DNA of 64,000 nucleotides from UHGV virus genome UHGV-1366123. One strand, given 5' to 3'. Below, piece after piece: positions 1 to 64,000 of the stretch. Source of the stretch: a virus. The notes beneath the pieces are model-generated. The model had not been told where the DNA came from. It was given only the letters and a program-made list of their open reading frames with translations, and searched no databases. How positions within the stretch are numbered: position 1 is the first letter of the stretch; each line of letters starts with the position of its first letter. Position numbers and translations under genes: made by a program.

Positions 1-137
1 ATTGGTCTCCAGAGAAGGCATATGAACAATTCATCACACACTTCTATAAGTACACTTACCTCATCGAAAAGTATAAGGGAAAGGAAGTGTTGACGAAGTT
101 TGGTGTTAACACAGAGAAATAAAAAACCTCCGCACTT

Positions 138-1109
138 ATGATAGATCAGTTATTCGTATCAAAGTTCTCTCCGAAGAAGCTATCCGCATTTGTTCTTCCA
201 CAGAGAATTAAGGACATGTTCAAAGATGAAGATGATCCACTCAGACAGTCTATGATCTTCTATGGTCTTCAAGGATGTGGGAAGTCAAGTCTTGCGAAAT
301 ACCTCGGTAAGAAGTACGTTTTCTTGTACATCAATGCATCGACAAACGGAAGAATTGAAGATCTTCGAGACATGGTCACAGAATTCTGTGATTCTTCCCC
401 ACTTATCTGGGATGATGGGGTGAAATCTGATCGAAAGGTAGTCCTTTTTGATGAGATAAATGGCGCATCCGCACAATTCTTTGAAGGTCTCAAAGGGTTC
501 ATGGAAGAATACTCATCAGTTATCTTCCTTGCAACAACGAACCACTTCCACAAGATACCAGATCCGATCAAGTCAAGAATGGTTTCGGTCGACTTCACAC
601 CTCAGAACAAAGAAGAAGAAGAACAGATCTTGAAAGGATACAAATCAAGAATTGGGAAGATCCTCGAAGGTTGTGGGATCGAGTGCTCGGAAGAAGGATT
701 CGAAATGCTGATGAAGAAGTATTACCCAGATTTTCGATCAACCTTGAACTTCCTGCAGAGCGTCTACAACGGATCGAAGATAGTCGACAAGAACTCGATA
801 TCGTCCTATGGTGACAGATTCTCCGAAATCTACGACATGATTCTTGACAAATCGGCAAATCCTGTCGACATTCATAAGCTCCTCGGTGGTGACTATTCAT
901 CAATGGCTTCCGAAATCATAGAATCGCTAGATACTGACTTCATCGAATACATGACTGGGAAACTCGGTTCTTCGATGACATCTGCAATTCCCACGATTTG
1001 TATTGTGGTCTGTGATCATCTTTACAAACTGCAAATGTCGGTCGATCCTATGATCGTCTTGAAGTCATGTGTATTCACGCTAAACAACTATTATAAATCC
1101 CTGAAATGA
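138..1109 (+). CDS. Sliding-clamp loader large subunit (AAA+ ATPase, T4 gp44/RFC-like)
   Basis: Walker A GLQGCGKSS, Walker B VVLFDEING, sensor-1 LATTNH, SRMV arginine-finger region; domain order as in RFC small subunit/gp44. Confidence 0.75.
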   Translation: MIDQLFVSKFSPKKLSAFVLPQRIKDMFKDEDDPLRQSMIFYGLQGCGKSSLAKYLGKKYVFLYINASTNGRIEDLRDMVTEFCDSSPLIWDDGVKSDRKVVLFDEINGASAQFFEGLKGFMEEYSSVIFLATTNHFHKIPDPIKSRMVSVDFTPQNKEEEEQILKGYKSRIGKILEGCGIECSEEGFEMLMKKYYPDFRSTLNFLQSVYNGSKIVDKNSISSYGDRFSEIYDMILDKSANPVDIHKLLGGDYSSMASEIIESLDTDFIEYMTGKLGSSMTSAIPTICIVVCDHLYKLQMSVDPMIVLKSCVFTLNNYYKSLK

Positions 1110-1408
1110 AAGCCATGGATTCAATAAAAGTGAGACAATCACTTCTCAGTGTTTACAAGAAATACGGATTATCGTGTAAGTATGAAAGTTCATCAATATC
1201 TTCTGGGATTATGAAGATACACCAAGAGACCTGCCATAAGTTAGGAAGTGTCGTCACGAATATCACTTTCGACGACAAGTCCAACATCTGCACCATAACA
1301 CATAACGATGGTGAGAAATGGTCTACGAAGTCATTCAGATTCACGTCATCTGAAGAATTCTTGTCATTGTACGACAAAACGATCGATGAGCTTCTGAACA
1401 AAAAGTAG
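1106..1408 (+). CDS. hypothetical protein (ATGA overlap with upstream gene; could be a clamp-loader partner)
   Basis: ORF with start overlapping the stop of the clamp loader; no recognisable motif. Confidence 0.4.
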   Translation: MKAMDSIKVRQSLLSVYKKYGLSCKYESSSISSGIMKIHQETCHKLGSVVTNITFDDKSNICTITHNDGEKWSTKSFRFTSSEEFLSLYDKTIDELLNKK

Positions 1409-1493
1409 GAAGACAAAAAAGAACGGTAGTTGGAAGATTGGTGATGAGCAATGCCTAAAAAACGTTGCTCATCATCTGTATTATAGAACTTAT

Positions 1494-1832
1494 GTGGAAA
1501 CTAATAATAACAACAAATCAATCAGTCAAACACTTATGGACAAACAAGAACTCGAAAAGATCGTAAAACCACTCTGTTGGAGAAGCTATGACAACGGAAG
1601 AGTTATCACCGCAGAAACAGTCTTGAAGTACAATCTGAAACTTGAAAAGGTAGGTGAATGCTACTTGGTTCACAGAATATACTCGGATAATGACTGCTTA
1701 GAGTATAACAAACCAGTCACGCTTCAAACTGCAAAAGATATCGCATGGACTGCTTATCTTCATACGATAGGTTGTATGATGGAAACTGTAACACAAGACG
1801 ACAACGATAATGGCAAAGGCAAGAGTAAGTAA
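1494..1832 (+). CDS. hypothetical protein
   Basis: ORF only. Confidence 0.35.
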   Translation: METNNNNKSISQTLMDKQELEKIVKPLCWRSYDNGRVITAETVLKYNLKLEKVGECYLVHRIYSDNDCLEYNKPVTLQTAKDIAWTAYLHTIGCMMETVTQDDNDNGKGKSK

Positions 1833-2211
1833 AGGAGCGTTTTCTTTTATCGATAAATTCCTCGATGATTGGCGCAAGGAAAAGGTAAGTGATGTCGATG
1901 AGGTCGTCGCATTTGTGAATGATTGTATTGACAAGCTACAGTCGTTGACAAACTTTGAAGTGTACTCACGAGAAACAAAAGTGTCTGATGGAACGTTCAA
2001 TATAAGTTGCGAAATGGAGGGAGACGAATACGGATTCGTGAGAGTTTATGCAACGCTGTTCGACGATCATAGTTACTACGCATCTTTGACTTATATCGAC
2101 AACGACACCCACGAGATTATCGATGGTCAGATATCAGTAAAGAAGAAGACGACAATGATCCAGAAGATGCAAGAGTTCGTGGAAAGTGTAGAACGTAAAA
2201 TCGGGAAGTAG
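1810..2211 (+). CDS. hypothetical protein
   Basis: ORF only; overlaps previous ORF by 23 nt. Confidence 0.4.
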   Translation: MAKARVSKGAFSFIDKFLDDWRKEKVSDVDEVVAFVNDCIDKLQSLTNFEVYSRETKVSDGTFNISCEMEGDEYGFVRVYATLFDDHSYYASLTYIDNDTHEIIDGQISVKKKTTMIQKMQEFVESVERKIGK

Positions 2212-2214
2212 TTT

Positions 2215-2655
2215 ATGGGATTTTTAAAGGCATTGAAGGATTTCGTGAACAAGAGAGGTGTTGTGAACACGAAAAGATCGTATGTTCACACAGATGATCT
2301 TCGTCTCAATCCTTCTTCTGAGCACCAAATATCAGAGGTCACAAAGTATGACATTGTACCTCATAACATGGTCGTGATAGCCACTCATGGAACTGGCTAC
2401 TTTGTACGTAGTGAAGATTGTCACACATACAAGGAAACAAACACGACGTGCTATGACTTCATACTTGAGAATCAATATGATGGATCGTTTGTGGATATCG
2501 TCATAAACTACGAAAGTGATGGAAATGGAGAAGGGAAGATCTGTAACATTTCCATGGCGTACGAATATGAAAACGACTCATCAATCGAAAACGTATCGAA
2601 AGATGAAGCGATAAAGTTTATGGCTTCATTCCTACAAAGAACTCTGCTATTATGA
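2215..2655 (+). CDS. hypothetical protein
   Basis: ORF only; its stop overlaps the first TATGACA iteron. Confidence 0.4.
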   Translation: MGFLKALKDFVNKRGVVNTKRSYVHTDDLRLNPSSEHQISEVTKYDIVPHNMVVIATHGTGYFVRSEDCHTYKETNTTCYDFILENQYDGSFVDIVINYESDGNGEGKICNISMAYEYENDSSIENVSKDEAIKFMASFLQRTLLL

Positions 2656-2835
2656 CAGAGTATGACACGAACGGATATGACAGACATATGACAAAGATGA
2701 CAGACGTATGACAAAGATGACAGACGTATGACAATTTTGTCATGACAACGATAATTTGGCACGATTTTTGTTATAATTATTATGAAAGATCGATCACTCG
2801 GATCAATCAACTTCAACCCAACATAAACAACAACA
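2651..2835 (+). promoter_or_regulatory. Iteron-plus-promoter cassette, copy A: about nine TGACA/TATGACA repeats at roughly 10-bp spacing, a TTGTCATGACAA palindrome, then a sigma70-like promoter (TTGGCA, ~16 nt, TATTAT)
   Basis: Direct reading; about 130 bp nearly identical to 49478-49641. Confidence 0.6.
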
Positions 2836-3516
2836 ATGACTATGACAACAACGGCAACCATACAAGACAAACTCGACAAGAACGTAGAGTTTGTTTGTTC
2901 ATTGTACAAGGCACGATTCGAAAAGTCGAAGGCTGTACAAGACGAATCGTTATACCACGTAACGTACACGATCACCTGTGAAGATTCCCACACTATCATC
3001 TTCCACGCAAACCTCTTTCCGAAAATGTTCGGGATGGTCATCAATGATCTACTGAATAATAATGAATCTTCAATGATCGTGGAGACACTTGAAAACGAAG
3101 ATGACTACGCAGAAAAAGTCGTGTCGACGCTTTCGGGTCTCATGTCTTACAAGAAATCAGAAGATGAAGAGGATCATTCTTCTGCAGACATGTACGACCT
3201 CGTAGGTTTTGCGGTTGGTGCAACAAAGAACGCCACGTGGGAACACAAATACGGAAAAGACGATATCAAGAAAACCTCATATGATCACTTCATCATCAAT
3301 ATCAACTATGAGGTGACAATGACTATCACACTTGAATATTGGGCAGATGGTCGTCCGTACGTTTCCGAAGTCGATATCCTCACGTTCACCGTACGTACTC
3401 TCAGTGGGACTTATGAGAAGAAGACACTCAACACTACGATATCGGACGCTATGCTTGAATCTGTCGATTTCATCAATCTTGCCAACAGGTTCTCGGGTGG
3501 TAGAATGATAAAATAG
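2836..3516 (+). CDS. hypothetical protein (downstream of iteron-promoter cassette A)
   Basis: ORF begins directly after the conserved leader; no motif recognised. Confidence 0.5.
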   Translation: MTMTTTATIQDKLDKNVEFVCSLYKARFEKSKAVQDESLYHVTYTITCEDSHTIIFHANLFPKMFGMVINDLLNNNESSMIVETLENEDDYAEKVVSTLSGLMSYKKSEDEEDHSSADMYDLVGFAVGATKNATWEHKYGKDDIKKTSYDHFIININYEVTMTITLEYWADGRPYVSEVDILTFTVRTLSGTYEKKTLNTTISDAMLESVDFINLANRFSGGRMIK

Positions 3517-3569
3517 AAACCTCCGTCTCCGTCGAGATCGACATTGACGTTTTTAAATAACACAAGCAA

Positions 3570-3613
3570 GTGAAACCTCGTGATAACAATTATCACGAGG
3601 TTTCACTTTTTTC
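3570..3613 (+). terminator. Rho-independent terminator (17-bp perfect stem GTGAAACCTCGTGATAA/TTATCACGAGGTTTCAC followed by TTTTTT)
   Basis: seen in sequence. Confidence 0.8.
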
Positions 3614-3673
3614 GAAAATATCAATATCAATATCGATCATCGATCATAATCATCATTATCAACATCCATCAAT

Positions 3674-4306
3674 ATGTTAGAGGTAGATTTAGCAAAGCTG
3701 GTAGTCTCTCATTTCTCCAAAGACTGTGAAGTGTATCAAGAAGTGAAAGCTTGTTCTTCACGTGTCATTGATATCGTGGTTCGTAGGAAATCGGGACTTA
3801 TGGCAATAGAAACCAAAGTGACGTTGAATATGAAACTTTGGGAACAGGCATTCAAGAACAAGAAGTGGTGTAATTACTCTTTCATCGCAATTCCCGAGAA
3901 CATCTATAGGAAATCTCGACGAAAGATGATCTCTGGTATATGCAGAGGTCTGAACATTGGTATCATTGTTGTAGATTTTGATGGAAATGTAAGCATTCAG
4001 TACAACCCTGCAGAAGAAATCCCCACACAAACCTTAAAGCTGTACGACGAACAGAAGTCGTTCGCTCTTGCAGGAAGTGGCGGTGTTCCATACTTTACAC
4101 CATTTAAGAAGACCGTCTCCGAGATCAAGAAGTATCTCGAAAAGCATGGGAAGTCAGAACTGGTAACCGTGATCAAGTCTATTGATCATCACTACAAAAC
4201 AGAGCAATCTGCAATACAGTCGATTCGAAATTATGCTTCCAAAGGTGTTTTAAAAGGTATTGTCTCGTCGGAAGACGGTAGGTATTTAGAGCTTTCCCAA
4301 CCTTAA
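3674..4306 (+). CDS. PD-(D/E)xK-fold nuclease-like protein
   Basis: Motif ...VIDIVV...(x13)...AIETKV fits the D-(x)n-E-x-K restriction-endonuclease-like core; C-terminal helical region. Confidence 0.45.
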   Translation: MLEVDLAKLVVSHFSKDCEVYQEVKACSSRVIDIVVRRKSGLMAIETKVTLNMKLWEQAFKNKKWCNYSFIAIPENIYRKSRRKMISGICRGLNIGIIVVDFDGNVSIQYNPAEEIPTQTLKLYDEQKSFALAGSGGVPYFTPFKKTVSEIKKYLEKHGKSELVTVIKSIDHHYKTEQSAIQSIRNYASKGVLKGIVSSEDGRYLELSQP

Positions 4307-4315
4307 ATAAGCAAA
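4304..4315 (+). promoter_or_regulatory. Putative late promoter motif TAAATAAGCAAA
   Basis: Member of a recurring 12-mer 20-30 nt upstream of structural-gene start codons. Confidence 0.5.
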
Positions 4316-4336
4316 CAATTCAAGAAAGACTATCCA

Positions 4337-6292
4337 ATGAGTAACAATAAAAATGTTGTAATCTTTGAGAACCATAGCGTTCCAATGAATCGTGTAAATG
4401 AATCGTTGGAAACCGCAAATGGGGTCAAAGATTACGTCTTTGAGGGTGTCTGTGCTACCTTTAATGGGAAAAACGAAAACGCAAGATTCTACGATAGAGA
4501 CGAGTATCTTCGTCATGTTGAATACCTTCAGAAGGAAATAGAACAGAACTCTCTGGCAGGATCTCTTGATCACCCAGATGGTGATGAAGAGGACGAAACG
4601 AAGGACATCTTCACCCCTAAAATGAAGGATCTGTCCCACCTCATCACAAAGCTTTGGTACAAGCCAGAGACTGATGAAGTCTGGATCAGAATCAAGCTTC
4701 TTGATACTGAATGGGGTAAGGATGCTAAGGCTTGTGTTGATGCTGGTATGCCACTGTTCATTAGCTCAAGATCATCTGGTTTCATTGACAAAGATGGGCG
4801 AGTATGGCTTGCACAAATTCACACATACGATATCGTCTACAGACCTGGGTTTGGTAACGCTAAACTTTCTCCAGTCCTCGAATCATTCGATGGAAAGAGC
4901 ACATATCTCAGCGTCTACTCACGCCAGAAGGAAGTAGACAGCACTGAATCTGAAAATACTAATATGGAAAAAAAGACTTATAAACTAAGCGAACTCACAA
5001 AGGAAGATGTTCTCTCGCTTCTGTTCAATCCTTCGGTGAAGGGAGCTTATGATTTCACGAGTGATGTGATCGAAAAACTCGACGAATTCTTCGATTATCC
5101 AAAGTTTATCGATTACTTCAATGAAAACGATCCAATGCTTTCTGACGCAATCGTGAACTACTTCATGGATTGTGGAAGATACGTTTATGATGATGGTACT
5201 TCTTGTGAAAATATCGCCGACTTCATAAAGATCGAAGTTGGTCGTGCATGTGACGACTATTTCGCAGAAATCAAGCAGACGTTCAAGGACAACTTCGGGG
5301 ATTTTGTTGAAGAAGGTGATGGAAAGGTAGACATCGATCGTTATGCTCGCATCATCGAAGAAAGCAAGAAATCAAAGAGAAATGTTCTGCGCAAGATCCA
5401 GTCGGTGAACGAATGCGAATCTGTGAAGTTGGTAGTTTCTGATTTCTGCAATGATCCTTCTTACGGATATGAAGATAAGTTCGAAGTCGCCAGAGAGTTC
5501 TTCGTCAAGTATCCCGAATATGGCGTAGTTGTCGATGATTGTTCTATGGAAGATGTTGTTCTTATCGCTTGTGATATGAAGAACGACTGCATCTATGACG
5601 AGATCGAGAACTCTGAAGTCAGAACCAAGAACGAAATCGCAGATGTCAAGCGTATTGTCAACAAGCTTTATGCTCAGATCAACCAAGACAGAGCAGAATA
5701 TAAGCAGACGATAAACTCACTCGTTCGAAATGTAAACCAAGTCCTCGAAGAGTACAAGGCAGATATCGAAAGTGCATTCATCACGATTGATGAAATCCGT
5801 GACGATGTTTACAACATAATCTCATGGATCGAATCAAACAACAGTGCACTTGACAAGTCAGAGGAAGTTGCACAGATCTCCAAGAAGCTGGATGATGCTA
5901 CCCAGAGCTTTAGTCAGAAGATTGGTGAAATCGAAGCATCACAGGATGCGGTAATGTCTCACGTAGACAATATCGAAAGTGATGTTTCCCTTATTGCCGA
6001 ATCTGCAAACAGAACGAAGCAGATGGTGAAGGAATCTGCAACGGCACGAAAGATTGAAGATGCGACAAGCATTGGTTCAAGAATCAACAACGTCATCGAG
6101 ACGATCAAGGCACAAACACCCGCTTTCCGTGTGTTTGAATCTGACGGTTCTCTCTACGTTCCTAACAGATTTGCAAAGAGTTATAACTCGCTCGACGAAG
6201 ACCAGAAGACTTTCGTCAAGTCTGTTTTTGAAACAAAGAATCCGAGATCTAAATCGGAATTCTTCTCCATTTGGGATTCTCTCGGTCTTTAA
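4337..6292 (+). CDS. Prohead core protease (T4 gp21-like) fused to an acidic coiled-coil scaffold-like C-terminal region
   Basis: N-terminal region with LDHPDG resembling the gp21 GHADHP active-site histidine block; long acidic/coiled-coil C-terminus; immediately upstream of the major capsid gene. Confidence 0.55.
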   Translation: MSNNKNVVIFENHSVPMNRVNESLETANGVKDYVFEGVCATFNGKNENARFYDRDEYLRHVEYLQKEIEQNSLAGSLDHPDGDEEDETKDIFTPKMKDLSHLITKLWYKPETDEVWIRIKLLDTEWGKDAKACVDAGMPLFISSRSSGFIDKDGRVWLAQIHTYDIVYRPGFGNAKLSPVLESFDGKSTYLSVYSRQKEVDSTESENTNMEKKTYKLSELTKEDVLSLLFNPSVKGAYDFTSDVIEKLDEFFDYPKFIDYFNENDPMLSDAIVNYFMDCGRYVYDDGTSCENIADFIKIEVGRACDDYFAEIKQTFKDNFGDFVEEGDGKVDIDRYARIIEESKKSKRNVLRKIQSVNECESVKLVVSDFCNDPSYGYEDKFEVAREFFVKYPEYGVVVDDCSMEDVVLIACDMKNDCIYDEIENSEVRTKNEIADVKRIVNKLYAQINQDRAEYKQTINSLVRNVNQVLEEYKADIESAFITIDEIRDDVYNIISWIESNNSALDKSEEVAQISKKLDDATQSFSQKIGEIEASQDAVMSHVDNIESDVSLIAESANRTKQMVKESATARKIEDATSIGSRINNVIETIKAQTPAFRVFESDGSLYVPNRFAKSYNSLDEDQKTFVKSVFETKNPRSKSEFFSIWDSLGL

Positions 6293-6312
6293 TGACCGAG
6301 AGAAATCTCTCC

Positions 6313-6324
6313 TAAATAACGAAA
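6313..6324 (+). promoter_or_regulatory. Putative late promoter motif TAAATAACGAAA (upstream of major capsid gene)
   Basis: recurring 12-mer. Confidence 0.55.
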
Positions 6325-6351
6325 TCAAAATTATAACAAAAGAAGATTTAT

Positions 6352-7974
6352 ATGACTAAGATAAATGAAGGTCTTCTCAACAGAGTGGTCAATGAACACT
6401 CTTCTAAGTTGAGAAAGCTGTTTAAGGACAGAGGTTATTCTGTCAATGAGTCTCGACTTCGTGATATCGCCCTCATGGCTCACACCAGAAAGATTTACGA
6501 AAGTGCTTCTAATGGTGCTAATGTCCCAGGTCGTGGTGCATTCTCATTCGGATCGGCTACTGAGCGTGGTTCTGCAGAAATGTTCGACAGACTCTTCACG
6601 GTGTTCGTAGACACTGCAGCTACTAACGTTGGTTTCGACCTCCTGCACGTAGCTCCTATGACGAAGAGCAACATCACGATGGTTGTCGCAGAACCAGTTT
6701 ATGCTGGTGGTAAGAAGGAATCTGCAAATGGTAATCACCTGCAGGTCTTCCAGATCAAGGCAAAGACCACGACGAGTGCTGATCCTCTGAAGGTAGGTAC
6801 GAAGTACGAAATCAAGGAAACTGGTGGTGCAACGAAGGTTGCTGAAGCCAAGTTCATCGGCATCCATCAGTACAATGGTAACTTCATCTTCGATCTCGTA
6901 AGTGTTGAAGCCACTCATAAGGACAAGGTTCTTGCAGAAATCCTCGAAAACGCAGAAATCACCTCGGGTAGCGGTAAGTGGGTTCTCAGTGGTAACACTG
7001 TAGACTACGTAAACGGCTTCACGAACTTCATCGCTGGTTTCTCGGGTTCTGGTCTTCAGAACAACGATCCTTTCCACGTTGGTCGTAACAACGGTAAGAC
7101 GCTGTTCAAGCCAATGTCACGTGAAGTTGGTGAAACGCAGGGTGCACGTACTCTTGGTACGAAGATGTGGAACAGAACGTTCTCTGCAGAAACCTTCCAC
7201 GTTGACCTCTCTCTGACGACGGAGCAGATTCAGGATGCTCGCATGGATCACGACTTCGACATGCTTGAATTCTCTGAAGAAATCATGAAGAATGACCTCG
7301 ATCAGTCTATCAATGATCACATTCTTTCTATGATCTTCGCTTCGGGTTGGGATCATCACGTTGCTATCAACAAGCTCTCCAACATCAACCTCAACGCAAA
7401 CTTCGGTACTGGTACTGGTGCAACGCAGGAATTTGTTGGTCTTGATGGTGAACTCAAGCAGATCTCTGGTGCAACCTCTGTTCTCCCTGCTGTTGGTGCA
7501 ATCGCAGAAAACCTTTCCACCCTGCAGAAGAGAATCATCACGAGAATGTTCTTCGCTTCTACGATCATCAAGAATCGTGGTCGTGTAGGTGCAGGTAACA
7601 CCGCTGTTGTCAATGGTACGAACTCTACGGCTATCCGTGACGTTCGTGGTTTTGCTATCGCCCCATTTGAAAACACGCTTCAGACGCAGTCATCCCTCGC
7701 CCACCTCGGTCAGTTCTACGGAATTGATGTCTTCGAAGATGGTCTGATGGATCTGAACGACTGCCGTGTGGCTGTCTTCAACAAGGGTGGTGAAAAGACC
7801 CCAGGTCTCGCATTCTGCCCATACATCCTCGGTGAAAAGGTTGAAACCGTCGCTGAAGGTACGATGGAGAAGAAGTTCAGACTTAAGTCTCGCTACGTTA
7901 TCGCTGAACGTGGTTCTCATCCAGAAGCTCAGTACATGACGTTCGTAGTAGAAGGTAGCGACAAGCTCGTCTAA
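6352..7974 (+). CDS. Major capsid protein (T4 gp23-like, HK97 fold)
   Basis: 540 aa; position after protease/scaffold; extreme codon bias (ggt/cgt/gaa/aac) typical of the most highly expressed late gene; overall gp23-like composition. Confidence 0.7.
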   Translation: MTKINEGLLNRVVNEHSSKLRKLFKDRGYSVNESRLRDIALMAHTRKIYESASNGANVPGRGAFSFGSATERGSAEMFDRLFTVFVDTAATNVGFDLLHVAPMTKSNITMVVAEPVYAGGKKESANGNHLQVFQIKAKTTTSADPLKVGTKYEIKETGGATKVAEAKFIGIHQYNGNFIFDLVSVEATHKDKVLAEILENAEITSGSGKWVLSGNTVDYVNGFTNFIAGFSGSGLQNNDPFHVGRNNGKTLFKPMSREVGETQGARTLGTKMWNRTFSAETFHVDLSLTTEQIQDARMDHDFDMLEFSEEIMKNDLDQSINDHILSMIFASGWDHHVAINKLSNINLNANFGTGTGATQEFVGLDGELKQISGATSVLPAVGAIAENLSTLQKRIITRMFFASTIIKNRGRVGAGNTAVVNGTNSTAIRDVRGFAIAPFENTLQTQSSLAHLGQFYGIDVFEDGLMDLNDCRVAVFNKGGEKTPGLAFCPYILGEKVETVAEGTMEKKFRLKSRYVIAERGSHPEAQYMTFVVEGSDKLV

Positions 7975-8003
7975 ACGAAGCCACGAAAATACACTCTCCT
8001 TTT

Positions 8004-8046
8004 TTGAGGGGCTGATGAACCATCTTGAGGTTTGTCAGCCCCTCAA
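8004..8046 (+). terminator. Stem-loop terminator after capsid gene (GAGGGGCTGA...TCAGCCCCTC)
   Basis: 10-12-bp GC-rich stem preceded by TTTTTT; weak U-tract downstream. Confidence 0.55.
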
Positions 8047-8105
8047 AGTGTTTCTAAAATATAAGAAACGTGGAGAAAAATGGTAACATCCATTTATGAA
8101 TTAAT

Positions 8106-9875
8106 ATGGCAAAAACTATCTTTAACGGAAACGCAAAGAGTTTTTCAGAGATCAACCAATTCATAGGAAACTTTGATAAATCTGGTGGTCTGCTCTCTGA
8201 ACACACAACAGCAGAAATCCGAGAATGGGTTCACACAGGTTCTTATGTCCTCAACGCCTGCATATCGGGATCAATCCTCAAAGGTGTACCTTCTGGCAGA
8301 ATCATCACAATATCTGGTGATCCAAAGACTGGGAAATCCTTCGTTCTTCTGTCATGTATGGCACAGTTACAAAAGAAGGGTTATTTCTGCATCTACTTCG
8401 ACACCGAGAACGCCACAAGCTATGACAGATTCATAGCACAAGGTGTTGATCCTCAAGGCGTACGTGTGATTGTACCAGAGACTGTGGCAGACATCACTGT
8501 ACAGCTCACACAGCTCACACAATCACTGCTTGACACCAAGAAGGAATACGAGCAGAAGAACAAGAAGCTTTCCGAAGATGAAAAGCTCGAAATCCCAAAG
8601 GTTGCAGTTTTCATCGATTCACTTTCTGCACTGAACTCATCGAAGCAATTCTCCGATGCTCTAAGTGGTGAAATGAAGCAGGACATGGGGACAGTAGCCA
8701 AGGAAATCAAGCTTCTGTTCAACATGATCACACCTCGTCTTGGGAAGCTCGACATCCCAATGCTCTGTACTGCACATGAATACGAAGCCGATCAAGGGTA
8801 TCAGAAAGTTCGTGTAACAAGCGGTGGTAAAGGGATCACTTACATGGCATCTGTTCTTGTATCTCTTCGTAAGAAGTTCGACCGAGATGAAAACAAGCAG
8901 AAGATGGGTGTCATTGTAACGGCAGGGATCAACGAATCTCGATTCTCGATTCACAGACCAGTAGAGTTTTACATCTCCTTCACAAAGGGGCTTAATGCTT
9001 ACATGGGTTTGCAGGAATTCGTATCATGGAACATCTGTGGGATCGATCGAGGGAGAATGGTGGCGTATATCGACACTGCATCAGAGATATCGAAGAAGAT
9101 CGGTCTTGACAAAACGAAGACTTACTCGACGAAGGAAATAGAACGAGAACTTGCACAGGCAAAGAAGCAAACGTTCTATCAATCTCTGTCATACGACCTC
9201 TACAATGGTCATATTCGAATTGTATCGTCAGATAACACGATCGTACTGCCCGACCTCGTACGTATGATGGAGCAAGATGGGTTTGACTTCACAGAAGATC
9301 TCGAAACAAAGACGATCAAGGACAAACTGATCGTGCACGGCATCTATTCTGATGAAGCAATGGCGAAGATGATCTCGAGCTATATCGACAGCGGTGATGC
9401 TTATATGGTCGGGAATGTGAAACTCGACGTTGCAAAGAATCAGAAACTCAAGTTCAAGAAGTCGATCATCCAGTCGATAAATGATAATTCTTACGAGGAA
9501 AGACTCGTGGAAGTCGAATCTGAACAGACGCAGGAAATCAACGAAAAGAAGGATCAGAAATTCGTATTCACCGAGAAGTTCTTCACAGAAAGATTCGAAG
9601 ATGGAAAGCTTATCCCATCGTCTGTCGAGAAGGTCTGTTTCCCCACACCTACTGGGACTGAATGGGTAGTCCGACATCTCAACAAGTCCTTCAAGAATCT
9701 GGAAATCTTCAACAAACATGTCTTCACTGACGAAATCTTGAAAACGCTTGATGAGAAGGTCATGATTCCTCTGTTCTCTTACAGAGATAAAGAATATGAG
9801 GACATGGACGGTGATCTTTCAAACACCGATATTGAAGAACTTTCCGAAATGGACAAGATTATGAGCGGATTATGA
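8106..9875 (+). CDS. RecA-family recombinase (T4 UvsX-like) with ~200-aa C-terminal extension
   Basis: Walker A GDPKTGKS, Walker B VAVFIDSLSAL, RecA-core order as in UvsX; 589 aa against ~390 aa for UvsX. Confidence 0.7.
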   Translation: MAKTIFNGNAKSFSEINQFIGNFDKSGGLLSEHTTAEIREWVHTGSYVLNACISGSILKGVPSGRIITISGDPKTGKSFVLLSCMAQLQKKGYFCIYFDTENATSYDRFIAQGVDPQGVRVIVPETVADITVQLTQLTQSLLDTKKEYEQKNKKLSEDEKLEIPKVAVFIDSLSALNSSKQFSDALSGEMKQDMGTVAKEIKLLFNMITPRLGKLDIPMLCTAHEYEADQGYQKVRVTSGGKGITYMASVLVSLRKKFDRDENKQKMGVIVTAGINESRFSIHRPVEFYISFTKGLNAYMGLQEFVSWNICGIDRGRMVAYIDTASEISKKIGLDKTKTYSTKEIERELAQAKKQTFYQSLSYDLYNGHIRIVSSDNTIVLPDLVRMMEQDGFDFTEDLETKTIKDKLIVHGIYSDEAMAKMISSYIDSGDAYMVGNVKLDVAKNQKLKFKKSIIQSINDNSYEERLVEVESEQTQEINEKKDQKFVFTEKFFTERFEDGKLIPSSVEKVCFPTPTGTEWVVRHLNKSFKNLEIFNKHVFTDEILKTLDEKVMIPLFSYRDKEYEDMDGDLSNTDIEELSEMDKIMSGL

Positions 9876-10135
9876 AAATCGATGAACTCGTAGATAAGCA
9901 GGATCTGAAGATAAAGCACATCTCTGGTGAATATCTTCACTATACGAACCACTCGATAGATGATGTCGTTTATGCTATCTTATCGAAAGGTAGGAAATCG
10001 ATGAAGTTCAACGATATCGTGAAAGTGTTCGGTGAAGAGAAACGTGATCAACTTTGGTCTCTTGTGGACGATATGGTCTCGCTTGATTATGCTTCCGTTA
10101 TAGGCGAAGAAGACAAGACGATTTCTCTCTTATAA
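9872..10135 (+). CDS. hypothetical protein
   Basis: ORF overlapping recombinase stop (ATGA). Confidence 0.4.
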   Translation: MKIDELVDKQDLKIKHISGEYLHYTNHSIDDVVYAILSKGRKSMKFNDIVKVFGEEKRDQLWSLVDDMVSLDYASVIGEEDKTISLL

Positions 10136-10140
10136 AGAAT

Positions 10141-10180
10141 GTGGGGGCTTTTCTGGAAATAAAAAGCAGAAAGCCCCCAC
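10141..10180 (+). terminator. Stem-loop (14-bp stem GTGGGGGCTTTCTG/CAGAAAGCCCCCAC)
   Basis: seen in sequence; no strong U-tract. Confidence 0.45.
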
Positions 10181-10209
10181 TAACTATCTTCAAAAATTAC
10201 AACAAGAAA

Positions 10210-11607
10210 ATGGCTGTTGGATTTGGTCAGAACTTTGAGAACATAGCTTACGTTTACATAAACTCACAACCTCACCTTTGGAAATCTGTTGATCATGAGT
10301 TCTTCAAATCTCCAACTCTGAAGGCACTATCAAAGCTCACCAAACAATTCTACGAAAGATTCCACGAGCAGATATTCTCTCCCGAAAATCCAAGTGTAGA
10401 GCAGATCGAATATCTCGTAATGGAAGACAAAAAGTCGTTTATGATTGACTTGAACATGTCAGAGGACGACAATGCGAAGACTTTCATTGCGAACGCATCA
10501 TACATCATCAAGACAAACATAAAAGCATTCTCTGAGGAATGGCTTGACGAGACTGTTGGTGCATGGATAATGTGGCAAAACAACCAGCGAGCATATAAAG
10601 AATCAATCTCTTATATGCAGACACAGAATATCACACCCGAGAATGTAAAGGAAGTGATCTCCAAAGCACGAGAGATTGTGGTCAGAGGTTCATCTCTATC
10701 GTTTGGTGATGAGGAGGTCTTTGACTTCTATGATCCTCAATCTCACAAGCAGATTTCCGTGGAAGACTACATCGACACTGGCTACGAGATGCTCAACCAG
10801 ATGCTCACGGAAGACAGACATAACGGATTCATACCTGGTACTCTCAACATGTTCATGGGTTCTACAAACTCTGGGAAATCGGTGATCCTTGGTAATCTTG
10901 CACTCAACATTTCAAGATCGGGTAAAAACGTGTTGTTTGTATCTGTGGAAATGTCAATCCCAAGAACTTTCCGACGAATCGGCTCTAACGCTTTTGACAT
11001 TCCAATATCGGAATATGACACGTTCTCAAACGACGACGCACTTCTATCAGAATCTATACAAAAGTTCAGAGCAAAGAACATGAACATTGGTGTACCACCA
11101 GGCAAGTTCCTCGCCTTGAAGTTCCCAAAGACTGGTGTCTCAAACATTTATGGAACTGCAAAGCGACTGGAAGAGAAGCATGGGATAAAGTGGCATGCAA
11201 TCGTAATTGACTATTTCACGGAACTACAAAACGATCACGGCACGGCACAAGATAAAACGTATCAATACCACAAGCAAAATGCTGATGATCTCTACCAAAT
11301 GGCTTCAGAGACGAATTGGTGTGTGATAACTGCCCATCAGTTAAATCGAGGTGCTTTGAACATGTCCGATATGACACTTTCATCTGTTGCTGAATCTTAC
11401 GGTATTGTTTACAGATGCGATAGTGTTATCGGGATGATTGCCACTGAGAAGATGCAGGTCGAACACACGATGTACATGAAGAATCTGAAATGTCGTGATT
11501 CGAAATACAAGAACTTCTTCGCAAAGTTTGATACAGAATTCTCAAAGATGAGAATCATAGAAACTGGGGAACTCATAAGCCCAGAAGATTATCAGATCTT
11601 CACATAG
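10210..11607 (+). CDS. Replicative DnaB/gp41-family helicase
   Basis: C-terminal RecA-like domain with Walker A GSTNSGKS and Walker B IVIDYF; start moved to ATG 10210 because the annotated GTG start lies inside a hairpin. Confidence 0.65.
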   Translation: MAVGFGQNFENIAYVYINSQPHLWKSVDHEFFKSPTLKALSKLTKQFYERFHEQIFSPENPSVEQIEYLVMEDKKSFMIDLNMSEDDNAKTFIANASYIIKTNIKAFSEEWLDETVGAWIMWQNNQRAYKESISYMQTQNITPENVKEVISKAREIVVRGSSLSFGDEEVFDFYDPQSHKQISVEDYIDTGYEMLNQMLTEDRHNGFIPGTLNMFMGSTNSGKSVILGNLALNISRSGKNVLFVSVEMSIPRTFRRIGSNAFDIPISEYDTFSNDDALLSESIQKFRAKNMNIGVPPGKFLALKFPKTGVSNIYGTAKRLEEKHGIKWHAIVIDYFTELQNDHGTAQDKTYQYHKQNADDLYQMASETNWCVITAHQLNRGALNMSDMTLSSVAESYGIVYRCDSVIGMIATEKMQVEHTMYMKNLKCRDSKYKNFFAKFDTEFSKMRIIETGELISPEDYQIFT

Positions 11608-11705
11608 GTCTCCGAACTCAAGGAAGGTACTTTCCTTGCACTCTGATGGTATTGGTGGTACTTACATAGCATCGAAGGCAAGAAAGCCCAAGGAAAAGGC
11701 AAAGA

Positions 11706-11750
11706 GAAAGCCCAACAACTTCTATCAAGTTGTTGGGCTTTCTCGTTATT
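11706..11750. terminator. Bidirectional terminator hairpin between convergent genes (14-bp stem)
   Basis: GAAAGCCCAACAAC/GTTGTTGGGCTTTC. Confidence 0.6.
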
Positions 11751-11780
11751 AATCAATGATTATTGGTTGATGGATGGTTT

Positions 11781-13127
11781 TTATTTCCCACTTCCTTCTT
11801 CTTCATCGTCTCCTTTCCAAAAGTCACGTTTTACACACTTTAGTCGTGTATAAAAACCTCTATCAGACCTGTAAACGTAAGAAAGATCATCAGAGACGTA
11901 TTGGCCAGATAGCATGTTGTCGAATCTGATCCCTTCTTCTCTGTCTCCTGCTCTGTCTCTCTCTTCTCTTTCTCTTTGGATAAAAATTGGGATCTGTTGA
12001 CATACACGAACGTAGTTGTTTATGTCCATCAAGTGACACTCAAGACCAAATCGTGAAGATGACTTTCTTTGTAGGAGGTTTGACATCTTTGAGAAGTAAT
12101 AGTTCTTGTGAACATTTTCGGAATATTGCTCGATGAAGTTCACTGATTTATGAACCGTTCGATCGGTGAGTTTGTGGCTATCACCTTCAGTTTCCAAGCT
12201 CTTTTGGAAGAACTCTTTATATTCCGAGGAATCGTGATCATAATAATGACAGCTTATTTTGTTACCGTCTTCTGTCATATCTCCGATAGAGTTCACAACA
12301 CGATAATACGAGATTCCGTTCTCTGTCAAGAGCTTTATGTTAGCATTTGACAAGAAGAATGGTGTCATCTCAGATTTTTCCTCATCACTCGTATCGAAAT
12401 CACGATCACCATACTTCAGTGATTCTCTTACTTTTCGAAGATCGATATCAATATCAAAAAGCTCGTTGACCTCGACAACATTTAAGTAGTAATACTGATC
12501 AACAAAAACTCTGAAGAAAGATTTATCGTCTTTGTACATTGAAGGTATGAGATCAGTCTGCAGGAACTCTTGAATGGTGATGTTCGGACAGATCCTCGTC
12601 ATCACGTCATCAGTTTTCGTGTCGTTTGATGCAAATCCAAGACCGAACATTTTTGCAATATCTTGAAGTGTATCAAACGAAGATTTCTTCCCGAACGATT
12701 TCACAAGATCATGGTGGAAATCTTCTATTTCAAGAATACCAAAGATCGTGATTCTCGCATTTTCTGATCCAGATGAAGATGACGAGTTTATGATTCTGAA
12801 GTTCTGTCTTATTGGTTTGAAGTCTTTGTTATCGGAACGAATGAACAACTTTAATACATCATCTGTCAGAGTTCCATAATATCTCATCACCCCGAAAGTG
12901 TCTTGGAGAGTACAAGAAATCGTAGGTAAAAAAGACTTACCAATTGAAAGTTCAAAGCTCTCAATTGAACCGTGGTCAAATTGGAATCCATTGATATCAA
13001 TAAACGGAGCGTATCTACCGACACGCTTCTTTGTTTCTACTGGGATATCCTTGATATCTGGGATTTTTATATCACCATGCTTCTGGATATCAATGGAAGG
13101 ATCAAAAATAACGACTACTTCTTTCAT
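11781..13127 (-). CDS. hypothetical protein (448 aa), co-oriented with the downstream WYL-like gene
   Basis: ORF; 4-nt overlap with upstream gene; acidic C-terminus. Confidence 0.5.
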   Translation of the reverse strand: MKEVVVIFDPSIDIQKHGDIKIPDIKDIPVETKKRVGRYAPFIDINGFQFDHGSIESFELSIGKSFLPTISCTLQDTFGVMRYYGTLTDDVLKLFIRSDNKDFKPIRQNFRIINSSSSSGSENARITIFGILEIEDFHHDLVKSFGKKSSFDTLQDIAKMFGLGFASNDTKTDDVMTRICPNITIQEFLQTDLIPSMYKDDKSFFRVFVDQYYYLNVVEVNELFDIDIDLRKVRESLKYGDRDFDTSDEEKSEMTPFFLSNANIKLLTENGISYYRVVNSIGDMTEDGNKISCHYYDHDSSEYKEFFQKSLETEGDSHKLTDRTVHKSVNFIEQYSENVHKNYYFSKMSNLLQRKSSSRFGLECHLMDINNYVRVCQQIPIFIQREREERDRAGDREEGIRFDNMLSGQYVSDDLSYVYRSDRGFYTRLKCVKRDFWKGDDEEEGSGK

Positions 13128-13588
13128 CTCTTCTCACCCTTGAATTCGCTCTTGGGAATCTGTTCGATTATGGTCGACATTGCGATATCGGTCGTACCGT
13201 TATAACCTTTACGGAAGTATGAGAACTTTCGACGATGAACGTACATGTTCGACATAGAATCGACCCTATAAAGTCTCCAGCCCGATTCGGCAGACCATTC
13301 ACGTCTCCCACGTCTTCCAGATTTTGAAACAGATCGAATCTTCACTTTTCCTCGGAGGTTATCTTCTTTGTCTGTCGATGCCACCATCCACGCACGGAGA
13401 TATTGACGAATCTTGCCGTCGACAACTGAATAACCATAACAATAGGGTTCTACAAATCTGGGACCTGGGAGCACACCGTCGTCATCTCGAGAATAGTAGA
13501 ATTGTACGTAGTATCTTTGCCGTATAGCAGATTGTAGAACACTTCCGTTTATCTCTCCAATCCCCTCAAAGATCTTCAATTTCTTCAT
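13124..13588 (-). CDS. WYL-domain-like protein (stand-alone, no HTH)
   Basis: Blocks R-R-YYV-F-Y ... PRFVEPYCYGYS ... YLRAWMVAS ... WRLYRVDSMSNM fit the WYL-domain conserved pattern. Confidence 0.45.
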   Translation of the reverse strand: MKKLKIFEGIGEINGSVLQSAIRQRYYVQFYYSRDDDGVLPGPRFVEPYCYGYSVVDGKIRQYLRAWMVASTDKEDNLRGKVKIRSVSKSGRRGRREWSAESGWRLYRVDSMSNMYVHRRKFSYFRKGYNGTTDIAMSTIIEQIPKSEFKGEKR

Positions 13589-13604
13589 ACCTGTCGAATA
13601 TACA

Positions 13605-13616
13605 TTTCGTTATTTA
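13605..13616 (-). promoter_or_regulatory. Putative late promoter TAAATAACGAAA (minus strand, drives WYL-like gene)
   Basis: recurring 12-mer, 16 nt upstream of ATG. Confidence 0.5.
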
Positions 13617-13650
13617 CAAATGTTTCCGAAATACGGTCAGAACGAAACTC

Positions 13651-13662
13651 TAAATAACGAAA
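13651..13662 (+). promoter_or_regulatory. Putative late promoter TAAATAACGAAA (divergent partner, drives 13672 gene)
   Basis: recurring 12-mer 9 nt upstream of ATG. Confidence 0.5.
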
Positions 13663-13671
13663 CTCGTTCTG

Positions 13672-15252
13672 ATGAATATCAAGAAACTATACGACAATAT
13701 AGCCGACGGCAATCTTACAACAGGTATTGTCGATGATCTCTTATGGAAAGATGCAGAGAGGATCAAGACTGGGAAAGACAGACCACAAGACCTTGATTCA
13801 CTGCTGGAGATGTACTCAAAGTGGTATCTTTCGAAGAAATCACTGATCAGAATCGAAGATCCAACATTCCTCTCTTTTAAGATAATCATCGATTGGACAT
13901 CACCACTTTTTAGGAACAACGACAAGCGTGTTCAAGTGAGGAAAGAGAAAATGGGAGGTGGTGAAAGTCTGTCGTATTACTTAGAATCGGTAAACCAGAC
14001 TTGGAGAAAGGAAAAACTTCTGAGTTTCCAAGGAAAGATGCGAGAACTGATGACCAATCGATTCCACTACATGAAGTCAATGGATGGTCTTGGAAGTTTT
14101 TGGAAGATACAGCCAAAAGTCGCATTTCTCCCACAAGAGATAACGATTAGCACGATAGAATCGATGGACATGTTCATATCTTCGATGGCAGATGACTATC
14201 TTCATGCAACGTACGACTATCAGAACATGAAGAATGTTGCACCGATCAATCTTCGACGGTTTGATATGATTATTGTTATCCACGAAGTCAGAAATATAAA
14301 GTCGCTCCTCTCTAACTATTTCAATAATGATGAGAAGTACAAGAAGACAATGGAAGAACATGGCGGTGAATCTGAGAGATTCATAAAAGACAAAGATGGG
14401 ATGGTCTTCCTCAATCCTTACCTCGGAACTCATGCCTACAAGTTCACAGATTGTGAGTTCGACTTTTCAGAAACTTTCTCCTATCTTTCCAGTGTCTCCA
14501 ATGAAGGAGGTAAAGAAGTGTCCACAAAGTTCAAGATATCGCTTGGTCGTATGGACTTCAGATATCACGACCTTGATGTCTTCTCAGAATCGGCAAGAAA
14601 GAAGAGATTCCTTGAGGAAGTAGAACCACACGTTTATCAGAGATCAGACAAACAATCTGAAATCTCGAGAGAGGTCAGAAGATTTACCGTCGGTGGAGAA
14701 AAATCTTCATCTTCGGGGATTGGTGATATTCTCAAGAAGGTAGCAATTGAAGAAGCTCGCAAAACATCAGAAGCTATTACAAGAGCAATTGATAATCAGA
14801 TCAAGGGGACTGTTTCACATGCAACAAAAGCTCTGAAGAAGAAGCTTGATGAACTTGAGACCGAGTTCAGACCTTCCAACGTTGCAGGAAGATTCGCAAA
14901 CAAACAAGCAAAGAAAGCAGGTGACTCGGCAAAACGTGCAATCGATAAAGTAGAATCGGGAGCAGATACCGCAATTTCGAAGTTGAAGGCTTTTATGGGT
15001 GACACAGGTAGTGCAGGGAATGATAGTGAACAAGGTGGGCAGATCATCAAGAGCCATAACGATCAGTTCGGCACATCAAAGGAAGAGACTGCAAAAGCAC
15101 TGAAGTCGATAAAGGAGAGTTCCGAATTCGAATTCCCAAGACACCAAGAAGATGATACTCGTGAACAGCTCCGTGAAATAATAACCGAGAATAAATCGAA
15201 GTTTGAATATGTTCGATCTGTTCTTGAAGAATCGATGAGACAAAATGGATAA
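13672..15252 (+). CDS. hypothetical late protein with C-terminal coiled-coil
   Basis: late-promoter motif upstream; KAxxxA heptad-like region. Confidence 0.5.
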   Translation: MNIKKLYDNIADGNLTTGIVDDLLWKDAERIKTGKDRPQDLDSLLEMYSKWYLSKKSLIRIEDPTFLSFKIIIDWTSPLFRNNDKRVQVRKEKMGGGESLSYYLESVNQTWRKEKLLSFQGKMRELMTNRFHYMKSMDGLGSFWKIQPKVAFLPQEITISTIESMDMFISSMADDYLHATYDYQNMKNVAPINLRRFDMIIVIHEVRNIKSLLSNYFNNDEKYKKTMEEHGGESERFIKDKDGMVFLNPYLGTHAYKFTDCEFDFSETFSYLSSVSNEGGKEVSTKFKISLGRMDFRYHDLDVFSESARKKRFLEEVEPHVYQRSDKQSEISREVRRFTVGGEKSSSSGIGDILKKVAIEEARKTSEAITRAIDNQIKGTVSHATKALKKKLDELETEFRPSNVAGRFANKQAKKAGDSAKRAIDKVESGADTAISKLKAFMGDTGSAGNDSEQGGQIIKSHNDQFGTSKEETAKALKSIKESSEFEFPRHQEDDTREQLREIITENKSKFEYVRSVLEESMRQNG

Positions 15253-15478
15253 CTACAAGGTACTTCATAGAAGAAAGACAAAGCTGAAGAATCTCGGGTA
15301 CGATTATCGAGGAAAGATCATGCAAAGATCGCTTTCGTCGATAATCTACCTTAATGAAAACGTCGAAGGATTCTTGGGGTATATCGAAGACATAATGACG
15401 CATCTGGTCTATTCAGTGAAATCTATCAAGAAGAGAGTGAACTTCCTTGTCGATAAAGATGAAGACCACATCAATTAA
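15245..15478 (+). CDS. hypothetical small protein
   Basis: ORF fills the gap between neighbours, overlapping starts and stops. Confidence 0.3.
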   Translation: MDNYKVLHRRKTKLKNLGYDYRGKIMQRSLSSIIYLNENVEGFLGYIEDIMTHLVYSVKSIKKRVNFLVDKDEDHIN

Positions 15479-16865
15479 AGACATCCTCGGTGAGGATCTT
15501 TTCAAGGAATATGAACGTGTGATGAGGAGCACGGCAGAAGTCGACATGTGTAAGATACACTTCGATGAGATTCCTGCATGTCCTCTGGAAGGATGTCACT
15601 TGACGATACCTTCCGACATAAAGCCTGTGATTGACAAGTCGTTATTAGACGCTGTCGACAAACTCACAAAGCAAGAAGAACCACCATTTTCAATTGATGA
15701 ATGTTTGTCTTCGATTAGTTCTACTATAAGTAACGTATCTACAAGAGTAGAGAAAGATAAAGGAACAATTCGAAGAATACTTGAACTTTCCAAAGATCTG
15801 TCTTTGATTTATGCTTGCTCTTTTATCCACGAGAAATCTTTAAAAGATAGATCGAAGATAACTGGTCTTGAAGCGGGTATCCCTTCGAGAGTTTATGATG
15901 TGATTAAAAATGCCCATCAAAAATCATCATCACCAATAGAGAGAGTTGAAGATCTCTCTCGAAAACTCAACTTTGAGAGTTTGGAGAAACTTCTCGAATC
16001 TCTTGATTATGCTCTTCGTATATTCAACAATTGTACAAACAGCAAGAGGAAGTACGATTCGAAGAATGCGATAAAGATCTTCGGGAAGAAGGATGGTAAA
16101 AAACTGAAGTCGAGAATCTTCCATCAGTCTTACGTAGAACACTTCATTATAGACTTTTGTAACAAGTTCGTAGTTTTCGATACAGAACTCAAAGAGAAAC
16201 AGATCGTGGATGATCTTCGAGCGGTGAAATGTGTAATACAGTCAATGATCGGTGACGAAGGTGTTAAAGATCAATCGAACATCAACACTAACACTAATCA
16301 AGATGCTGATATGTCTTTACGTGAAATCTCCAGAAATCCAAAGGCTTATGACATCACAAAGCCTGCATATTGGAGAAAGTTCACGAGTTTCTTGAACATT
16401 GTCTCGGTGATCCCTACGTATTGGACAACTGGTATAATCCTTCCACCTTCCACACCTATCAAGCTTCCGATCATCCACAAGTTCATGGTGGTCATTCCTG
16501 CAGTCATAATTGGGAAGATCTTCGTGATATGGCTAACTATCAATGGTGTTGTGGTTTTCCCCACGATGCTTGAAATAGACCTTAATCGAAAAGTCTCGTC
16601 CACATGGAGGATTCTCTTCCGTGGAGGATCTGTGAAGATAAAAGACAATGGAGGATCGATTGTTATAAACACAAACTTAAAGACGGAGACGGAAAATGGA
16701 GGATCTGCAATAGTCGACACGAATCCTTCCGAATTCCAATCTCTTGCTATACAATCTGACGATTTCCCACCTTTTGAGAGAATGGGAATGAATAATTTAC
16801 AATTCATAGCTTTCCTCAACGAAATGATGAGGAAGCAAGTGCCTTATATGGGCTTCCCTGTGTAG
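15447..16865 (+). CDS. hypothetical membrane-associated protein
   Basis: two hydrophobic segments in the C-terminal third (IPTYWTTGIILPP..., FMVVIPAVIIGKIFVIWLTINGVVVF). Confidence 0.5.
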   Translation: MSIKMKTTSIKDILGEDLFKEYERVMRSTAEVDMCKIHFDEIPACPLEGCHLTIPSDIKPVIDKSLLDAVDKLTKQEEPPFSIDECLSSISSTISNVSTRVEKDKGTIRRILELSKDLSLIYACSFIHEKSLKDRSKITGLEAGIPSRVYDVIKNAHQKSSSPIERVEDLSRKLNFESLEKLLESLDYALRIFNNCTNSKRKYDSKNAIKIFGKKDGKKLKSRIFHQSYVEHFIIDFCNKFVVFDTELKEKQIVDDLRAVKCVIQSMIGDEGVKDQSNINTNTNQDADMSLREISRNPKAYDITKPAYWRKFTSFLNIVSVIPTYWTTGIILPPSTPIKLPIIHKFMVVIPAVIIGKIFVIWLTINGVVVFPTMLEIDLNRKVSSTWRILFRGGSVKIKDNGGSIVINTNLKTETENGGSAIVDTNPSEFQSLAIQSDDFPPFERMGMNNLQFIAFLNEMMRKQVPYMGFPV

Positions 16866-16883
16866 TTAGAAAGAAAACAGAAG

Positions 16884-17360
16884 ATGCTTCAAAATCCTAA
16901 TCCGAATAACGTCAGAGGTTATAAACAAGGTTACTACATTCCAATCAATAAGGACAAGTTTGTTGGTCATTTGAATAAAGAAGGTGTTCCGTACAGATCA
17001 TCTTTGGAACTCAAGTTCATGAGACTTATTGATTCGAATCCGAATGTAGAAAAGTGGACATACGAACACCCCGACACAAAGATCTCATATTTCGATCCAA
17101 TGATGCAAAAACAGAGGACTTATTACCCAGATTTTTGGATGCAGATGAGAGTGAAGGGAGAACTTAAAACGTTCCTCATAGAAGTAAAACCCTACTCTCA
17201 AACCCAGATTCCGAAGAAATCTACAAGGAAATCGAAATCGACATATAGTAGAGAACTACAGACAAATCTGAATGTTGAAGTAAAGAGAAGATCTGCAGAA
17301 AAGTTCTGTGCAGAGAGAGGTTGGAAATATCTCTTTGTGACAGAGAAGTTCTTCAAGTGA
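16884..17360 (+). CDS. Head completion protein (T4 gp4-like, nuclease-like fold)
   Basis: SSLELKFMRLIDSNPNVEKW ... YYPDF ... LIEVKP ... AEKFCAERGW aligns block-for-block with T4 gp4. Confidence 0.65.
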   Translation: MLQNPNPNNVRGYKQGYYIPINKDKFVGHLNKEGVPYRSSLELKFMRLIDSNPNVEKWTYEHPDTKISYFDPMMQKQRTYYPDFWMQMRVKGELKTFLIEVKPYSQTQIPKKSTRKSKSTYSRELQTNLNVEVKRRSAEKFCAERGWKYLFVTEKFFK

Positions 17361-17386
17361 AGGATACCTCTTCTGATTAAAGAGAG

Positions 17387-17470
17387 GTACTTTCCTTGAG
17401 CTTGGAGGTACTTGGAGGTACTTTCACCCCACCGATAATTCTCGAATGCAAGGAAAGTACCTCTCTTTAA
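17387..17470. repeat. MITE-like hairpin element, 22-bp perfect TIRs TTAAAGAGAGGTACTTTCCTTG / CAAGGAAAGTACCTCTCTTTAA
   Basis: seen in sequence; family recurs at 10 or more loci. Confidence 0.7.
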
Positions 17471-17527
17471 TTCGACAAACCAGAATAACTTCGAAGGTTG
17501 ATCTAAAGACAATCCCGATATACAGAA

Positions 17528-17563
17528 AAGGCGACAACTCTCTAAATCGAGTTGTCGCCTTTT
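17528..17563. terminator. Bidirectional terminator (13-bp stem AAGGCGACAACTC/GAGTTGTCGCCTT plus U-tracts on both strands)
   Basis: seen in sequence. Confidence 0.65.
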
Positions 17564-17708
17564 CAACAACAAAAAGTGGTATCACATACGATGTTGTCCC
17601 TCATTGATTCGAACAAAGACTAACAGAGCCAAGGTCTGTTGTGCTACCATTACACCAAAGGACAATTCGAATGTCCCTCCGCCGTCTACTACGTTCAAGG
17701 GACTGATG

Positions 17709-17783
17709 GGTGATGGATGGGACTTGAACCCACAACCAATAGAACCACAACCTATTGCTCTAACCAATTTGAGCTACCATCAC
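17709..17783 (-). tRNA. tRNA-His (anticodon GTG)
   Basis: Hand fold: acceptor GTGATGG/CCATCAC, D stem GCTC/GAGC, anticodon stem ATAGG/TCTAT, loop TTGTGGT, T arm GTGGG-TTCAAGT-CCCAT. Confidence 0.7.
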
Positions 17784-17871
17784 AGACGTAGTGAGAGGTT
17801 TCGCTCCTCTGAATATCTTCATCAAGAAGCACTACGTTTGATAAAAAGGTGGCGAGTTGTCCATACTCTTC

Positions 17872-17944
17872 TCAGTCTGGTAGGATTCGAACCTACATCA
17901 TCTAAGAACCACCTTATAGGAATTTCCGATTATTCTACAGACTG
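17872..17944 (-). tRNA. tRNA-like sequence with canonical acceptor, D and T arms but a non-canonical anticodon arm (probable pseudo-tRNA)
   Basis: T arm GTAGG-TTCGAAT-CCTAC, acceptor CAGTCTG/CAGACTG, D stem GAAT/ATTC; no 5-bp stem with 7-nt loop can be drawn in the anticodon region. Confidence 0.4.
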
Positions 17945-18310
17945 AACAACAAACGATAATGAAGATTCAAAATGCTGAATATCTGCAAATCGGAAACTAT
18001 GATTGATTCATCTTTTAGACAGCTATGGACAATACCGAATGGGGTATCAAACCAGTAACTTGAAGATTTTTATAGATTGCTGTAAGTCCATAATCTAAAA
18101 GACGTTTTTTCTATCTTTTTCGTCGAAATCTTTACTGCAGACGTTATCTATGAGCCAATTATGAAGATTCTGTTTGCTGTGTGTCTACAGATCCCGACAT
18201 TAAGAATTCTTTAAAAGAACGCTTTGTGAATGATGACTTCCCAGTGGACTACGTAGTTTTAGGAGCAATTGCATAGTAATTTGCTGTGAATCCAATAGAT
18301 CATCATTTTG

Positions 18311-18395
18311 AGGAAGAACAGGGATTCGAACCCTGGGAACCTTGCAGTTCAACGGTTTTCAAGACCGTCGCAATCGACCACTCTGCCACTCTTCC
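18311..18395 (-). tRNA. tRNA-Ser (anticodon TGA), class II with long variable arm
   Basis: Hand fold: acceptor GGAAGAG/TTCTTCC, anticodon stem ACGGT/ACCGT, loop CTTGAAA, long variable arm, T arm AGGG-TTCGAAT-CCCT. Confidence 0.7.
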
Positions 18396-18740
18396 AATAT
18401 TGAGAAAACGATGGAAATCAGACTTACACTATAATCCCGAAACGTCACGATCTCGATCATCCAACCCCGTGGAAATCAGTACCACTTAGAGATTTAGCTT
18501 TAGAAAGTTGGACGACTTTCATCGATTTTCTCAAGCACCTTTTTTGTTGACAACCAGCAACTTAGGAGATAACACCCATTAGAGCAATGACCTTCCCATA
18601 TTCATAGGTCTTCTCTGGATAGAGTTGATGTTCAATATTGCGATGCCTTCTCAAAATCCCAACCCTATGAAAGACTTCTCAAAGACAACCGTTGTATATC
18701 GTTTCAAACGGTACTAAGTCGCTTTTTCTTTTTATTTTTG

Positions 18741-18810
18741 CGAAGAGAAGAGGGATCGAACCTCTCTGATCTTTATGGCTAGATCATCAGACCTTTTTCT
18801 GAATCTCTTC
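18741..18810 (-). tRNA. Atypical tRNA-like: canonical acceptor, D and T arms but an 8-nt anticodon loop AGCCATAA (contains CAU) on a 6-bp stem and a 1-nt variable region
   Basis: Acceptor GAAGAGA/TCTCTTC, T arm AGAGG-TTCGATC-CCTCT; anticodon arm TGATCT-AGCCATAA-AGATCA. Confidence 0.4.
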
Positions 18811-18853
18811 ATAAGTCTTATTATTTGATCTTCTTATCGGTTTCGTTTCTTTT

Positions 18854-19321
18854 TTATGTCCGTACAATATAAGCATCATAACCATACTGCAAACCATCAA
18901 AATAAGAGCTTATGTATTCATAACAACCTCGTAATGTTAGATATGCGTAATAGTCTGATCTTGAATTGTAGTTGCCATTTTGATAGCTATAACAAGCATT
19001 GGAGAAGTTGCTTATAAGCCGTTCCAATTTGGCAATGGTTTCATCAACCTCTTCAGACGACTTCCAACGTAAGTGACTTAGTTTCACTCCTATAATGAAA
19101 TCATCGATTTCTCGTTGATTTCTTTTTATCGTGAGCTTAAACTCATAGGGGCTGTCATAAGGATCGTCTTTGATATGTTCACGTGTCTTTGTTGTTGTTA
19201 TTTCAACTTCAAACATCGGTTCTCCATCGTAATATATCGTCTGTACAGATTGGAATATCTTGATGTTTGTCTTGTACACACCTCTATCAAGACCTTCATA
19301 AAACTCTGTAGGGCTAATCAT
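18854..19321 (-). CDS. hypothetical protein
   Basis: ORF only; Tyr-rich C-terminus. Confidence 0.45.
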   Translation of the reverse strand: MISPTEFYEGLDRGVYKTNIKIFQSVQTIYYDGEPMFEVEITTTKTREHIKDDPYDSPYEFKLTIKRNQREIDDFIIGVKLSHLRWKSSEEVDETIAKLERLISNFSNACYSYQNGNYNSRSDYYAYLTLRGCYEYISSYFDGLQYGYDAYIVRT

Positions 19322-19340
19322 TGATCTCTGTTTGATCAGT

Positions 19341-20294
19341 TCATTTAGTCGTAGTTTGTTTCTTCTTGATGATCATTCTAAAATAAGTCTGCTCGCCATT
19401 CACAGACAAATATTTCCCGTCGTTTCCCCTTCTGGATGTCACAATCTCAAATTGTTGAGGATTGAATTTATACAAGAATGTTATCGGAACCCCCATGCAA
19501 CCATTGTAATCTCGTGGTATATCCTTGACCCTATCGACATTTATACCATCATAATTGTCGTATTTGGGATATTCATGTTCGTGTCCATAGTAGTTTTTTG
19601 TAAGCGGAATATCTTCATGTCGCATAGAGTGGTTCAAATTCGTAAACCACAGACAATTATTGGTGGGCGTGATCATATTACCAGATTCGTCCATCCATGT
19701 TTTTTTCATGTAGGGTTCATAATGGGCTGGTATGATAAACCCAGAAAATTCGTTCCCACGATTTACACCAAGCCATGCCTTACCATCTTGAACGGATTTG
19801 AAGATTTCTTTGTTGGTGATAGAATTGATATTCCCAATAATGAGAAAGAGCTTATCGTATCTGATCAGTTGTGTCATATATTCACGGAACAACGAAAATG
19901 GTGGATTTGTAACAACTATGTCAGATTGTTCCAGCAAATCGATACTTTCTTGACTACGAAAGTCGCCATCACCATTGAAGTAAACAACATCAGCTGTCTT
20001 TGGATCTGTATCGACGAGTTCTGTCCCTGTGTATTCAAAGAAAAAACCACGACTGTTTTCCTTATAACAAGATGCAATCACCTTCCGAAGTCCCAATTCT
20101 TTGAAATTGGAAACGAAGTATTTGAAAAAGTTACTCGTCAGAGGATCATCACAATTGCAATACACAACTTTCCCTTTAAAATGGCTTTCATAATGTCGCA
20201 ATTCTCTTTCGATATCAATAAGTTGCGTATAGAACTCGTCGTTCTTTTGCTTTCTAGCATTACGAAGTAACTTGCTGGTTGTTGCCCTTGCCAT
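19341..20294 (-). CDS. N6-adenine DNA methyltransferase, EcoRI-methylase family (orphan)
   Basis: N-terminus MARATTSKLL..KNDEFYTQ..VVYCNCDDP..SNFFKYF..LGL.K.IASCY closely parallels M.EcoRI; motif IV IVVTNPPF present; no restriction enzyme gene adjacent. Confidence 0.8.
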   Translation of the reverse strand: MARATTSKLLRNARKQKNDEFYTQLIDIERELRHYESHFKGKVVYCNCDDPLTSNFFKYFVSNFKELGLRKVIASCYKENSRGFFFEYTGTELVDTDPKTADVVYFNGDGDFRSQESIDLLEQSDIVVTNPPFSLFREYMTQLIRYDKLFLIIGNINSITNKEIFKSVQDGKAWLGVNRGNEFSGFIIPAHYEPYMKKTWMDESGNMITPTNNCLWFTNLNHSMRHEDIPLTKNYYGHEHEYPKYDNYDGINVDRVKDIPRDYNGCMGVPITFLYKFNPQQFEIVTSRRGNDGKYLSVNGEQTYFRMIIKKKQTTTK

Positions 20295-20419
20295 ATTTCC
20301 GTCTTTTAATATAAATCTTCAGAATAGAGAATCGTCTTATCTTTTACATCTTCTATTTGATCAGCTTCTTTAGCTATCTTACAAACTTCATACCTATCAA
20401 CAAATATCACTTTAGAAGT

Positions 20420-20595
20420 GTAGAAGCCTTATCGTATGTGAAAAATCTGCGTTTTATCCAGTTCTCACTTCTTGTTTCAACCTGCCATTACTTTTTAGGA
20501 ACACGAGGTTCGGTCATCCATAAGAGGGCAGTCCGCAAGCGTAAATTCGGTGCTACGAACACCTACTCGATTTTTTATATGTTAGACAGTTTGAA
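20420..20595 (-). ncRNA. Putative TnpB omega-RNA (reRNA) scaffold region at and beyond the 3' end of tnpB
   Basis: Inferred from IS200/IS605 biology; locally GC-rich, structured segment (GGAACACGAGGTTCGGTCATCC...GGTGCTACGAACACC) immediately 3' of the tnpB stop. Confidence 0.35.
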
Positions 20596-21724
20596 GTTTT
20601 CTTTGTCCTTCAATGAGAATGTTCTTCGAAGCGTTTATATCTCTGTCGTGATATTCACCACATTCGGGACAAGTCCAAAACCTATCACCGAGTTTCAAGT
20701 CTTTCTTCTTGTAACCACAACATAAACAAGTCTTTGAACTTGGATAGAACCTATTGATAAGAACAACTCGCTTATCATTCATAAGAGCCTTATATTGCAA
20801 TATCGACTTGAACCGATAAAATCCAGACTCTTGGATAGCATTCGCAAGATAACGATTTCCAAGCATCCCTTTAATATTCAAGTCTTCCATGAACACCACG
20901 TCGTATGATTTGAGGATCTCGTTCACAACTGAGTGGATGTAGTTCTCTTTCTTGTTCGTTATATTCGCAATCACTTTTGCAAGTCTGATTCTCTGTTTGT
21001 TCCTATTGTTTGAACCTTTGACCTTTCTGGATAGTTGACGATGAAGTCTTGTGATCTTCTTTTCCTCCTTCTTGAAGAAGTGTTTGTTTTCAAACACAAA
21101 TCCATCAGAGGTTATGACGAAATCTTTCACACCAAGATCAATACCGACTTGCTTGTTGGTCTTTTCAAACTTTACAAATTCTGCTTCGGGAATGTCGATA
21201 AGGATTGATAAGAAGAAATTCCCACTCTTGGTTTTCGAGAGAGTTGCACTTCTTATGTTATCTTTGTACTTCTGTAAGCGTTTGTGATACAAGTCAGAAC
21301 AACGGAATCTGAGTTTTTGAAGAGAAGTGATTAGTGTTATATGTTTCGTTTCGAAAGTGTTCCTCTTTGAAATAGCATTACGAGGAAACAATGCTGATTG
21401 TTTGTCTTTCTTTGATTTAAACTTTGGAAAGCCTTTATGATGATTGAAGAAGTTTTGATAAGCACCGACCATCTGTTTGATTGCTTGGTTCATCACCTTT
21501 GTGTTCTGTTCTCTCAACCAAGCATATTGTTCATCTTTCAACAATGATCCGTGGAAATATTTCGATAGATCGCTTTCGCTTAGGTTTGTCTTGTCCGTTT
21601 CATAAGCCTTTTGTTTTCTATCGAGCATGTGATTATAGACAAAACGATAAGCACCAAGAACCTTGTTGAGTTCTTGTTCCTGCGCTTTGTTTGGATATAA
21701 CCTTATTTTAATCGCTCTAAACAT
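20582..21724 (-). mobile_element. tnpB: TnpB (IS200/IS605 OrfB-family RNA-guided nuclease), intact, no tnpA present
   Basis: N-terminal IRLYPNKAQ..YRFVYNH; RuvC-I GIDLGVKD, RuvC-II FMEDLNIKGM, zinc finger CLCCG...CPECG, RuvC-III DRDINASKNIL; all catalytic residues present. Confidence 0.8.
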
Positions 21725-21743
21725 GCCTATGATTGATTATCCA

Positions 21744-21968
21744 TTACAGATCTTTTTCTTCTGCTAATATCCTATCGAATTCCAATCTCAGACAGCGAAG
21801 ATAGCCGTTCATGTATTCATACTTAGTCTGCTGGAAGAACTTCTCATCTGGTGTCAACTTCTCAAACTCTAAAGATTGGATGAAATCGAGTTGCTTCAAA
21901 GTGACTTCTTTGAACCTTTCATAGCTCTTTAAAGCTTTCCGTCTCCTCTGTCCAAATTCTTCAAACAT
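21744..21968 (-). CDS. hypothetical protein
   Basis: ORF only. Confidence 0.4.
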   Translation of the reverse strand: MFEEFGQRRRKALKSYERFKEVTLKQLDFIQSLEFEKLTPDEKFFQQTKYEYMNGYLRCLRLEFDRILAEEKDL

Positions 21969-21974
21969 AACCTA

Positions 21975-22187
21975 TTAATCATTAGAGATTTTTGTAACAG
22001 CACCGAACTTCTTCAACTTTTCTGCAAGATCAAGGACATCTTGATCGTTCTCTGATTCATATAGAACTGGTTCATTCTGACGGACAAGTTCCATGGCATA
22101 ACTCAAAGAAATCTTTCGATAATCCATCAAGCACTTTATAACTTGAAGAGGTGCTTGACCTTTGTCTATGAGAATCAGCTTATACAT
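21975..22187 (-). CDS. Ribosomal protein bL12 (L7/L12) C-terminal-domain-like protein, stand-alone 70 aa
   Basis: LILIDKGQAPLQVIKCLMDYRKISLSYAMELVRQNEPVLYESENDQDVLDLAEKLKKFGAVTKI aligns with the bL12 CTD (..[47 protein letters not shown]). Confidence 0.6.
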   Translation of the reverse strand: MYKLILIDKGQAPLQVIKCLMDYRKISLSYAMELVRQNEPVLYESENDQDVLDLAEKLKKFGAVTKISND

Positions 22188-22212
22188 TTTGCTTGTTTTT
22201 ATTTTTAAAAAG

Positions 22213-22279
22213 TGCTTCGTGAAGGATTCGAACCTTCATCAATTCCGTCGAATCGCTCTGGCCATTGAGCTAACGAAGC
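22213..22279 (-). tRNA. Short (67-nt) tRNA-like element: perfect acceptor, D and T arms, anticodon arm collapsed (pseudo-tRNA)
   Basis: Acceptor GCTTCGT/ACGAAGC, D arm GCTC-AATGGCCA-GAGC, T arm GAAGG-TTCGAAT-CCTTC; only 17 nt between D and T arms. Confidence 0.35.
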
Positions 22280-22481
22280 CCTCATAGATTCCCAGTTTTA
22301 ACGGAAACTGTGGCGGACTATGAACCCCTGCGTGAAACCGCACTTGAACTTCAACCAAGATCTGTACGTACTTTAACCCAAGTGATAGGTTTTGAACCCT
22401 AATTGAAGCAGAACTATTCCCATTCTGAGAGGGGACGTTATCAACTTAAAAATTGGTGAAACGTCCTAAAGTCAACATCGG

Positions 22482-22554
22482 TACGCCATGAAGGATTTGA
22501 ACCTTCGACCGCCAAGGTATAAGCTTGGAACTCTAACCACTGAGTTAATGGCGC
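22482..22554 (-). tRNA. tRNA-Ile (anticodon TAT, decodes AUA)
   Basis: Acceptor GCGCCAT/ATGGCGT, D arm ACTC-AGTGGTT-AGAGT, anticodon stem CCAAG/CTTGG, loop CTTATAC, T arm GAAGG-TTCAAAT-CCTTC. Confidence 0.65.
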
Positions 22555-22589
22555 ATTTTCATCTTTCTATTTTCTTATTGATGGATCTT

Positions 22590-23135
22590 TTAGAACGTTT
22601 TACTGTATCCAAAAACGTCGGAAAGATCTCTCAGAGAATCATTCATAAGTATCTCGTGGACATTGTTGTAAACCGTACCAAGAAGATTCGATCCTCTCCA
22701 TTTCGATTTATCAACTATACGAATATCAGTTTCAGAAAGTCCACATCCCCAGATTTTGTCATAAGGACTGGCTTCTACAAACTCATAACCTTCATTAATT
22801 AGTTGTGTGTAGTGATCTCTGATTTTCTTTGAAGATCTTAGTTTCATCAGTACCACAAAGAGCATCACATCATATCTGACAGATGACCAACGACCATCAT
22901 TGTAGTTTCGAACAAGTCTTCCAAGCTCTTTACAAAAACGTGGGTTATCAGAATTCTTGAGGATCTGCATTGCGATATCTTCGTCTCCGAAGTACTTTGC
23001 TTTCAAGAACATGAACAATGATTCACCGCAATGGAAAACAAGACCATTATAGTTGATCTCGGATTTATAGAAGTTGCTGTAAAAATCCGAACCAGTGAAG
23101 AAAGTCACCAATTTATGATCTTTGAAAATCTTCAT
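22590..23135 (-). CDS. NADAR-domain protein (YbiA/DUF1768 family; ADP-ribose N-glycosidase-like)
   Basis: FFTGSDFYSNFY ... GESLFMFLKAKYF ... RWSSVRYDVMLFVVLMKLRS ... LINEGYEFVEASPYDKIWGCG matches YbiA blocks (F-SNF, SEHYFQAQKF, W..V...VM...L..KF, LL.T....LVE.S..D..WG.G). Confidence 0.75.
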   Translation of the reverse strand: MKIFKDHKLVTFFTGSDFYSNFYKSEINYNGLVFHCGESLFMFLKAKYFGDEDIAMQILKNSDNPRFCKELGRLVRNYNDGRWSSVRYDVMLFVVLMKLRSSKKIRDHYTQLINEGYEFVEASPYDKIWGCGLSETDIRIVDKSKWRGSNLLGTVYNNVHEILMNDSLRDLSDVFGYSKTF

Positions 23136-23157
23136 CGTGTCTCTTGTTCTTTTTTTG

Positions 23158-23230
23158 TGATTCCAGTGGGGCTTGAACCCACAACCCCTGCATTAAAAGT
23201 GCAGTGCTCTACCTGTTGAGCTATGAAATC
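23158..23230 (-). tRNA. tRNA-Lys (anticodon TTT)
   Basis: Acceptor GATTTCA/TGGAATC, D arm GCTC-AACAGGTA-GAGC, anticodon stem CTGCA/TGCAG, loop CTTTTAA, T arm GTGGG-TTCAAGC-CCCAC. Confidence 0.7.
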
Positions 23231-23370
23231 TAAACCATTGTTCTAAGCGAATCTCTTCAAGTGAATGATTAATCGCTTCGGTATTCTTATTGTGAATGTC
23301 AAGATATTAGTTTCAATGATAGTTACCAACAGCTATTGGAGATTATCAACAAATATTAGCAGTTCCCATG

Positions 23371-23446
23371 CCAAGAAGACCCCCCCCCGATGAATTGATT
23401 CTTTTTTATCAAAAAGAATCAATTCATCGGGGGGGGGTCTTCTTGG
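23371..23446. repeat. 76-bp perfect palindrome: 36-bp stem (CCAAGAAGA-C9-GATGAATTGATTCTTTTT) around a TATC loop, with C9/G9 homopolymer tracts
   Basis: seen in sequence; every position pairs. Confidence 0.9.
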
Positions 23447-23464
23447 AGATTATCGTTTATGGGT

Positions 23465-23520
23465 GAAGATTGAAGATTGAAGATTGAAGATTGAAGATTG
23501 AAGATTGAAGATTGGCTTCC
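23465..23520. repeat. Microsatellite (GAAGATT)x8
   Basis: seen in sequence. Confidence 0.95.
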
Positions 23521-23573
23521 GCATATTGAAGAAATGTGTTAAAGTGTATTATCAACTGATACGCTTTAAAGGA

Positions 23574-23657
23574 AGGTATTTTCCTTGCGCTCTGAGAGGT
23601 TCAAGAATATGAAAATAGCGGAGAATAGATCAGAGCGCAAGGAAAGTACCAAGGAAA
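23574..23657. repeat. MITE-like hairpin element copy (TIRs GGAAGGTATTTTCCTTGCGCTCTGA / TCAGAGCGCAAGGAAAGTACC; loop carries GAAAATAGCGGAG core)
   Basis: seen in sequence. Confidence 0.7.
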
Positions 23658-24060
23658 GCCAAGGAGACATATCCTTTGGAATGATGGGTTTCTGTCGGGA
23701 GACAATGACTATTTCCAAGGATTATGAGAAGACTATGACAATAATGGAGGACAATGGAAGATTATCAATGACTTGAAAGACAATGGTTGGAAAATGACTG
23801 ATTTTTAGAGGATTATCAGAGGACTATCTTTTGGAAAATGGTTGGTGATTATCGAATTAAAGGAAGGTACTTTCCTTGTCCTCGAAGCTATTCGAGAATA
23901 TGAAAATAGCGGAGACCATACTCGAGTTCAAGGAAAGTACCAAGGAAATCCAAGGAGACATATTTTCGAGGATTATGGTCTCTGTGGCTAATGGGAGGAA
24001 TATCTTGGAAAGAGAATATCAGTTTAAAGGTGTTAAAAGGTGTTAATCTGTTCGGGGATT
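23640..24060. repeat. Left iteron array: GACAATG / TGACAAT / GACTATGACAAT repeats (reverse complement of the right arrays)
   Basis: seen in sequence. Confidence 0.7.
23867..23941. repeat. MITE-like hairpin element copy
   Basis: TTAAAGGAAGGTACTTTCCTTG ... CAAGGAAAGTACC; loop GAGAATATGAAAATAGCGGAGACCATACTCGAG. Confidence 0.7.
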
Positions 24061-24070
24061 TAGTGAAGGT

Positions 24071-24170
24071 CTTTTTTAAAGTTTTACGCATGCGTTTTTT
24101 AAAGTTTTACGTGCGTGCGCTTTTTTTTGGAGTTTCACGCATGCGTTTTTTAAAGTTTCGCAACACGCAC
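24071..24170. repeat. Four tandem ~25-bp repeats TTTTTTAAAGTTTTACGCATGCG (each with a GCATGC or GCGTGC palindromic core); a fifth variant lies at 24376-24405
   Basis: seen in sequence. Confidence 0.85.
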
Positions 24171-24236
24171 CTGGTACTTTTGGTTTAAACTGGAGATTTA
24201 AAAACATGCGCACGACATGTTTCTGCGCTCAATGTA

Positions 24237-24289
24237 TGGTTTGGGGCAGCCTGGCTTGGCACTATCGTGCCAAGGCTGACCCCAAACCA
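24237..24289. repeat. Imperfect 26-bp palindrome TGGTTTGGGGCAGCCTGGCTTGGCAC-TATC-GTGCCAAGGCTGACCCCAAACCA, same TATC centre as the 36-bp palindrome
   Basis: seen in sequence. Confidence 0.8.
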
Positions 24290-24420
24290 GTTGTAAATAC
24301 TTTGTATTTACGATAAAACTGGAAAAAAATAACGCATGCGTATACGGGTATACACGGGAATTCGCGCGTTTTTTCAAAGTTTCGTGTATACGCACGGTTT
24401 GTCGGCAAATTCCGAGATTA

Positions 24421-24720
24421 GTCTGATTATCTTTCAATTTCAGTCTTTCAATTTTCAACTTTCCATTCAAAATCAGTTAACAATTCTTAACAATTCTCTG
24501 TTCTTGGAATGATTATCTTTCAATTTCAATCTTTCAATCTCTCTTTGAATAATCATCCATTGTCTTTCCAAGAATCATAGTCTTTCCAAGAATCATAAAT
24601 ATCTCGGGAATCATCAATGGTCTCTTTCAATTGTTCTGGTCTGTTCTGGGATTAAAAAGACTAATTTTGATTTTCAACTTTCCCTTTCCACAATAAAACC
24701 ATTTAGTGATTGTCTTTTGT
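24421..24720. repeat. AT-rich block of short direct repeats (TCTTTCAAT, TTCAATTTCA, TCTTTCCAAGAATCATA x2)
   Basis: seen in sequence. Confidence 0.7.
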
Positions 24721-24839
24721 CTTCAAAACGATTATCATTAAAGGGGCGGAAATCTATGATTCAGACAAAAGTCATCTTCTATTAACAAATCTTTAGAGAA
24801 TTCTTTCAATCTTTAGAGAAATTTTTCAAAGAGACTATG

Positions 24840-25017
24840 ACTTTTTCTATTGTCTTTGATAATCTTTTCACGATCCTCTATTGTCTTGGTGATTCTTTGA
24901 TGATCAGTCATTGTCTTTGATTATGGTTGATTGTCTTCCATAGTCTTCTGATAATCACTGACAATAGTCATTGTCTTCCGACAATCATACCACCATTCAA
25001 CAGAATACCTCTTCTGA
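24840..25017. repeat. Right iteron array 1: (A/C)(G)TCATTGTCTT(T/C) and GATTGTCTT repeats
   Basis: seen in sequence; three segmental copies follow. Confidence 0.75.
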
Positions 25018-25112
25018 TTACAGGAAGGTACTTTCCTTGCGCTCTGATCCATTTTCCGCTATTTCTATCCCACCGAATGTCTTCGAGGACAAGGAAAGTA
25101 CCTTCCTTTAAT
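25018..25112. repeat. MITE-like hairpin element copy with its loop inverted relative to the 23574 and 23867 copies
   Basis: TTACAGGAAGGTACTTTCCTTGCGCTCTGA ... TTCCGCTATTTC ... CAAGGAAAGTACCTTCCTTTAA. Confidence 0.7.
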
Positions 25113-25159
25113 TCAACCATTCTCAACCATTTTCTGGTAGATCATCTTCATAATCATTC

Positions 25160-25356
25160 AAAGAACCAGTTGTGAAGACGGTCATCATTGTCTTTCCATA
25201 ATCCTTTGATGGTCAGTCATTGTCTTTGATTGTTTTCCATAGTCAGTCATTGTCTTTGATTATGGTCGATTGTCTTTCCATAGTCTTCTCATAATCCTTC
25301 GAAATAGTCATTGTCTCCCGACAGAAACCCATAATCCTCGAGAATATGTCTCCTGA
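25160..25356. repeat. Right iteron array 2 (GTCATTGTCTTTGAT / GATTGTCTTTCCATAGTC units)
   Basis: seen in sequence. Confidence 0.75.
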
Positions 25357-25450
25357 TTACAGGAAGGTACTTTCCTTGAACTCGAGTATGGTCTCCGCTA
25401 TTTTCATATTCTTGAATATCTCAGAGCGCAAGGAAAGTACCTCGTCTTAA
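25357..25450. repeat. MITE-like hairpin element copy; loop is the inverted form of the 23867 copy
   Basis: loop AACTCGAGTATGGTCTCCGCTATTTTCATATTCT is the reverse complement of the 23867-copy loop. Confidence 0.7.
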
Positions 25451-25454
25451 TTAA

Positions 25455-25695
25455 TGAATCAGAACTATTGTCTCTTCATAGTCTTCTGATAATACTTCAA
25501 TAATCGTCCATTGTCTTTCAATAATCAGCCATTGTCTTCCGATTATGGTCGATTGTCTTTGATGATTGTTGATTGTCTTTGATGATTGTTGATTGTCTTC
25601 CATAATCAGTCATTATCTTGGATAGTCTTCCATAATCCTTCGAAATGGTCTATTGTCTTCGGATGATGACCCATAGTCCCCGAGAATACCTCTCC
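25455..25695. repeat. Right iteron array 3, including GATGATTGTTGATTGTCTTT x2
   Basis: seen in sequence. Confidence 0.75.
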
Positions 25696-25699
25696 TTGG

Positions 25700-25792
25700 C
25701 TCTCCTTGGTACTTTCCTTGCATTCTGATACACTTTCCGCTATTTTCATATTCTCGGGCTATTTCGAGGACAAGGAAAGTACCTCTCTTTAA
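25700..25792. repeat. MITE-like hairpin element copy
   Basis: CCTTGGTACTTTCCTTGCATTCTGA ... CAAGGAAAGTACCTCTCTTTAA. Confidence 0.65.
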
Positions 25793-25927
25793 TTCACAAC
25801 TCTGTGACCATTTCTCCAGCCAATTTTCTGATTATTGCTGGAAGGTCAATGTTTGGATACAGATGTGGGGAGAAGAAATCAAACTTCTCCCCACATTCTT
25901 CTTTTTGATTTGTAGGTTTCTTTTCTT

Positions 25928-27577
25928 TTAGTGAATGGTTCTTCTTTTAAGGAAACTTTCGTTGATTTCTCTGAAAAGTGATCTTGATTTCTTGTCCAAG
26001 TTCAATGGATCACGACAATCGTCGATTATGAAGAACTTCGAAGGTGTCTTCACAAGGGATTTCGACATGATGTAAGAATGATAAGTTTCATCAACTTCGT
26101 GATTTGCGACACGGATCTGTCGAATTGCGTATTTCCCAGTGATAAGTGAAACCTGTCCATCAATCTCCAAAACAGATGATCTTTCTCTATAAAGAAGTTT
26201 CATGACCTTCTCCAATGGTTCTGTATGATTAAGCAAACTCTTGAGAATTGTTGAATCGTTATCATTTACAGAGTAAACGTTGAACCTCATGAATCCGTGC
26301 TCATTGTTGATCCCTACGACAACACAATAGAACTTTCTCTTCTCAAGATCAACGTTCAAAGAGAATGAATATTCACCACTGACGACTATGTTCTTTGTCG
26401 ATATAGAAATTGAGAATGGTTTCCCATCAACTTCGATCACCTTCGAAAGACTCTCGTCGAGAAGTTCTATCCAGAACATGAATGACAATCCCTGCTTTGA
26501 GGAAACTCTCTGTTGATACTTGATAGCTGTTTCTCCAGTTTTCCCTACTGACATGTCGTAGATGAACTTCCCAAGTGAATTTCCATTGTTATCATAGTCA
26601 CATCTTTCAGATTTTACAAGACTTGGATCGAACTCTGAGTGCAAGAGATCATCGATACCTACGTTGTCCAGATTTTGTTTCGTGTTCTGTATGTCTTCCA
26701 TTTCGTCCAGCTGTTCATCTGAATAGTCGTCGATTTTCACGTTTTCTTTTAAAAACTGGAGATCATCGTCTCTTTTGTCGACATTCGTCATGTCCTCATA
26801 CTTCTTGATTGTACAGACATAGAAGCTTCCATGTTCACCTATCCCATGATTCAGATAAACGTCTTGGATCATGTACATTCTGTTAATCTCTGAGAAGTAA
26901 AGGTAGTCCATTCTTCTTGGTTCTTCTCGGACACCAAACACTTCTTCGAAATAGGTCTTCTCAAAGTAAACTTCCAGTTTTTCAAACTCGATCCCCCATT
27001 GTGAAAATTCGTGCCGAGGTTCTGGGATCTGGTTGTCTTTCAAGACAACTTTGAGAATCTTCATCGCCACAACATTGTGCAACGAATATTCTCTTAAGAA
27101 TTCATCTTTGGACTTCAAATCTGGATTTGTGTGCCAATACTTAACACTCACCGCTGAATGTTGCTGGATGTAATAGTTCATGTCGATCTCCAGCTTCTGA
27201 AGACCTATCGACATTCGAGCATAATCTTGAAGAGAATCCACACCAGACAGCAGGAACGATTCTCCTTGATCTATAAAAGTCGTCTGTGGAGATTTGTACT
27301 TAATAAGTGGCTTCTCGATCTCTATTTTTGATCCTAAGAAGTTCTCCACGAGGACATATCTGACTTTGATGTATTTTCCGTGGATTCCAACAAGAGAATC
27401 TCTGTTATACGCTTTCCACGTATCCCAATTTTTCCCATCGGAAGATGTTGTATAATCTCGAAGAAGCAAGGAAGATGAGTTTTCACCTTCCACTTTCTCC
27501 ATGACATATTCGATCTCTCTTGCGGATTTCTCTATATCGAATATAGCAACAGAACCTACGGTCTCCAGTTTTTTCAT
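25928..27577 (-). CDS. hypothetical large protein (possible structural protein)
   Basis: Long ORF; start placed at the internal Met (MKKLETVG...) to avoid overlap with the convergent phosphoesterase gene. Confidence 0.45.
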   Translation of the reverse strand: MKKLETVGSVAIFDIEKSAREIEYVMEKVEGENSSSLLLRDYTTSSDGKNWDTWKAYNRDSLVGIHGKYIKVRYVLVENFLGSKIEIEKPLIKYKSPQTTFIDQGESFLLSGVDSLQDYARMSIGLQKLEIDMNYYIQQHSAVSVKYWHTNPDLKSKDEFLREYSLHNVVAMKILKVVLKDNQIPEPRHEFSQWGIEFEKLEVYFEKTYFEEVFGVREEPRRMDYLYFSEINRMYMIQDVYLNHGIGEHGSFYVCTIKKYEDMTNVDKRDDDLQFLKENVKIDDYSDEQLDEMEDIQNTKQNLDNVGIDDLLHSEFDPSLVKSERCDYDNNGNSLGKFIYDMSVGKTGETAIKYQQRVSSKQGLSFMFWIELLDESLSKVIEVDGKPFSISISTKNIVVSGEYSFSLNVDLEKRKFYCVVVGINNEHGFMRFNVYSVNDNDSTILKSLLNHTEPLEKVMKLLYRERSSVLEIDGQVSLITGKYAIRQIRVANHEVDETYHSYIMSKSLVKTPSKFFIIDDCRDPLNLDKKSRSLFREINESFLKRRTIH

Positions 27578-27673
27578 ACTTTTTAAAGAAACGTTTTGTT
27601 GTTTATCTTCTATAAGACGTTGCAGATGGTGCATAAAGCCGAAAGATTTACAATAAACAACGATTAGGTAAAA

Positions 27674-28399
27674 ATGAAGATTCTCATAATTGGTGACGTT
27701 CACGAAAGCGACTTCTGGATAGACCACGTTCAAAAAAACAAAGATCGTGTCGAGAAGATCGTTTTCATGGGGGACTATTTCGATTCATTCAAGAAAGTCT
27801 CTGCGCAGGTGGCTTTCGAGAACTTTAAGAAGATCCTCGCTCTTCGTCAGACTTTAGGAGAAGAGAAGGTCATCCTCCTTATTGGCAACCACGACTTCCA
27901 TTATACAAAGTTCTGTATGGGAAGATATAGCGGATTTTCAACCACGACTTTTGTCCTTGTAGGGAGCTTCCTTGATGAACTGGTTGATAATGGAACTTTG
28001 GTTCTCTCCTATGAATCTGGCGGTTATCTTTTCTCTCATGCTGGGGTCTCCGAGACTTGGTTTAAGGAGATGACTGGTGAAGATTCAAGTGTCGAAGATA
28101 TCAACCCATTGTTCAAGCAATCTCCAAGAATCGTCGAATTCCGAAATGATGAACGAACCACGTCGCAATATGGCGACAACGAGCATCAGTCTCCGATTTG
28201 GATTCGACCAAATGCTCTCTCAGAGAATCCTTACGGAGATTATCATCAAATAGTTGGTCATACTGCTTTCGATTTCTCGAATATCGATTCTAATCGTGTG
28301 ACTATGGACAATGGTAAGAACCTCTATTTCACAGATTCTAATCAACACGAAGCATTCATCTTGGATACCGAGACTGGAGAGTGTGAAATCCTAAGATAA
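27674..28399 (+). CDS. Calcineurin-like metallophosphoesterase (Ser/Thr phosphatase-like)
   Basis: GDVHE, GDYFD, GNHD and GHTAF metal-binding motifs in canonical order. Confidence 0.7.
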   Translation: MKILIIGDVHESDFWIDHVQKNKDRVEKIVFMGDYFDSFKKVSAQVAFENFKKILALRQTLGEEKVILLIGNHDFHYTKFCMGRYSGFSTTTFVLVGSFLDELVDNGTLVLSYESGGYLFSHAGVSETWFKEMTGEDSSVEDINPLFKQSPRIVEFRNDERTTSQYGDNEHQSPIWIRPNALSENPYGDYHQIVGHTAFDFSNIDSNRVTMDNGKNLYFTDSNQHEAFILDTETGECEILR

Positions 28400-28417
28400 A
28401 ACAATAATCCGAACACA

Positions 28418-28470
28418 GATTGGGCGTAACAACTTTCTATTTTTGTTGTTACGCCCAATCTTTATTTTTA
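28418..28470. terminator. Bidirectional terminator (16-bp stem GATTGGGCGTAACAAC/GTTGTTACGCCCAATC plus T-tract)
   Basis: seen in sequence between convergent genes. Confidence 0.75.
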
Positions 28471-29064
28471 ATCGATAAACTCGTAATTGTCGGGATTGTT
28501 CACAATGTAGCAACCTACATCAATGTAGTAAAACTCACCACCACTTTTTATAACGTTTGATTCTCGAACGTCATCTATTAAGTAATAACCATCAAAGTAG
28601 ATGTTTCGAGAATAACCAGTTTCTTTGTTTTTACATGGTCTAAAACCTCTCTTGCGAAGATCTCTTCTTATTTCTTCTTCTGTAGCATCAACACCTTCGA
28701 TGAACTTCTGAGTGGTCATAAAGTAACTGCTGTCGTTCTCGATTATGCAGAAAGCTATCGGTGTTATCTTACTCTCGGGGAAAACTTTGTTATAAGTTTT
28801 AAGAGATCTGCACCAGAAATCAGCGTTTACTTCATAGTCGCAAGATACACCAAGAAGTCTTGTGGATGTGCTTTTGACAACCTTGTCTCCGTCGATATGC
28901 TTCCAAACGAAACTTTCACCACCTGTGTTTAATGGTTGCATAATGTCACCATCAATCACCGAAGCGAGTATTTCGTCATAGATATCAACATCATAGCCAC
29001 AATCAATAACCCTTGTGAAATCTGATCTCCAACTTTCAAAGATTGGTTTTATTAGGCGGTTCAT
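28468..29064 (-). CDS. hypothetical protein, possibly an atypical kinase-like fold
   Basis: YYLIDDVRESNVI ... YYIDVG resembles a catalytic-loop and DFG-like arrangement; weak. Confidence 0.3.
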   Translation of the reverse strand: MNRLIKPIFESWRSDFTRVIDCGYDVDIYDEILASVIDGDIMQPLNTGGESFVWKHIDGDKVVKSTSTRLLGVSCDYEVNADFWCRSLKTYNKVFPESKITPIAFCIIENDSSYFMTTQKFIEGVDATEEEIRRDLRKRGFRPCKNKETGYSRNIYFDGYYLIDDVRESNVIKSGGEFYYIDVGCYIVNNPDNYEFID

Positions 29065-29127
29065 GATGATTTTTCCGTTTCTTTATGTAAAATAAAGAAA
29101 CGTTTCCGTCGGGCAAATATACCACCT

Positions 29128-29139
29128 TAAATAAGCAAA
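29128..29139 (+). promoter_or_regulatory. Putative late promoter TAAATAAGCAAA
   Basis: recurring 12-mer. Confidence 0.5.
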
Positions 29140-29166
29140 ATATCTAAAAGAAAGACGAATTAAAAT

Positions 29167-29751
29167 ATGAGTAACAATACAAGAGATTATCACTTCTCCA
29201 AGAGTAGAGTGAATAATTCGCTGGATGAACCATTGTTCCTTACGAAGTTCTCTGCCAACATCATACTTCCAGACATCCTCAAAGAAAAGTACGGTACTGC
29301 AGAACTTCTCCATGAACAGATGCTGAAAATTGGTGGTCTTGATCTCGATAAGGTACCAGGTACTGTCACACAGAAGTTCCGCTATAACGATAGATCGTTC
29401 ATTGGTACTATTCTTGATACTAAGGTCGAACTATCGTTTGACTTTGAAGTAAACGTCGATTCAGAAACGAACGTTCCTTATCCTTACAACCTCCTGCAGG
29501 ATTGGCTTCGTCTATGCTATGACCCTAACACTGGCTTCCAATCTCTCAAGAAAGACTATGCAGGGAAATGTACGATAGATGTCACTGACAAGATCGGCAG
29601 ACTTATCAGACACGTCGACGTTGGTATCATGTTCCCAAAGTCAAATCTACCTGCATGGGAACTGAACAACACACAGGAAGCGATCTATAAGATCACTGGT
29701 TTTAAGTTCCAGTGTGAAAATGTGAAGTCATACAGAGCAGAAGACATCTAA
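29167..29751 (+). CDS. hypothetical late (structural?) protein
   Basis: late-promoter motif upstream. Confidence 0.45.
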   Translation: MSNNTRDYHFSKSRVNNSLDEPLFLTKFSANIILPDILKEKYGTAELLHEQMLKIGGLDLDKVPGTVTQKFRYNDRSFIGTILDTKVELSFDFEVNVDSETNVPYPYNLLQDWLRLCYDPNTGFQSLKKDYAGKCTIDVTDKIGRLIRHVDVGIMFPKSNLPAWELNNTQEAIYKITGFKFQCENVKSYRAEDI

Positions 29752-29782
29752 AAACGTCTCAGATTTCATAATTACCATTTAT

Positions 29783-29823
29783 CAGATTGGGCTGTCGGGG
29801 AGAAATCTCGACAGCCCAATCTG
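29783..29823 (+). terminator. Terminator hairpin (15-bp stem CAGATTGGGCTGTCG/CGACAGCCCAATCTG)
   Basis: seen in sequence. Confidence 0.6.
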
Positions 29824-29854
29824 TATAAGAACAAAAAACCAATCACTCTTAACA

Positions 29855-30205
29855 ATGAAAGTCTTAGAATTAGTACAGAATCTGAATCACGAGGTCATAA
29901 CACTCTTTCACGATTCTATAAGCTCATCACTGATATCCAACAACTTCCCTTTTGATGCTTTGAAGGTGTCAGTGTCCTTGCATGAAGGTAAGTCCACTCA
30001 TGTCGATTGCGAAATATCTCAAGAAAACATGGAGAAGACGTACACGATCTGTGTCGTAGAAGATGGTGTTCTCTATGCTCTGTGTGACACATCGATCTAT
30101 GGGAAATACCACGATGAAAATCAGAGTGTCATGGAAATCGTGGATGAATCTACAACTGTAGATGATGTAGTTGAGAGATTTTTACGGTACATCACTCACA
30201 GATAG
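29855..30205 (+). CDS. hypothetical protein
   Basis: ORF only. Confidence 0.45.
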   Translation: MKVLELVQNLNHEVITLFHDSISSSLISNNFPFDALKVSVSLHEGKSTHVDCEISQENMEKTYTICVVEDGVLYALCDTSIYGKYHDENQSVMEIVDESTTVDDVVERFLRYITHR

Positions 30206-30234
30206 CTTATAGGTTGTTTTCTGATAAGTTTTAA

Positions 30235-30285
30235 CGTGTCGTGTTGATGGGTTTCCGTGCCACATCAACACGACACGATTTATAA
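30235..30285 (+). terminator. Terminator hairpin (15-bp stem CGTGTCGTGTTGATG/CATCAACACGACACG)
   Basis: seen in sequence. Confidence 0.6.
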
Positions 30286-30290
30286 GAAAG

Positions 30291-31517
30291 ATGGAAAATC
30301 AAAAAGTGATGGAAAATATAACAACAAATCTGACAACAATAGACGACAACAGATTAAAAAGGTATCTTCTACTGATTGGTGACTTACACTTTGGTCGTGC
30401 TTCTAATGATCAGTCCGAACTCGATGAAAGTGTGAGATATTTTCATGAGTTTTTGTTCCCACTTCTCGAGAGAATGAATGAGAAATGCGGAGGGAACATG
30501 TCGATCATTCAGATGGGTGATGTCTTTGATAATAAGTCATCTGTTGGAACACTGACTGGTAACAACGTCATCGATATCTTCCTAAGACTTGCGTCAAAGA
30601 ACGACGTTTATGTTCTTGTTGGAAACCACGACACTGTTTATAAGGACATCCGTCATATCAACAACAACAAATCGATCTCCTTGATCCCAAGAGTGAATGT
30701 CATCCCGAACATCACAAAGATCCTCACAGAATCTGGGACACCTGCTTTCCTCTTACCTAACTATGGGAACAAGGAACTGTTCAAGAAGGCAGTTGATCTT
30801 TGTGAAGATTCTTCTTACATCTTTGGTCATGACGAGATCTCTGGCTTCCATTATGAAGGTAAGGAAGTTTCTGAGATTCACTCTTTACCAATGTCTGAGT
30901 TTGAAAGGTTCAAGCATGTCTTCATGGGTCATATTCACAAGCCACAAGACAGTGCAAATATCACCTACGTTGGAAGTGCTTATCACACAAGAGTCAACGA
31001 ATGGAGAAATGTCCCACAGATCGTGATTCTTGACACAGAAACTGGGAAGATTCAGAAGATCGAGAACAAGGTATCTTCGAGATACGTGAAAATAGACCTC
31101 TTCAAGTTCCTCGACATGAGGAGATCAGAAGCCTTGGAATTCGTCAAAGGAAACAAGGTCGTTATCCAATGCCCTAACGACACCATTATGCGATTCCAGA
31201 CACCAAAGATCACCCAGTCCGTTGAAGGTTATAAGAAGATCGACTACAAACAGGTGTTCGATAAAAATCAAAGGATTGGTGATGGTGGTGAAAGTGTTGA
31301 CTTGGATGAAGACGAAGATCTTCAAGATATCTCTGGTGTGGAACTATCTTCTGACATTTTTAGCTACATCAATGACTACATTGAAAGCATCGATTCAGTT
31401 GTTATCCAAGGCACGCTGATCCCCTTGTCTGAAAAATCGAAGTTGAAGATTTCGGAATCACTCAAAAAGGTCTACGATTCAGTCTCCGAAAAGTCAAAGC
31501 CCGAAGATCAAGAATAA
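30291..31517 (+). CDS. Recombination nuclease subunit, Mre11/SbcD family (T4 gp47-like)
   Basis: Metallophosphatase motifs GDLH, GDVFD, GNHD, GHIH; directly precedes the Rad50-like gene. Confidence 0.7.
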   Translation: MENQKVMENITTNLTTIDDNRLKRYLLLIGDLHFGRASNDQSELDESVRYFHEFLFPLLERMNEKCGGNMSIIQMGDVFDNKSSVGTLTGNNVIDIFLRLASKNDVYVLVGNHDTVYKDIRHINNNKSISLIPRVNVIPNITKILTESGTPAFLLPNYGNKELFKKAVDLCEDSSYIFGHDEISGFHYEGKEVSEIHSLPMSEFERFKHVFMGHIHKPQDSANITYVGSAYHTRVNEWRNVPQIVILDTETGKIQKIENKVSSRYVKIDLFKFLDMRRSEALEFVKGNKVVIQCPNDTIMRFQTPKITQSVEGYKKIDYKQVFDKNQRIGDGGESVDLDEDEDLQDISGVELSSDIFSYINDYIESIDSVVIQGTLIPLSEKSKLKISESLKKVYDSVSEKSKPEDQE

Positions 31518-31520
31518 GCA

Positions 31521-34145
31521 ATGAAAATTAAAAAGATAGAGTTTCAGAACATCTTCTCGTTTGGTAATAAGAAGATGGTCGTCGATTATGACAATCTTGG
31601 TGATGGTTCTCTCAACATGATCCTTGGGAAGAATGGTTGTGGGAAGTCATCTTTTATCAAGCTCCATAAGTTAGCTCTTTATTTCGATGCCGATGGTGTC
31701 ACAATGGACAGTATCGCAAACGACATAAACGGCAACGGATTCCTCTCGATCGATATCGAATCGAGAGGAAACGACTGGAGGATCGAATCGGAATACACTC
31801 GTACAAAGCTGTCCACGATCCGTGTTTACAAGAACGGAATAGAGCAAGACTGGGGGAAGATTCCAGATACAAAGAAGATGATAAAGTCGGAGGTTGTTGA
31901 CATTCCTTATCACATCTTCTCCAACATCCTCAGTCTCTCGGTCAATGACTTCAAATCATTCCTGTCAATGTCTCCAAAGGACACGAGAAACATTCGTGAC
32001 AGAATCTTCGGCTTCTATGTCTTGAATGACATGATGGAAAGTTTGAAACTTTCTCTGAAGTCTCAATCGGAAATCCACAAGACCAATCTTCTCTCGCTTC
32101 AATCTCTTGAAGAAACTCGTGATGATCTACGTGCAGAGATTGAAGAGATTGAAGCAAATAGCGATTCTCGAGAGAAGATCGATGAACTTGAAGGAAAGAT
32201 CGAAGAGAAGAAAGAGGAAATCAAGGAAACCGACGAGACTATTTCTGACCTCGAGAACAAGCGTCATCGTCATCTCTCGTATGAGAATAAGAGGAAGAAC
32301 GAGAAGCTCAAGGAAGATATACAAAGATTATCGGAAGAGATATTGAAGATGAACGAAGATAAAGATTCGCTCGAATCCGAATCTGAAGAATCAAAGAAGA
32401 AACTTTCGGAGGTATCTTCAAAGATCGCTTTACATTCTAAGCATAGAGAATATGCAAGGAAAGTGAAAGCAATGGAGGAAGCAGAAAAGTTGCAGGGAGA
32501 AATCGACACTTTGAAGTCGGAGATTTCCGAACATGAGGAGAGACTTTCCGAACTGATCTCCGAGAGATCTGTCTATCACGTAAAGCAAGACATCCGATCA
32601 AAGATTAATGAATCCGATCATCTTCGTGAAACGATCGATTCCCTTGTAAAGGAAAAGGAAGATCTTGAGAAAGATAAAGATGATGCTGTGCAGAAGCGTG
32701 ATGACGCTCAAAAGACCGTCGACGATCTTTCTACGAAAATTGCAGATCTTCACGTTTCATACAAATCTATAAAGAGAAAGAAGGAGACTTATGAATCTGG
32801 CCATTGTGATCAATGTGGATCAGAATTCAAAGATCCTCAGTCTCTGTCGAAGATCAGTGAATTCGAGGATGAACTTGAGAATATCGAATCTCACATCTCA
32901 GAACTTGAAGAGAGCAAGAAAGAATACAGATCGATTGTTTCTGAGTATAACGAGAAGATCACGAACCTGACATCGAGAATAAGAAACACCGACACAGACA
33001 TCGAAGATTCGAAGATTGGTGTTGAAGACATTGATAAGGAAATCTCCACACTTCTTCTTCAGAACGACCTTTCTCAAGAGGATATTCTCGGATCTTCGGA
33101 AAATGTCGACTATGACACACCGATCGATGAGTTGAAGTCGAAGATCTCTGAAAAGAAGTCTTTAAGAGATTCACAGATTTCTAAGATGAACTACATCATT
33201 GATCAAGTCTCCGACGTTGAAGATTCTGATGTGGAAATCCCCGAAGAATCTGAAGAAGAACTCATAGGCGAGAAGTCCTATCTTGAATCTATGAGAGAGA
33301 AGTACAACGAGGACATCCGTCAGAAGATCGAGGACATCTCTCATAAAAACCTCGCAATGGAGAATGCGAAGATGAGACTGATCGATGGAGACTTCGAAGA
33401 TTTCACAGAATCTGACCTTCTCCCAGATTCCGAGTTCTCTGCAATTGATCAGACAATCCGTGATTTTTCCAAGAAGATCAACACTTTGAAGTCAGAGATT
33501 TCGGAGATCAAGATCGAGATCTCCAAGATCAATGTTGCAGAAGAATCTCAGATCGAAGCGAAGAAGTCTGTGATAAAGAAGTATGATGACAAACTTGAGG
33601 AAACTCGAGAGAATATCAAGCGTTGCTACAAGTCTATCAGATTTTACAACGTCATGGAGAACATCATCTCCGACGATGGTGTGAAGTCTTACATTATCCG
33701 CAACGTAGTCCCTTACATCAACAAATCAGTCAACGACATCCTCTCCAATCTTGAGATACCTCTCGTTGTCAGATTCGATGACAACTTCAAGCCTTCGATT
33801 TACAGATTTGGGAAGCAGGTTTCAACATCATCAATCTCCACTGGACAGACAAAGATGATCGATTCTGCCATTATCTTCACTATCACGAAGTTCTTGATTT
33901 CGAAGTGTGGTGGTATTAACATCGTGTTCTATGATGAGATCTTCTCGTCGCTCCACACATCTGCCGTTTCTCAGATGATGGAAATCATTCACCGTGAACT
34001 CAAGGCGGAGATGAAACTGCACGTGTTCCTTGTCAACCACTCTTTTATCTCATCCTCGTTCTTCGATAACATCTTTGAACTTGAGATGGTTGACCACTTC
34101 TCACGTCTTCAGATTCGATCAATTGATGAGTACAACCAGAAGTAG
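31521..34145 (+). CDS. Recombination ATPase, Rad50/SbcC family (T4 gp46-like)
   Basis: N-terminal Walker A GKNGCGKSS, long coiled-coil, zinc hook CDQCG, C-terminal signature/Walker B region (IVFYDEIFS). Confidence 0.75.
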   Translation: MKIKKIEFQNIFSFGNKKMVVDYDNLGDGSLNMILGKNGCGKSSFIKLHKLALYFDADGVTMDSIANDINGNGFLSIDIESRGNDWRIESEYTRTKLSTIRVYKNGIEQDWGKIPDTKKMIKSEVVDIPYHIFSNILSLSVNDFKSFLSMSPKDTRNIRDRIFGFYVLNDMMESLKLSLKSQSEIHKTNLLSLQSLEETRDDLRAEIEEIEANSDSREKIDELEGKIEEKKEEIKETDETISDLENKRHRHLSYENKRKNEKLKEDIQRLSEEILKMNEDKDSLESESEESKKKLSEVSSKIALHSKHREYARKVKAMEEAEKLQGEIDTLKSEISEHEERLSELISERSVYHVKQDIRSKINESDHLRETIDSLVKEKEDLEKDKDDAVQKRDDAQKTVDDLSTKIADLHVSYKSIKRKKETYESGHCDQCGSEFKDPQSLSKISEFEDELENIESHISELEESKKEYRSIVSEYNEKITNLTSRIRNTDTDIEDSKIGVEDIDKEISTLLLQNDLSQEDILGSSENVDYDTPIDELKSKISEKKSLRDSQISKMNYIIDQVSDVEDSDVEIPEESEEELIGEKSYLESMREKYNEDIRQKIEDISHKNLAMENAKMRLIDGDFEDFTESDLLPDSEFSAIDQTIRDFSKKINTLKSEISEIKIEISKINVAEESQIEAKKSVIKKYDDKLEETRENIKRCYKSIRFYNVMENIISDDGVKSYIIRNVVPYINKSVNDILSNLEIPLVVRFDDNFKPSIYRFGKQVSTSSISTGQTKMIDSAIIFTITKFLISKCGGINIVFYDEIFSSLHTSAVSQMMEIIHRELKAEMKLHVFLVNHSFISSSFFDNIFELEMVDHFSRLQIRSIDEYNQK

Positions 34146-34375
34146 AAGCTTTATTGTCCCAGATTCCTTTGATGACCTCGAGGATGAATCTGGGACAATA
34201 AAACTCAAAGTCGGCTTTGATCTGTCAACGGATGTTATAGAATCGAAGTCAATCGACAAAGAAATGGACATCGACTTCGAGAAAAGTGTAAAACAAGAAG
34301 ATGCTACTGAAAGTGTTATAAGAATAATAGAAACAAAGAAGAAGAATAGCAATCCACTTTGGTGAAGATCTATCA

Positions 34376-34897
34376 ATGGAGAAAGAAATAAACCTTGAAG
34401 AATTCTCACATTCCGTAAGATATCTTCTCACAAACGGCATACTTCAAGACACCTCGGAAATCTACGAGTATTCTTGTGGTAGAAAGACAAAGGATGTCTC
34501 ATCCATATCGAACGCTATCTCATCATTCTCCAAGTCGATGGTTTCCATTGGTGATCTTTCGAAGATAAGTTCTAAGTTCTACAATTATAGACAAAAGCTC
34601 ATCACAAGAAAGCAACTTATCCTTGATGATCAATCTTTCATTGTTGCAGAAATGGCAAAAATGAAAAAGAAGGAGATGATCTCGTATAAGGTGGGTAGCA
34701 ATGAAGATGGGATTCGCCCTTCAAATGACACAGAGCGCAGGATGATTCTTGATGGAAATCTTTCTGACATGCAACTCGTTGTGGACACACTTGACAACCA
34801 CATCCAGTTTATAACTGATTCAGTAAAGAACATCACTGACATGATCTACGGCTTCACGTACGTCATCCAGTTTGAAGAATATCGTAAAAACTACTAA
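34376..34897 (+). CDS. hypothetical protein
   Basis: ORF only. Confidence 0.45.
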   Translation: MEKEINLEEFSHSVRYLLTNGILQDTSEIYEYSCGRKTKDVSSISNAISSFSKSMVSIGDLSKISSKFYNYRQKLITRKQLILDDQSFIVAEMAKMKKKEMISYKVGSNEDGIRPSNDTERRMILDGNLSDMQLVVDTLDNHIQFITDSVKNITDMIYGFTYVIQFEEYRKNY

Positions 34898-34939
34898 CTA
34901 ATCATCAATCAATAAGCAACTTTTAACAACAACGAACAA

Positions 34940-35485
34940 ATGAAGAAATCTGGGTACACAAAAGCACGTAACAACTATTACACATGGTTGGGGAAAATGT
35001 TCTTCGATCTCCTATGTCTCGCCATCATTCTCTACCTCGTGTTCTATGCAGTTGATCGTGATCATTCGTCTGTGTACAGACTGAGATTTGTCATATCAGT
35101 GAGTGTCGTTGCAATGTTCTATGTTCATGCAATCACTTACAAGAACTTCCTCGATTCAAGGACAAAATACAACTTCTATAAGTCTGTGATGAAGGCTTAT
35201 GAGTTCAACCTCGAAAACTATGAAAATGTGATCGAGGTCATCCGTCGACATGAGTACAAATCAGAAGAATACAAGGCAGATATTAATAGCTTGATGAATG
35301 CCGAAGATGAAGAAACGTTCTTCATTGTTGGTGAGAAGATCTTCAAAAATCTGACAGATGGTGTTTATGTCGATGAGATTGATTTCATCTATGAGCTTCT
35401 TGAATCCACCTCTTACATTGTCAAGTACGTCGATGAAGACTTCTTGAAGAAGACTTTCTTGAAAGAAAAATATAAGTGTAAGTAA
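34940..35485 (+). CDS. hypothetical membrane protein (two predicted TM helices)
   Basis: FFDLLCLAIILYLVFYAV and FVISVSVVAMFYVHAI hydrophobic segments. Confidence 0.45.
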   Translation: MKKSGYTKARNNYYTWLGKMFFDLLCLAIILYLVFYAVDRDHSSVYRLRFVISVSVVAMFYVHAITYKNFLDSRTKYNFYKSVMKAYEFNLENYENVIEVIRRHEYKSEEYKADINSLMNAEDEETFFIVGEKIFKNLTDGVYVDEIDFIYELLESTSYIVKYVDEDFLKKTFLKEKYKCK

Positions 35486-35582
35486 ATAAACAGGTTCATA
35501 GTAAATAACTGTTTATAGATTCGTTGCGTATCTACAGAATATAAGAAAGTAGGTACGCAACGATATCTGTTTAAATGACAAT

Positions 35583-37190
35583 ATGAAAGCAATACTTTCT
35601 GAAGACAAGATGTTTATCGACCTTCATTATGAAAATGAAGGAGAAATGTTACAGACAAACGACTACTTCCATAGGAAAGTAAAAAACTACCATTTCATGA
35701 AGAAGAAATTCAAAGGATGGAATGGTATTGTTGCTTATATCTACAAAGGGAAACGTATAAGATCGACGATGTGGTCGAAGCTTATCGAAATGTGTGAGAA
35801 ATATCACTTCCCACTTGAGTTTGAGAACTTTGATGGTTTTATCCGTGAGGAGATCACCTACGAATTTGTAGAAAAGTTCTGTAAGAAGCTTCTCTCTTGT
35901 CATCCAAAGATCAGACCATACGACTATCAGATTGACACTGTCTATAAAGCAATCAGGTCTCGTTTCAGTTGTGTAGAGGTCGCAACGAGTGGTGGTAAAA
36001 CGTTGATAATGTACATGTACATGATGCTTCTGAGATACTTGAAAATCTCGAAGAACATCCTTATCATTGAACCCGACCCAGGTCTTGTTATTCAGTCTTA
36101 TGATGAATGGCGAGATTATGCTTGTGGAAAATACAACCTCAATGTTGCAATGATCCATGGTGGTTCTAAGGACAAGCTCTCGGCAAACGATTTCCCACAC
36201 GCAATAGGAAACTTTGCATCACTTATAAATCTTCCCGATGAGTTCTTTGAGAAGTTTGACACTGTAATCTGTGACGAAGCACACAGATCCGTTGCCACAA
36301 CCATCAAGCAGATTCTTGCGAGATGTGGTGCAACAGAAAACCTTCTTGGATGTTCGGGATCATTCTACAAAGGAAAAGGCGATGCCGATGAGTTCACTGT
36401 AGAAGAGAACTTCGGACCAGTTGTGAGAGTTATCAAGAAAACTGATCTGATCAATAGAGGTGCAGCGACTAACATAACGATCAGAATGATAAACGTCAAG
36501 TTCTGTAGTAGACAAGAACTCATCCATTTAGCATCAGAAAAAGACTATATCGAAGATGGTGAGAAGTCGCTGAGATATGAACAACAGTTCATCCGAAATC
36601 ATAAACGTCTTCTTGAATGGAAATGTCAGTTCATCTGCTCCTTGAAAGGTAACACCCTTGTCTACTTCAATGACAAGAAGGGTGGTTATGGTCGAAAGAT
36701 CTATGAAAGACTTCAAGAGATCTCCTTCCAAAGAGGACTTTCTAAGAAAGTGTTCTATATTGATGGCGACATTTCTGCCACGGAGAGAGAAGTGATTAAA
36801 GACTACATGAGAAACGACACCACAGGTCAATCGATTCTCGTGGCGAATTATTCAGTTTTCTCTACTGGTCAATCGATTAAAAACCTTGTGAATGTTGTCA
36901 CTGGTGAAGCAATTAAGAGTGATATTCTTCTTAACCAGTCATCTGGTCGACTTTTGAGACTTTCTGATGGTAAGGAGATGTCATACTTTTACGATATAAC
37001 AGAAGATACTACTGTAGTTCGTTCAAATCCGATGACTGGACAAAAGGAAACCAAGAAATGTTTCATGGTGAATTGGTCAAAGTCGAGACTTGAATACTAC
37101 AGATCTGAAGATTTGATCGTAGAATCCTACAATGTTGATATAACAAAGGAAGGTTCTATGGAAATCAAAGAATCAGAGACTATCTTTTAA
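35583..37190 (+). CDS. SF2 DEAD/DEAH-box helicase (T4 UvsW-like)
   Basis: Motif I ATSGGKT, motif II ICDEAHR, Q-motif-like PYDYQ, C-terminal helicase domain (VANYSVFSTGQSIKNL). Confidence 0.65.
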   Translation: MKAILSEDKMFIDLHYENEGEMLQTNDYFHRKVKNYHFMKKKFKGWNGIVAYIYKGKRIRSTMWSKLIEMCEKYHFPLEFENFDGFIREEITYEFVEKFCKKLLSCHPKIRPYDYQIDTVYKAIRSRFSCVEVATSGGKTLIMYMYMMLLRYLKISKNILIIEPDPGLVIQSYDEWRDYACGKYNLNVAMIHGGSKDKLSANDFPHAIGNFASLINLPDEFFEKFDTVICDEAHRSVATTIKQILARCGATENLLGCSGSFYKGKGDADEFTVEENFGPVVRVIKKTDLINRGAATNITIRMINVKFCSRQELIHLASEKDYIEDGEKSLRYEQQFIRNHKRLLEWKCQFICSLKGNTLVYFNDKKGGYGRKIYERLQEISFQRGLSKKVFYIDGDISATEREVIKDYMRNDTTGQSILVANYSVFSTGQSIKNLVNVVTGEAIKSDILLNQSSGRLLRLSDGKEMSYFYDITEDTTVVRSNPMTGQKETKKCFMVNWSKSRLEYYRSEDLIVESYNVDITKEGSMEIKESETIF

Positions 37191-37201
37191 TTAATAGAAG
37201 A

Positions 37202-37825
37202 ATGAAACAGAAAAAAACAATCTATCTTGTAGGTGCTGTAGTACTTTTGTTTGTGATTACAGTCATCTGTGTAAAAAGCTGTAATGGTAGTTCTGGTAAA
37301 TCTATCACTGACACTACCGCTCTTGAATCGACTGTTGTAGATTCTCTACCACAGGATTCATTAGAATCTGTAATCACGATCGAACAAGAGATCGAAGCTC
37401 CCTTGAAGGTCGATTCTTCAAAGTTCCCCGACTACGTTTATTCTTATGAATACATCGAAGTCTATGAAAAATTCAAGCCACTACTTTCCGCAATAGCACA
37501 TGTTGAATCTCGTGGGATTCCAAACATGGTCTCCAAGAGTGGAAAGTATCAAGGTCTTCTCCAACAGTCAATCATCAATGTTGATGATTGTAACCAATCG
37601 ACGAACTCTGCGTTCAAGTACGAAGATCGAAAGAATCCCAAGAAGGCGGTGCAGATGTTCCTCATAACTCAGAAGAAGTACAATAAGAAGATGTCTTACG
37701 AAATGGCTTGTAGAATCTGGTCACGTCACGACATCAGTGGGACAGACCCCGAAGCTGGGAGATACTGGGAAAGAGTAAAACAAGAACTCGATAAGCACGA
37801 TTATTCCCCACTTTGGGAGAACTAA
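37202..37825 (+). CDS. Lytic transglycosylase-like (SLT-domain) protein with N-terminal membrane anchor or signal
   Basis: N-terminal hydrophobic LVGAVVLLFVITVICV; AIAHVESRG (catalytic Glu-Ser) ... GLLQQS resembles the SLT E-S ... GLMQ motifs. Confidence 0.55.
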   Translation: MKQKKTIYLVGAVVLLFVITVICVKSCNGSSGKSITDTTALESTVVDSLPQDSLESVITIEQEIEAPLKVDSSKFPDYVYSYEYIEVYEKFKPLLSAIAHVESRGIPNMVSKSGKYQGLLQQSIINVDDCNQSTNSAFKYEDRKNPKKAVQMFLITQKKYNKKMSYEMACRIWSRHDISGTDPEAGRYWERVKQELDKHDYSPLWEN

Positions 37826-37849
37826 TAACCAAGAGATAAATCGAAAAGT

Positions 37850-37892
37850 GTCGGAGGTATCTGAAAAAGGTATCTCCGACATTTCTCTTTTT
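37850..37892 (+). terminator. Stem-loop plus U-tract terminator
   Basis: GTCGGAG ... CTCCGAC then ATTTCTCTTTTTG. Confidence 0.45.
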
Positions 37893-37921
37893 GAAAATAT
37901 AAAGAAAAAACCGAGAGACAT

Positions 37922-38383
37922 ATGGCGAAGAAGGTTGTAGAGAACATGCTGTGGTCTACAGAACGTGTAGAGAAGCTCATACAGGAATTCAACGACAAGG
38001 GTGTACTTCCCAAGAAGAATCCGTTTTATAGTGGTGATGTTCGCTTGAGGAAACCACGTATCAACTTCTCATACACAGAGGATGAACTTCTTGAACTTGC
38101 AAAGGTTCAAGATTCTGTCTTGTACTTCTCAGAAAATCTGGCCAAGGTAAAAACTGATGATGGTATCAAGCATATCAAACTGAGACCATATCAGACAAGA
38201 ATCATCCAACAGCTTCAGTATTACAGACACAACGTCATCCTTGCTTCACGTCAGATTGGGAAAAGTAAAGGCTGGGGATCTGTTATAAATGGACTCGAAG
38301 GTGACTTCAAGATTTCTGACCTCTTCCCTCGAACACTCATCAATAGACTAAGATCAAAGCTGTATTCGACGATCTATGGGTAA
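37922..38383 (+). pseudogene. Large terminase (T4 gp17-like) N-terminal fragment, truncated just after the Walker A P-loop
   Basis: SVLYFSENLAKVKTDDGIKHIKLRPYQTRIIQQL..VILASRQIGKS aligns with gp17 (DIVYFAETY...VQLRDYQRDMLKIM..VCNLSRQLGKT); the ORF ends 30 codons later, directly abutting a MITE-like hairpin element. Confidence 0.6.
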
Positions 38384-38390
38384 ACGACTT

Positions 38391-38483
38391 CACGGAAGGC
38401 ACTTTCCTTGCGCTCTGAAGATTTCGGTGTTGTTCTCATAGCTCTTTGATATACAGAGCGCAAGGAAAGCACCTCGTCTTTAT
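38391..38483. repeat. MITE-like hairpin element copy abutting the truncated terminase ORF
   Basis: CACGGAAGGCACTTTCCTTGCGCTCTGA ... CAGAGCGCAAGGAAAGCACCTCGTCTTTAT. Confidence 0.7.
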
Positions 38484-38497
38484 CCGAAGATATATTC

Positions 38498-38551
38498 GAA
38501 AACCGATTGGGGTCATCTGATGCTATTTTCAGATGACCCCAATCGGTTTTC
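38498..38551. terminator. Bidirectional terminator (22-bp stem GAAAACCGATTGGGGTCATCTGA/TCAGATGACCCCAATCGGTTTTC)
   Basis: seen in sequence between convergent genes. Confidence 0.75.
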
Positions 38552-38567
38552 TTATTTCTCTTTCCTT

Positions 38568-39374
38568 TTAAGGAGAAACTTTACACGTGCCACTGAGCAC
38601 GGACTGTTCCATAGATTGAACAAGCGTTGATGCACTTGGATCGATCGGCAGTTTAGTGCCTATTATCTGCGCCAGACCCTTCAGAAGAATCATAAGTGGT
38701 TCACCATTCACCATTTTGTAGGAAGGATTCGCACCTGCCATGTACTCAGAACCATTGTCGTGTATCTTCTGTGAGTTCACGGTGACGCTATTCTCTGAAG
38801 AGATGTTGATCTGATTCTTGGAGACAATGTCGATATCGTCACCTCTGAGTTCTATAACTGCAGATCCTCCACGATGCGTGATCACTATCGACCCATCTGG
38901 CTTGATGTTTACGTTTGATTCGTTATAATCGATCATCATACCTTTCTTTTTACTGTAGAAGATCTTCATCTTCTCATCAGTATCGAACAGAAGTGAATGG
39001 AAGTTCTCGGGATCATTCTTGATCTCCTGCCGAAGTTCCTCGTCTAACCATTCAATAGAAAAGTAACGAGGGTGATAAATGTCGTCCTTGAACACCACTC
39101 TTACAACACTTCCCACCTTTGGTGCAGAATACGCACCTGCACCACTTTTGCTACCAAATGAAAGGGTTTCTATTGGATAAGCGTATGGAAGATCTTCATC
39201 TGGTATGCTTCCGAGATCTTTGGAATCGAATACACCAAAGACCCTAATCTTCACTCTGCCTGGGTCTTTGTCTGTTCCCTCAAGAGAGACGATTTCTCCA
39301 AGATGACTGCATGACATCATCTCCTTGAGTTCACCAAAAAGGTCTCTGTGGATTATTTCACTTCTATTAGACAT
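38568..39374 (-). CDS. Baseplate central spike/hub protein (gp5 / Phage_base_V-like OB-fold N-terminus)
   Basis: PKVGSVVRVVFKDDIYHPRYFSIEW matches the G-x-V-V-x-V-x-F-x-D-G/D-x-x-x-P-x-W/Y OB-domain motif of gpV/gp5. Confidence 0.5.
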   Translation of the reverse strand: MSNRSEIIHRDLFGELKEMMSCSHLGEIVSLEGTDKDPGRVKIRVFGVFDSKDLGSIPDEDLPYAYPIETLSFGSKSGAGAYSAPKVGSVVRVVFKDDIYHPRYFSIEWLDEELRQEIKNDPENFHSLLFDTDEKMKIFYSKKKGMMIDYNESNVNIKPDGSIVITHRGGSAVIELRGDDIDIVSKNQINISSENSVTVNSQKIHDNGSEYMAGANPSYKMVNGEPLMILLKGLAQIIGTKLPIDPSASTLVQSMEQSVLSGTCKVSP

Positions 39375-39930
39375 TTTCCAGTTTGTATTGTACTTCTCTT
39401 ATGTCTTGAGGTCTTACAACGTCAAGACCGTAGTAGATCGCTTTCCTTTTGAATTCGTCTGCTTCTTTTCTCACCTTTATATTTGTCGATATCACAACTA
39501 CAACATTGTCTTGGAATCTCGAGAACTCGTTCGTCTCTGTCATCGATCCATAATTCGTCGATCGGATTCCATAGTTGAAGATTCTCGGGATTTCGTCTAT
39601 CGCTCTTTTTGGAAGGTACATGTAGAAAATCGTCTCCCCTCCTTCATCTTCATAGTTTGGATTCTTCTCGATCTTGTAGCCATTCGTGATAATCGTCTGA
39701 TTACCATTATCACCACGGACTATTGCAGATGTTGACTTTTCGAGAATATGCTCCATAGAAATCTTCCCTTGGTAGTACCTCTCGACGATGTTCTTGACAC
39801 CATAGTACTTCTTTTGTGGAACATCTTGAAGTCTCATTCCGCCTTTGATAACTTTCAAGCACAATGCGAAAAGTTCACGCTGTTTTGAGCTTGTGGTGAA
39901 TTGTCGCCCATCTATTCTTGCCGAAGTCAT
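39367..39930 (-). CDS. hypothetical baseplate-module protein
   Basis: co-oriented and overlapping with the gp5-like and gp25-like genes. Confidence 0.4.
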   Translation of the reverse strand: MTSARIDGRQFTTSSKQRELFALCLKVIKGGMRLQDVPQKKYYGVKNIVERYYQGKISMEHILEKSTSAIVRGDNGNQTIITNGYKIEKNPNYEDEGGETIFYMYLPKRAIDEIPRIFNYGIRSTNYGSMTETNEFSRFQDNVVVVISTNIKVRKEADEFKRKAIYYGLDVVRPQDIREVQYKLENV

Positions 39931-39973
39931 AAAGAATCGTTATTAGTTGTTTTTAACACTTCCTTTATGATTC

Positions 39974-40315
39974 TTATCGTATAACGAATGACAGTTTTTT
40001 AGTATAGTTTATTGTTATGTCAATTATGCAAGTATCTCGCTCCTCGGTTTCCATGAAGCTAACTTCAACCTCAGTGTGGAACATGTCGTAATAAGTAGAA
40101 TATTCTCTTATCTTCGTCATTATCTCACGTTCCAGCGCCTTATTATCGATGTTTGTCTCATAAACCAGTCTTTCAAGATCAAGTGGCATTCCAAAAGATC
40201 CCATGACTTCATGGGGTGAAGTGTTGAGGATCATGACAATTTCTTGGATGTATTTGTTGATATTGTCATTTATGTCCATTTTTGTTGCACTTGGATCGAT
40301 GTTGATATCTTTCAT
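39974..40315 (-). CDS. Baseplate wedge protein, gp25/GPW family
   Basis: NTSPHEVMGSFGMPLDLERLVYE...REYSTYYDMFHTEVEVSFMETE parallels T4 gp25 (TRKGSRPFDPEFGCDLSDQLFEN...RNYEPRI...); size 113 aa. Confidence 0.55.
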   Translation of the reverse strand: MKDINIDPSATKMDINDNINKYIQEIVMILNTSPHEVMGSFGMPLDLERLVYETNIDNKALEREIMTKIREYSTYYDMFHTEVEVSFMETEERDTCIIDITINYTKKLSFVIR

Positions 40316-40371
40316 CTTTTTGTTTTTATCTACAGCCTTTATTTAAAGATATACGTCGGGAAAAGATATCG

Positions 40372-40383
40372 TAAATAACGAAA
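40372..40383 (+). promoter_or_regulatory. Putative late promoter TAAATAACGAAA
   Basis: recurring 12-mer 13 nt upstream of ATG 40397. Confidence 0.5.
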
Positions 40384-40396
40384 TCGCTGACGGAAG

Positions 40397-40990
40397 ATGC
40401 TTTCTAATCCAGTTTTTAACAGATTTCACTTATACTTTTCGAGACAATTTCTCATACCTTCTGTGAGGAAGAAGTTTCAGAGATGGTTTGATAGACAGAC
40501 ACCAGTCTTTGATTCTATGATTGCATATGTCAACGATTCAATATACGGTGTTGACATCCCTCAGATGTCTACACAAATAGTTGATCAAACATCCAGAGAC
40601 GGATCAAAGAGACATTACGCAGGTTCTCTGTCTGCTACATCATCAATCAAAAAGTCGATCACTGTTAGTTTCAAGATAAGGAACAACTTCTTCACTTACT
40701 TTCTCATGAGATCAATGTTTGTCGAGTTCATAGATCGTCGTGATAAGAACACTGACTTTATACTCCCCCACATTACGCTCGACATTATCGACCAGTACGG
40801 CTATGTGATCTTCACCCAGAACTATCACGGTGTTGTCTTTGAGAGCATTTCTTCGATTTCCTTGAAGAAAAATGAGAATGGCTTTGGTTACAGAGAGTTT
40901 ACCTGCACTTTCAGATACAACTCAATCGAAGAAGTCTCACCTCTCGAAGAAATGACCCCACTAAAACTTTCGTCTGAAAATGTCTATTAA
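40397..40990 (+). CDS. hypothetical late protein
   Basis: late promoter upstream. Confidence 0.45.
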   Translation: MLSNPVFNRFHLYFSRQFLIPSVRKKFQRWFDRQTPVFDSMIAYVNDSIYGVDIPQMSTQIVDQTSRDGSKRHYAGSLSATSSIKKSITVSFKIRNNFFTYFLMRSMFVEFIDRRDKNTDFILPHITLDIIDQYGYVIFTQNYHGVVFESISSISLKKNENGFGYREFTCTFRYNSIEEVSPLEEMTPLKLSSENVY

Positions 40991-42068
40991 AATCGCCAAT
41001 AAGCCTTATTATGTGACATGTTCACAATCTTACACACTTGGTAAAAATCAACCTTATCAAGTGAACAAGTTTATAGATGGACGGAAATCGACAAAGATAG
41101 TCGAAAAGTTTAAAAGCAAGAAGGAAGCCGATAAGTATCGTGAAAAATTCAACGACAAATGGATCGTGACTTTCTGCACGACAGATGGTGAAGAACTTGA
41201 AGATATCGAAGTGTTCTCAACAAAACAAGATGCCGAGAAGTTCTTCGGGGACAACATACTCTCCAACAAAGAGCATATCAAGAATGAAGAGGATGAGGAA
41301 GATGATCGTCTGATTCATATGCTTGAAACCTCCTTGATGGACGGTTATCTTCCGTCGACCATTCTTGGAGATGATGCTTCCGATGAGGAACGTGAAAGAC
41401 TTCAGAGACTTCAAGAAGCAGAACTGGCAGATGGTGAGTATGATGAAAACACGACGATGGCACTTGCGAGAGCCAATGATCTCCTCAGATCTGTCGCTGA
41501 ACTCTACCTTGATAAGGGAACGATCGAGAAGCATAAGTTCATCCTCAACAAACTTGCTTTTGAACAGCAATCGATCTCATCGATCACTCTCCAGATTGTC
41601 ATCTCTAACAGACTTCTCAAGAAGATCTACAAAGAGATAGTGAAGAATCCTTCACCGAAGAATATCGATTCACTGGTAAAACTACAGAAGATGATCCTTG
41701 ACCTTTCGAAGTATCAAAGAGAATACATCGATTCGGTACAATCATCATTCAAGAATCTGAAGAAGGATAGTGAAGAAGAGATCTTTGCTCAAGATGAGGT
41801 GATGGATGTTGATGTTGTTGATGTCACACACGAAGATGGATCACTTTCGACAAACTCAAGATCGGAACTCATCAAGAAGCTTGCTGAATTCCGATCTGCT
41901 TCTTCTGATATGAAAATACCAAAGTCACCGAATACGAAACTCGTGACCGATGACCCACTCGTGGAAACGGAAGCCAAGATCTACGTTCCAAATGCTGATC
42001 CTTCTGATGGTGTGGATTCACTTACGGAAGCTGAAGATGATGGACTTTCCTCGTCTCTCAACTACTAA
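40980..42068 (+). CDS. hypothetical acidic protein (D/E-rich; possible internal or scaffold-like)
   Basis: composition only. Confidence 0.4.
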   Translation: MSIKIANKPYYVTCSQSYTLGKNQPYQVNKFIDGRKSTKIVEKFKSKKEADKYREKFNDKWIVTFCTTDGEELEDIEVFSTKQDAEKFFGDNILSNKEHIKNEEDEEDDRLIHMLETSLMDGYLPSTILGDDASDEERERLQRLQEAELADGEYDENTTMALARANDLLRSVAELYLDKGTIEKHKFILNKLAFEQQSISSITLQIVISNRLLKKIYKEIVKNPSPKNIDSLVKLQKMILDLSKYQREYIDSVQSSFKNLKKDSEEEIFAQDEVMDVDVVDVTHEDGSLSTNSRSELIKKLAEFRSASSDMKIPKSPNTKLVTDDPLVETEAKIYVPNADPSDGVDSLTEAEDDGLSSSLNY

Positions 42069-42098
42069 TCATTGATCAGCAGATAACCGTCGTTTTTT

Positions 42099-43904
42099 AT
42101 GAAGAAAAAACAAGTTAGAAAAACAACAAAGAATTCCCCTGCAAAATCTGTGAAAGATGGGAAATCTATAATAAAAACTGGTGTTAATCCAAATGTGAAA
42201 AATGGGGAGAAGTCATCAGATAGTGAAGCTATAAATTCTGCCGACCCAGATGCTCACATGATCGACGAGGTCACGGTGTCTGCACCAGCAGGTCTTGAGA
42301 GGAATAGTCAGCTTGTCTATGCCGAACACGATTCTGATGATGACAATGCCGAAGCGGATGAATATTTCACTGGTGGTGTCCAATCCAAAGGTGTTCCGTC
42401 AATCTTTAATGATTATTCGATTATGATTCATCCTCTTGCTTCTGGTGCACGTGACTTCCTCGATCGAAAAGGTGATCGAGGAATCTTTGGTCATAAGAAG
42501 AATGCTGGTGAACCTACAATTGAACAACTTCTTATCGATTTCAAGGTCAATAACAAGGAGGAAATCACTCAGATGCCTTACTACGCCAACGACTTCCTTT
42601 ATTGTAAGTGGTATCGCATGCTCCCTTTGAACAGACTTATCACACTTCGTCGTTATCCTTATCCGACTTATGATAACCTTGAGTTCTCTGAAAGAAAGAA
42701 CATAAGACCAGTTGCACAAGCCGTCACTTACTTTGGAGAACCGACAGAGAACAATCTGTCTGATATCCTCAAGATCAATGGTAAGATCAATTGGAAGGCA
42801 GTTTCTTCTCAGATATGGGATGCTCAAGCCCAAAGTCAACCAGGTCTTGAAGAATCGGCAAAGGTCAACAAGATCGGTCAACTTGGAAGACTTTCTGGTA
42901 CTGGTCGTGTTGCAGGTGCTCTCAATGCGACATCAAAGACTGCCAACAATCTCACGTCAACGGTGAATAACAACTACGTCGGTATTGGTAAGTACCTCTC
43001 TGCAATAACTGGTAAAGGTGATATAACTGGTCGTCAAAATGCAAGTATAAGTGCAGCTCGTGCTTCGATGGACTTTAGTTACACGCATAAGGTCTACGGA
43101 CCAGTCAACGTTGTCAAAGACACAATGACACGTGACACTGGGATTGGTGGCGAGTTCAAGTTCACTCTTGTCTTTGATTATCAGTTGAAATCTTATGCTA
43201 ACATGAACCCAAAGCTCGTCATGTTAGACCTCATTAACAACCTCCTTGCACTCACCTTCTTCCATGCGAAATGGTGGGGTGGTGCTAACCGATTTATGCC
43301 AGCTACTCAGAAGCAATTCGGATTCCTCGGTGATGCCAGCAAGTTCTACAGTGGTGACTATGGTGGTTACTTTGGTAGCATTATGGATCAGTTCAAGAGC
43401 GCATTTAGCGTTGTGGGTGATGCTTTCAAACAGCTTATGGGTGGTATACTTTCGGGAGACCTTAACGCAATCAAAGGTGTCCTCGGTAAGGGCTTTGGAA
43501 CGATAATGGATATGCGAAGTGCGCAATCTCGCCCACAATCAGTAGCTGTCCATTCACTGGTAAGTGGTGCACCAGTGGGAGAATATCACATGGTCATCGG
43601 TAATCCTTACAATCCGATAGCTTCCGTGGGTAATCTCATAATGGAATCGTTTGATATCACGTTCCCCGACGGAACTCTTGGATTCGATGATTTCCCCGAT
43701 ACATTGAGGTTGCGTGTGAACATGAAGAAAGCTCGTGCGCTTGATTCTGGGGACTGGCAGTCTATGCTTGCTCTTGGTTATGGTCGTACTTACGTTCCCG
43801 AAAAAGGAATCATCAACAAAGATGGTAGTAAGCCAGTTATTGATATGTCAAAGAGAAAGAAGACGAGAGCGAAGACAGCTCAAGAAGCAGGTATCGAATA
43901 CTAA
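42099..43904 (+). CDS. hypothetical large virion protein (Gly-rich central region; portal not excluded)
   Basis: WYRMLPLNRLITLRRYPYP loosely recalls the T4 portal WY...RRLDP segment; weak. Confidence 0.3.
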   Translation: MKKKQVRKTTKNSPAKSVKDGKSIIKTGVNPNVKNGEKSSDSEAINSADPDAHMIDEVTVSAPAGLERNSQLVYAEHDSDDDNAEADEYFTGGVQSKGVPSIFNDYSIMIHPLASGARDFLDRKGDRGIFGHKKNAGEPTIEQLLIDFKVNNKEEITQMPYYANDFLYCKWYRMLPLNRLITLRRYPYPTYDNLEFSERKNIRPVAQAVTYFGEPTENNLSDILKINGKINWKAVSSQIWDAQAQSQPGLEESAKVNKIGQLGRLSGTGRVAGALNATSKTANNLTSTVNNNYVGIGKYLSAITGKGDITGRQNASISAARASMDFSYTHKVYGPVNVVKDTMTRDTGIGGEFKFTLVFDYQLKSYANMNPKLVMLDLINNLLALTFFHAKWWGGANRFMPATQKQFGFLGDASKFYSGDYGGYFGSIMDQFKSAFSVVGDAFKQLMGGILSGDLNAIKGVLGKGFGTIMDMRSAQSRPQSVAVHSLVSGAPVGEYHMVIGNPYNPIASVGNLIMESFDITFPDGTLGFDDFPDTLRLRVNMKKARALDSGDWQSMLALGYGRTYVPEKGIINKDGSKPVIDMSKRKKTRAKTAQEAGIEY

Positions 43905-43931
43905 CATTCGACTTTATTCTAATATTACTAA

Positions 43932-43983
43932 CAAGAGAGCCACATCTGGAAGTGTCCCAGATGTGGCTCTCTTGCTTTTTCTT
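43932..43983 (+). terminator. Strong terminator (18-bp stem CAAGAGAGCCACATCTGG/CCAGATGTGGCTCTCTTG followed by CTTTTTCTT)
   Basis: seen in sequence. Confidence 0.8.
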
Positions 43984-43984
43984 A

Positions 43985-44046
43985 TACTTTCCGCTATGAA
44001 ACTATTCTTCGATATCTTCGAGTGCAAGGAAAGTACCTCTCTTTAA
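43985..44046. repeat. MITE-like hairpin element, right half only (loop core TTCCGCTAT plus CAAGGAAAGTACCTCTCTTTAA)
   Basis: seen in sequence. Confidence 0.55.
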
Positions 44047-45551
44047 GTCGTAATGTTCAAGACATCGATCACATTTTCGACATCGTTCTCTATTATGACG
44101 AAATAGAGCTTACGATTCGCATTTTTAAGAATCGTAACAGACGTGTTTTCTTCCATTATGAACATGTACTCACGAGCCGACAGCTCTTCACTCACCACGT
44201 TCTTCATATAGTGCTTCTGCCCATAGTCATCAACATAGACGAGGAAAGCACGATGATTGTTGTTCTGTGATTCTACACCTTTCAGATTTATCCTGTAGGT
44301 CGATCTAAATGGCGTGACGTGGATGTCCTTCTTGTCGGTTGTGATATCGGTAACGTTTACGTACTTTGTGATATACTTCGTCTTTATGACATCGTTTGAC
44401 ACCTCACGTATGTTCTTATCTGAAGATCTCGCAATTTTCTGCACAACTCTTATGTTTTGTAAAGGTGCTTGAAGTTTTACCAGTTTCCCTTGGAAGGCTT
44501 GGATATCTCTTGTGCTTATTGATGCTTCAACGCTCATACCATTTGCGTTATAAGCATTCATCAAAGTCATCTTGTAGTCGATACTGACCGAGATCACACC
44601 CTTGTTCTCTATCACTGGTCTGAACTTGAAGATCTTGTCAAAGTCAGTGTTCTGTACAGTTACCCACGTATCCTGCTCAATGAAAGAGTTACCAACCTGT
44701 TCAACAACTCTTATCTCGTGTTGTACAAAATAAGAGTTCTTTGACATCGAGTTTAGTCTGTACATGAAGTCCTCGAAACTCATACCTTCAAAACTTCCCG
44801 AGAACTCAACACAAGTCTTGTCTTCCGAAAATCTCAGTTCTGCGCTTAACGATTTGTATTCGTTCCCAATCGGAAATGATGACCGATGCTTGTTGTATGT
44901 TTGGAATACCTTGAATCCGTTCTCTACGTGAAGATTTCGGATTTCATAAGTCTCGACATGTAGAACACTGTCAATAACCATGTCCTGACCGAACACTCTC
45001 TTTACCATTTCTTCATCTGTTCGAGAATATTCGAGAATATCGTCAATGCTTATTATGTCAAACTCGATGTATCTGTCAAAGACTGATTCTGTGATTCTCT
45101 TGGGAGATTTTGCGTACGTCACATCACCTATTCGTGGAGAGAAGACGACAATATCTGCCAAATTGAAAACTTTCTCGGTGTCTCTGATGAAAAGGTTTAT
45201 TCCAATACCTTCTATGTTCTGCAGGTTATATCCACAAAGAAGATGAAGACGAACCTTGTTGTATTTCATCTTGTCATAAAACCTAAGATCACATTTCTCA
45301 TCTTTGAATATGGTGTTGTGATCGGATAGTTTCTGACCCTGTTCATCGATAGCCATTGTGTCATGCCTGTCTGTGATGAGGTGTACTTTGTCGATACTGT
45401 TCCCAGTTCCCTTCTCGTTATACAGAGTACATGTGCCGTCATATTCCGAAGTTATTCTACGAAGTCGAACATCGGTATCGTGTTTTTCTGACGCACTTGC
45501 AACGAATTCAAGTAGAAGTTCTGTACTTATTCGTATGTATCGTGAATTCAT
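44043..45551 (-). CDS. hypothetical late structural protein (502 aa)
   Basis: late promoter motif upstream (minus strand). Confidence 0.5.
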   Translation of the reverse strand: MNSRYIRISTELLLEFVASASEKHDTDVRLRRITSEYDGTCTLYNEKGTGNSIDKVHLITDRHDTMAIDEQGQKLSDHNTIFKDEKCDLRFYDKMKYNKVRLHLLCGYNLQNIEGIGINLFIRDTEKVFNLADIVVFSPRIGDVTYAKSPKRITESVFDRYIEFDIISIDDILEYSRTDEEMVKRVFGQDMVIDSVLHVETYEIRNLHVENGFKVFQTYNKHRSSFPIGNEYKSLSAELRFSEDKTCVEFSGSFEGMSFEDFMYRLNSMSKNSYFVQHEIRVVEQVGNSFIEQDTWVTVQNTDFDKIFKFRPVIENKGVISVSIDYKMTLMNAYNANGMSVEASISTRDIQAFQGKLVKLQAPLQNIRVVQKIARSSDKNIREVSNDVIKTKYITKYVNVTDITTDKKDIHVTPFRSTYRINLKGVESQNNNHRAFLVYVDDYGQKHYMKNVVSEELSAREYMFIMEENTSVTILKNANRKLYFVIIENDVENVIDVLNITT

Positions 45552-45566
45552 TATTGTTCTTTGAGA

Positions 45567-45578
45567 TTTCGTTATTTA
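45567..45578 (-). promoter_or_regulatory. Putative late promoter TAAATAACGAAA (minus strand)
   Basis: recurring 12-mer 15 nt upstream of ATG at 45551. Confidence 0.5.
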
Positions 45579-45596
45579 CAATATTCACGAAAATCA

Positions 45597-45630
45597 AAAG
45601 CCCCGACGAGAACGATCTCGTCGGGGCTTT
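45597..45630 (-). terminator. Terminator (14-bp stem AAAGCCCCGACGAG/CTCGTCGGGGCTTT; U-tract on minus strand)
   Basis: seen in sequence. Confidence 0.65.
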
Positions 45631-45658
45631 CTACTTAACCCGTAAACATTTATGAATT

Positions 45659-45958
45659 CTAATCCACGTAGATCTCGAACCCATGTTTCTTATAAAAGTC
45701 GAAGTGTCTGGTTTTCCCACATTGGGGGACAATGTTAAACGTTCGCTCAAGATTTCTCTTGTTATCTGGGAAAATCCGATGATAATCGTTATACGTCATC
45801 TTGAAAGCGTATGAGACATCTTCGAAGATGTCTTTAACGTCATCATTGTCTCGGATCTTCTCTGTGAACTCTTCGTACGTGCAAACCTGCCCAAGTGGGT
45901 TCACAACACCACTCTCTGTGAACTTTATATTACCGTGTAAAACAAACTCTTCTTCCAT
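45659..45958 (-). CDS. hypothetical protein
   Basis: ORF only. Confidence 0.45.
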   Translation of the reverse strand: MEEEFVLHGNIKFTESGVVNPLGQVCTYEEFTEKIRDNDDVKDIFEDVSYAFKMTYNDYHRIFPDNKRNLERTFNIVPQCGKTRHFDFYKKHGFEIYVD

Positions 45959-46358
45959 TTCTTGTGCAAATTATCGATGCTCTCATCTTTTTTATATCTT
46001 CTGCCATATCTTCAGCACTTCCGTAGATTCCACTAAGTGAATAAACCCAGATTCCTTCGTCAGTTTTCTTGAAGTCAACATCTGCAGTCCCACAACCTGC
46101 TGAATAATAGTCTTCTATCGTCTTGCAAAGCTTGCGATTCCCCGAGGTCATCGTTTTCCCTGCAGAGAAATAGAACGAACAAATCTCTCGAGCAGATTCA
46201 AGAAGATCAATATTCTCCGCAACGTATACAGATGCGGTCTGCTTCTTGAAACCGATATGTTTAAGTTCATCGATGAATGGTTGGATTGGTTCATCAACAG
46301 TCACTTTCACACAACCATTCTCAACTTCTACCTTTGTTAAAGCTCCAAAAACTTCCAT
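45930..46358 (-). CDS. hypothetical protein
   Basis: ORF only. Confidence 0.45.
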   Translation of the reverse strand: MEVFGALTKVEVENGCVKVTVDEPIQPFIDELKHIGFKKQTASVYVAENIDLLESAREICSFYFSAGKTMTSGNRKLCKTIEDYYSAGCGTADVDFKKTDEGIWVYSLSGIYGSAEDMAEDIKKMRASIICTRNGRRVCFTR

Positions 46359-46378
46359 ATTATAAGAATAATAAAAGT

Positions 46379-47083
46379 ATGATTTACATCTCGATAGACT
46401 TTTCTCTTAATAGCACTGGTGTGACGTTCTACAAAGATGGAGAATATCACTTCATGAGCTATATCAACTTCGATAAATCATCGAAGAAAACCAAGGAAAT
46501 CATAGACAAACTTTCTGAATTGTCTAACTTTTCCTACCATTCTTATTATCGTTCCCCAGTTACGTCTCCAAACCTCAGAGAAGACGGTCTCTATGGTTGG
46601 GAACGTGAACATGTCGAAAACTGCATCTACTATGGAGAAGATCTCTGTCAGAAGATTTCGAGAACTCTTCTCGAGCTTTATGGAGGTTATGAGAAGCAAT
46701 CCGTAGCTTGTATCATAGAAAACTACTCATACTCGTCACAATCTTCCACTCTTATCCAAATGGTGGAAAACACGTTCTCCCTCAAAAGATCACTTATCGA
46801 GCGTGTTTGTAATCTTGAGAACTTTTACATAATCCCTGCACCAAAGGTGAAAGCGTTTGTTGGTAAAGGTTCATTCGACAAATACGACATGCTTAGATCT
46901 TACATTAATAACGGAGCAGTGAATGCCTTCCATAAGTGCATCTCTGAAAATGAAAATCAGTTCATAAAAAAGCGTATAAAGAAAGGGAAGGAATTCAACG
47001 AGGTCTTATGTCCTGTACAGGATATCATCGACTCGTACTGGATGTTAGAATACTTTTTAAAACAAGAAAATATCAATAACTAA
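46379..47083 (+). CDS. RuvC/RNase-H-fold Holliday-junction-resolvase-like protein
   Basis: MIYISIDFSLNSTGV (N-terminal Asp), ACIIENYSYS (Glu), C-terminal VQDIIDSYWM (Asp-Asp) in RuvC/A22-like order; start moved to ATG 46379. Confidence 0.45.
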   Translation: MIYISIDFSLNSTGVTFYKDGEYHFMSYINFDKSSKKTKEIIDKLSELSNFSYHSYYRSPVTSPNLREDGLYGWEREHVENCIYYGEDLCQKISRTLLELYGGYEKQSVACIIENYSYSSQSSTLIQMVENTFSLKRSLIERVCNLENFYIIPAPKVKAFVGKGSFDKYDMLRSYINNGAVNAFHKCISENENQFIKKRIKKGKEFNEVLCPVQDIIDSYWMLEYFLKQENINN

Positions 47084-47090
47084 TTAGTAA

Positions 47091-47597
47091 ATGAGTACTA
47101 CGAAGGTAATCAGCGTCGATGTTGTCGAGATATCGAGCATCATCTCGGAACTTGAGTTCGTACAGAAGATCCCATCAATTCATCTTGCTGTGTTCTCAAA
47201 CAAGAATCTTCAGAAGCTACAAGAGATAATCTCCAACATTCGAAAGGGCTACAATGAAGCGATGCAGAATGTCGAGAAGCACGAAGAATATAGACAGAAA
47301 CTAAGAGAGCTTGGTATCAAGTACGGCATTCTCGATGAAAATGGAGAATCGAAGATGGTCGACGGTAAGCTCGACATTTCCGACGAAGATCTTCAGAAGG
47401 TCGAAGAAGAAACAAAGAAGGTCGATGAAGAATTCTCGGAAACCATAAAGAAGATCAACGAGATTAACAGTGAATATGAGGAAATCATCTCATCAAAGAT
47501 GAACGTTGAGGTAGATGTTGCAAGTATTCAGCATTTCCCCCAAGAGATCACTGGCGAAAGCATTAAGAACATAGTCACGTTTGGTCTTATTGAATAG
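47091..47597 (+). CDS. hypothetical coiled-coil protein
   Basis: ORF; E/K-rich. Confidence 0.45.
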   Translation: MSTTKVISVDVVEISSIISELEFVQKIPSIHLAVFSNKNLQKLQEIISNIRKGYNEAMQNVEKHEEYRQKLRELGIKYGILDENGESKMVDGKLDISDEDLQKVEEETKKVDEEFSETIKKINEINSEYEEIISSKMNVEVDVASIQHFPQEITGESIKNIVTFGLIE

Positions 47598-47624
47598 TCA
47601 TCTTGTCGTTTCGTAAACTGAAGA

Positions 47625-47668
47625 TTTGGGGATGTCTCTGGTATCCGAGACATCCCCAAAGCCTTTTT
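47625..47668 (+). terminator. Terminator (14-bp stem TTTGGGGATGTCTC/GAGACATCCCCAAA plus T-tract)
   Basis: seen in sequence. Confidence 0.7.
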
Positions 47669-47680
47669 AAATAAACGAAA
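47668..47680 (+). promoter_or_regulatory. Putative late promoter variant TAAATAAACGAAA
   Basis: recurring motif 10 nt upstream of ATG 47691. Confidence 0.45.
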
Positions 47681-47690
47681 TTGATAACAA

Positions 47691-48401
47691 ATGGATATTC
47701 AAATACTCAGAACATTAGTCCAAGAGTTTGGTTTGTCGATCGCCATTTCCGTTATATTCGTCACTATTGCTGTTAAATTCATAAAGAATACGATCGATCA
47801 GAATAACAAACTCATGAAAATGATACTCGAAGATCATCGCAAGAAAGATCAGATCGAAGTATCAGAAAAACACAAAGAATCCATAAATCTAAGACTTGAG
47901 ATTAACAAAAGAATATCAAGACTGATTGATGATTTCCGTAGGGATCATGAAGCCGATCGTGTTTATATCTTCGAATATCACAATGGTGAATCAAACTTAA
48001 ACGGTCTTGCTTTCGCAAAAATGTCTGAGACTTATGAAACTTCAAAGCCTGGGTTCACATCTCACAAGACTGCAATGCAGGGTATTCCAACTGGGATGAT
48101 GATCAATCTCAATCAAGAGGTTCTTATCAATGAGCAGGTTTGTGTAAGATCCGTTGCAGATTTCCGTCGTGACAATCAAGACCAATCTCTCTTGAATATC
48201 ACCAAGTATGATACGAAGTCGCTGTATATTAAGCTTATAAAGAACTCTAAAGATTATCCAATCGGCTTTATTGGTGTTGATTTTGTAAAGGAGGAGATGA
48301 GTGAAGAGAGCGAGTTTGATCTTATGGATGAACTTGAAGCACTCTCCTATAAGATCTCATCACTTCTCGAAATTGAAGATTCTAAGAAACTAAACGAATA
48401 A
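47691..48401 (+). CDS. Membrane protein with a single N-terminal TM helix and large C-terminal domain (T-type holin-like topology)
   Basis: FGLSIAISVIFVTIAVKFI hydrophobic segment at residues ~13-31; topology recalls T4 gp t; no sequence match claimed. Confidence 0.35.
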   Translation: MDIQILRTLVQEFGLSIAISVIFVTIAVKFIKNTIDQNNKLMKMILEDHRKKDQIEVSEKHKESINLRLEINKRISRLIDDFRRDHEADRVYIFEYHNGESNLNGLAFAKMSETYETSKPGFTSHKTAMQGIPTGMMINLNQEVLINEQVCVRSVADFRRDNQDQSLLNITKYDTKSLYIKLIKNSKDYPIGFIGVDFVKEEMSEESEFDLMDELEALSYKISSLLEIEDSKKLNE

Positions 48402-48405
48402 ATCA

Positions 48406-48612
48406 ATGAACAACAAGGAAAAGATCGCCTATTACAGAAATCTGGCCATAGCACTTAGAACTATCGGTTTGCAGGTAACGCAGGAAGATGCTGTTCTCAT
48501 TTCGAACATTGTAAAGCTCATAAACGAGAACAAAGATGCGAAGGTCTCAGATCTCTATGATGTGGCGGAACAATCAAAGAAAGAAATAGAAGAAATACAA
48601 AAGATCGGCTGA
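48406..48612 (+). CDS. hypothetical small protein
   Basis: ORF only. Confidence 0.4.
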   Translation: MNNKEKIAYYRNLAIALRTIGLQVTQEDAVLISNIVKLINENKDAKVSDLYDVAEQSKKEIEEIQKIG

Positions 48613-48623
48613 AAAAGATAACC

Positions 48624-48699
48624 GATTGACACTAATATTCATTGGGCGATATCAACCATAAACTTGGAAGATATCGCCCAATGAATATTAGTGTCAATC
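48624..48699. terminator. Bidirectional hairpin with a 30-bp perfect stem (GATTGACACTAATATTCATTGGGCGATATC / GATATCGCCCAATGAATATTAGTGTCAATC)
   Basis: seen in sequence between convergent genes. Confidence 0.75.
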
Positions 48700-48712
48700 G
48701 TCTATCAACGAG

Positions 48713-49447
48713 TTAATCAAAGAAGTCCATAAAGTCACCAGTTCTCTTTTCTTGTAGTTCTTGTAGGACATCCTTTACCAGTTCCTTTCCTTCATTCTTT
48801 ATTGATGCGTGGTCGATCTTATAACCAGCGATCAGTTTCTGATCTGTAAATCCAAAGATCGATGCAATCGATACCTTACATTGACCACAAACGTATCTGA
48901 AGAAAAGTTCGTGTTCAAACATTGCTTCATCGGGGACTTTCACTGAGACATGAGCTACACAACTTGCTTTTGGATCTACACCAATGACAGTGAGCATGTT
49001 TGATATTGATGAATAGTCGTATTGAACGTCACTTATGCAGAACTTTTCGATCTGTTGATAAAAGTAAGATGATGCGATTGCCGTGAGATATGCTTCAGAA
49101 TCGCCATTTATCGCCATTCTTAAGTTATAATTCGTTCCTCTGAAATCTCCTCCCATCAGATAAGAATTCCCCATAAAGCTGTTCTGACGGGTTTGACGGA
49201 ATCTCATCACGGCATGAACATTCTTTGGGAAAGCAATCTGTCTCTTTAATCTGAACAAATCAGTGTTGAATGCGCTTGGTGAAACCACCAAGTACTGATA
49301 TTCATGAGAATCGTCATCGTGATCATAGAAATAGGCGAGTGATTTGTCTATGATCTGGTTGATTCTCGTTATGCTCGGACTTGCTGGGATAACACCACCC
49401 TCTGTGAGTTCGTCTGTTATATGCTTTATAAACGCTTCTCTTGTCAT
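48713..49447 (-). CDS. hypothetical protein
   Basis: start placed at internal Met (MTREAFIKH) because the annotated N-terminal 34 codons overlap the TGACA iteron array. Confidence 0.45.
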   Translation of the reverse strand: MTREAFIKHITDELTEGGVIPASPSITRINQIIDKSLAYFYDHDDDSHEYQYLVVSPSAFNTDLFRLKRQIAFPKNVHAVMRFRQTRQNSFMGNSYLMGGDFRGTNYNLRMAINGDSEAYLTAIASSYFYQQIEKFCISDVQYDYSSISNMLTVIGVDPKASCVAHVSVKVPDEAMFEHELFFRYVCGQCKVSIASIFGFTDQKLIAGYKIDHASIKNEGKELVKDVLQELQEKRTGDFMDFFD

Positions 49448-49477
49448 CGCTTTTTCGTTTATGTACCTTCCGAGAAG

Positions 49478-49641
49478 TATGACAGCGTATATGACACGAG
49501 TGACATGACAGAATATGACAAAGATGACAGAATATGACAACTTTGTCATGACAGTGATGATTTGGCACGATTTTTGTTATAATTATTATGAAAGATCACT
49601 CGGATCAATCAATCAACCCAACATAAACAACAATTCCAATC
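49478..49641 (+). promoter_or_regulatory. Iteron-plus-promoter cassette, copy B (about eight TATGACA/ATGACAG repeats, TTTGTCATGACA palindrome, sigma70-like TTGGCA-N16-TATTAT, conserved leader)
   Basis: about 130 bp at roughly 90% identity to 2687-2830. Confidence 0.6.
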
Positions 49642-50508
49642 ATGGCAACTCAGATCCTCAACCTCAAGCCCTGCTCCGAACTTCTCGTTCATAACTCATG
49701 CACTAAGCGTGGGCAAGTCCACTCAATCTACAACAATGGAGTCAAGTTCCTCGTAGATGAGAACGCAAACCATACCGAAGAAGACGGATACGTTCAGTTC
49801 ATAGCTTGGTCAGACGACTTCATCTCGTTCAAGCCACGTCAGGCAAACGAGATATATAACGGTCATCAATCTGTGATGACAATCAAGCAGATGGAATTCA
49901 TCTGCAACACGCTCAACAAATTTGATGATGAAGGTGTGGAAATCATCGAGATATCGATCAACTTCGACGAAGATCACCGAAAGAATGAAGATGATCTCAT
50001 CTACGCCCCTAACATGAAAACGTTCGTTCGCTATAGTCTTGATGGTGAAGAATACGATTGTAGTTTCATCAGCGCATATGACAACGACGAAGTTGTCCCT
50101 GCGGTTAGTGATGAACAAGAACAAGAAAAAGAAAAGATAGTTCTTATTAACGAGAAGGTGTCTCGTAGTCGTCGTCGCAAGATGCTCAAGACCAACAGCA
50201 TCAAGTATGGTCTTGCGAGCTATGAGTTCGTAGAAGAACTCACGGAATCCAACGAACCATGTCTCCAGTTCCTCACCGAGAATGAGTGGATCGTTTACAA
50301 GGCAATAGTCAGAGCAATGGAACAACAAATGCGTGATGTCATCCGTGCATCTGACGTTGTCCAAGGTGATCACGCTATCGCTGGGACTATTTCCACCCTA
50401 AATATGAAGGGGTTCGTTCGCTGTCGTGTCGGAGGTGATAAGCATGGGAAAGGATTCATCTCTGCAGTGACAACAAAGAACTATAACGATTTTAGTCTTA
50501 ATCGATGA
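49642..50508 (+). CDS. hypothetical protein (downstream of iteron-promoter cassette B)
   Basis: ORF begins right after the conserved leader. Confidence 0.5.
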   Translation: MATQILNLKPCSELLVHNSCTKRGQVHSIYNNGVKFLVDENANHTEEDGYVQFIAWSDDFISFKPRQANEIYNGHQSVMTIKQMEFICNTLNKFDDEGVEIIEISINFDEDHRKNEDDLIYAPNMKTFVRYSLDGEEYDCSFISAYDNDEVVPAVSDEQEQEKEKIVLINEKVSRSRRRKMLKTNSIKYGLASYEFVEELTESNEPCLQFLTENEWIVYKAIVRAMEQQMRDVIRASDVVQGDHAIAGTISTLNMKGFVRCRVGGDKHGKGFISAVTTKNYNDFSLNR

Positions 50509-51185
50509 GGAAATTTTTAGCATCTCTACTTCTCTACATTTTAGAATCTTTAGAAAGGGTTCTGAAGTTCAGAAATGTCTCCAAAGATGAAACTTTGGAG
50601 ACATTTCTCGTATCTTCCAATTTTCGTGTTCTCTCACACGAATGTAAAAATGACAAATCGGGATGCATGAACAGCAGACTTCACCCACATAACACAAGAC
50701 AGCTTCAGAAAGTTCATAGATGCCAAATGGAGCATCTTTATGAACTCTGGTTTGAAGATGGTAGAAAGACCGTGATATCCAAAGATCATCCACTAATCAC
50801 GGAAACTTACGGAATCTTCACTCTTGAGAAGTTTGGGATATCTTCTTGTTTGTCTTTCTTCAGAAGGAAGATTGATGTTTCTCACAGACACATTTACATC
50901 ATAAACTTAGAAGGTGGTGTTTCAAAGCTCATAAGTGTGGAACGTTCCTACTTCCCACATATGACTTATGATGTCTCGGTGTCGTGTGACAGGCTTTACT
51001 TCTCCGATGGACTTCTGAATCACAATTGTGTAACTTCCGACACAAAGGTGGAAGTAAAAATCAAAGATGAAGAAAGCCACGGATCAGTGCCAATCTTTGA
51101 ACTTTTCTATAGGAATAAAAGGACGAAGACATTTCTCGATCGTTTGATATACTTTCTGTTCCGTCAGAAACAGAAATTTAAATAA
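50505..51185 (+). CDS. Hint/intein-domain-containing protein (mini-intein-like blocks B, F and G)
   Basis: GRKTVISKDHPLITETYG (block B T-x-x-H) and MTYDVSVSCDRLYFSDGLLNHN|C (blocks F/G with terminal His-Asn followed by Cys). Confidence 0.45.
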   Translation: MRKFLASLLLYILESLERVLKFRNVSKDETLETFLVSSNFRVLSHECKNDKSGCMNSRLHPHNTRQLQKVHRCQMEHLYELWFEDGRKTVISKDHPLITETYGIFTLEKFGISSCLSFFRRKIDVSHRHIYIINLEGGVSKLISVERSYFPHMTYDVSVSCDRLYFSDGLLNHNCVTSDTKVEVKIKDEESHGSVPIFELFYRNKRTKTFLDRLIYFLFRQKQKFK

Positions 51186-51190
51186 CGAAA
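51179..51190 (+). promoter_or_regulatory. Putative late promoter TAAATAACGAAA
   Basis: 13 nt upstream of ATG 51204. Confidence 0.5.
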
Positions 51191-51203
51191 TATTCTCGAG
51201 AAC

Positions 51204-52652
51204 ATGTCTTATACACCTCTTCTTCCACTTCTGAAAAGGGGAACATTCATAACTTTCAAATCGTCTGGTGAAGATGTAAAGACGATTTCATCTGGGAATG
51301 ATGCGAACGGATTTAAGTTTTCAAAGTTTGCACTTCTCAATCTTCCTCCTATCGTTGCATCTAAAACAAACACCTCTCAGAGAAATACGCTTGATGCACG
51401 AAGAATAGAAGGTTTTTACACCTCGGATTATAGTCAGAAGACGCTCCTTATCCATGACCGTGCAAGGAAGATTCTCTCAGAATCTTTCCAGAACTACATC
51501 CTCAACATGGAAAGCATTCTCCTTGAATCTGACACTTATGACCGTGCCACTCTTCGGAATGCATCAGAGAGAATCTTCTTCAAGTGGCTCAAGGAAACTG
51601 GAGCGATCCGCTTTGAAGAACAGCCCGAAGTGTCACAGTTTAAAGCGGATAAAGACAAACGTTTCATCGAGGAAAAATCTGAGATATACGACAAAGTTGT
51701 TCAATACATCGGTGACATTGACATTTCTGTAAGAGAGAACATCGTCGACGGTGATTCATATTCAGAAGCTTATATCAACATTCCTTCTGATCACGGTTCT
51801 ACCCCAGAAGTGATGTTCAGATCAATATCCGATAAGAACTATAACGAACAGACTGTAGTAAGACATCGTGCGCAATCAGAACTGATAAATGGTAGAAGTT
51901 CGAGAGATATAACTGATATGGGACTTTCTGTGGAAGCGGTTTATGACTGTGACACACAACCAGGTACACTGACCTATTCTCAGCAGTGGATGCAAGAGAA
52001 ATCGACGTTGTATCCAAATGGTTACTATACTGATAAAGAGTTCGGAAATGCCACGAATGTAGAAATCACGAGATCATACGCAGATGGTTCTGATCCAGTC
52101 ACTTTCAAAAGATCATCACTTGATGGTATTTCGATCGACTTCGATATCTCTTCATATAAGCAGATCGAAGAATATAACAAGACACATTCTGATAGAATAT
52201 CCACGCTCGGTGATTTTAATACGAAGTCTGGTGCACGAAGCTTTGATTTCAATTGCATCCTCGTCTACTATGACGTAGAAGATTCTTCTGGGGAAACAGT
52301 GACCAATCTTTATGGTGTTCTGTTCCTTGGTGATGTAGTCCCATATAACACGGAATCTGCTGTTCTCTCGACAGTAAGAAAAATAAGACATGATAACGTC
52401 ACATATCAGCAGGGTAATTCGCTGTCATATAAACTGAACTTTAAGACCGATTTCCACTATGGTGACGCAGTTTCTCATCACTCTGTAAATGACGATTCAT
52501 CGAGAATAATGGCGACAATGATGCAAATCATCGACAGATACAACGCACTCTCGTCCAAGTTTGATGAAGCACTCGTGTTGAACAAGAAGCTCATAGAACA
52601 TATTAAGAAAAACGATAGAAAACTCGAAGATGGAAGAAAAATCAATGATTAG
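51204..52652 (+). CDS. hypothetical late structural protein (482 aa)
   Basis: late promoter upstream. Confidence 0.5.
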   Translation: MSYTPLLPLLKRGTFITFKSSGEDVKTISSGNDANGFKFSKFALLNLPPIVASKTNTSQRNTLDARRIEGFYTSDYSQKTLLIHDRARKILSESFQNYILNMESILLESDTYDRATLRNASERIFFKWLKETGAIRFEEQPEVSQFKADKDKRFIEEKSEIYDKVVQYIGDIDISVRENIVDGDSYSEAYINIPSDHGSTPEVMFRSISDKNYNEQTVVRHRAQSELINGRSSRDITDMGLSVEAVYDCDTQPGTLTYSQQWMQEKSTLYPNGYYTDKEFGNATNVEITRSYADGSDPVTFKRSSLDGISIDFDISSYKQIEEYNKTHSDRISTLGDFNTKSGARSFDFNCILVYYDVEDSSGETVTNLYGVLFLGDVVPYNTESAVLSTVRKIRHDNVTYQQGNSLSYKLNFKTDFHYGDAVSHHSVNDDSSRIMATMMQIIDRYNALSSKFDEALVLNKKLIEHIKKNDRKLEDGRKIND

Positions 52653-53016
52653 TCCAGTACCAGTAGAATATGCCTCGTTCGATGCAAAGATTCTAAATGT
52701 CACCTTGCAAAAGATTTACTCTTGTATTCAAGATATGAACGTGGAGGATGAGTTGACTGTCGACGCATATGAGCTTGAACAACTTGAAAAATCTCATCGA
52801 CTTCTGTGGAATCTGGCGCAGGTCATGTCCCAATTCTCAAATGAGGATAAGGTGAACGAACTTATAAAGGTTTGTGATAACCATATACTCGATCTCGATA
52901 ACATGCTCGAAACCGAACAATCAGTAGACGTTATCGAAACCATCAAGAAGAATAAGAAATCTTGGGAAAGACAGAAATCTCACGTAGAAGCAGTGAAATC
53001 TCTGTTCGAGTACTAA
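52630..53016 (+). CDS. hypothetical protein
   Basis: ORF overlapping the upstream stop. Confidence 0.4.
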   Translation: MEEKSMISPVPVEYASFDAKILNVTLQKIYSCIQDMNVEDELTVDAYELEQLEKSHRLLWNLAQVMSQFSNEDKVNELIKVCDNHILDLDNMLETEQSVDVIETIKKNKKSWERQKSHVEAVKSLFEY

Positions 53017-53052
53017 CATTTCGAAATAAAACACAATCTTTAATCTATGATT

Positions 53053-53097
53053 GATGACCTCAAGAGAACCTCTCTCTTGAGGTCATCGCTTATTTGC
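53053..53097 (+). terminator. Terminator (15-bp stem GATGACCTCAAGAGA/TCTCTTGAGGTCATC)
   Basis: seen in sequence. Confidence 0.65.
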
Positions 53098-53165
53098 CCT
53101 ACTTTCATCCCAAAAGATTGATCAGAGAGCAAGGAAAGTACCTTCCTGTGATAAGGAAAGTATTC
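53095..53165. repeat. MITE-like hairpin element, degenerate or half copy (TCAGAGAGCAAGGAAAGTACCTTCC)
   Basis: seen in sequence. Confidence 0.5.
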
Positions 53166-53215
53166 TTCTGTGATAAGAATCACAGAGGACACTAAAAAGA
53201 TAGATCACAAAACTT

Positions 53216-55177
53216 ATGAACATTGACGACATTCTCTCCCTCGATCTTGATTCTCTCCGAGAATGGTTACGTGAGAGAAACGATGAATATCGATCGGGAT
53301 TTCCCACTGTCTCAGACGATGATTATGACAAGGCGTACAATCATTATTCTCAAGAGACGTGTACAAGACTGTTTGATGGTCGTGTTTCACACGAACGTGT
53401 AGAAAACTCGATCCCAATGTACGGTCTCGAGAAGATAAAGACAATCGAAGAATTCCGTGAATGGGTTATTAAAAATGGGCTTCAGTCTCAGAAGTTCATC
53501 ATCACACCAAAGTATGATGGCGTGTCTTGTGGCGTGACAACAGATGAAAATGGGCAAGTTACTGCACTCGTGAAAGGTCGTGAGAATATGAGCTTCTCGA
53601 TTTCTCACCATTTCTCACTTATAGAACCACTTTTCAAAGATGATGAAGAGATAGTCGGTGAACTTATCATTCCACAGAGCGTATTCTCAGAGAAGTACTC
53701 ATCAGAATACAAGAATGTGAGAAACATGGTCGCAGGAAAGCTCAATCCACGATCAAGGTCTTCGGAGGAGCTTCGAGACTTTGTCTTTATGAAGTACACC
53801 AGTTATGCTGGTTCTTATAAGACAAAGCAGGAGATGATCGACAGGTTGAACACTCTCAACAAGATACCTGTTAGGTACATTCTCGTCGACTACGAAGACA
53901 TAACCGAAGAGTTCCTATCAACAACTTATCAAGAGTTTATCCTTGAGTTTGAAATCGATGGTCTTGTTATTGATGTTAATGACCTCTCTGTTGCAGATTC
54001 TCTTGGTCGCAACTCTATCGGAAATCCAAAGTTCGCCATTGCTTATAAAGGATCATTTGGTGACACAAAGAAGGTGATTATCCGATCTTTGAATTGGTTC
54101 ATCGGGAAAGATGGAACGTTTAACCCCACCATTTCGACCGACAAAGTCCTCATTGATGGTGCTATGTGTGGCAACAACATCTACGTCGACAATGCAAGTT
54201 ATGTCCGTGATAATGGCTTGAGACCTGGACAAGAAATCTTCATCAAGAGATCTGGGAAAGTGATACCAAGAATCCACTCTATTCCCGAGAAAGAAAGATG
54301 GAAGTCTTACGGAGAAATGGTGGAAAACAGTCACCTCTTCCGAGAATGTCCCCATTGTTCAAGTCCGATTGTCCTTGATGATTCTCTCGTGGATGTTTAT
54401 TGTCCAAATGAGAAATGCTCTGGGAGAAATCTCCAAGAGTTCATCTTCTTCTTCAAAGTGTTCGGTGTTGAAGGGATGTCAGATGTGACATATGAGAAGA
54501 TCTTCGACAAGAATTCTTTATACACTGACGAAATAGTAAGAGTCATCAGAGATCGTGCGAGTGTGTTCTCAGAGTTTGGAGACAAGCGTTCTTCCAACAT
54601 TGTCCGTTCGCTTGAAAAGTGTATATCCGACATCACCATTTCTCGTCTTATGCACGCATCAAACATGTTCCAAAGTCTTGGATCAGTCAAACTTCAATGG
54701 ATCGTCGATGAGTATTCTCTCACGTGGGAAAACTTAGAAGATTTCTACCCCTCATCCACAGACATTCTCAAAATCAACGGATTCGGGGATATCCAAGCAG
54801 GTATCTTTGTGGAAAACTATAAGAAGTTTATCGATTTCTATAAGTCCTTGTCCTCGGTACTCACTTTCAAGACAAAGGTAGAAACCACAGAATCCGACAT
54901 TTATCAAGGGAGAGTTTTCTGTTTCACTGGTTTCAGAAACAAGGCGATGGAAGACACTATTGTTAAAAATGGTGGGAAAGTGTCTGCAACATACACGAAG
55001 GTAGTTACTGATCTTGTCATTAAGGAGAAGGGAAGTGGATCATCGAAGGAACAAAAGGCGATGAGTGCAGGGATTAGGATTTATAGCGAATCAGAGTTTA
55101 GAGAACTGTTGGGAATGGAGACGATCATTGAGGAACAGCAAAAGTCGTTGATAGATCCTTCAAAAGCACTCTTCTAA
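53216..55177 (+). CDS. ligA: NAD-dependent DNA ligase (LigA family)
   Basis: Adenylation motif KYDGVSCG (KxDG), Zn-finger CPHCSSPIVLD...CPNEKC, C-terminal BRCT-like GRVFCFTGF...; 653 aa. Confidence 0.75.
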   Translation: MNIDDILSLDLDSLREWLRERNDEYRSGFPTVSDDDYDKAYNHYSQETCTRLFDGRVSHERVENSIPMYGLEKIKTIEEFREWVIKNGLQSQKFIITPKYDGVSCGVTTDENGQVTALVKGRENMSFSISHHFSLIEPLFKDDEEIVGELIIPQSVFSEKYSSEYKNVRNMVAGKLNPRSRSSEELRDFVFMKYTSYAGSYKTKQEMIDRLNTLNKIPVRYILVDYEDITEEFLSTTYQEFILEFEIDGLVIDVNDLSVADSLGRNSIGNPKFAIAYKGSFGDTKKVIIRSLNWFIGKDGTFNPTISTDKVLIDGAMCGNNIYVDNASYVRDNGLRPGQEIFIKRSGKVIPRIHSIPEKERWKSYGEMVENSHLFRECPHCSSPIVLDDSLVDVYCPNEKCSGRNLQEFIFFFKVFGVEGMSDVTYEKIFDKNSLYTDEIVRVIRDRASVFSEFGDKRSSNIVRSLEKCISDITISRLMHASNMFQSLGSVKLQWIVDEYSLTWENLEDFYPSSTDILKINGFGDIQAGIFVENYKKFIDFYKSLSSVLTFKTKVETTESDIYQGRVFCFTGFRNKAMEDTIVKNGGKVSATYTKVVTDLVIKEKGSGSSKEQKAMSAGIRIYSESEFRELLGMETIIEEQQKSLIDPSKALF

Positions 55178-55246
55178 TCATCCTCCCCAGAACATTAATG
55201 AGAGAGCCGACAGATCTTTTTCTATCGGCTCTCTCGACATATTTGT

Positions 55247-55258
55247 AAATAACGAAAC
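55247..55258 (+). promoter_or_regulatory. Putative late promoter TAAATAACGAAA
   Basis: 13 nt upstream of ATG 55271. Confidence 0.5.
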
Positions 55259-55270
55259 TTTGTCCGAAAT

Positions 55271-58200
55271 ATGTCTAAAAGATCATCAGCAATTGTTAGA
55301 ACAAACCCATTATTAACTGGTAATATCAAGTTTGTAGTGAAATCAGACGGAGATTTCCAGATTTCCACAATACCAGTTAATGATACATTGTCGAGCATAG
55401 CTTATACGAAACCACTTAGTGTATCATCAGCACCTTTTGATGATATCTCGAAAGTTTTCGCTGATGTTCCGAAGAACATATTCTACGAAGCACCTTCCAA
55501 ACCCGATGGTTATGTCTATGAGAAGTATGCGGACATGGTTGATCAAACCTATCTTTACAAAGTTCAGAGATGTACGTCGATGCTGTACGATGAGGAATTT
55601 TCGATTTTTGCCCCACTTTACATTGGTGAAAAACTTCCGAAATACTTCATCATTTATAAGTCCGATGGAAAGAAGGACAGACTTCGTGACTGTCAAATCT
55701 TGAAGATAATCGATCTCCATAAGTCCCCTATTGGGAAGTATTTCCAAAAACTCACTGATTTCCCACTTTTTAAAAATTCCCACCTACAATGTGACTTTAT
55801 ACAAAAGCATGTCACTTACACTGGGATATCCATCGACAAATCATCAATTGTGCAGATATCCGAATCGATTGAAGACTTTGTGGATGGTGGGAAAAGTGTC
55901 TACGAGTTTGATAAATGGGTCACGGAAGGTTACAAGAGACATTCGCTCGTCTCCCACAAGCTCTTCAACTTCGAGTTCCTTTTTGATGATCCTTCCCGAG
56001 AGATCAAGTATGAGAATTACTTCGGTCTTTATGCCGATGACATAAATCTCACAACCTATCTGTATTCAGACATAAATGATGTCGTAATATCGAAAATACA
56101 AGACAACTTCAAAGATGTCGACCTTTGTCTTATGAAGACTGATGATGCAGTTGTCGATATCAAGAACTTCAAGAAGAAAGATTTCCCACAATACACAACA
56201 ACGAACATTTTCAACATACGCCTTCAAGGAGATGAGGAGCAAGAACCTGCTTACAACGAGATTATCTACGACGCTTCACGTAAGCCGATGATCAACACGT
56301 CGATAAAGATCTTCATTGATGGGAAAGAATCAGAAACGATACTCTCCAACACCCTCTTGAATCTTGAGCAAGGTGACTATGGTTATGAGAAATGGTCTCG
56401 TGATGGTTGGTTCTTGACATATTACAACCCATTCGGATCTAAAGAAGAAGTCCTGCAGAGAATTGCGTCGTGTCTTGAATGGGTCGTTGATGCTCTCCGT
56501 CTGTATGGTGTGAAAGTCTTCGTGGATAATGACCACGACAGAATAATCGTCGAAAACTCAACAAGACCTTCTATTGAGTTCGAGATAACTTCTGCTGATG
56601 GAACACTTTCGCTCTTGTATGAGAAATTCTCAAGAAGTGATAACAACTTCATGATGTCCCATTCTAATGCTCTCAACTGTGTAGACAAGTACGTAAAGAA
56701 TGGGAATCACTTTGAACGTGTCAAGCACGTCAAGAAGAGACGACACGTTGATATGTTCGACATAATCTCGGACACACCAATCTATCAGACAAAGAACGTC
56801 ATACAGGTTTATGATCAGACCGAATTCACCTTGTCCGTCGTGAACTTCATCGATATCTGTGACTTCGACTTTATGATCAAGACAAAGACAAAGAGAAACG
56901 ACATACTCATTGAACTTGAACAATACACTCCCGAAGAACAGAAGACTGATCCCGATCTGTCCAAGTTCCTCGGTTATGATACGATTTCGATTGATGAGAA
57001 GAGACCTCTTGTTTCTCTGCAATCAGTGTGCAAGTGGGTTTCTGAGTTTAAAGATGTCCGTCTGGATGAGTATCGTTTGAATGTATCGGAAGAGTTCGGT
57101 TCGGATAACTTCTCTCCTTCGTTCAACATTTCTTATCCTAATCCGAAGTATTACACCCACGAGTTCTTCCCAATTTCGAGACATCCACTGGTGGAGAAAG
57201 ATGGGAAAATGTCTGCGTATTTCTCTGAACCATTCAACGAACTGAAGTATTGCTTCTCGAGTTATGACTACTTCCAAGAATACTTCACTGTCTTTGGTTA
57301 TAGCTTTAGAGACGGATCGTACTCGAAAACTGATCCTTCTGAAAATTGGTCAATCATTTCGAAGAACAACGTCGGTGACTTCGTTACAATGTTTAGGGGT
57401 GTGCTCATAAGTATCCATTCCAAGAACGATATCGACGGCTACAAGTTCTCCTCGATTCTCAATGTCAATCCTAATGGTCAGTCTTCCATACGCATTGTGA
57501 GAAATAGACGGTTTAAGAGCATTGTTATGATCTGTACCATTTCTTACAATGACTATAAGATATCGAAAAACAATCTCTCCTTCCTCAATCTTTATACAAT
57601 GGGGTCTCAATCCACAAAGTCTAAAGATGGGAAGATAATCGATGGCAACCGTATCGACTTCGAAGGTGTAAGTGGTCTTCTGAAAATTGGTATTGATTCT
57701 TCCAACAATGACACTGTCAAGATGCAGGAATATGACCAGATGTTTGGTATAGAACTCGATATGCGATTTGTCTCTTACACTGATAGTTCTATTGAAATCG
57801 ATGCTATGATCAATGGTAGTCCACGTAAACTTCACGAATGGTACTCATTGAAAGATGATAAAACGTTCATGGAGATAATCGGCATCGAAGAAGATCTGGA
57901 GACTAATAGAAAGAATCTCGTAATGTTCAGATCCTTGAAGTGTGATTCTCTTGGGATTTACCTCAAACACGGATCTCTGACAATCAAAGACTATAACCAC
58001 AATTCGATCGTTATCGGAAAGTCGGTCAAGAAATGGGACAACTCGCACGAATTCTTCACGATTGATGACGGTGTTGTTTACATTGAAGCAAACAAGCCAT
58101 CAATGGAAGCCATCACCACACTTACGCCAAAGTCTCTCGTACAACATATCCAATCGTTAGATCCTAAGAAGAAGTCTTTGAAGTGGTATCTCGTCGGTGG

Positions 58201-59017
58201 TGGTAAAAACTTCCACAATTTCCAACACGAGTTTGTCAACTTCTCTCTTCTTCGTGAGATTGTAGAAAACAACAACTTCTCATATACAGAAGATAGAAGA
58301 CAAGATGACCTACAGTTTAAGTTCCACAGACCTATTGATCTCGGTTCTATGAAGAGGTATGGCGGAAAGTATGATCCAAAGATCAGTAAACTATCGACTG
58401 CTATCAATCCGAAAGTCTCTTCTATGATCGACCATTATCGAATGTCTTATAATGACTCTAAGGACACGTTCGACAAGACGATCAATTACGATATTCGAAA
58501 GGAGAATACTGCATTTGTGCTCGGAGATATCCGAATCCCAGAGTTCGTATACAACGACCATAAGTCATTAAAGGTCACAAGTCTCCCACTTTTTGGCGAC
58601 ACGTCTATCCCTTATGACAAATCTAAGCACTTTGCAGATTTCACGAGTATGTTCTCATCGAAGATCCTCAACTTGCCCAATTCGTTCGAGATAACTGTTG
58701 GGAAGTGGAATGTTGATGATCAAGGGAACTATTCTTCCGAGATTAACCTCATCGATTCTTTCTTGGAAAAGTTCAAGCAGGAGATGATTGATGCCGTTGA
58801 TCATCTTGGTACAATCGATGATCCTCGTGTCTATGTGGAAGAATATTGTAAGAAGAATATCGGAATGCTCTACAAGATCTCGGATTCGAAGATGCTCTCA
58901 AATGGTGAAGTCGTCAAAGATTTCTCAATTTCTCTCGATCAGAACGTCATAAAGATTCATCACCATACGATAGAAAATGTTCATCTTGAGATGACCATTT
59001 CCGTGGGTCTTGTGTAA
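55271..59017 (+). CDS. Large virion structural protein (1248 aa; baseplate wedge or fibre-like)
   Basis: size, late promoter; no enzymatic motifs. Confidence 0.5.
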   Translation: MSKRSSAIVRTNPLLTGNIKFVVKSDGDFQISTIPVNDTLSSIAYTKPLSVSSAPFDDISKVFADVPKNIFYEAPSKPDGYVYEKYADMVDQTYLYKVQRCTSMLYDEEFSIFAPLYIGEKLPKYFIIYKSDGKKDRLRDCQILKIIDLHKSPIGKYFQKLTDFPLFKNSHLQCDFIQKHVTYTGISIDKSSIVQISESIEDFVDGGKSVYEFDKWVTEGYKRHSLVSHKLFNFEFLFDDPSREIKYENYFGLYADDINLTTYLYSDINDVVISKIQDNFKDVDLCLMKTDDAVVDIKNFKKKDFPQYTTTNIFNIRLQGDEEQEPAYNEIIYDASRKPMINTSIKIFIDGKESETILSNTLLNLEQGDYGYEKWSRDGWFLTYYNPFGSKEEVLQRIASCLEWVVDALRLYGVKVFVDNDHDRIIVENSTRPSIEFEITSADGTLSLLYEKFSRSDNNFMMSHSNALNCVDKYVKNGNHFERVKHVKKRRHVDMFDIISDTPIYQTKNVIQVYDQTEFTLSVVNFIDICDFDFMIKTKTKRNDILIELEQYTPEEQKTDPDLSKFLGYDTISIDEKRPLVSLQSVCKWVSEFKDVRLDEYRLNVSEEFGSDNFSPSFNISYPNPKYYTHEFFPISRHPLVEKDGKMSAYFSEPFNELKYCFSSYDYFQEYFTVFGYSFRDGSYSKTDPSENWSIISKNNVGDFVTMFRGVLISIHSKNDIDGYKFSSILNVNPNGQSSIRIVRNRRFKSIVMICTISYNDYKISKNNLSFLNLYTMGSQSTKSKDGKIIDGNRIDFEGVSGLLKIGIDSSNNDTVKMQEYDQMFGIELDMRFVSYTDSSIEIDAMINGSPRKLHEWYSLKDDKTFMEIIGIEEDLETNRKNLVMFRSLKCDSLGIYLKHGSLTIKDYNHNSIVIGKSVKKWDNSHEFFTIDDGVVYIEANKPSMEAITTLTPKSLVQHIQSLDPKKKSLKWYLVGGGKNFHNFQHEFVNFSLLREIVENNNFSYTEDRRQDDLQFKFHRPIDLGSMKRYGGKYDPKISKLSTAINPKVSSMIDHYRMSYNDSKDTFDKTINYDIRKENTAFVLGDIRIPEFVYNDHKSLKVTSLPLFGDTSIPYDKSKHFADFTSMFSSKILNLPNSFEITVGKWNVDDQGNYSSEINLIDSFLEKFKQEMIDAVDHLGTIDDPRVYVEEYCKKNIGMLYKISDSKMLSNGEVVKDFSISLDQNVIKIHHHTIENVHLEMTISVGLV

Positions 59018-59031
59018 CCGCTCTCGGAAGG

Positions 59032-59043
59032 TAAATAAGCAAA
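59032..59043 (+). promoter_or_regulatory. Putative late promoter TAAATAAGCAAA
   Basis: 16 nt upstream of ATG 59060. Confidence 0.5.
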
Positions 59044-59059
59044 TATCCTCCGAAAAAGC

Positions 59060-62000
59060 ATGGGAAAATATAGCGGAACTGACATCCAAGATATGACACT
59101 GTTCAGCATAGAACAAGACGATTCTGTACTGAATCTTGTAGAAAAACTGAACCACAACTTTGATCAGATACTCAGGCATGAAAGAACTGATCTTGTTGAT
59201 TTCATGACTACTTTGATCCTTAGAAACATAGCAGATGGGAAATATTCCGAAATTCTCGGTGCTGAAGGGTCTCGTATAAAGATGATCGGTAAACCTGGGC
59301 GTGATGGTAGCGATGGGCGTGATGGGAACACTGTGGTACAAGCATCACAGTCCGTCAAGTTCCTACAGATGAACACCAGTGATCTTCGTGAAATACAGTA
59401 CAATTCATACTCGATTTCTATTCCTAACACACCAGAAAAGGAAAATGAAAGAATCGAACTTCTGAAGTATCGTGTGGGTGATGTTATATTCACGAAAAAT
59501 GGTGACCTGCTTACTGTCGAATCGGTGACTGATTCTGAGATATTTGTTACAAGAAAGATAAACTACTCAGCACTGAGCGGAGGTGGTGGTGGTGGAGGAA
59601 CATCACCAGGCACTGGAGGAGGTGGAAGTGGATCAACTGGCGGAGGTGGATCTGCTTTCCATATAAACACCGATATTGAAAACTCTACAGTCCGTGACCA
59701 TATTTTACAAACTGCCGATCGTATACTTCTTGGTCAGTTCATTCCTTCATCTGGGGAATCGAATAACAGCACGAGATATTACAGATTTGGTCTTGGTATT
59801 GGGAAGCATGCTTATGGAGATCCAACTCTGGCCATTGCAAACATACCACAGACTTTAACTGCAGATGCTAATGCTGTCGATTCTGATATAAAGGATCAAG
59901 TAAGGTTGTACTTCCGTAAGAATTCCCAGCAATCGTTCGACTTTGTAAGTCCACGTCATTGGGCATCGGCCAGATATGTTGATCTTTACGAGAACGACAA
60001 ATCGAAGGGACTAGTAACTGGTCAACGTCTTCGTCTCTCTCTTGAGAACAGTGATGGTGAAGATACTAACCAACCATTCATAGAACTTCTCACTAACAAG
60101 AGAACAAGCGATTCTCATTCTACGATTTCCACGCATACCTTATCAGTAATTGATCGCCACAACAAGAGGGCAGTCGTTATTGATAATCGTCAGCGGTTTG
60201 TTATAAAGTCCATGATTGCCGATTTCTCAAAGTCTATCCTTTACACGAACGAGAGAAATGATGTCTTGGCAACCGAATATGAAACGTTCTCTGCCCCATC
60301 TATCAAGACCAACACGATCTCTCCTAACAGTGGAACTATGGTTTCCATTGGATCTGGGAATGGACTCTCGGCAGATATCCTCAAAACGAAGAAGTTACAA
60401 GGTGTCAGTGGTGCAATGTCACTTTCTGACAACACTGTTCTGACTGTTGATGCGGGAAGTGATATCCGCATCGGTGACACTTACATTCGTCAGTGGATTT
60501 CTGATACTAATTCAAAAGTTGGTGAACTTGATAGAAAGAGTATAAAATCGAACACTCTCTTCTCAGATATCTTCGTCGATGTTCGAGAGCAGAAGTTAGA
60601 TCTCCGTACTCTTGGGTTTGGTCTGTTCTCTCCGTCTGATGGTAAGAACATGACGATCTCCACCAACACTCTTCAAAAGACTGGTGAAGGGACTTCGTCG
60701 AACATCTACGTTTCGACATTCATCAAGGGTGATGCTGGTGTGTTCCATAACAAATACTCTCCTATTCACAGGTTGTTCGGTGTGTTTGCTATTGGTGACA
60801 CTGACGTTCTTGCAGATACTCATTATGATACCTCTGAAAGTGATAAAAACACGCTCATTGGTATGGGTGCTTGGGGACATGGAAAGTTCGCATCTTCACA
60901 ATCGGTAAGTGTTGAATCAGTCAAATCCAAGAAGATTGCAGATTATGAAGACTACGTGAAGATACCTGCTTTCAATCTTAGTGGTGGTAGCATTGACTAT
61001 TCTACGATAACGTTCCCTTCTCAAAACAAAGACGAAGGTTGGAAGAAAGCAGGTAACGTTATCGTGATGAAGCCATCGACGAACCTCATCAGTCAATCTG
61101 AGAAGTACGTTTTCGAATCTGAGAAGAAGGTGAAGACGTACTACGTGAAGTTGCACAATGAGATCTATGATGACACACGTGACACACGTAAACCGATAGG
61201 TTTCAAAGTTCAAGACGGTTGGTCATGTTTCGAATACGATATCAATGATGTCTCAACTTATCAGAAGACGATATTCGACAAGGTGAGAGTAGATGTCAGT
61301 GATCAAACGAAGAATCACATCGCAGGTAATCGTAGAGGTGCTGGGGTTCCTTATGGTGAAGGTAACATTTTCTCGACCATTATCAACTACGACGCAGAAG
61401 GAAGACCAATAAAGAGAAAACCTGGTGGGAATTCTGCAAACAACTTCATGCTCAATGCGACATCATTTATGGCGTTCATTGGTCATTATCAGATGAAAGG
61501 TCATAGTTCTGAACTACTGGAATATGAAGACATACAACCTGCAGTTTATCAAGACTTTGTACACGAGGTTCAGAGGAATTTCTACTACATGAACGCTATG
61601 GACTTGATAGCAGAAGGTATGAATTCAAACACAAATCCGATAACCTTCGAAAAATTCCAGAGAGTGCTCACGAATGGTGGTACTAAGTGTGAAACGTTCG
61701 ATTCATATATCGAATCAAAACAGAATGGGAGATCGAGGAAGACAGCGTTTGTGTTCTCTCCTATCAAGACGAGATCGATCGTAAAGATGTCACCATTCTC
61801 TGACAGATCTCTCAATCACGTTCCATGTGTTATGACGACATTCATAAAAGATCATAGCGTGACTGATGAATCACAGGAACTCTTGTCAAACGACATGTTC
61901 TCCCTCAAAGTTGTTGGTGATGTTGTTCATATGGACATTTATGTTGAATGTTCAGTGTTGCAGGTGAAGAAACCGAATGTAGACAACTTCTACGCATATC

Positions 62001-62842
62001 AAAGACATGTTTACTCTTCTGGCGCATATGAACCCAACACTGATTCATCAACAGCTTTGAAGACTATTCTCTCCAATACAAGGCTCACGGAATGTTTAAC
62101 TGATGACATTTCATCAAGTCCTATGAGTTTATGGGCAGGGCGTATTCTGTCTAATGCGGAAGGTTATAATGCGGTGTATAAGAAGTCACATGTGCATAAT
62201 ATAAAACTGTCAGATCAAACTCCTTTACAAGAATCGTATGGGTTCTCGATGTCTATGCTGATTCCTTCTGTCTTCATACCAGTGACCGATATCATGTTCT
62301 CTGATAACACAACTCTCTACACGGATGGTATGTGCAGAATATCTGTAACACCATTCAGAGCAGGAAGAAAATCTCTTCAGGGTTCTATGATGAAAGACGC
62401 TATCCCAAATAGAAAAGCGAATATTGATTCAAATCGTCGATTTAACAACGTGGTGTTTGATGATAGACTTGTCGAGTTCAGCGGTTATACATCACTTTAC
62501 AAGAAAGGTGTTGGTTATACACAAGGATACTCTGCCGATTGTGGTTTCGCTCCAAACAAACAATCTTACACCTCGATCGTTGTAGAATTCGAAAATCCTA
62601 ACTACATTGACAAATATTCTCTTTCGTCGAATCTTGTAGAGCCACAGAGCGGTGTGAAGTTCAAGAAGATCTCTCTGACGTGGGTAAAACCTGGTATCTC
62701 AGAAATACTTGAAAGAATGCAGATGTCAGATAGAACAAGAACTGGTGGATTCTCGCTTGATAACGAAATCTCGGTAGAAACCCAGAAGATCTATGGAGAA
62801 GAGATGTACAAGCAGATGCAGAAGTATCTCGATAATGAGTAA
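59060..62842 (+). CDS. Tail-fibre-like protein (1260 aa) with collagen-like Gly-X-Y run and poly-Gly linker
   Basis: GKPGRDGSDGRDGNT collagen-like triplets and SGGGGGGGTSPGTGGGGSGSTGGGGS linker near the N-terminus; late promoter. Confidence 0.55.
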   Translation: MGKYSGTDIQDMTLFSIEQDDSVLNLVEKLNHNFDQILRHERTDLVDFMTTLILRNIADGKYSEILGAEGSRIKMIGKPGRDGSDGRDGNTVVQASQSVKFLQMNTSDLREIQYNSYSISIPNTPEKENERIELLKYRVGDVIFTKNGDLLTVESVTDSEIFVTRKINYSALSGGGGGGGTSPGTGGGGSGSTGGGGSAFHINTDIENSTVRDHILQTADRILLGQFIPSSGESNNSTRYYRFGLGIGKHAYGDPTLAIANIPQTLTADANAVDSDIKDQVRLYFRKNSQQSFDFVSPRHWASARYVDLYENDKSKGLVTGQRLRLSLENSDGEDTNQPFIELLTNKRTSDSHSTISTHTLSVIDRHNKRAVVIDNRQRFVIKSMIADFSKSILYTNERNDVLATEYETFSAPSIKTNTISPNSGTMVSIGSGNGLSADILKTKKLQGVSGAMSLSDNTVLTVDAGSDIRIGDTYIRQWISDTNSKVGELDRKSIKSNTLFSDIFVDVREQKLDLRTLGFGLFSPSDGKNMTISTNTLQKTGEGTSSNIYVSTFIKGDAGVFHNKYSPIHRLFGVFAIGDTDVLADTHYDTSESDKNTLIGMGAWGHGKFASSQSVSVESVKSKKIADYEDYVKIPAFNLSGGSIDYSTITFPSQNKDEGWKKAGNVIVMKPSTNLISQSEKYVFESEKKVKTYYVKLHNEIYDDTRDTRKPIGFKVQDGWSCFEYDINDVSTYQKTIFDKVRVDVSDQTKNHIAGNRRGAGVPYGEGNIFSTIINYDAEGRPIKRKPGGNSANNFMLNATSFMAFIGHYQMKGHSSELLEYEDIQPAVYQDFVHEVQRNFYYMNAMDLIAEGMNSNTNPITFEKFQRVLTNGGTKCETFDSYIESKQNGRSRKTAFVFSPIKTRSIVKMSPFSDRSLNHVPCVMTTFIKDHSVTDESQELLSNDMFSLKVVGDVVHMDIYVECSVLQVKKPNVDNFYAYQRHVYSSGAYEPNTDSSTALKTILSNTRLTECLTDDISSSPMSLWAGRILSNAEGYNAVYKKSHVHNIKLSDQTPLQESYGFSMSMLIPSVFIPVTDIMFSDNTTLYTDGMCRISVTPFRAGRKSLQGSMMKDAIPNRKANIDSNRRFNNVVFDDRLVEFSGYTSLYKKGVGYTQGYSADCGFAPNKQSYTSIVVEFENPNYIDKYSLSSNLVEPQSGVKFKKISLTWVKPGISEILERMQMSDRTRTGGFSLDNEISVETQKIYGEEMYKQMQKYLDNE

Positions 62843-62878
62843 AGATATAAGAAAGGTGGAATATAACATTTTTGTATA

Positions 62879-63862
62879 ATGAGTAGCTACGACGAATTAG
62901 AAGAAAAAGCAAAAGAAAACCTCCTCCGAGAGACAGAAGGAACACCTTTTGGTGGATTCAAACCTATGGATAGAGAACAGCTTGAATCAGAGTTTGTGAC
63001 GAAGCATAACTTCGTGCCTATTCCTGCCGATGAATTACCATCAAGGTCTTTCTTCTATGACAAGGGCACTCAAGTTCTTGTCAAATCTGCAAGCGTTCAA
63101 GAAGTCAAGCATTTCTCATCGATCAATGATGAGGATTTCTTTGACATTCAAGACAAGATGTCCACACTCTTCAACGTTTGTGTGAGAATCTCAAAGAACG
63201 GAAATCCTATAAGTTACAGAGATCTTTCCGAATTCGACAAGATTTACGTCTTCTTCGCTGTTCGTGAGAGAACTTTCCTTGCTGATGGTCGCCAATCCAC
63301 GATTTCTCACAAGTCTCCATGTCCCAGTTGTGGTGAGGAAATCTCGGTAGAAATCGAAAAGGGGAATCTTGGTTATTACAGCATTCCAGATTCTATAATG
63401 AAGTTCTATGATGATGAACGCAGATCATTCGTTATTAATCACGAGAAATTCGAATCTCCGCTTGAAATCTTTGTTCCTACTGTTGGTGTGACGGAGAAGA
63501 TCTTCCAATACATCAAAGAAGCAGAAATCAAGAAGCAGAGAGGTGAAGGTGGTTATTACGACCTTGCTGATCTTACGATCATCATGTACATTACCAAGGA
63601 TTGGAGAGATATCGACGACAGTGGTAAGTACATCAAGCGCAAACTTGAAGAAATCAAGCGTTGGTCAGTCGATAAGTACAAGGTCGCTACTCATGTCACT
63701 AAGACACTCAAAGTTGGTGTTGATCCTATGATGGAAGTACACTGTTCAAAGTGTGGAAAGGAGAACAAGGTACCAGTCCGATTTCCAGAGTGGTCAACTC
63801 TACTCTCTGATGAAAGTATCATTGGAGAACTTTTCGGAGATAGTTCATCGTCTGATCTTTGA
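62879..63862 (+). CDS. hypothetical protein with two CxxC zinc-ribbon pairs
   Basis: CPSCGEE and CSKCGKE. Confidence 0.45.
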   Translation: MSSYDELEEKAKENLLRETEGTPFGGFKPMDREQLESEFVTKHNFVPIPADELPSRSFFYDKGTQVLVKSASVQEVKHFSSINDEDFFDIQDKMSTLFNVCVRISKNGNPISYRDLSEFDKIYVFFAVRERTFLADGRQSTISHKSPCPSCGEEISVEIEKGNLGYYSIPDSIMKFYDDERRSFVINHEKFESPLEIFVPTVGVTEKIFQYIKEAEIKKQRGEGGYYDLADLTIIMYITKDWRDIDDSGKYIKRKLEEIKRWSVDKYKVATHVTKTLKVGVDPMMEVHCSKCGKENKVPVRFPEWSTLLSDESIIGELFGDSSSSDL

Positions 63863-64000
63863 TAAGATACTGTCGTGGTCAGAGATTCATCAGATGCCAT
63901 ATGTTGAACTGCAATCTCTGATCTTGGCTTACAAGAAGAGACTTGAGGAAGAAGAGGAAGAAAGACTAAGGCGAGAAGCTCTGCAACAACAAGAGTATGA

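What the first reader, a model, noticed from the sequence alone, without database searches (positions are those of the whole stretch)
23560..25800. Large inverted-repeat architecture: opposed GACAAT/ATTGTC iteron arrays flanking GC-palindrome tandem repeats, a candidate origin or packaging/recombination locus
The left segment (23640-24060) carries repeated (G)ACAATG / GACTATGACAAT motifs. The right segments (24840-25017, 25160-25356, 25455-25695) carry three segmental copies of the reverse-complement CATTGTCTT arrays. Between them lie four tandem 25-bp repeats with GCATGC cores, further GTATAC/GCATGC palindromes, and an AT-rich block of short direct repeats. Iterons, an AT-rich block and GC palindromes together are the classic make-up of a replication origin or a pac/regulatory centre. 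The TGACAAT core also recurs in the iteron-promoter cassettes at 2.7 and 49.5 kb, which suggests one DNA-binding protein recognises all of them.
Basis: seen in the sequence. Interest (0 to 1): 0.7.

Follow-up and report, generated by a model that had tools for sequence, protein, structure and literature searches.

The report
Duplicated repeat-rich non-coding locus, probable origin
A 2.7-kb gene-free stretch of an uncultured T4-like phage is a conserved DNA structure: a hairpin-rich, easily melted centre flanked by opposed arrays of binding-site-like repeats. It occurs twice per genome, once next to the DNA polymerase gene, and is most likely a replication origin, but this is unproven.

Summary

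The ORF-free gap 23231-25927 holds five composite units, two on the left inverted against three on the right. Each unit is a helically phased (10.2-10.3 bp) array of ATWRTCTT motifs plus a 76-bp dyad module, GGTACTTTCCTTG-N50-CAAGGAAAGTACC.

The units flank a centre with T6AAAGTTT/alternating purine-pyrimidine repeats and three hairpins. Two of these are kept by strictly Watson-Crick compensatory changes. The centre also holds the least stable duplex of the 64-kb window. Part of it is ~99% identical in genomes whose flanking genes are ~88% identical.

Relatives (~150-kb phages) keep this architecture. They carry a second, inverted paralogous core-plus-arm ~69/81 kb away, abutting a split PolB gene.

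The 76-bp module is also dispersed, almost always between convergent gene ends, as REP/BIME elements are.

Best reading (confidence ~0.4): a DNA-level cis-acting locus, probably one of two replication origins. No initiator gene, DnaA boxes or functional data support this. A packaging site is unlikely. The proposed TGACAAT link to the cassettes at 2.7 and 49.5 kb is not supported.

The parts
23371..23446 (.). Perfect 36-bp-stem hairpin or palindrome with a 4-nt loop, the longest in the window
   Evidence: It is kept as a perfect 29-34-bp palindrome of different sequence in L001, L005, L007 and L009. It is absent in L048 and L052.
23464..23514 (.). Tandem heptamer (TGAAGAT) x7.3, a variable microsatellite
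   Evidence: It is replaced by (TTTAGTCAATC)x9 in L048.
23566..23690 (-). Left unit 1: 76-bp dyad module (arms 23575-23587 and 23638-23650) with conserved outer flank
23651..23856 (-). Left array 1 of GAYWAT (= ATWRTC on the - strand) motifs
   Evidence: 12 motifs across 23650-24020. Phasing here is not significant on its own.
23857..24020 (-). Left unit 2: module 23866-23941 plus a short array
24022..24170 (.). GTTAAAAGGT x2.5, then four T6AAAGTTT + alternating purine-pyrimidine (CGCATGCG-type) repeats of 23-26 bp
   Evidence: Copy number varies: 1 in L048, 3 in locus 2.
24186..24320 (.). Nearly invariant core: hp3 24202-24222, hp1 24238-24288, hp2 24293-24311, with invariant unpaired CTGCGCWCAATGTAT and CAGTT
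   Evidence: About 99% identity in five genomes. 6 pairs show double compensatory changes, no G-U occurs, and 95.9% of cells pair against 27-40% in slid controls. The DNA fold has z = -7.9.
24332..24396 (.). Purine-pyrimidine palindromes (ACGCATGCGTATACG ... CGTGTATACGCACG) with a GAATTC site at 24358-24363
24417..24867 (.). Least stable duplex of the whole window (candidate unwinding element): TCTTTCAAT-type short repeats and a 97%-conserved block 24700-24790 with the inverted repeat GTCTTTTGTCT / AGACAAAAGTC
24840..25113 (+). Right unit 1: phased ATWRTCTT array 24840-25010 plus module 25027-25102
25150..25452 (+). Right unit 2: array plus module 25366-25441
25460..25794 (+). Right unit 3: array with 20-21-bp iteron units plus module 25708-25783
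25862..25907 (+). Terminator-like hairpin with its T-run on the + strand, just before the stop codon of the convergent neck-protein-like gene
   Evidence: The hairpin is conserved in L001, L048 and L052. The T-run is conserved in L048 and L052 but not in L001.
17386..17461 (+). Dispersed copy of the 76-bp module, 26 nt after the stop of a TnsA-like nuclease gene and before a bidirectional terminator
38398..38473 (.). Dispersed module copy between convergent gene ends, with arms GGCAC / GCACC
11619..11700 (+). Degenerate dispersed module between convergent gene ends
43985..44037 (+). Half module (core plus one arm) between a terminator and a gene end
53095..53142 (+). Half module between a terminator and the ligase gene start

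Best explanation
The gap is a DNA-level cis-acting locus and most likely one of two replication origins of a ~150-kb T4-like phage.

Inferred mechanism:
1. An unidentified sequence-specific protein loads cooperatively on one face of the helix along the phased 10/20/21-bp ATWRTCTT iterons of the opposed arms.
2. The 76-bp dyad modules have two 13-bp sites exactly 63 bp (six turns) apart around a central TRYTTTCATA core. They close each unit as architectural sites.
3. The resulting wrapping or negative superhelical stress is taken up by the centre. There, cruciform-prone hairpins, Z-DNA-prone CG/CA tracts and the least stable duplex of the region favour strand opening and helicase/primase loading.

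Shown here: the anatomy, the phasing, the fixed spacing, the covariation, the conservation, the duplication and the genomic context.

Inferred only: protein binding, unwinding and initiation.
For: - The region is ORF-free, matches no Rfam family, and the σ70-promoter scan gave no more hits than shuffled sequence.
- The arms are opposed, strand-specific, helically phased arrays. The same phasing is seen in relatives and in locus 2. TRF finds 20-21-bp units, the classical iteron length.
- The least stable 100-bp and 200-bp duplexes of the 64-kb window lie between the hairpin core and the right array.
- The core is more conserved than coding DNA. Its hairpins are kept by Watson-Crick-only compensatory changes. 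Alternating purine-pyrimidine tracts cluster there.
- The architecture is conserved in every relative with at least 80% neck-protein identity that was read through the gap.
- A second, inverted paralogous core plus arm lies ~69/81 kb away. It sits ~270-300 bp from the start of a PolB fragment gene, between divergent genes, in at least 8 contigs.
- One genome lacks the locus-1 centre. This fits redundancy, although the locus-2 core could not be checked in that genome because its contig starts inside locus 2.
- T4 precedent: T4 has several origins, they lie near transcriptional divergence, and oriE carries evenly spaced 12-nt iterons (PMC3016281).
Against: - No Rep-like initiator, DnaA-box cluster or other known origin motif was found. 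Pfam and/or PHROGs scans of about 50 window ORFs show none.
- The best-characterised T4 origins (oriF, oriG) fire through promoter-primed R-loops, and no promoter of the phage's recognisable classes is present here.
- The 76-bp module is not specific to this locus. It sits at many convergent gene ends.
- The centre is missing in L001 and replaced by other GC palindromes in L052.
- The 61%-identical relative has no gap at this site.
- GC skew in the window tracks gene strand and shows no origin-type inflection.
- There are no replication, transcription or binding data.
Confidence: 0.4

Rival explanations
1. The locus has no dedicated function. It is a pile-up of a selfish or neutral dyad repeat (REP/BIME- or MITE-like) and its satellite arrays in a tolerant intergenic region, and it acts mainly as a recombination and plasticity hotspot.
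For: - The module is dispersed (78 distinct copies in the fetched loci) and clade-specific.
- Its halves are shuffled freely between copies.
- Unit number varies among relatives: 3+2, 3+1, 2+2.
- The centre is deleted in L001.
- Contig L026 joins locus 1 to the locus-2 flank, with the crossover inside a module.
- Many assemblies break here.
Against: - The core is ~99% conserved with covarying hairpins.
- The outward orientation of all units is kept in all genomes.
- Helical phasing is kept in diverged relatives and in locus 2.
- Module length is fixed at 76 bp although the interiors are unrelated.
- No transposase is associated, and the module is absent from 185,579 bacterial species genomes.
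Confidence: 0.15
2. The arms are transcribed outward as non-coding RNA. An RNA of about 1.1 kb would start at a σ70-like promoter near 24732-24760 and end at the 25862-25907 terminator. The repeated AUUGUCUU motifs would act as a protein sponge, or the core hairpins would act as a nut/put-like leader element present in two operons.
For: - The terminator-like hairpin has its T-run on the + strand at the outer end of an ORF-free arm.
- A conserved -10-like TATGAT/TATAAA lies in the 97%-conserved block.
- There are two paralogous hairpin cores per genome, each facing a long operon, as with nutL/nutR or putL/putR (my own knowledge).
- The hairpins covary.
Against: - No G-U pair occurs in 366 paired cells.
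- The palindromes are perfect and fold equally on both strands.
- The 10.2-10.3-bp phasing comes from mixed 10- and 11-bp spacings, which fits the DNA helix rather than an RNA need.
- No Rfam match.
- σ70-like sites are no more frequent than in shuffles.
Confidence: 0.12
3. The units are PeSL-like composite early promoter/stem-loop cassettes. The locus would be a cluster of tandem, outward-firing early promoters, each with an upstream curved or activator-binding array. These would drive the tRNA operon on the left and, in locus 2, the nucleotide-metabolism genes.
For: - A TA[T/C]-initial -10-like hexamer (TATTTT, TACTTT, TATGAA and the like) sits 17 bp from the arm-derived TTGNNN in 11 of the 12 interior families of the module.
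- Arrays always lie on the centre side of each module.
- The half module at 53.1 kb lies between a terminator and the ligase start.
- PeSLs are ~70-bp dispersed promoter-terminator cassettes of T4-type phages (PMC4122927).
Against: - Nearly all dispersed modules lie between convergent gene ends, not upstream of genes.
- The match to σ70 is weak, at most 8 of 12 positions, and the module is dyad-symmetric, so the geometry appears on both strands.
- The tRNA operon and locus-2 genes have their own TATAAGAA-like motifs.
- The right arm points into a convergent late gene.
Confidence: 0.12
4. It is a topology or architecture site. The dyad modules and arrays would bind a topoisomerase, gyrase or nucleoid-type protein, as with REP/BIME-gyrase, the pSC101 par locus or the Mu strong gyrase site. 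This would organise supercoiling or condensation without being an origin.
For: - Modules sit where convergent transcription accumulates positive supercoils.
- The arms are fixed six helical turns apart.
- The arrays are phased.
- Cruciform-prone, Z-DNA-prone and melt-prone DNA lies in between.
Against: No topoisomerase gene or binding data were examined. The comparison with the known systems rests on recalled knowledge only.
Confidence: 0.12
5. It is a packaging (pac) or terminus-generating site recognised by terminase.
For: - Opposed repeats around a central site resemble the P1 and SPP1 pac sites (my own knowledge).
- 3 of 5 near-complete contigs begin or end within about 1.5 kb of locus 1 or locus 2.
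Against: - There are two loci per genome.
- No terminase gene was recognised anywhere in the window.
- Contig ends fall inside repeated units. In the one case examined, the two ends of the contig lie in neighbouring R units, as expected for an assembly break of a circular map at a repeat.
- T4-type phages package by headful without a strict pac site (my own knowledge).
Confidence: 0.04

Closest known systems
Iteron-type origins (phage lambda ori, plasmids R6K/P1/F, and T4 oriE with its evenly spaced 12-nt repeats)
   Same: Directly repeated, helically phased 10/20-21-bp units lie next to the least stable duplex of the region. The locus is non-coding. There is more than one such locus per genome, as in T4, and it lies near transcriptional divergence (PMC3016281).
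   Different: - It has far more repeats (about 40 motifs), in two opposed arms built of 290-340-bp composite units.
- Each unit ends in a 76-bp dyad module.
- The core is rich in cruciform- and Z-DNA-prone sequence.
- No cognate Rep gene and no DnaA or IHF sites were found.
PeSL promoter-terminator cassettes of T4-type phages (Arbiol 2010; Comeau 2014, PMC4122927)
   Same: Both are ~70-bp conserved repeats dispersed in intergenic regions of T4-like genomes. Both contain a stem-loop and TTG-N17-TA geometry and are associated with rearrangements.
   Different: PeSLs sit upstream of early genes and have near-consensus σ70 boxes, a Shine-Dalgarno sequence and a start codon. These modules are dyad-symmetric, lie between convergent gene ends, match σ70 poorly, and are clustered with phased arrays at two special loci.
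Bacterial REP/BIME (RIB/RIP), ERIC and Correia elements
   Same: All are imperfect palindromic extragenic repeats placed after stop codons and between convergent genes. Here two inverted arms flank a central conserved motif, like REP-L-REP in RIB/RIP elements (my own knowledge).
   Different: These modules are phage-borne and absent from the bacterial genomes searched. No RAYT transposase is associated. The length is a strict 76 bp. They are combined with iteron arrays.
HSV oriL/oriS, SV40 and other palindromic viral origins
   Same: Dyad symmetry around an AT-rich or hairpin centre, with inverted initiator-site clusters on both sides.
   Different: The scale differs (2.3 kb against 0.1-0.2 kb), the arms are unequal (2 against 3 units), and there is no known origin-binding protein.

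Membership tests
Iteron-type replication origin | Three or more direct repeats of 17-22 bp (or half-units) in helical phase | tested here: met
   TRF finds periods of 20 and 21 bp. ATWRTC spacings cluster at 10/11/20/21/30/31 bp, and the Fourier peak at 10.2-10.3 bp is reached by 0 of 300 random placements.
Iteron-type replication origin | Adjacent AT-rich DNA unwinding element | tested here: met
   The least stable 100-bp and 200-bp duplexes of the 64-kb window are 24768-24867 and 24651-24850, abutting right array 1. Actual unwinding was not tested.
Iteron-type replication origin | Cognate initiator (Rep) gene nearby, or host initiator sites (DnaA boxes) | tested here: not met
   No Rep-like family appears in the window ORFs scanned with Pfam or PHROGs. 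DnaA-box-like 9-mers are not clustered in the gap. Many ORFs have no family, so an unrecognised initiator is not excluded.
Iteron-type replication origin | Replication initiates there | not testable with these tools
   This needs marker-frequency analysis, 2-D gels or a plasmid ori assay.
T4 R-loop origin (oriF/oriG type) | A promoter transcribing into a downstream unwinding element | tested here: inconclusive
   Neither recognisable promoter class of this phage (TAAATAACGAAA, TATAAGAAA) is in the gap. Only weak σ70-like sites at 24710-24760 point from the conserved block toward the right arm.
pac/cos packaging site | Single site per genome, next to or inside the terminase genes | tested here: not met
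   There are two paralogous loci per genome. No terminase was recognised in the window.
PeSL cassette | Dispersed ~70-bp conserved intergenic repeat with a stem-loop | tested here: met
   72 of 78 distinct copies are exactly 76 bp, and the element is dispersed in intergenic gaps of every genome of the clade.
PeSL cassette | σ70-like early promoter followed by a Shine-Dalgarno sequence and the start codon of a downstream gene | tested here: not met
   Dispersed copies lie between convergent gene ends, 15-27 nt after a stop codon. The promoter match is at most 8 of 12 positions and is symmetric on both strands.
REP/BIME-like extragenic palindromes | Imperfect palindrome in extragenic DNA at 3' ends or between convergent genes, in many copies | tested here: met
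REP/BIME-like extragenic palindromes | Associated RAYT (Y1 HUH) transposase; gyrase or IHF binding | tested here: inconclusive
   No Y1 transposase appears in the window. Only TnpB and a TnsA-like nuclease whose gene abuts one module were found. Binding cannot be tested here.
Structured non-coding RNA | Match to a known family, or covariation including G-U pairs with a defined promoter and terminator | tested here: inconclusive
   No Rfam family matches. Covariation is present but only Watson-Crick, with 0 G-U in 366 cells. The structures are equally stable on both strands.

The most novel reading that the evidence does not exclude
This is a previously undescribed phage chromosome-architecture system. 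A clade-specific 76-bp dyad element (two 13-bp sites six helical turns apart) would mark convergent-transcription zones genome-wide. At two inverted loci roughly opposite each other on the map, it would be combined with helically phased iteron arms. Together these would form a nucleoprotein machine that drives supercoil-dependent cruciform, Z-DNA and melting transitions in a conserved core. The system would serve at once as origin and as topological or recombination organiser, possibly flipping the ~69-kb segment between the loci.
Probability: 0.15. Interest if true: 0.8.

Novelty: new variant of a known kind. Interest (0 to 1): 0.6.

Why it matters
Origins and other cis-acting DNA sites are almost unknown for uncultured large phages. 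Even in T4 the role of the oriE iterons remains unsettled.

This locus gives a sharply defined and testable candidate. It is conserved and duplicated, and its separable parts are the iteron arms, the dyad modules, the covarying hairpin core and the melt-prone block.

It also defines a new dispersed repeat family in a phage clade. That family explains why assemblies of these genomes break, and it may drive rearrangements. If the origin reading holds, the locus offers a handle for replication-based host assignment (peak-to-trough ratios) and for engineering these phages.

Tried and rejected
- **Known RNA families:** Rfam at gathering and E-value thresholds gave only spurious miRNA-like hits on the hairpins.
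- **Nucleotide similarity:** no match to 50,697 phage records or 72,556 plasmids.
- **Module in bacteria:** the module pattern gave no hit in 185,579 bacterial and archaeal genomes.
- **Module as one long RNA hairpin:** rejected. Complementarity of the flanks and inner segments is no better than for shuffled halves.
- **Module as a Bacteroidota-type promoter:** TAnnTTTG is under-represented in the window, and TAYTTTCA is not a general upstream motif.
- **σ70 promoters:** no more sites in the gap than in shuffles.
- **DnaA boxes:** none clustered.
- **Shared motif with the cassettes at 2.7 and 49.5 kb:** rejected.
- **Protein coding:** the 10-bp periodicity and indels of 1 and 4 nt between relatives exclude conserved ORFs.
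- **Distant relatives:** the 42%-identical relative's 1.2-kb gap (L051) has no comparable repeats. The 61% relative has no gap at this site.
- **More diverged cores:** a metagenome scan with the invariant 21-mer found only the same clade plus one chance hit.
- **Host:** the TnpB search gave only a weak clue, 64-66% identity to a Prevotella sp. CAG:1092 scaffold and a Mycoplasmatota MAG.
Full report
**Context.** The window comes from a distant T4-like myovirus.
- Recognised genes include a clamp loader, prohead protease, capsid-like protein, UvsX, a gp41-like helicase, gp47/gp46-like SbcCD and an NAD-dependent ligase.
- There are two tRNA clusters and a TnpB gene.
- No nucleotide similarity was found to 50,697 phage records.
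- The finding lies in a 2.7-kb ORF-free gap, 23231-25927. On its left is tRNA-Lys, the first gene of a - strand operon that runs down to a terminator at 17.55 kb. On its right is the 3' end of a - strand gene of about 550 aa. The only annotated relative of that gene is a 'neck protein' of Tenacibaculum phage PTm1.

**Checking the observation.** The described repeats are there and are far beyond chance.
- The left part is an inverted repeat of each of three right-hand segments, with arms of 76-143 nt at 74-91% complementarity.
- The motif ATWRTC (core ATTGTCTT) occurs 41 times on the + strand in 24540-25700. Its complement occurs 12 times in 23650-24020. Elsewhere the density is 1.4-1.9 per kb.
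- Motif spacings cluster at 10/11, 20/21, 30/31 bp and so on. The period is 10.2-10.3 bp in each right unit, and no random placement of the motifs reaches the observed power. TRF also reports 20- and 21-bp units. The phasing is that of the DNA helix and is built from mixed 10- and 11-bp steps.
- The four T6AAAGTTT + CGCATGCG-type repeats (24072-24170), the GTATAC/GCATGC palindromes and the AT-rich block are confirmed.
- 6 of the 16 GC-rich alternating purine-pyrimidine runs of the window lie within 312 bp of the centre.
- The least stable 100-bp and 200-bp duplexes of the whole 64 kb are 24768-24867 and 24651-24850.

The sub-claim that TGACAAT links this locus to the cassettes at 2.7 and 49.5 kb fails. 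Those cassettes are arrays of TATGACA upstream of a σ54-like TTGGCACG-N4-TTGT. TATGACA occurs once in the gap and TGACAAT twice.

- Each arm is built of composite units of 290-340 bp, two on the left and three on the right.
- Each unit ends, on the side away from the centre, in a 76-bp dyad module: GGTACTTTCCTTG-N50-CAAGGAAAGTACC. The arm 13-mer gives 20 hits at two or fewer mismatches against 1.1 expected.
- Outside the arms lie a perfect 36-bp-stem hairpin (23371-23446), a (TGAAGAT)x7 microsatellite, and on the right a terminator-like hairpin with its T-run on the + strand.

**The module.**
- Across the window and fetched loci there are 78 distinct copies, and 72 are exactly 76 bp. This holds even though the 50-bp interiors fall into about 12 unrelated families.
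- Only the arms and a central TRYTTTCATA core, placed exactly on the dyad, are shared.
- Complementarity just outside and just inside the arms is no better than when halves are shuffled between copies. Inner segments score 4.54 against 4.53 bp of 8, and outer flanks score below the shuffled value. A long RNA hairpin is therefore not what is conserved.
- What is conserved is two 13-bp sites 63 bp apart (six helical turns) around a central core. This points to recognition on duplex DNA.
- The module also occurs outside the locus, at 17.4, 38.4 and 11.6 kb, with half copies at 44.0 and 53.1 kb. In relatives there are roughly 10-15 copies per genome.
- These dispersed copies almost always lie between convergent gene ends, 15-27 nt after one stop codon and beside a bidirectional terminator. 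That placement is like REP/BIME or ERIC elements and unlike promoters.
- The module is confined to this phage clade in IMG/VR and is absent from 185,579 bacterial and archaeal genomes.

**Comparative evidence for locus 1.**
- Relatives are phage contigs of about 145-150 kb from metagenomes.
- The layout 'three units, centre, two inverted units', with all units facing outward, recurs in L003, L005, L007 and L009.
- L048, whose neck protein is 80% identical, has 3+1 units.
- L052 (86% identical) has 2+2 units, and its centre is replaced by other GC-rich palindromes followed by a comparable AT-rich repeat block.
- L001 lacks the ~1.1-kb centre and has a 150-bp spacer instead.
- A 61%-identical relative has no gap at this site. 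A 42%-identical relative has an unrelated 1.2-kb gap.

**Conservation of the core.**
- Positions 24186-24385 are ~99% identical in five genomes whose flanking genes are ~88% identical.
- The core holds three hairpins: hp3 24202-24222, hp1 24238-24288 and hp2 24293-24311. They are separated by invariant unpaired sequence, CTGCGCWCAATGTAT and CAGTT.
- On 13 distinct sequences, hp1 and hp2 show 6 pairs with changes on both sides, no pair that changes on one side only, and no G-U in 366 cells. Pairing is 95.9% against 27-40% when partners are slid.
- hp3 is kept in structure but not in sequence or register.
- The long outer hairpin is likewise a perfect palindrome of different sequence in four relatives.
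- Strict Watson-Crick symmetry, equal folding on both strands, helical phasing and fixed spacing together argue for function at the DNA level rather than in an RNA.

**A second locus.**
- The same genomes carry a paralogous core of about 72% identity, with compensated hairpins, roughly 69/81 kb away on the ~150-kb map. It is in inverted orientation relative to locus 1 in all three genomes where both are seen.
- Locus 2 has the T6AAAGTTT/purine-pyrimidine repeats, the three hairpins and one arm of phased arrays with two or three outward-facing modules.
- It lies between divergent genes. On one side, ~270-300 bp from the core, is a 400-aa C-terminal fragment of a family-B DNA polymerase. On the other side are a 185-aa ORF and a guanylate kinase gene. 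This arrangement holds in at least eight contigs.
- Locus 1 is also close to a switch of transcription direction. Genes from 17.5 to 23.2 kb are on the - strand, and those from 29 to 38 kb are mostly on the + strand.

**Interpretation.** The best single reading is a DNA-level cis-acting nucleoprotein locus, probably one of two replication origins. Support comes from:
- the triad of phased iterons, the most melt-prone DNA of the region, and supercoil-responsive palindromes and purine-pyrimidine tracts;
- conservation stronger than in coding DNA;
- duplication on roughly opposite sides of the map, once beside the polymerase gene;
- loss of one centre in one genome, which a second locus could cover, although the locus-2 core was not seen in that genome;
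- the T4 precedents of several origins, origins near transcriptional divergence, and iterons at oriE (PMC3016281).

Against it:
- no initiator gene or DnaA-box cluster was found;
- no promoter of the phage's recognisable classes, TAAATAACGAAA and TATAAGAAA, points into the melt-prone block, as a T4 R-loop origin would need;
- the module is not origin-specific;
- no functional data exist.

I put this reading at about 0.4.

**Rivals.**
- *A functionless repeat pile-up or recombination hotspot.* Unit-number variation, the L001 deletion and contig L026 favour it. In L026 the left arm, centre and first right unit of locus 1 are joined, inside a module, to the locus-2 flank. This is either an inversion isomer or a chimeric assembly. 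The conserved and covarying core, the conserved orientation and the phasing count against it.
- *Outward non-coding transcription of the arms, or a nut/put-like RNA.* The + strand terminator-like hairpin and a conserved -10-like TATGAT at 24755-24760 favour it. The Watson-Crick-only covariation and the helical phasing count against it.
- *PeSL-like early promoter cassettes* (PMC4122927). The TTG-N17-TAY geometry favours it. The placement at convergent gene ends contradicts it.
- *A topology or architecture site.* This rests on analogy only.
- *A packaging site.* This is unlikely, given two loci and no terminase nearby. Contig ends fall inside repeated units, which looks like assembly breakage.

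**Comparison with known systems and novelty.** The locus works most like an iteron-type origin, and its dispersed element most like REP/BIME or PeSL repeats. It fails at least one defining feature of each family:
- iteron-type origin: no Rep gene or DnaA sites;
- PeSL: not upstream of genes;
- REP/BIME: no RAYT transposase.

I therefore class it as a new variant of a known kind, not as a member of any of these families. No similar locus was found in the phage, plasmid or bacterial collections searched.

**Verdict.** The structure is real, elaborate and conserved. Its function is unproven.

Noticed in passing
window 2651-2790 and 49478-49600: Two near-identical cassettes. Each has 4-6 TATGACA repeats at 10-20-bp spacing, then an inverted TTGTCATGACA, then TTGGCACGATTTTTGTT. 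The last is a close match to the σ54 -24/-12 consensus (TGGCACG-N4-TTGC). One cassette is upstream of ORF 2836-3516 and the other lies between divergent ORFs 48713(-) and 49642(+). They look like enhancer-dependent promoters in a phage.
   Followed up: partly
window, 15-30 nt upstream of many ATGs (e.g. 6352, 13124, 13672, 40397, 44043(-), 47691, 51204, 55271): A recurrent TAAATAACGAAA / TAAATAAGCAAA motif lies before structural genes and is probably the late promoter, in the style of T4's TATAAATA. A second class, TATAAGAAA, lies before replication and recombination genes (8106, 30291, 35583, 37922, 62879).
   Followed up: partly
L043 1829-3031 (and L031, L059, L061, L063, L064, L065, L067): The family-B DNA polymerase is split. 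A 400-aa ORF matching only the C-terminal half (PHROG 262 positions 484-841 of 856) starts ~270-300 bp from the locus-2 core. The N-terminal part is not adjacent.
   Followed up: partly
L026 1-2335 (IMGVR_UViG_3300006245_000049): This contig joins the left arm, centre and first right unit of locus 1 to the locus-2 flank (185-aa ORF). The crossover is inside a 76-bp module. It is either an inversion isomer produced by recombination between the inverted loci or a chimeric assembly.
   Followed up: partly
window 23371-23446: This is the longest perfect hairpin in the window (36-bp stem, 4-nt loop), between the left arm and tRNA-Lys. In four relatives it remains a perfect palindrome although 5-10 positions per arm differ. 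That suggests maintenance at the DNA level (template switching) or a strong structural requirement. Its function is unknown.
   Followed up: partly
window 20582-21724 (-): A full-length TnpB (IS605 OrfB / Cas12f-like) gene sits inside the phage tRNA operon with no TnpA. Its best bacterial relatives are only 64-66% identical (a Prevotella sp. CAG:1092 scaffold and a Mycoplasmatota MAG). This is a weak host clue. The ωRNA region was not examined.
   Followed up: partly
window 16884-17360 and 17386-17461: A 158-aa TnsA-like (PD-(D/E)xK) nuclease gene is followed 26 nt later by a 76-bp module. The adjacency is conserved in relatives (L011, L019, L021, L022, L037). The nuclease may be linked to the module, but this was not tested.
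   Followed up: no
window 19341-20294 (-) and 24358-24363: The phage encodes an EcoRI-type adenine methyltransferase (Pfam E = 1.7e-116). A GAATTC site lies in the centre beside the hairpin core, and another lies in the locus-2 centre. Genome-wide GAATTC usage was not checked.
   Followed up: no
window 23464-23514; L048 11390-11480: The microsatellite next to the left arm differs completely between relatives: (TGAAGAT)x7 here and (TTTAGTCAATC)x9 in L048.
   Followed up: no
L051 10552-11740: The 42%-identity relative has an unrelated 1.2-kb non-coding gap upstream of nrdD. It has no Rfam match and no repeat arrays, and its nature is unknown.
   Followed up: partly

Follow-up and report, generated by a model that had tools for sequence, protein, structure and literature searches.

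How can a T4-type large terminase (TerL) be made from a gene that stops shortly after the P-loop? The question is raised by an open reading frame (ORF) of 153 codons on the plus strand (37922-38383) of the 64,000-nucleotide stretch of phage DNA that was analysed here in full and is called the window below. A preliminary description of this stretch had noted the truncation and a hairpin element at the break, and had proposed either a split gene with its remainder elsewhere or a pseudogene. In the reading that we favor, to which we give a probability of about 0.82, the ORF is the first of three TerL genes, and its product would be joined by trans-splicing, through the intein halves IntN and IntC, to the product of a distant second gene.

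A terminase ORF with TerL similarity up to the Walker A lysine

The ORF is present as described. T4 gp17 (PDB 2o0h/3cpe) can be aligned to residues 18-115 with an E value of 4e-6, and SRQIGKS of the ORF falls opposite SRQLGKT of gp17, as had been proposed. The PHROG TerL families match as well (phrog_5989, 1e-15, ORF residues 36-115, profile positions 91-170). This likeness ends at the GK of the Walker A motif, after which 39 codons without TerL similarity lead to the stop; a stop behind the P-loop had been rightly noted, its distance from the lysine being 39 codons and not about 30. In agreement with the earlier statement that the remainder is not encoded downstream, no further part of TerL was found in the 64-kb window by a PHROG scan of the ten longest ORFs, by tblastn, or by HMM search. 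The tblastn search with the closest TerL of a cultured phage, that of Flavobacterium phage MaF61, returned 37940-38266 only, and an HMM of the TerL C-part had no match in the window. Neither an IntC-TerL piece nor an endonuclease was found adjoining terL-N in the window, and this phage was not found among the GenBank phages.

Homologues retrieved from 5.8 billion proteins are all 109-161 aa long and share 52-94% identity with the ORF. Four of them (153-161 aa) cover at least 98% of the query and end at the same point, and the length and frame of the tail are kept down to 52% identity. In assemblies from ENA, Logan, and JGI, the identical 153-aa gene was called on 10 or more independent contigs. 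Measured against relatives (one pair has a saturated dS), dN/dS amounts to 0.01-0.08 in the N-extein and to 0.09-0.28 in the 39 codons of the tail. Of the best 150 representative clusters, 80 have a short TerL-N form, and the first residue of the tail in these 80 is Cys in 67 and Ser in 7.

In the alignment, the tail fits the family pattern [C/S]1..I[GS]xL[YF]..[RK]xxLY, and Ser1 is followed by the block-A hairpin GSVINGLEGDFKISDLF. The tail of the relative P0004 (52% identity) scores 17 bits against the intein-family profile described below; the window's IntN taken alone gave no significant score against that profile. Because of its position, its alignment to the family pattern, and the scoring tail of the 52%-identical relative, the 39-residue tail was assigned as the IntN of an atypically split intein. 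What had been described as a loss of similarity before a premature stop is, as judged from these sequence features, predicted to be functional intein sequence.

Table 1. Position of the terL pieces and of the neighboring features (window coordinates unless another contig is named)
Feature	Position	Strand	Remarks
TerL N-extein	37922..38263	+	114 codons, N-terminal subdomain of T4-type large terminase, last residues ..ILASRQIGK (Walker A Lys)
IntN (predicted)	38264..38383	+	39 codons plus stop, SKGWGSVINGLEGDFKISDLFPRTLINRLRSKLYSTIYG; Ser1, block-A beta-hairpin, C-terminal helix; Cys absent
Dispersed intergenic hairpin repeat	38394..38474	+	core GGAAGGYAYTTTCCTTGCNCTCTGA at 38394-38417; arms 38397-38422 and 38449-38474
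Repeat-core copy	11622-11645	+	15 nt after helicase stop codon, between convergent genes
Repeat-core copy	23571-23594	+	
Repeat-core copy	25023-25046	+	
Repeat-core copy	53123-53146	-	
Long perfect hairpin with T-runs	38487..38562	.	between convergent genes; inverted repeat, 34-nt arms
Baseplate hub/gp5-like gene	38568..39374	-	phrog_430, 1.9e-11; convergent with terL-N, outside terL
Nuclease ORF	L091 11134-11952, equal to IMGVR_UViG_3300009964_000001 ~104,290-105,108		same place in 12 further clade contigs

The partner gene in near-identical genomes

The preliminary description had suggested locating the rest of terL in the full genome. This search was run in IMG/VR contigs of ~145-150 kb, whose protein is 96-97% identical to that of the window, by walking the contigs and by a scan with the hairpin repeat (Table 1) as probe, and it located both a partner gene and a nuclease ORF. 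The partner ORF, M(R/Q)YILDKL...VFDLSVVDETLSYFSDGILSHN continued at the predicted junction by SVMSGIFIAWYILTNYDK..., was found in these near-identical relatives, called the clade in the following, and lies outside the 64-kb window. It consists of a 143-aa IntC that ends in GILSHN and of 217 residues of the ATPase domain that begin with Ser+1. The IntC carries block B (SVNH), block F (VFDLSVVDETLSYFSDG, with VFDLS), and block G (ILSHN).

From residue 144 onward, the partner matches a TerL-C profile that was built from the sequence after GK, and it does so from profile position 1. On phrog_5989, it covers positions 170-330 and is thereby colinear with the N piece, which covers positions 91-170. 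As is expected of an intein inserted in frame, removal of the intervening sequence gives a colinear TerL (..SRQIGK + SVMSG..) with a P-loop of normal length. The predicted join GK/SVMSGIFIAWY has the same length as the corresponding part of uninterrupted TerLs, for example GKSITSSIILVWY (compare GKSITSS).

On single contigs, N and C pieces share a strand. They are separated by 53,147 bp on IMGVR_UViG_3300006251_000001, by 56,262 bp on 3300045988_118132, and, if one counts across the contig ends, by ~58 kb on 3300009964_000001. The partner is thus located 53-58 kb upstream of terL-N in these related ~150-kb contigs, which supports the earlier idea of a split gene with its remainder elsewhere, and by the same distances it would sit ~15-20 kb before the start of the window. 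No N piece was found within 6-10 kb of the partner on the clade contigs. Omega is 0.03-0.07 for the IntC, 0.01-0.02 for the ATPase extein, and 0.02-0.04 for the nuclease ORF.

When the protein database was searched with the TerL-C profile, unrelated full-length TerLs drowned out the partner. A query consisting of IntC and extein gave no match in that database, though IMG/VR and metagenome contigs contain the DNA; the gene may be missing from protein catalogues through mis-calling or because it was not called at all. Upstream of the three terL pieces, no enrichment of a common late-promoter-like motif was observed. As a separate observation, a near-perfect hairpin with 21-nt arms and a T-run (L091 9939-9982) is situated ~20 nt upstream of the IntC start codon. 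It contains an upstream in-frame ATG that some ORF callers would choose as start; in the relatives, this ATG is not kept in frame.

A family of inteins at the same terminase site

In a metagenome scan, ~25 other loci proved to have a homologous element at this TerL site. In their layouts, N and C ORFs either abut (L105, L106, L115, L122), are contiguous as a single intein (L114), or are separated by an endonuclease gene of ~1.1 kb in the manner of a fractured gene (L006, L108, L116). The endonuclease ORFs of these fractured relatives are Vsr/DUF559-like and 358-366 aa long. The first clue was LR756500.1 (L006), an uncultured 462-kb phage in which TerL-N ends in ARQTGK/C... and is followed by a 366-aa ORF (REase_MTES_1575, E = 2.5e-5; DUF559, E = 0.0026; both under the curated Pfam cut-offs). 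The next ORF has 628 aa, of which the first ~146 end in ...NGILSSQ/T and are followed by the TerL remainder. The earlier suggestion of a homing endonuclease between the pieces therefore holds for more distant relatives, but not for this clade, where none is found at either piece.

Further ORFs were noted around two of these loci. Directly after the fractured terL of LR756500.1 there is a second terminase-ATPase-like ORF (4333-5145, minus strand, 270 aa) with the P-loop SSRQMGIS, and a 615-aa ORF on the same strand (2392-4239) is endonuclease-like as read by eye alone. In the 52%-identical relative (L003), a 317-aa ORF (10483-11436) overlaps the stop of TerL-N+IntN and encodes ROS/MucR-type zinc fingers (Pfam, 9.7e-9). 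A nuclease domain was not recognizable in this ORF, which may be a decayed homing endonuclease, and no TerL-C was found within 2 kb of TerL-N in the same relative.

A family profile was made from 18 fused IntN+IntC sequences. Against the PDB, it matches VidaL (1.2e-11), gp41-1 (8e-11), CatC (6dsl_B, the AceL/GOS-TerL consensus; 2e-9), and NrdJ-1 (4e-5), and Pfam Intein_splicing matches 15 of the 18 members. When its own sequence was left out, the clade's IntC scored 63 bits (E = 1.6e-21) against the profile of the 17 other members. On its own, the clade sequence gives weak matches to Pfam Intein_splicing (E = 0.042, under the gathering score) and to VidaL (E = 0.015). The top PDB match for the IntN profile is CatN (6dsl_A), which is not significant (E = 0.89). 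In a pairwise comparison, the clade's IntC matches CatC, an engineered consensus, in blocks F and G alone.

All class-1 residues are present, namely Ser1, the block-B His (SVNH), the block-F Asp (VFDLS), SHN, and Ser+1. In the family alignment, no variation is seen at the His and the Asp or at Leu-Ser within GILSHN, and almost none at the terminal Asn (one member has Gln). The His-Arg of block F (NHRYY) is likewise kept by nearly all members, but this clade has LS in its place. Outside the clade, every locus recovered has Cys1/Thr+1, whereas the clade itself has Ser1/Ser+1 and lacks Cys in both IntN and IntC. No other inteins were found with Pfam in the large ORFs of the window, including UvsX and the helicase.

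N and C pieces are encoded by separate ORFs on 14 contigs, the IntN being short and without block B and the IntC longer than 100 aa. Since block B resides in the C piece and the IntN has just 39 aa, the split is of the atypical kind. An extra helix is found on both sides of the split point, at the end of the IntN and at the start of the IntC, and in the contiguous intein of L114 the two are united in a single helical insert. The site of this insert is also the position of the endonuclease gene in the fractured loci.

A separate nuclease gene

The nuclease domain is encoded by a separate ORF of 272 aa, which is in another frame and starts ~50 nt after the stop of the ATPase ORF. On the TerL-C profile, the ATPase part stops at position ~212 and the nuclease ORF starts at ~215. 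All 13 clade contigs that span the junction have this break, and a fourteenth contig ends inside the ATPase part. The spacer between the two ORFs is AT-rich and highly conserved. Here a T4-type terminase is naturally interrupted at its ATPase-nuclease hinge, and no intein is involved. A translational bypass or frameshift joining the two ORFs (TTG-TGA ... TTG, in one contig) was considered and rejected because the "landing" TTG is not conserved, non-triplet indels precede a conserved ATG, and there is no overlap between the frames.

The family-B DNA polymerase (PolB) of the clade likewise consists of two genes, which lie ~24 kb apart on the same 150-kb contig (L091 12639-14135 and L064 18845-20047). 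The N part (498 aa) comprises the exonuclease domain and positions 26-142 of Pfam DNA_pol_B. The C part (400 aa) comprises DNA_pol_B from position 156 on, including KVALNSIYG, and is located upstream of the N part, as is the case for terL. By eye, no intein motifs were seen at the ends of the split PolB pieces.

Hairpins and neighboring features of the window

The hairpins after the stop codon and the minus-strand baseplate gene behind them had been described correctly, as the inverted repeats, the terminator scan, and phrog_430 confirm. Both hairpins together fold with -85.5 kcal/mol (z = -11). The first of them had been described as a MITE-like element at the break. It is a copy of a dispersed repeat with a conserved core of 24-25 nt, whose 24-nt core has five copies in the window versus 0 expected by chance. 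All five are intergenic, and two directly follow a stop codon between convergent genes. Of the terminal inverted repeats that a MITE-like element would have, the copies share the 5' arm of the hairpin, and the 3' arm is conserved in some of them alone. In IMG/VR, the core has 17 exact matches, all on nine contigs of related phages, of which six are ~145-150 kb long and have terL pieces and three are short and have DNA that matches the window. No copy was found within 10 kb of the IntC gene. From this it follows that the repeat is an intergenic element of a general kind, which neither caused nor marks the break; as no copy is near the partner, a role as the recombination site that separated the halves was rejected. 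Our guess is that it is probably a 3' stem-loop, a terminator, or an RNA-stability element. The second hairpin, with a stem of 20-23 bp at 38501-38548 and a T-run (20 pairs in the terminator scan), is probably a strong bidirectional intrinsic terminator.

Two further features of the window were noted. Between ~23,100 and 25,900, a stretch of ~2.8 kb is ORF-poor and repeat-rich, with several repeats of 100-200 nt, and is adjoined by 7 tRNA genes (17,594-23,230, minus strand). In the UvsX/RecA-like protein (8106-9875, 589 aa), Pfam RecA covers residues 30-126 only and the PHROG match ends at ~residue 442, followed by a long unexplained C-terminal extension.

Proposed mechanism and alternative explanations

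The anatomy of the genes, the conserved motifs and catalytic residues, the homology to inteins, the linkage on single contigs, and the purifying selection are direct observations. In the proposed mechanism, gene 1 would provide TerL from its N-terminus to the Walker A Lys (114 residues), fused to the 39-residue IntN with Ser1. Gene 2 would provide the 143-residue IntC and, behind it, the other 217 residues of the ATPase domain, of which Ser+1 is the first, and gene 3, located 50 nt downstream of gene 2, would provide the nuclease domain as a polypeptide of its own. IntN and IntC would associate, probably aided by the helices at the IntN end and the IntC start, and the joined halves would complete a HINT fold. 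Class-1 protein trans-splicing via oxyester intermediates could then take place, starting with an N-O acyl shift at Ser1, followed by transesterification to Ser+1, cyclization of the terminal Asn, and an O-N shift. The predicted product is a single ATPase-domain chain with an intact P-loop (..SRQIGK-SVMSG..), to which the nuclease-domain protein would then bind non-covalently. That splicing occurs, and the way in which the nuclease piece is assembled, is what we infer here. Ser1/Ser+1 chemistry is intrinsically slower, which counts against the proposed splicing. The complete picture of a T4-type motor made from three chains, with a Cys-free, atypically split Ser1/Ser+1 intein that is divided between genes more than 50 kb apart and a nuclease that is never covalently attached, is put forward tentatively, as we judge its chances to fall somewhat short of even.

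The main rival to trans-splicing is that the intein halves are degenerate, no longer splice, and serve as a dimerization module that holds the TerL pieces together non-covalently. Such a state would agree with the fact that the clade has lost the block-F His/Arg, the helices at the IntN end and the IntC start could bind by themselves, and between ATPase and nuclease the phage already lives with a non-covalent break. However, the residues with a direct role in class-1 splicing are all present (Ser1, block-B His, block-F Asp, penultimate His, terminal Asn, and Ser+1), the IntC is strongly constrained (omega about 0.05), and a P-loop with ~180 foreign residues between its Lys and its Ser is unlikely to bind ATP. 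We thus consider degenerate halves to be unlikely. Even less probable is that the N-fragment acts alone, perhaps as a regulatory subunit that binds TerS or the portal, its IntN-like tail being a plain C-terminus. Such a role may be suspected because the fragment is well conserved and because the extreme N-terminus of T4 gp17 lies outside the catalytic core, but its TerL part ends in the middle of the Walker A motif, and the Ser and the remaining P-loop strand that it lacks come from a gene whose first part is the complementary intein half.

The pseudogene reading of the preliminary description, that is, a decaying terL remnant next to a full-length functional copy elsewhere, is suggested by the short ORF that ends soon after the P-loop and by the absence of the TerL remainder from the window. 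It is contradicted by the 153-161-aa form of the gene, whose length and frame are kept at 52-94% identity, and by dN/dS values that are far below 1 even with saturated dS. Furthermore, in the related 145-150-kb genomes, of which ~97% was covered, the only other TerL-like sequence that turned up lacks exactly the terL-N part. The repeats and strong hairpins directly behind the stop codon could point to an artefact of assembly or sequencing (a chimeric join, for instance, or a frameshift) at 38380-38560; against it stand the presence of the identical gene together with its neighbors on at least 10 independent contigs (ENA, Logan, and JGI) and a partner that begins exactly at the break of this gene. 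The conserved length, the many contigs, and the low dN/dS therefore rule out both, with a very slight probability left for the pseudogene and a practically negligible one for the artefact.

Relation to known systems

Halves of an essential gene that lie far apart on one genome and are joined by trans-splicing are known from the cyanobacterial DnaE inteins of Ssp and Npu, and the terL halves of this clade are likewise far apart. The DnaE inteins differ in their canonical split, with an IntN of about 100-120 aa and an IntC of about 35 aa, in their Cys nucleophiles, and in being encoded by a cellular genome.

The closest comparison is with the AceL, GOS, and Cat split inteins (Thiel 2014; Bachmann & Mootz 2015; Stevens 2018), as summarized in PMC11766414 and PMC13014065, which give a split of 25/104 aa for AceL-TerL and of 37/115 aa for GOS-TerL. 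The intein described here resembles both in its phage large terminase host, in its short IntN (39 aa), and in its long IntC (143 aa) with blocks B, F, and G. It differs in its Ser1/Ser+1 nucleophiles, where PMC11766414 gives Cys1/Cys+1 for AceL and Ser1/Cys+1 for GOS. Both its IntN and its IntC exceed those of Cat by one helix where the intein is split.

In the fractured genes reported by Dassa et al. (2009), a phage gene is broken at the intein and the intein halves are found on the pieces, a gp17-like terminase being among the genes listed (PMC2677866). The relatives of the intein show this very layout with a Vsr/DUF559-like ORF between the halves, whereas in this clade neither piece has an endonuclease and the pieces, instead of flanking one ORF, are 53-58 kb apart. 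As cited in PMC2677866, gp43 DNA polymerase, an essential T4-type protein, is translated as two separate pieces in the T4-related Aeromonas phage 25, and no intein is present. The ATPase/nuclease break and the split PolB of the clade can be compared with this case, which concerns another gene and in which the pieces flank a homing-endonuclease cassette.

The insertion site has a precedent in TerL1-a of mycobacteriophages, which is inserted between the invariant Walker A Lys and the Ser/Thr that acts as +1 nucleophile (PMC5050341). The P-loop had thus been rightly called an intein hotspot, the Lys-Ser/Thr junction being a classic TerL insertion site. The site is the same here; TerL1-a inteins, however, are contiguous and are found in terminase_1-type proteins. 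With regard to the chemistry, the PolB16 OarG intein is a natural, atypically split intein that uses Ser1/Ser+1 oxyester chemistry (PMC10189870), and it is stated to be the only known natural cysteine-less atypically split intein (PMC13014065). It differs from the intein of this clade in its PolB host, its IntN of 15 aa, its unrelated sequence, and its two non-catalytic Cys (PMC10189870), and by eye no clear [KR]-H "NX" motif was seen in the clade's intein. As a 39/143-aa intein that is Cys-free and has Ser1/Ser+1, the latter is therefore a candidate for a second natural cysteine-less atypically split intein.

Implications

Phage-terminase split inteins, their atypical split site, and the insertion at the Lys-Ser/Thr junction of the P-loop are already known, and with the majority of short TerL-N forms among the closest relatives (80/150), this kind of intein is also common. 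Particular to the clade are the dispersed halves, the Cys-free Ser1/Ser+1 constitution, and the additional non-intein break at the ATPase-nuclease hinge. For annotation, this means that short "truncated terminase" ORFs of T4-like metagenomic phages are usually split-intein halves and not pseudogenes. [quoted passage not shown]

For phage biology, the clade shows a change from fractured genes, whose halves enclose an endonuclease, to pieces that are fully dispersed. Moreover, the detached nuclease domain bears on the coupling of the two domains of the gp17-type motor; if the proposed three-chain terminase is true, the covalent hinge of current gp17 motor models would be dispensable.

Follow-up and report, generated by a model that had tools for sequence, protein, structure and literature searches.

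The gene at 50505..51185 on the + strand of UHGV virus genome UHGV-1366123 is the back half of one split intein (IntC) fused straight to the front half of another (IntN), with zero extein residues between them. It lies in a stretch of 64,000 nucleotides, called the window here, which also contains a large terminase (TerL) gene broken at exactly the insertion point of the TerL Walker-A intein. From these sequences, we propose that the extein-less 226-aa protein acts as a bridge, or adaptor, of the split large terminase. In such a relay, TerL-N-IntN1 and IntC1-IntN2 would yield TerL-N-IntN2, which would then be spliced to IntC2-TerL-C. We judge this relay somewhat more probable than its negation.

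The ORF listing and translation confirmed the 226-aa ORF on the + strand, and its ATG overlaps the TGA of ORF 49642-50508 as ATGA. The intein motifs named in the original prediction were also found in place: block B His95 in ..SKDHPLIT (50787-50789, +), block F Asp156 (50970-50972, +), block G His173-Asn174 (51021-51026, +), and Cys175 (51027-51029, +) directly after the HN. The Hint core begins near intein position 24, ends with the terminal His-Asn and covers 50682..51026 (+) according to Pfam, the PDB profile search and Foldseek.

The intein signature is real, and the Hint/intein match at the family level is far beyond chance. As a single sequence, the protein gave a weak match to Pfam Intein_splicing (E = 0.0048, 17.1 bits, below the 35.8-bit gathering cut-off; residues 67-174 against profile positions 38-155 of 155). 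The family profile, made from a 15-member alignment with 22-88% identity, matched solved inteins in the PDB strongly, including gp41-1 (E = 8e-13), DnaX, DnaB, and CatC of Cat-TerL (7.6e-7). These PDB alignments all end on the terminal HN, and residues 4-113 of the CatC chain align with profile positions 28-150. The only invariant columns of the family alignment are His95, Asp156, His173, Asn174, Cys175, and Tyr202. In addition, AlphaFold modelled the protein with pLDDT 86 and pTM 0.83 (pLDDT 46 when given only 9 close homologues). With this model, Foldseek found 43 PDB matches at E ≤ 0.001, and the best 50 fold matches listed all belong to inteins (gp41-1, 2.5e-6; Cat-TerL, TMt 0.70) or to intein-like Hint domains, for example BIL2. 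The Hint/intein fold of the original prediction is thus borne out.

Judged by family profile and fold, residues ~60-174 are the long C-fragment (IntC) of an atypically split intein of the GOS-TerL/AceL-TerL type, which occurs at the Walker-A site of T4-like large terminases. Upstream of block B, we found neither block A nor a residue-1 nucleophile, and the alignments with Pfam and PDB entries begin only around intein position 24-38. A block-A-like segment (C175-VTSDTKVEV...) sits downstream, right after the HN. The stop codon comes 52 aa past the HN, and this C-terminal stretch constitutes an IntN made of block A and a helix, with homologues in the tails of TerL-N ORFs. The IntN proper, residues 175-205 (51027..51119, +), comprises Cys175, block A CVTSDTKVEV and the strand-helix motif VPIFELFY, and was identified by a tail HMM, the family profile and a tail alignment. 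The HMM, built from the TerL-N tails of other phages only, matched residues 176-222 (E = 2.3e-4), which was the sole significant match in the six-frame window. Furthermore, the family profile divides cleanly between the two ORFs of locus L009, a canonical fractured TerL: positions 1-151 correspond to 145 aa at the start of its IntC-TerL-C ORF (90 bits), and positions 165-206 to 45 aa at the end of its TerL-N-IntN ORF (26 bits). A further 13 IntC-TerL-C ORFs match the profile at 70-110 bits. When the C-terminal 31-52 aa were moved ahead of the Hint core in a permutation test, the Intein_splicing score went up from 17.1 to no more than 19.4 bits, so the Pfam profile is uninformative for this short IntN; scores with the NCBIfam intein models remained below threshold. 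Cys175 has two roles, as +1 residue for IntC and as residue 1 for IntN.

An amphipathic helix is present at both ends of the protein. The N-terminal helix (residues 2-21, KFLASLLLYILESLERVLKF, 50508..50567, +; pLDDT 87-92 in the model) begins a conserved helix and linker of ~59 aa, which the IntC-TerL-C ORFs of two-piece split terminases likewise have at their start. In the family profile, positions 1-27 align with the beginning of the L009 IntC-TerL-C ORF, MIKKILKKIILYLIELIEKIQY, and the same helix occurs in P0059, P0060, and P0062. Meanwhile, the C-terminal helix (residues 210-225 in the model, FLDRLIYFLFRQKQKF, 51132..51179, +) aligns with ..LSFLDKIKYYLYK.. of L009 and others, and its equivalent ends the IntN ORFs of split terminases. 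A Cys-containing insert at residues 44-61 (50634..50687, +) occurs in the window clade only in our alignment; Cys47 and Cys54 are kept within the clade, and the pLDDT is below 50 at residues 49-59. The flanks of the Hint core are therefore an IntC-associated helix and an IntN, which gives the order IntC then IntN with no extein between them. As to a host protein around the intein, neither TerL nor another protein family was found to be homologous to these flanks.

The original prediction had described a mini-intein with no endonuclease and no recognisable host, flanked by about 50 and 45 aa of unrecognisable extein. The Hint domain without endonuclease and the lack of a recognisable host both stand, but the protein is not a complete mini-intein, and its flanks are the helix with linker and the IntN. 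A mini-intein in a small, degraded or frameshifted host gene would fit the weak Pfam match and the unrecognisable flanks. However, there is no upstream block A, the flanks are conserved intein-associated modules rather than exteins, and the gene is conserved, so we regard this explanation as scarcely credible. Eight homologues with 55-95% identity comprise seven of 224-234 aa and one 160-aa JGI call (P0006) that begins at Met75; the complete homologues are all 224-234 aa. Synteny is conserved among them, and all three parts of the gene are under purifying selection (dN/dS 0.24, 0.08, and 0.05); with the constant length, these observations contradict a remnant. The wider family consists of ~200-aa proteins with the same layout. 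DAG97960.1, auto-named 'CatC protein', is 97% identical to the window ORF, and GenBank phages gave neither a DNA nor a protein match to the 50505-51185 ORF.

The suggestion of a frameshift joining the gene to ORF 49642-50508 was not upheld. This upstream ORF varies among relatives (288, 258 or 196 aa, or an unrelated 114-aa ORF), gaps of 85-92 nt separate it from the bridge gene in two relatives, and it showed no similarity to TerL or an endonuclease. We also considered it as a degenerate homing endonuclease or an N-extein, and rejected both because no such similarity was found. Read-through into the downstream ORF 51204-52652 was likewise rejected: the two ORFs share a reading frame in the window, L004 and L002, L001 being an exception, and the downstream one has no TerL similarity.

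The broken terminase gene is located 12 kb from the bridge gene. ORF 37922-38383 encodes 153 aa, namely the N-terminus of a T4-type TerL cut exactly after the Walker-A Lys, plus a tail. Its N-extein (residues 1-114, 37922..38263, +) ends with ..LASRQIGK. In tblastn with P0014 and the TerL of Flavobacterium phage MaF61, only TerL residues ~6-113 matched, at 37940-38266, and 1350 phage records annotated as terminase large subunit match the N-extein. The 39-aa IntN-like tail, SKGWGSVINGLEGDFKISDLFPRTLINRLRSKLYSTIYG followed by a stop (38264..38383, +), has Ser at position 1 and is the proposed partner of the IntC at 50682-51026. It could be aligned with bona fide IntN tails both manually and with MAFFT. 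All IntN HMMs missed the tail at 38264-38383, which is too divergent for them, and its assignment as IntN is thus based on position, length, and the fusion seen in P0014. A TerL-N ORF with such an ending is conserved at 153-161 aa in homologues, and the break falls at GK|S in the window phage and its relatives. In addition, the three TerL-N sequences nearest to that of the window all come from phages carrying the bridge gene. No endonuclease homologue was found in the window.

The arrangements in relatives also connect the two genes. There, TerL-N-IntN and the bridge protein are adjacent, separated by a homing-endonuclease gene, or fused in one ORF. The fused form, P0014 (376 aa, 3 contigs), reads TerL-N, IntN, helix, IntC, HN|C, and IntN in one ORF, and occupies the syntenic TerL-N position. 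Both L141 and L142 pair a TerL-N-IntN ORF with a neighbouring family member after purA, in the slot of the intact TerL in MaF61; the gene order in L142 is TerL-N-IntN, Vsr-like endonuclease, bridge gene. A Vsr-like endonuclease gene also lies immediately upstream of the bridge gene in L029 and L144, and L029 has a weak GIY-YIG match downstream. Meanwhile, none of the 13 two-piece loci contains a bridge gene. A TerL-N ORF with a short tail stands directly upstream of IntC-TerL-C in 11 of these 13, which are all those with enough upstream sequence, and the tail is an IntN where checked.

In the relay that we favour, TerL would be encoded by at least three genes, with the window gene as the bridge. 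Piece 1 (37922-38383) would supply TerL-N up to the Walker-A Lys and a short IntN1 starting with Ser. Piece 2 (50505-51185) would supply a helix, the long IntC1 ending in His-Asn, Cys175 with IntN2, and a second helix, and the predicted piece 3 would be helix-IntC2-TerL-C. IntN1 would dock on IntC1 to complete a Hint fold, and trans-splicing via Ser1 and Cys+1 would link TerL-N to Cys175, giving TerL-N-IntN2. Cys175 would then serve as residue 1 of the second intein, and assembly with IntC2-TerL-C would produce an intact TerL with ...RQIGK-(S/T/C)...; the two splicing reactions could occur in either order. Splicing, orthogonality of the two intein pairs and the third piece itself are inferred. 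The IntC-then-IntN architecture, the invariant catalytic residues, the purifying selection, the TerL break, and the finding that relatives have pieces 1 and 2 adjacent or fused support this relay. Counting against it, piece 3 was not found in the window and ~40 kb of flanks, the window TerL-N tail is divergent with Ser rather than Cys at position 1 (Gln in L141, which cannot start class-1 splicing), and both halves of the bridge resemble one intein lineage (L009-like).

The search for the IntC2-TerL-C piece used tblastn and HMMs. Of the 150-kb genome, they covered the window and ~40 kb of flanks read from near-identical contigs, and no TerL-C piece was detected there. The TerL-C HMM had no match in the window, and the HN of the bridge gene is not followed by [S/T/C] plus I.[ST].I[FY]..W. 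Among the matches listed in alignment-based IMG/VR scans there were other phages only, and the GTDB scan gave unrelated MAG contigs only. TerL may be cut into more than three pieces. One lead is A0A8S5VU56 in BFVD, a 378-aa 'Large terminase protein [Ackermannviridae sp.]' with a Hint-like region; the 97%-identical homologue of the window ORF has the same taxon label, and the two may come from one genome.

The resemblance of both bridge halves to one lineage can be read in other ways. One is that the fragments cross-react, TerL-N-IntN1 splices directly with IntC2-TerL-C, and the bridge is a dispensable passenger, a selfish relic of a tandem intein whose reactions merely swap IntN or IntC. The gene would then stay active, since TerL pieces would get stuck on an inactive copy. 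The bridge halves share one recognisable lineage with the IntN tails of L141 and L132, some copies are flanked by endonuclease genes, which suggests mobility, and reaction with the bridge should chemically leave both TerL pieces splice-competent. However, a phage that lost a dispensable gene would fare as well or better, and the bridge gene is nonetheless retained at its syntenic position, with no endonuclease nearby, across lineages with saturated synonymous sites. Furthermore, TerL-C is far from TerL-N in bridge-carrying phages, whereas the halves are adjacent in all two-piece loci with upstream sequence. We thus consider such a passenger unlikely. The shared L009-like character, together with the single compact body of the AlphaFold model (pTM 0.83), also means that the tail might dock in cis on its own IntC. 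The protein would then amount to a circularly permuted Hint domain complete in itself, whose function has nothing to do with TerL ligation, and the only possible chemistry would be cyclisation of Asn174, that is, self-cleavage at Asn174/Cys175 into a two-chain complex. The confident model, the cognate look of the two halves, and the half order, which is that of engineered SICLOPPS constructs (5ol7 is among the fold matches), agree with this. To our knowledge, the zero-residue link is shorter than any extein cyclised in SICLOPPS. In addition, a cis-folding domain leaves no role for a fragmented TerL-N with an IntN tail, explains neither the P0014 fusion nor the order of TerL-N, endonuclease and bridge gene, and offers no evident selectable function for a spent, self-cleaved intein; it is quite unlikely in our judgement.

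Alternatively, the intein fragments and terminal helices might merely hold TerL-N and TerL-C together as a non-covalent scaffold, with no splicing. The Ser, or the Gln of L141, at position 1 and the degenerate tail of the window would suit a scaffold, and one report describes a phage enzyme that was fragmented by a mobile element and is assembled through interaction domains alone (PMC3045599). However, His95, Asp156, His173, Asn174, and Cys175 are invariant family-wide and would be needless for mere binding. The Ser1/Cys+1 combination with a 37-aa IntN is experimentally active in GOS-TerL (PMC11766414), and a normal P-loop should need the Walker-A Ser/Thr after GK to be covalently supplied. 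A scaffold is thus improbable. The free Hint-domain autoprocessing protein of the original prediction was the closest of its three options, but it misses the link to the split terminase. Returning to the relay, we hold it evenly balanced whether a free-standing protein made of intein halves only would be required to mature an essential phage enzyme, via two consecutive trans-splicings sharing one Cys, in several T4-like phage lineages from the human mouth and elsewhere.

If the relay is true, intein invasion can stack at a single site, and an essential DNA-packaging motor depends on a protein that gives no residue to the product. Such loci would also provide split-intein pairs of the atypical kind with short IntN tags, evolved in nature and presumably orthogonal, that could be used in tandem ligation and labelling, schemes that engineers currently build by hand. 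Terminase maturation may even be gated by a gene among the neck genes. Inteins are described as contiguous or split in two (bioRxiv 10.1101/2023.01.30.526203), and the literature searched gave no description of natural three-piece, tandem or extein-less inteins. A conserved IntC-IntN-only gene would be a third natural arrangement.

The window locus shares many features with GOS-TerL, AceL-TerL, and Cat-TerL. The host protein is the same, and homologous loci (L009, L066, L087, and others) have the same Walker-A GK|S/T insertion point. The IntN is short (25-40 aa, block A only) and the IntC is long (104-122 aa); CatC of Cat-TerL was matched by both profile and fold, and the window pair is Ser1/Cys+1 as in GOS-TerL. 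The atypical terminase intein split with Vsr-like endonucleases has been described as a 'fractured gene' arrangement (Dassa et al. 2009, PMC2677866), and free-standing Vsr-like endonuclease genes likewise lie between the halves in relatives. However, the IntC of the characterised systems is followed by the TerL C-extein, whereas that of the window is followed by a second IntN and a stop, and the window protein lacks any TerL part. In addition, we did not find terminal helices described for the characterised TerL intein fragments.

Engineered three-segment trans-splicing with two orthogonal split inteins (for example PMC12707363) has a middle piece IntC-X-IntN, two successive reactions, and three polypeptides, and the proposed relay resembles it in all these respects. 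Unlike the engineered system, the window case is natural and its middle piece would add nothing to the product; X is reduced to zero residues, so a single Cys is shared by the two inteins, as +1 residue in the first and as residue 1 in the second. SICLOPPS (engineered IntC-extein-IntN, PDB 5ol7) has the same permuted order of halves in one chain. However, its halves are cognate and assemble in cis, enclosing a peptide several residues long that becomes cyclised, whereas the window gene has nothing to cyclise and its context points to partners in trans.

Further counterparts are the P0014 tandem precursor and the contiguous TerL P-loop inteins P0068 and P0075, which belong to the same family and occupy the same TerL site. 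The likely origin is insertion of a second intein ahead of a resident intein's Cys1, which would have produced a tandem such as that of P0014, and endonuclease-associated breakage of the gene may have followed this tandem stage. The P0014 ORF keeps its first intein joined to TerL-N, and that intein would splice in cis, whereas in the window the first intein is split, and the IntC-IntN part is therefore a free-standing gene. The HN|CVTSDT junction is identical in P0014 and the window protein.

The ORF at 50505-51185 (+), hereafter the bridge ORF, is real and encodes 226 aa; as originally noted, its ATG overlaps the preceding stop as ATGA. We found eight homologues (55-95% identity); seven are 224-234 aa long, and the eighth (P0006) has 160 aa, its gene call beginning at Met75. 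They share the gene order gp13-like gene, variable ORF, bridge gene, 480-aa ORF, and ligase. In the codon analysis, dN/dS was 0.24 over residues 1-74, 0.08 over residues 75-174, and 0.05 over residues 175-226, with synonymous sites saturated in distant pairs. Purifying selection thus acts on all three parts, which identifies the entire ORF as a functional gene rather than the remnant intein that had been considered. Residues 44-61 (50634-50687) form a clade-specific insert that is missing in other family members and modeled with pLDDT <50; C47 and C54 are conserved with a His nearby, and it may serve metal binding or a redox response. The upstream ORF 49642-50508 (+), whose stop overlaps the bridge start, showed no family match and no endonuclease similarity. 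Its homologues in relatives have 258 and 196 aa, an internal acidic stretch being lost or gained, and an unrelated 114-aa ORF takes its slot in locus L001.

With the single bridge sequence, the Pfam Intein_splicing profile remained sub-threshold (E=0.0048; residues 67-174 on profile positions 38-155 of 155). The alignment stops exactly at His173-Asn174, and the upstream side has no counterpart of the first ~37 profile positions (block A). The proposed intein identity was upheld at the level of the family, whose profile matched the solved inteins gp41-1 (E=8e-13), DnaX, DnaB, and VidaL. It also matched CatC, the C-fragment of a consensus atypical TerL (large terminase) intein (E=7.6e-7; chain residues 4-113 onto profile positions 28-150). 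Searching 1.8 billion representative proteins with a profile added ~15 clusters, mostly of ~200-aa proteins with the layout of the bridge ORF. Over 15 family members (22-88% identity), the sole invariant columns were His95 (block B), Asp156 (block F), His173, Asn174, Cys175, and Tyr202. AlphaFold with the family alignment gave pLDDT 86 and pTM 0.83. Foldseek returned 43 PDB matches to this model at E<=0.001, the matches listed being inteins or intein-like Hint domains such as BIL2, and a TMt of 0.70 against Cat-TerL. The wider search also yielded P0021 (470 aa), in which tandem Hint/mini-intein repeats are separated by spacers of only 1-3 residues (..VVVHN-SF.., ..LLVHN-KCF.., ..IVTHN-SCF..); here, too, intein domains adjoin one another with no extein in between.

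The flanks of the Hint core can be read against a canonical fractured terminase in a huge-phage record (L009, LR756500.1). Its first ORF runs from the TerL N-terminus to ..ARQTGK and then C-FFHN..LPIFELYY..LSFLDKIKYYLYK.. to a stop, which is the N-fragment of a split intein (IntN). The second encodes a Vsr/DUF559-like endonuclease (Pfam match). The third begins MIKKILKKIILYLIELIEKIQY.., followed by the Hint core and the C-terminal terminase part, TerL-C (..TICSSIYIAWYVLF). Family HMM positions 1-151 align to the N-terminal 145 aa of this IntC-TerL-C ORF (90 bits), and positions 165-206 to the final 45 aa of the TerL-N-IntN ORF (26 bits). Furthermore, an HMM built solely from IntN tails of other phages' TerL-N ORFs had a single significant match in the six-frame translated window, bridge residues 176-222 (E=2.3e-4). 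This division of the family HMM, together with the IntN match, shows the order in the bridge protein to be N-terminal helix, IntC, His-Asn, Cys175 with IntN, and C-terminal helix, with zero extein between the two intein fragments. The absence of a recognisable host extein had been predicted correctly, as the protein carries no host-protein sequence at all. A mini-intein with extein flanks does not fit: the flanks are a helix and IntN, and block A (CVTSDTKVEV, then ..VPIFELFY..) follows the HN instead of lying upstream. The intein behind this arrangement is already known: it is the terminase intein with the atypical split, described with a 122-aa C-part holding all motifs but N1 and with Vsr-like endonucleases (Dassa et al. 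2009, PMC2677866); GOS-TerL and AceL-TerL are characterised members (PMC11766414). Directly downstream of the L009 IntC-TerL-C ORF, 7657-8388 has weak similarity to the TerL N-terminal half (23% over 266 aa, E=3e-11) and may be a second terminase-like gene.

The terminase of the window is itself fragmented. The ORF 37922-38383 (+) encodes 153 aa of the TerL N-terminus, ending ..LASRQIGK, then SKGWGSVINGLEGDFKISDLFPRTLINRLRSKLYSTIYG and a stop. The break lies exactly past the Walker-A Lys, where intact relatives read ..RQIGKS-IVTSIFLAW.., and leaves a 39-aa intein-like tail. All homologues are 153-161-aa fragments with such a tail, and public records name this fragment 'DNA packaging protein'. 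The tail aligns with bona fide IntN tails by eye and in MAFFT; it is too divergent for the IntN HMMs, which miss it. In its 39-aa length and its Ser1 it resembles the 37-aa GOS-TerL IntN, which also has Ser1 and works with Cys+1 (PMC11766414). No TerL-C was found in the 64-kb window or in ~20 kb on either side in near-identical contigs.

Gene linkage ties TerL-N to the bridge gene. P0014 (376 aa, on three contigs) is found where synteny places TerL-N, behind SbcCD, helicase, and SLT. Its single ORF comprises TerL-N, IntN, a helix, IntC, VHN/CVTSDTTVDV..FELFY.., and a helix, which amounts to the two ORFs of the window joined end to end. In L141 and L142, a 187-aa TerL-N-IntN ORF (..RQIGK/QITTTSQINIE..PLFELYY..LLDKIKRSLY..) is followed by the family member P0012, and the pair is placed after purA, the slot of intact TerL in Flavobacterium phage MaF61. 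A Vsr-like endonuclease gene lies between the two in L142, its stop overlapping the P0012 start, and immediately 5' of the bridge gene in L029 and L144. In the 125-kb phage L132, the bridge gene adjoins gp13, and the TerL-N ORF, whose IntN is canonical with Cys1 (CLSGDSIITV), is 15 kb off. The three TerL-N sequences nearest to that of the window all come from bridge-gene phages. Among 154 T4-like TerL loci sampled from IMG/VR, TerL was contiguous in 136 and two-piece in 13. A short-tailed TerL-N ORF lay directly upstream of IntC-TerL-C in all 11 two-piece loci with enough upstream sequence, and none of the 13 had a bridge gene. In L029 (1-2597, ERZ27249621 k141_1234092), the family member P0023 has a Vsr/DUF559-like endonuclease ORF upstream and, directly downstream, an ORF that weakly matches SegE (GIY-YIG) and contains repeated ..GENRTxxQKxxD.. 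units. This arrangement resembles a gene fractured twice, each break having its own type of endonuclease; the contig stops before the next ORF.

We propose that the bridge protein would act in a trans-splicing relay. IntN1 of TerL-N would dock on the bridge IntC1, and splicing through Ser1, Cys+1, and Asn174 would move TerL-N onto Cys175, giving TerL-N-IntN2. Cys175 would then be residue 1 of a second intein, assembling with a predicted IntC2-TerL-C piece, and the second splicing would yield intact TerL with the P-loop GK[S/T/C] restored. Either reaction could come first, because each product would stay a competent partner. As the likely origin, a second intein would have inserted ahead of the resident intein's Cys1, the state of P0014, and endonuclease-associated breakage would have followed. 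We infer all of this chemistry; the sequences themselves show only the components, the invariance of the catalytic residues, selection, and gene linkage. BFVD A0A8S5VU56, a 378-aa entry named 'Large terminase protein [Ackermannviridae sp.]' in which one region is Hint-like, may be the missing IntC-TerL piece. It bears the taxon label of the 97%-identical bridge homologue A0A8S5VU62 (DAG97960.1), whose dataset has the TerL-N fragment DAG97907.1. It could comprise IntC2 and the remainder of the ATPase domain; alternatively, it could be a P0014-like fusion. As the missing piece, it would suggest a TerL cut into more than three parts.

Other readings have to be weighed against the relay. The bridge IntN may dock in cis, with self-cleavage at Asn174/Cys175; we keep this reading because both halves look like a single intein lineage and the AlphaFold model is one compact body. 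The TerL-N ORFs of L141 (9237-9800) and L142 (770-1333) have IntN tails that begin with Gln, so they have no residue-1 nucleophile, and splicing there, if any, must take a class-2/3-like route. This Gln in L141 and the degenerate TerL-N tail of the window leave room for class-2-like chemistry or purely non-covalent assembly. The bridge gene may also be a cross-reactive, dispensable passenger, a reading that its long-term retention without an endonuclease argues against.

Earlier work already covers the intein family, where it is split, and its fractured-gene setting. In the literature searched, we found no extein-less IntC-IntN gene and no natural three-component trans-splicing relay; a 2023 preprint (bioRxiv 10.1101/2023.01.30.526203) states in its abstract that only contiguous and two-piece forms of inteins are known. 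The sole existing label of DAG97960.1 is the automatic 'CatC protein'.

The window belongs to a T4-like phage of ~150 kb known from metagenomes, human oral ones among them. IMG/VR and ENA contain near-identical contigs of 144-150 kb, and none of the GenBank phages searched was close. The window carries the prohead protease and major head protein, UvsX, a gp41-type helicase, SbcCD, a gp13-like neck gene, an NAD-dependent ligase, and six tRNAs. One ARAGORN call, at 17871-17945, has an undetermined anticodon. Within the tRNA cluster (17593-23230), a 380-aa ORF at 20582-21724 (-) matches the PHROG transposase family phrog_506 (E=7e-112). The UvsX-like recombinase at 8106-9875 (+) has 589 aa, ~200 aa beyond typical UvsX/RecA, and this extension is kept in the L132 homologue.
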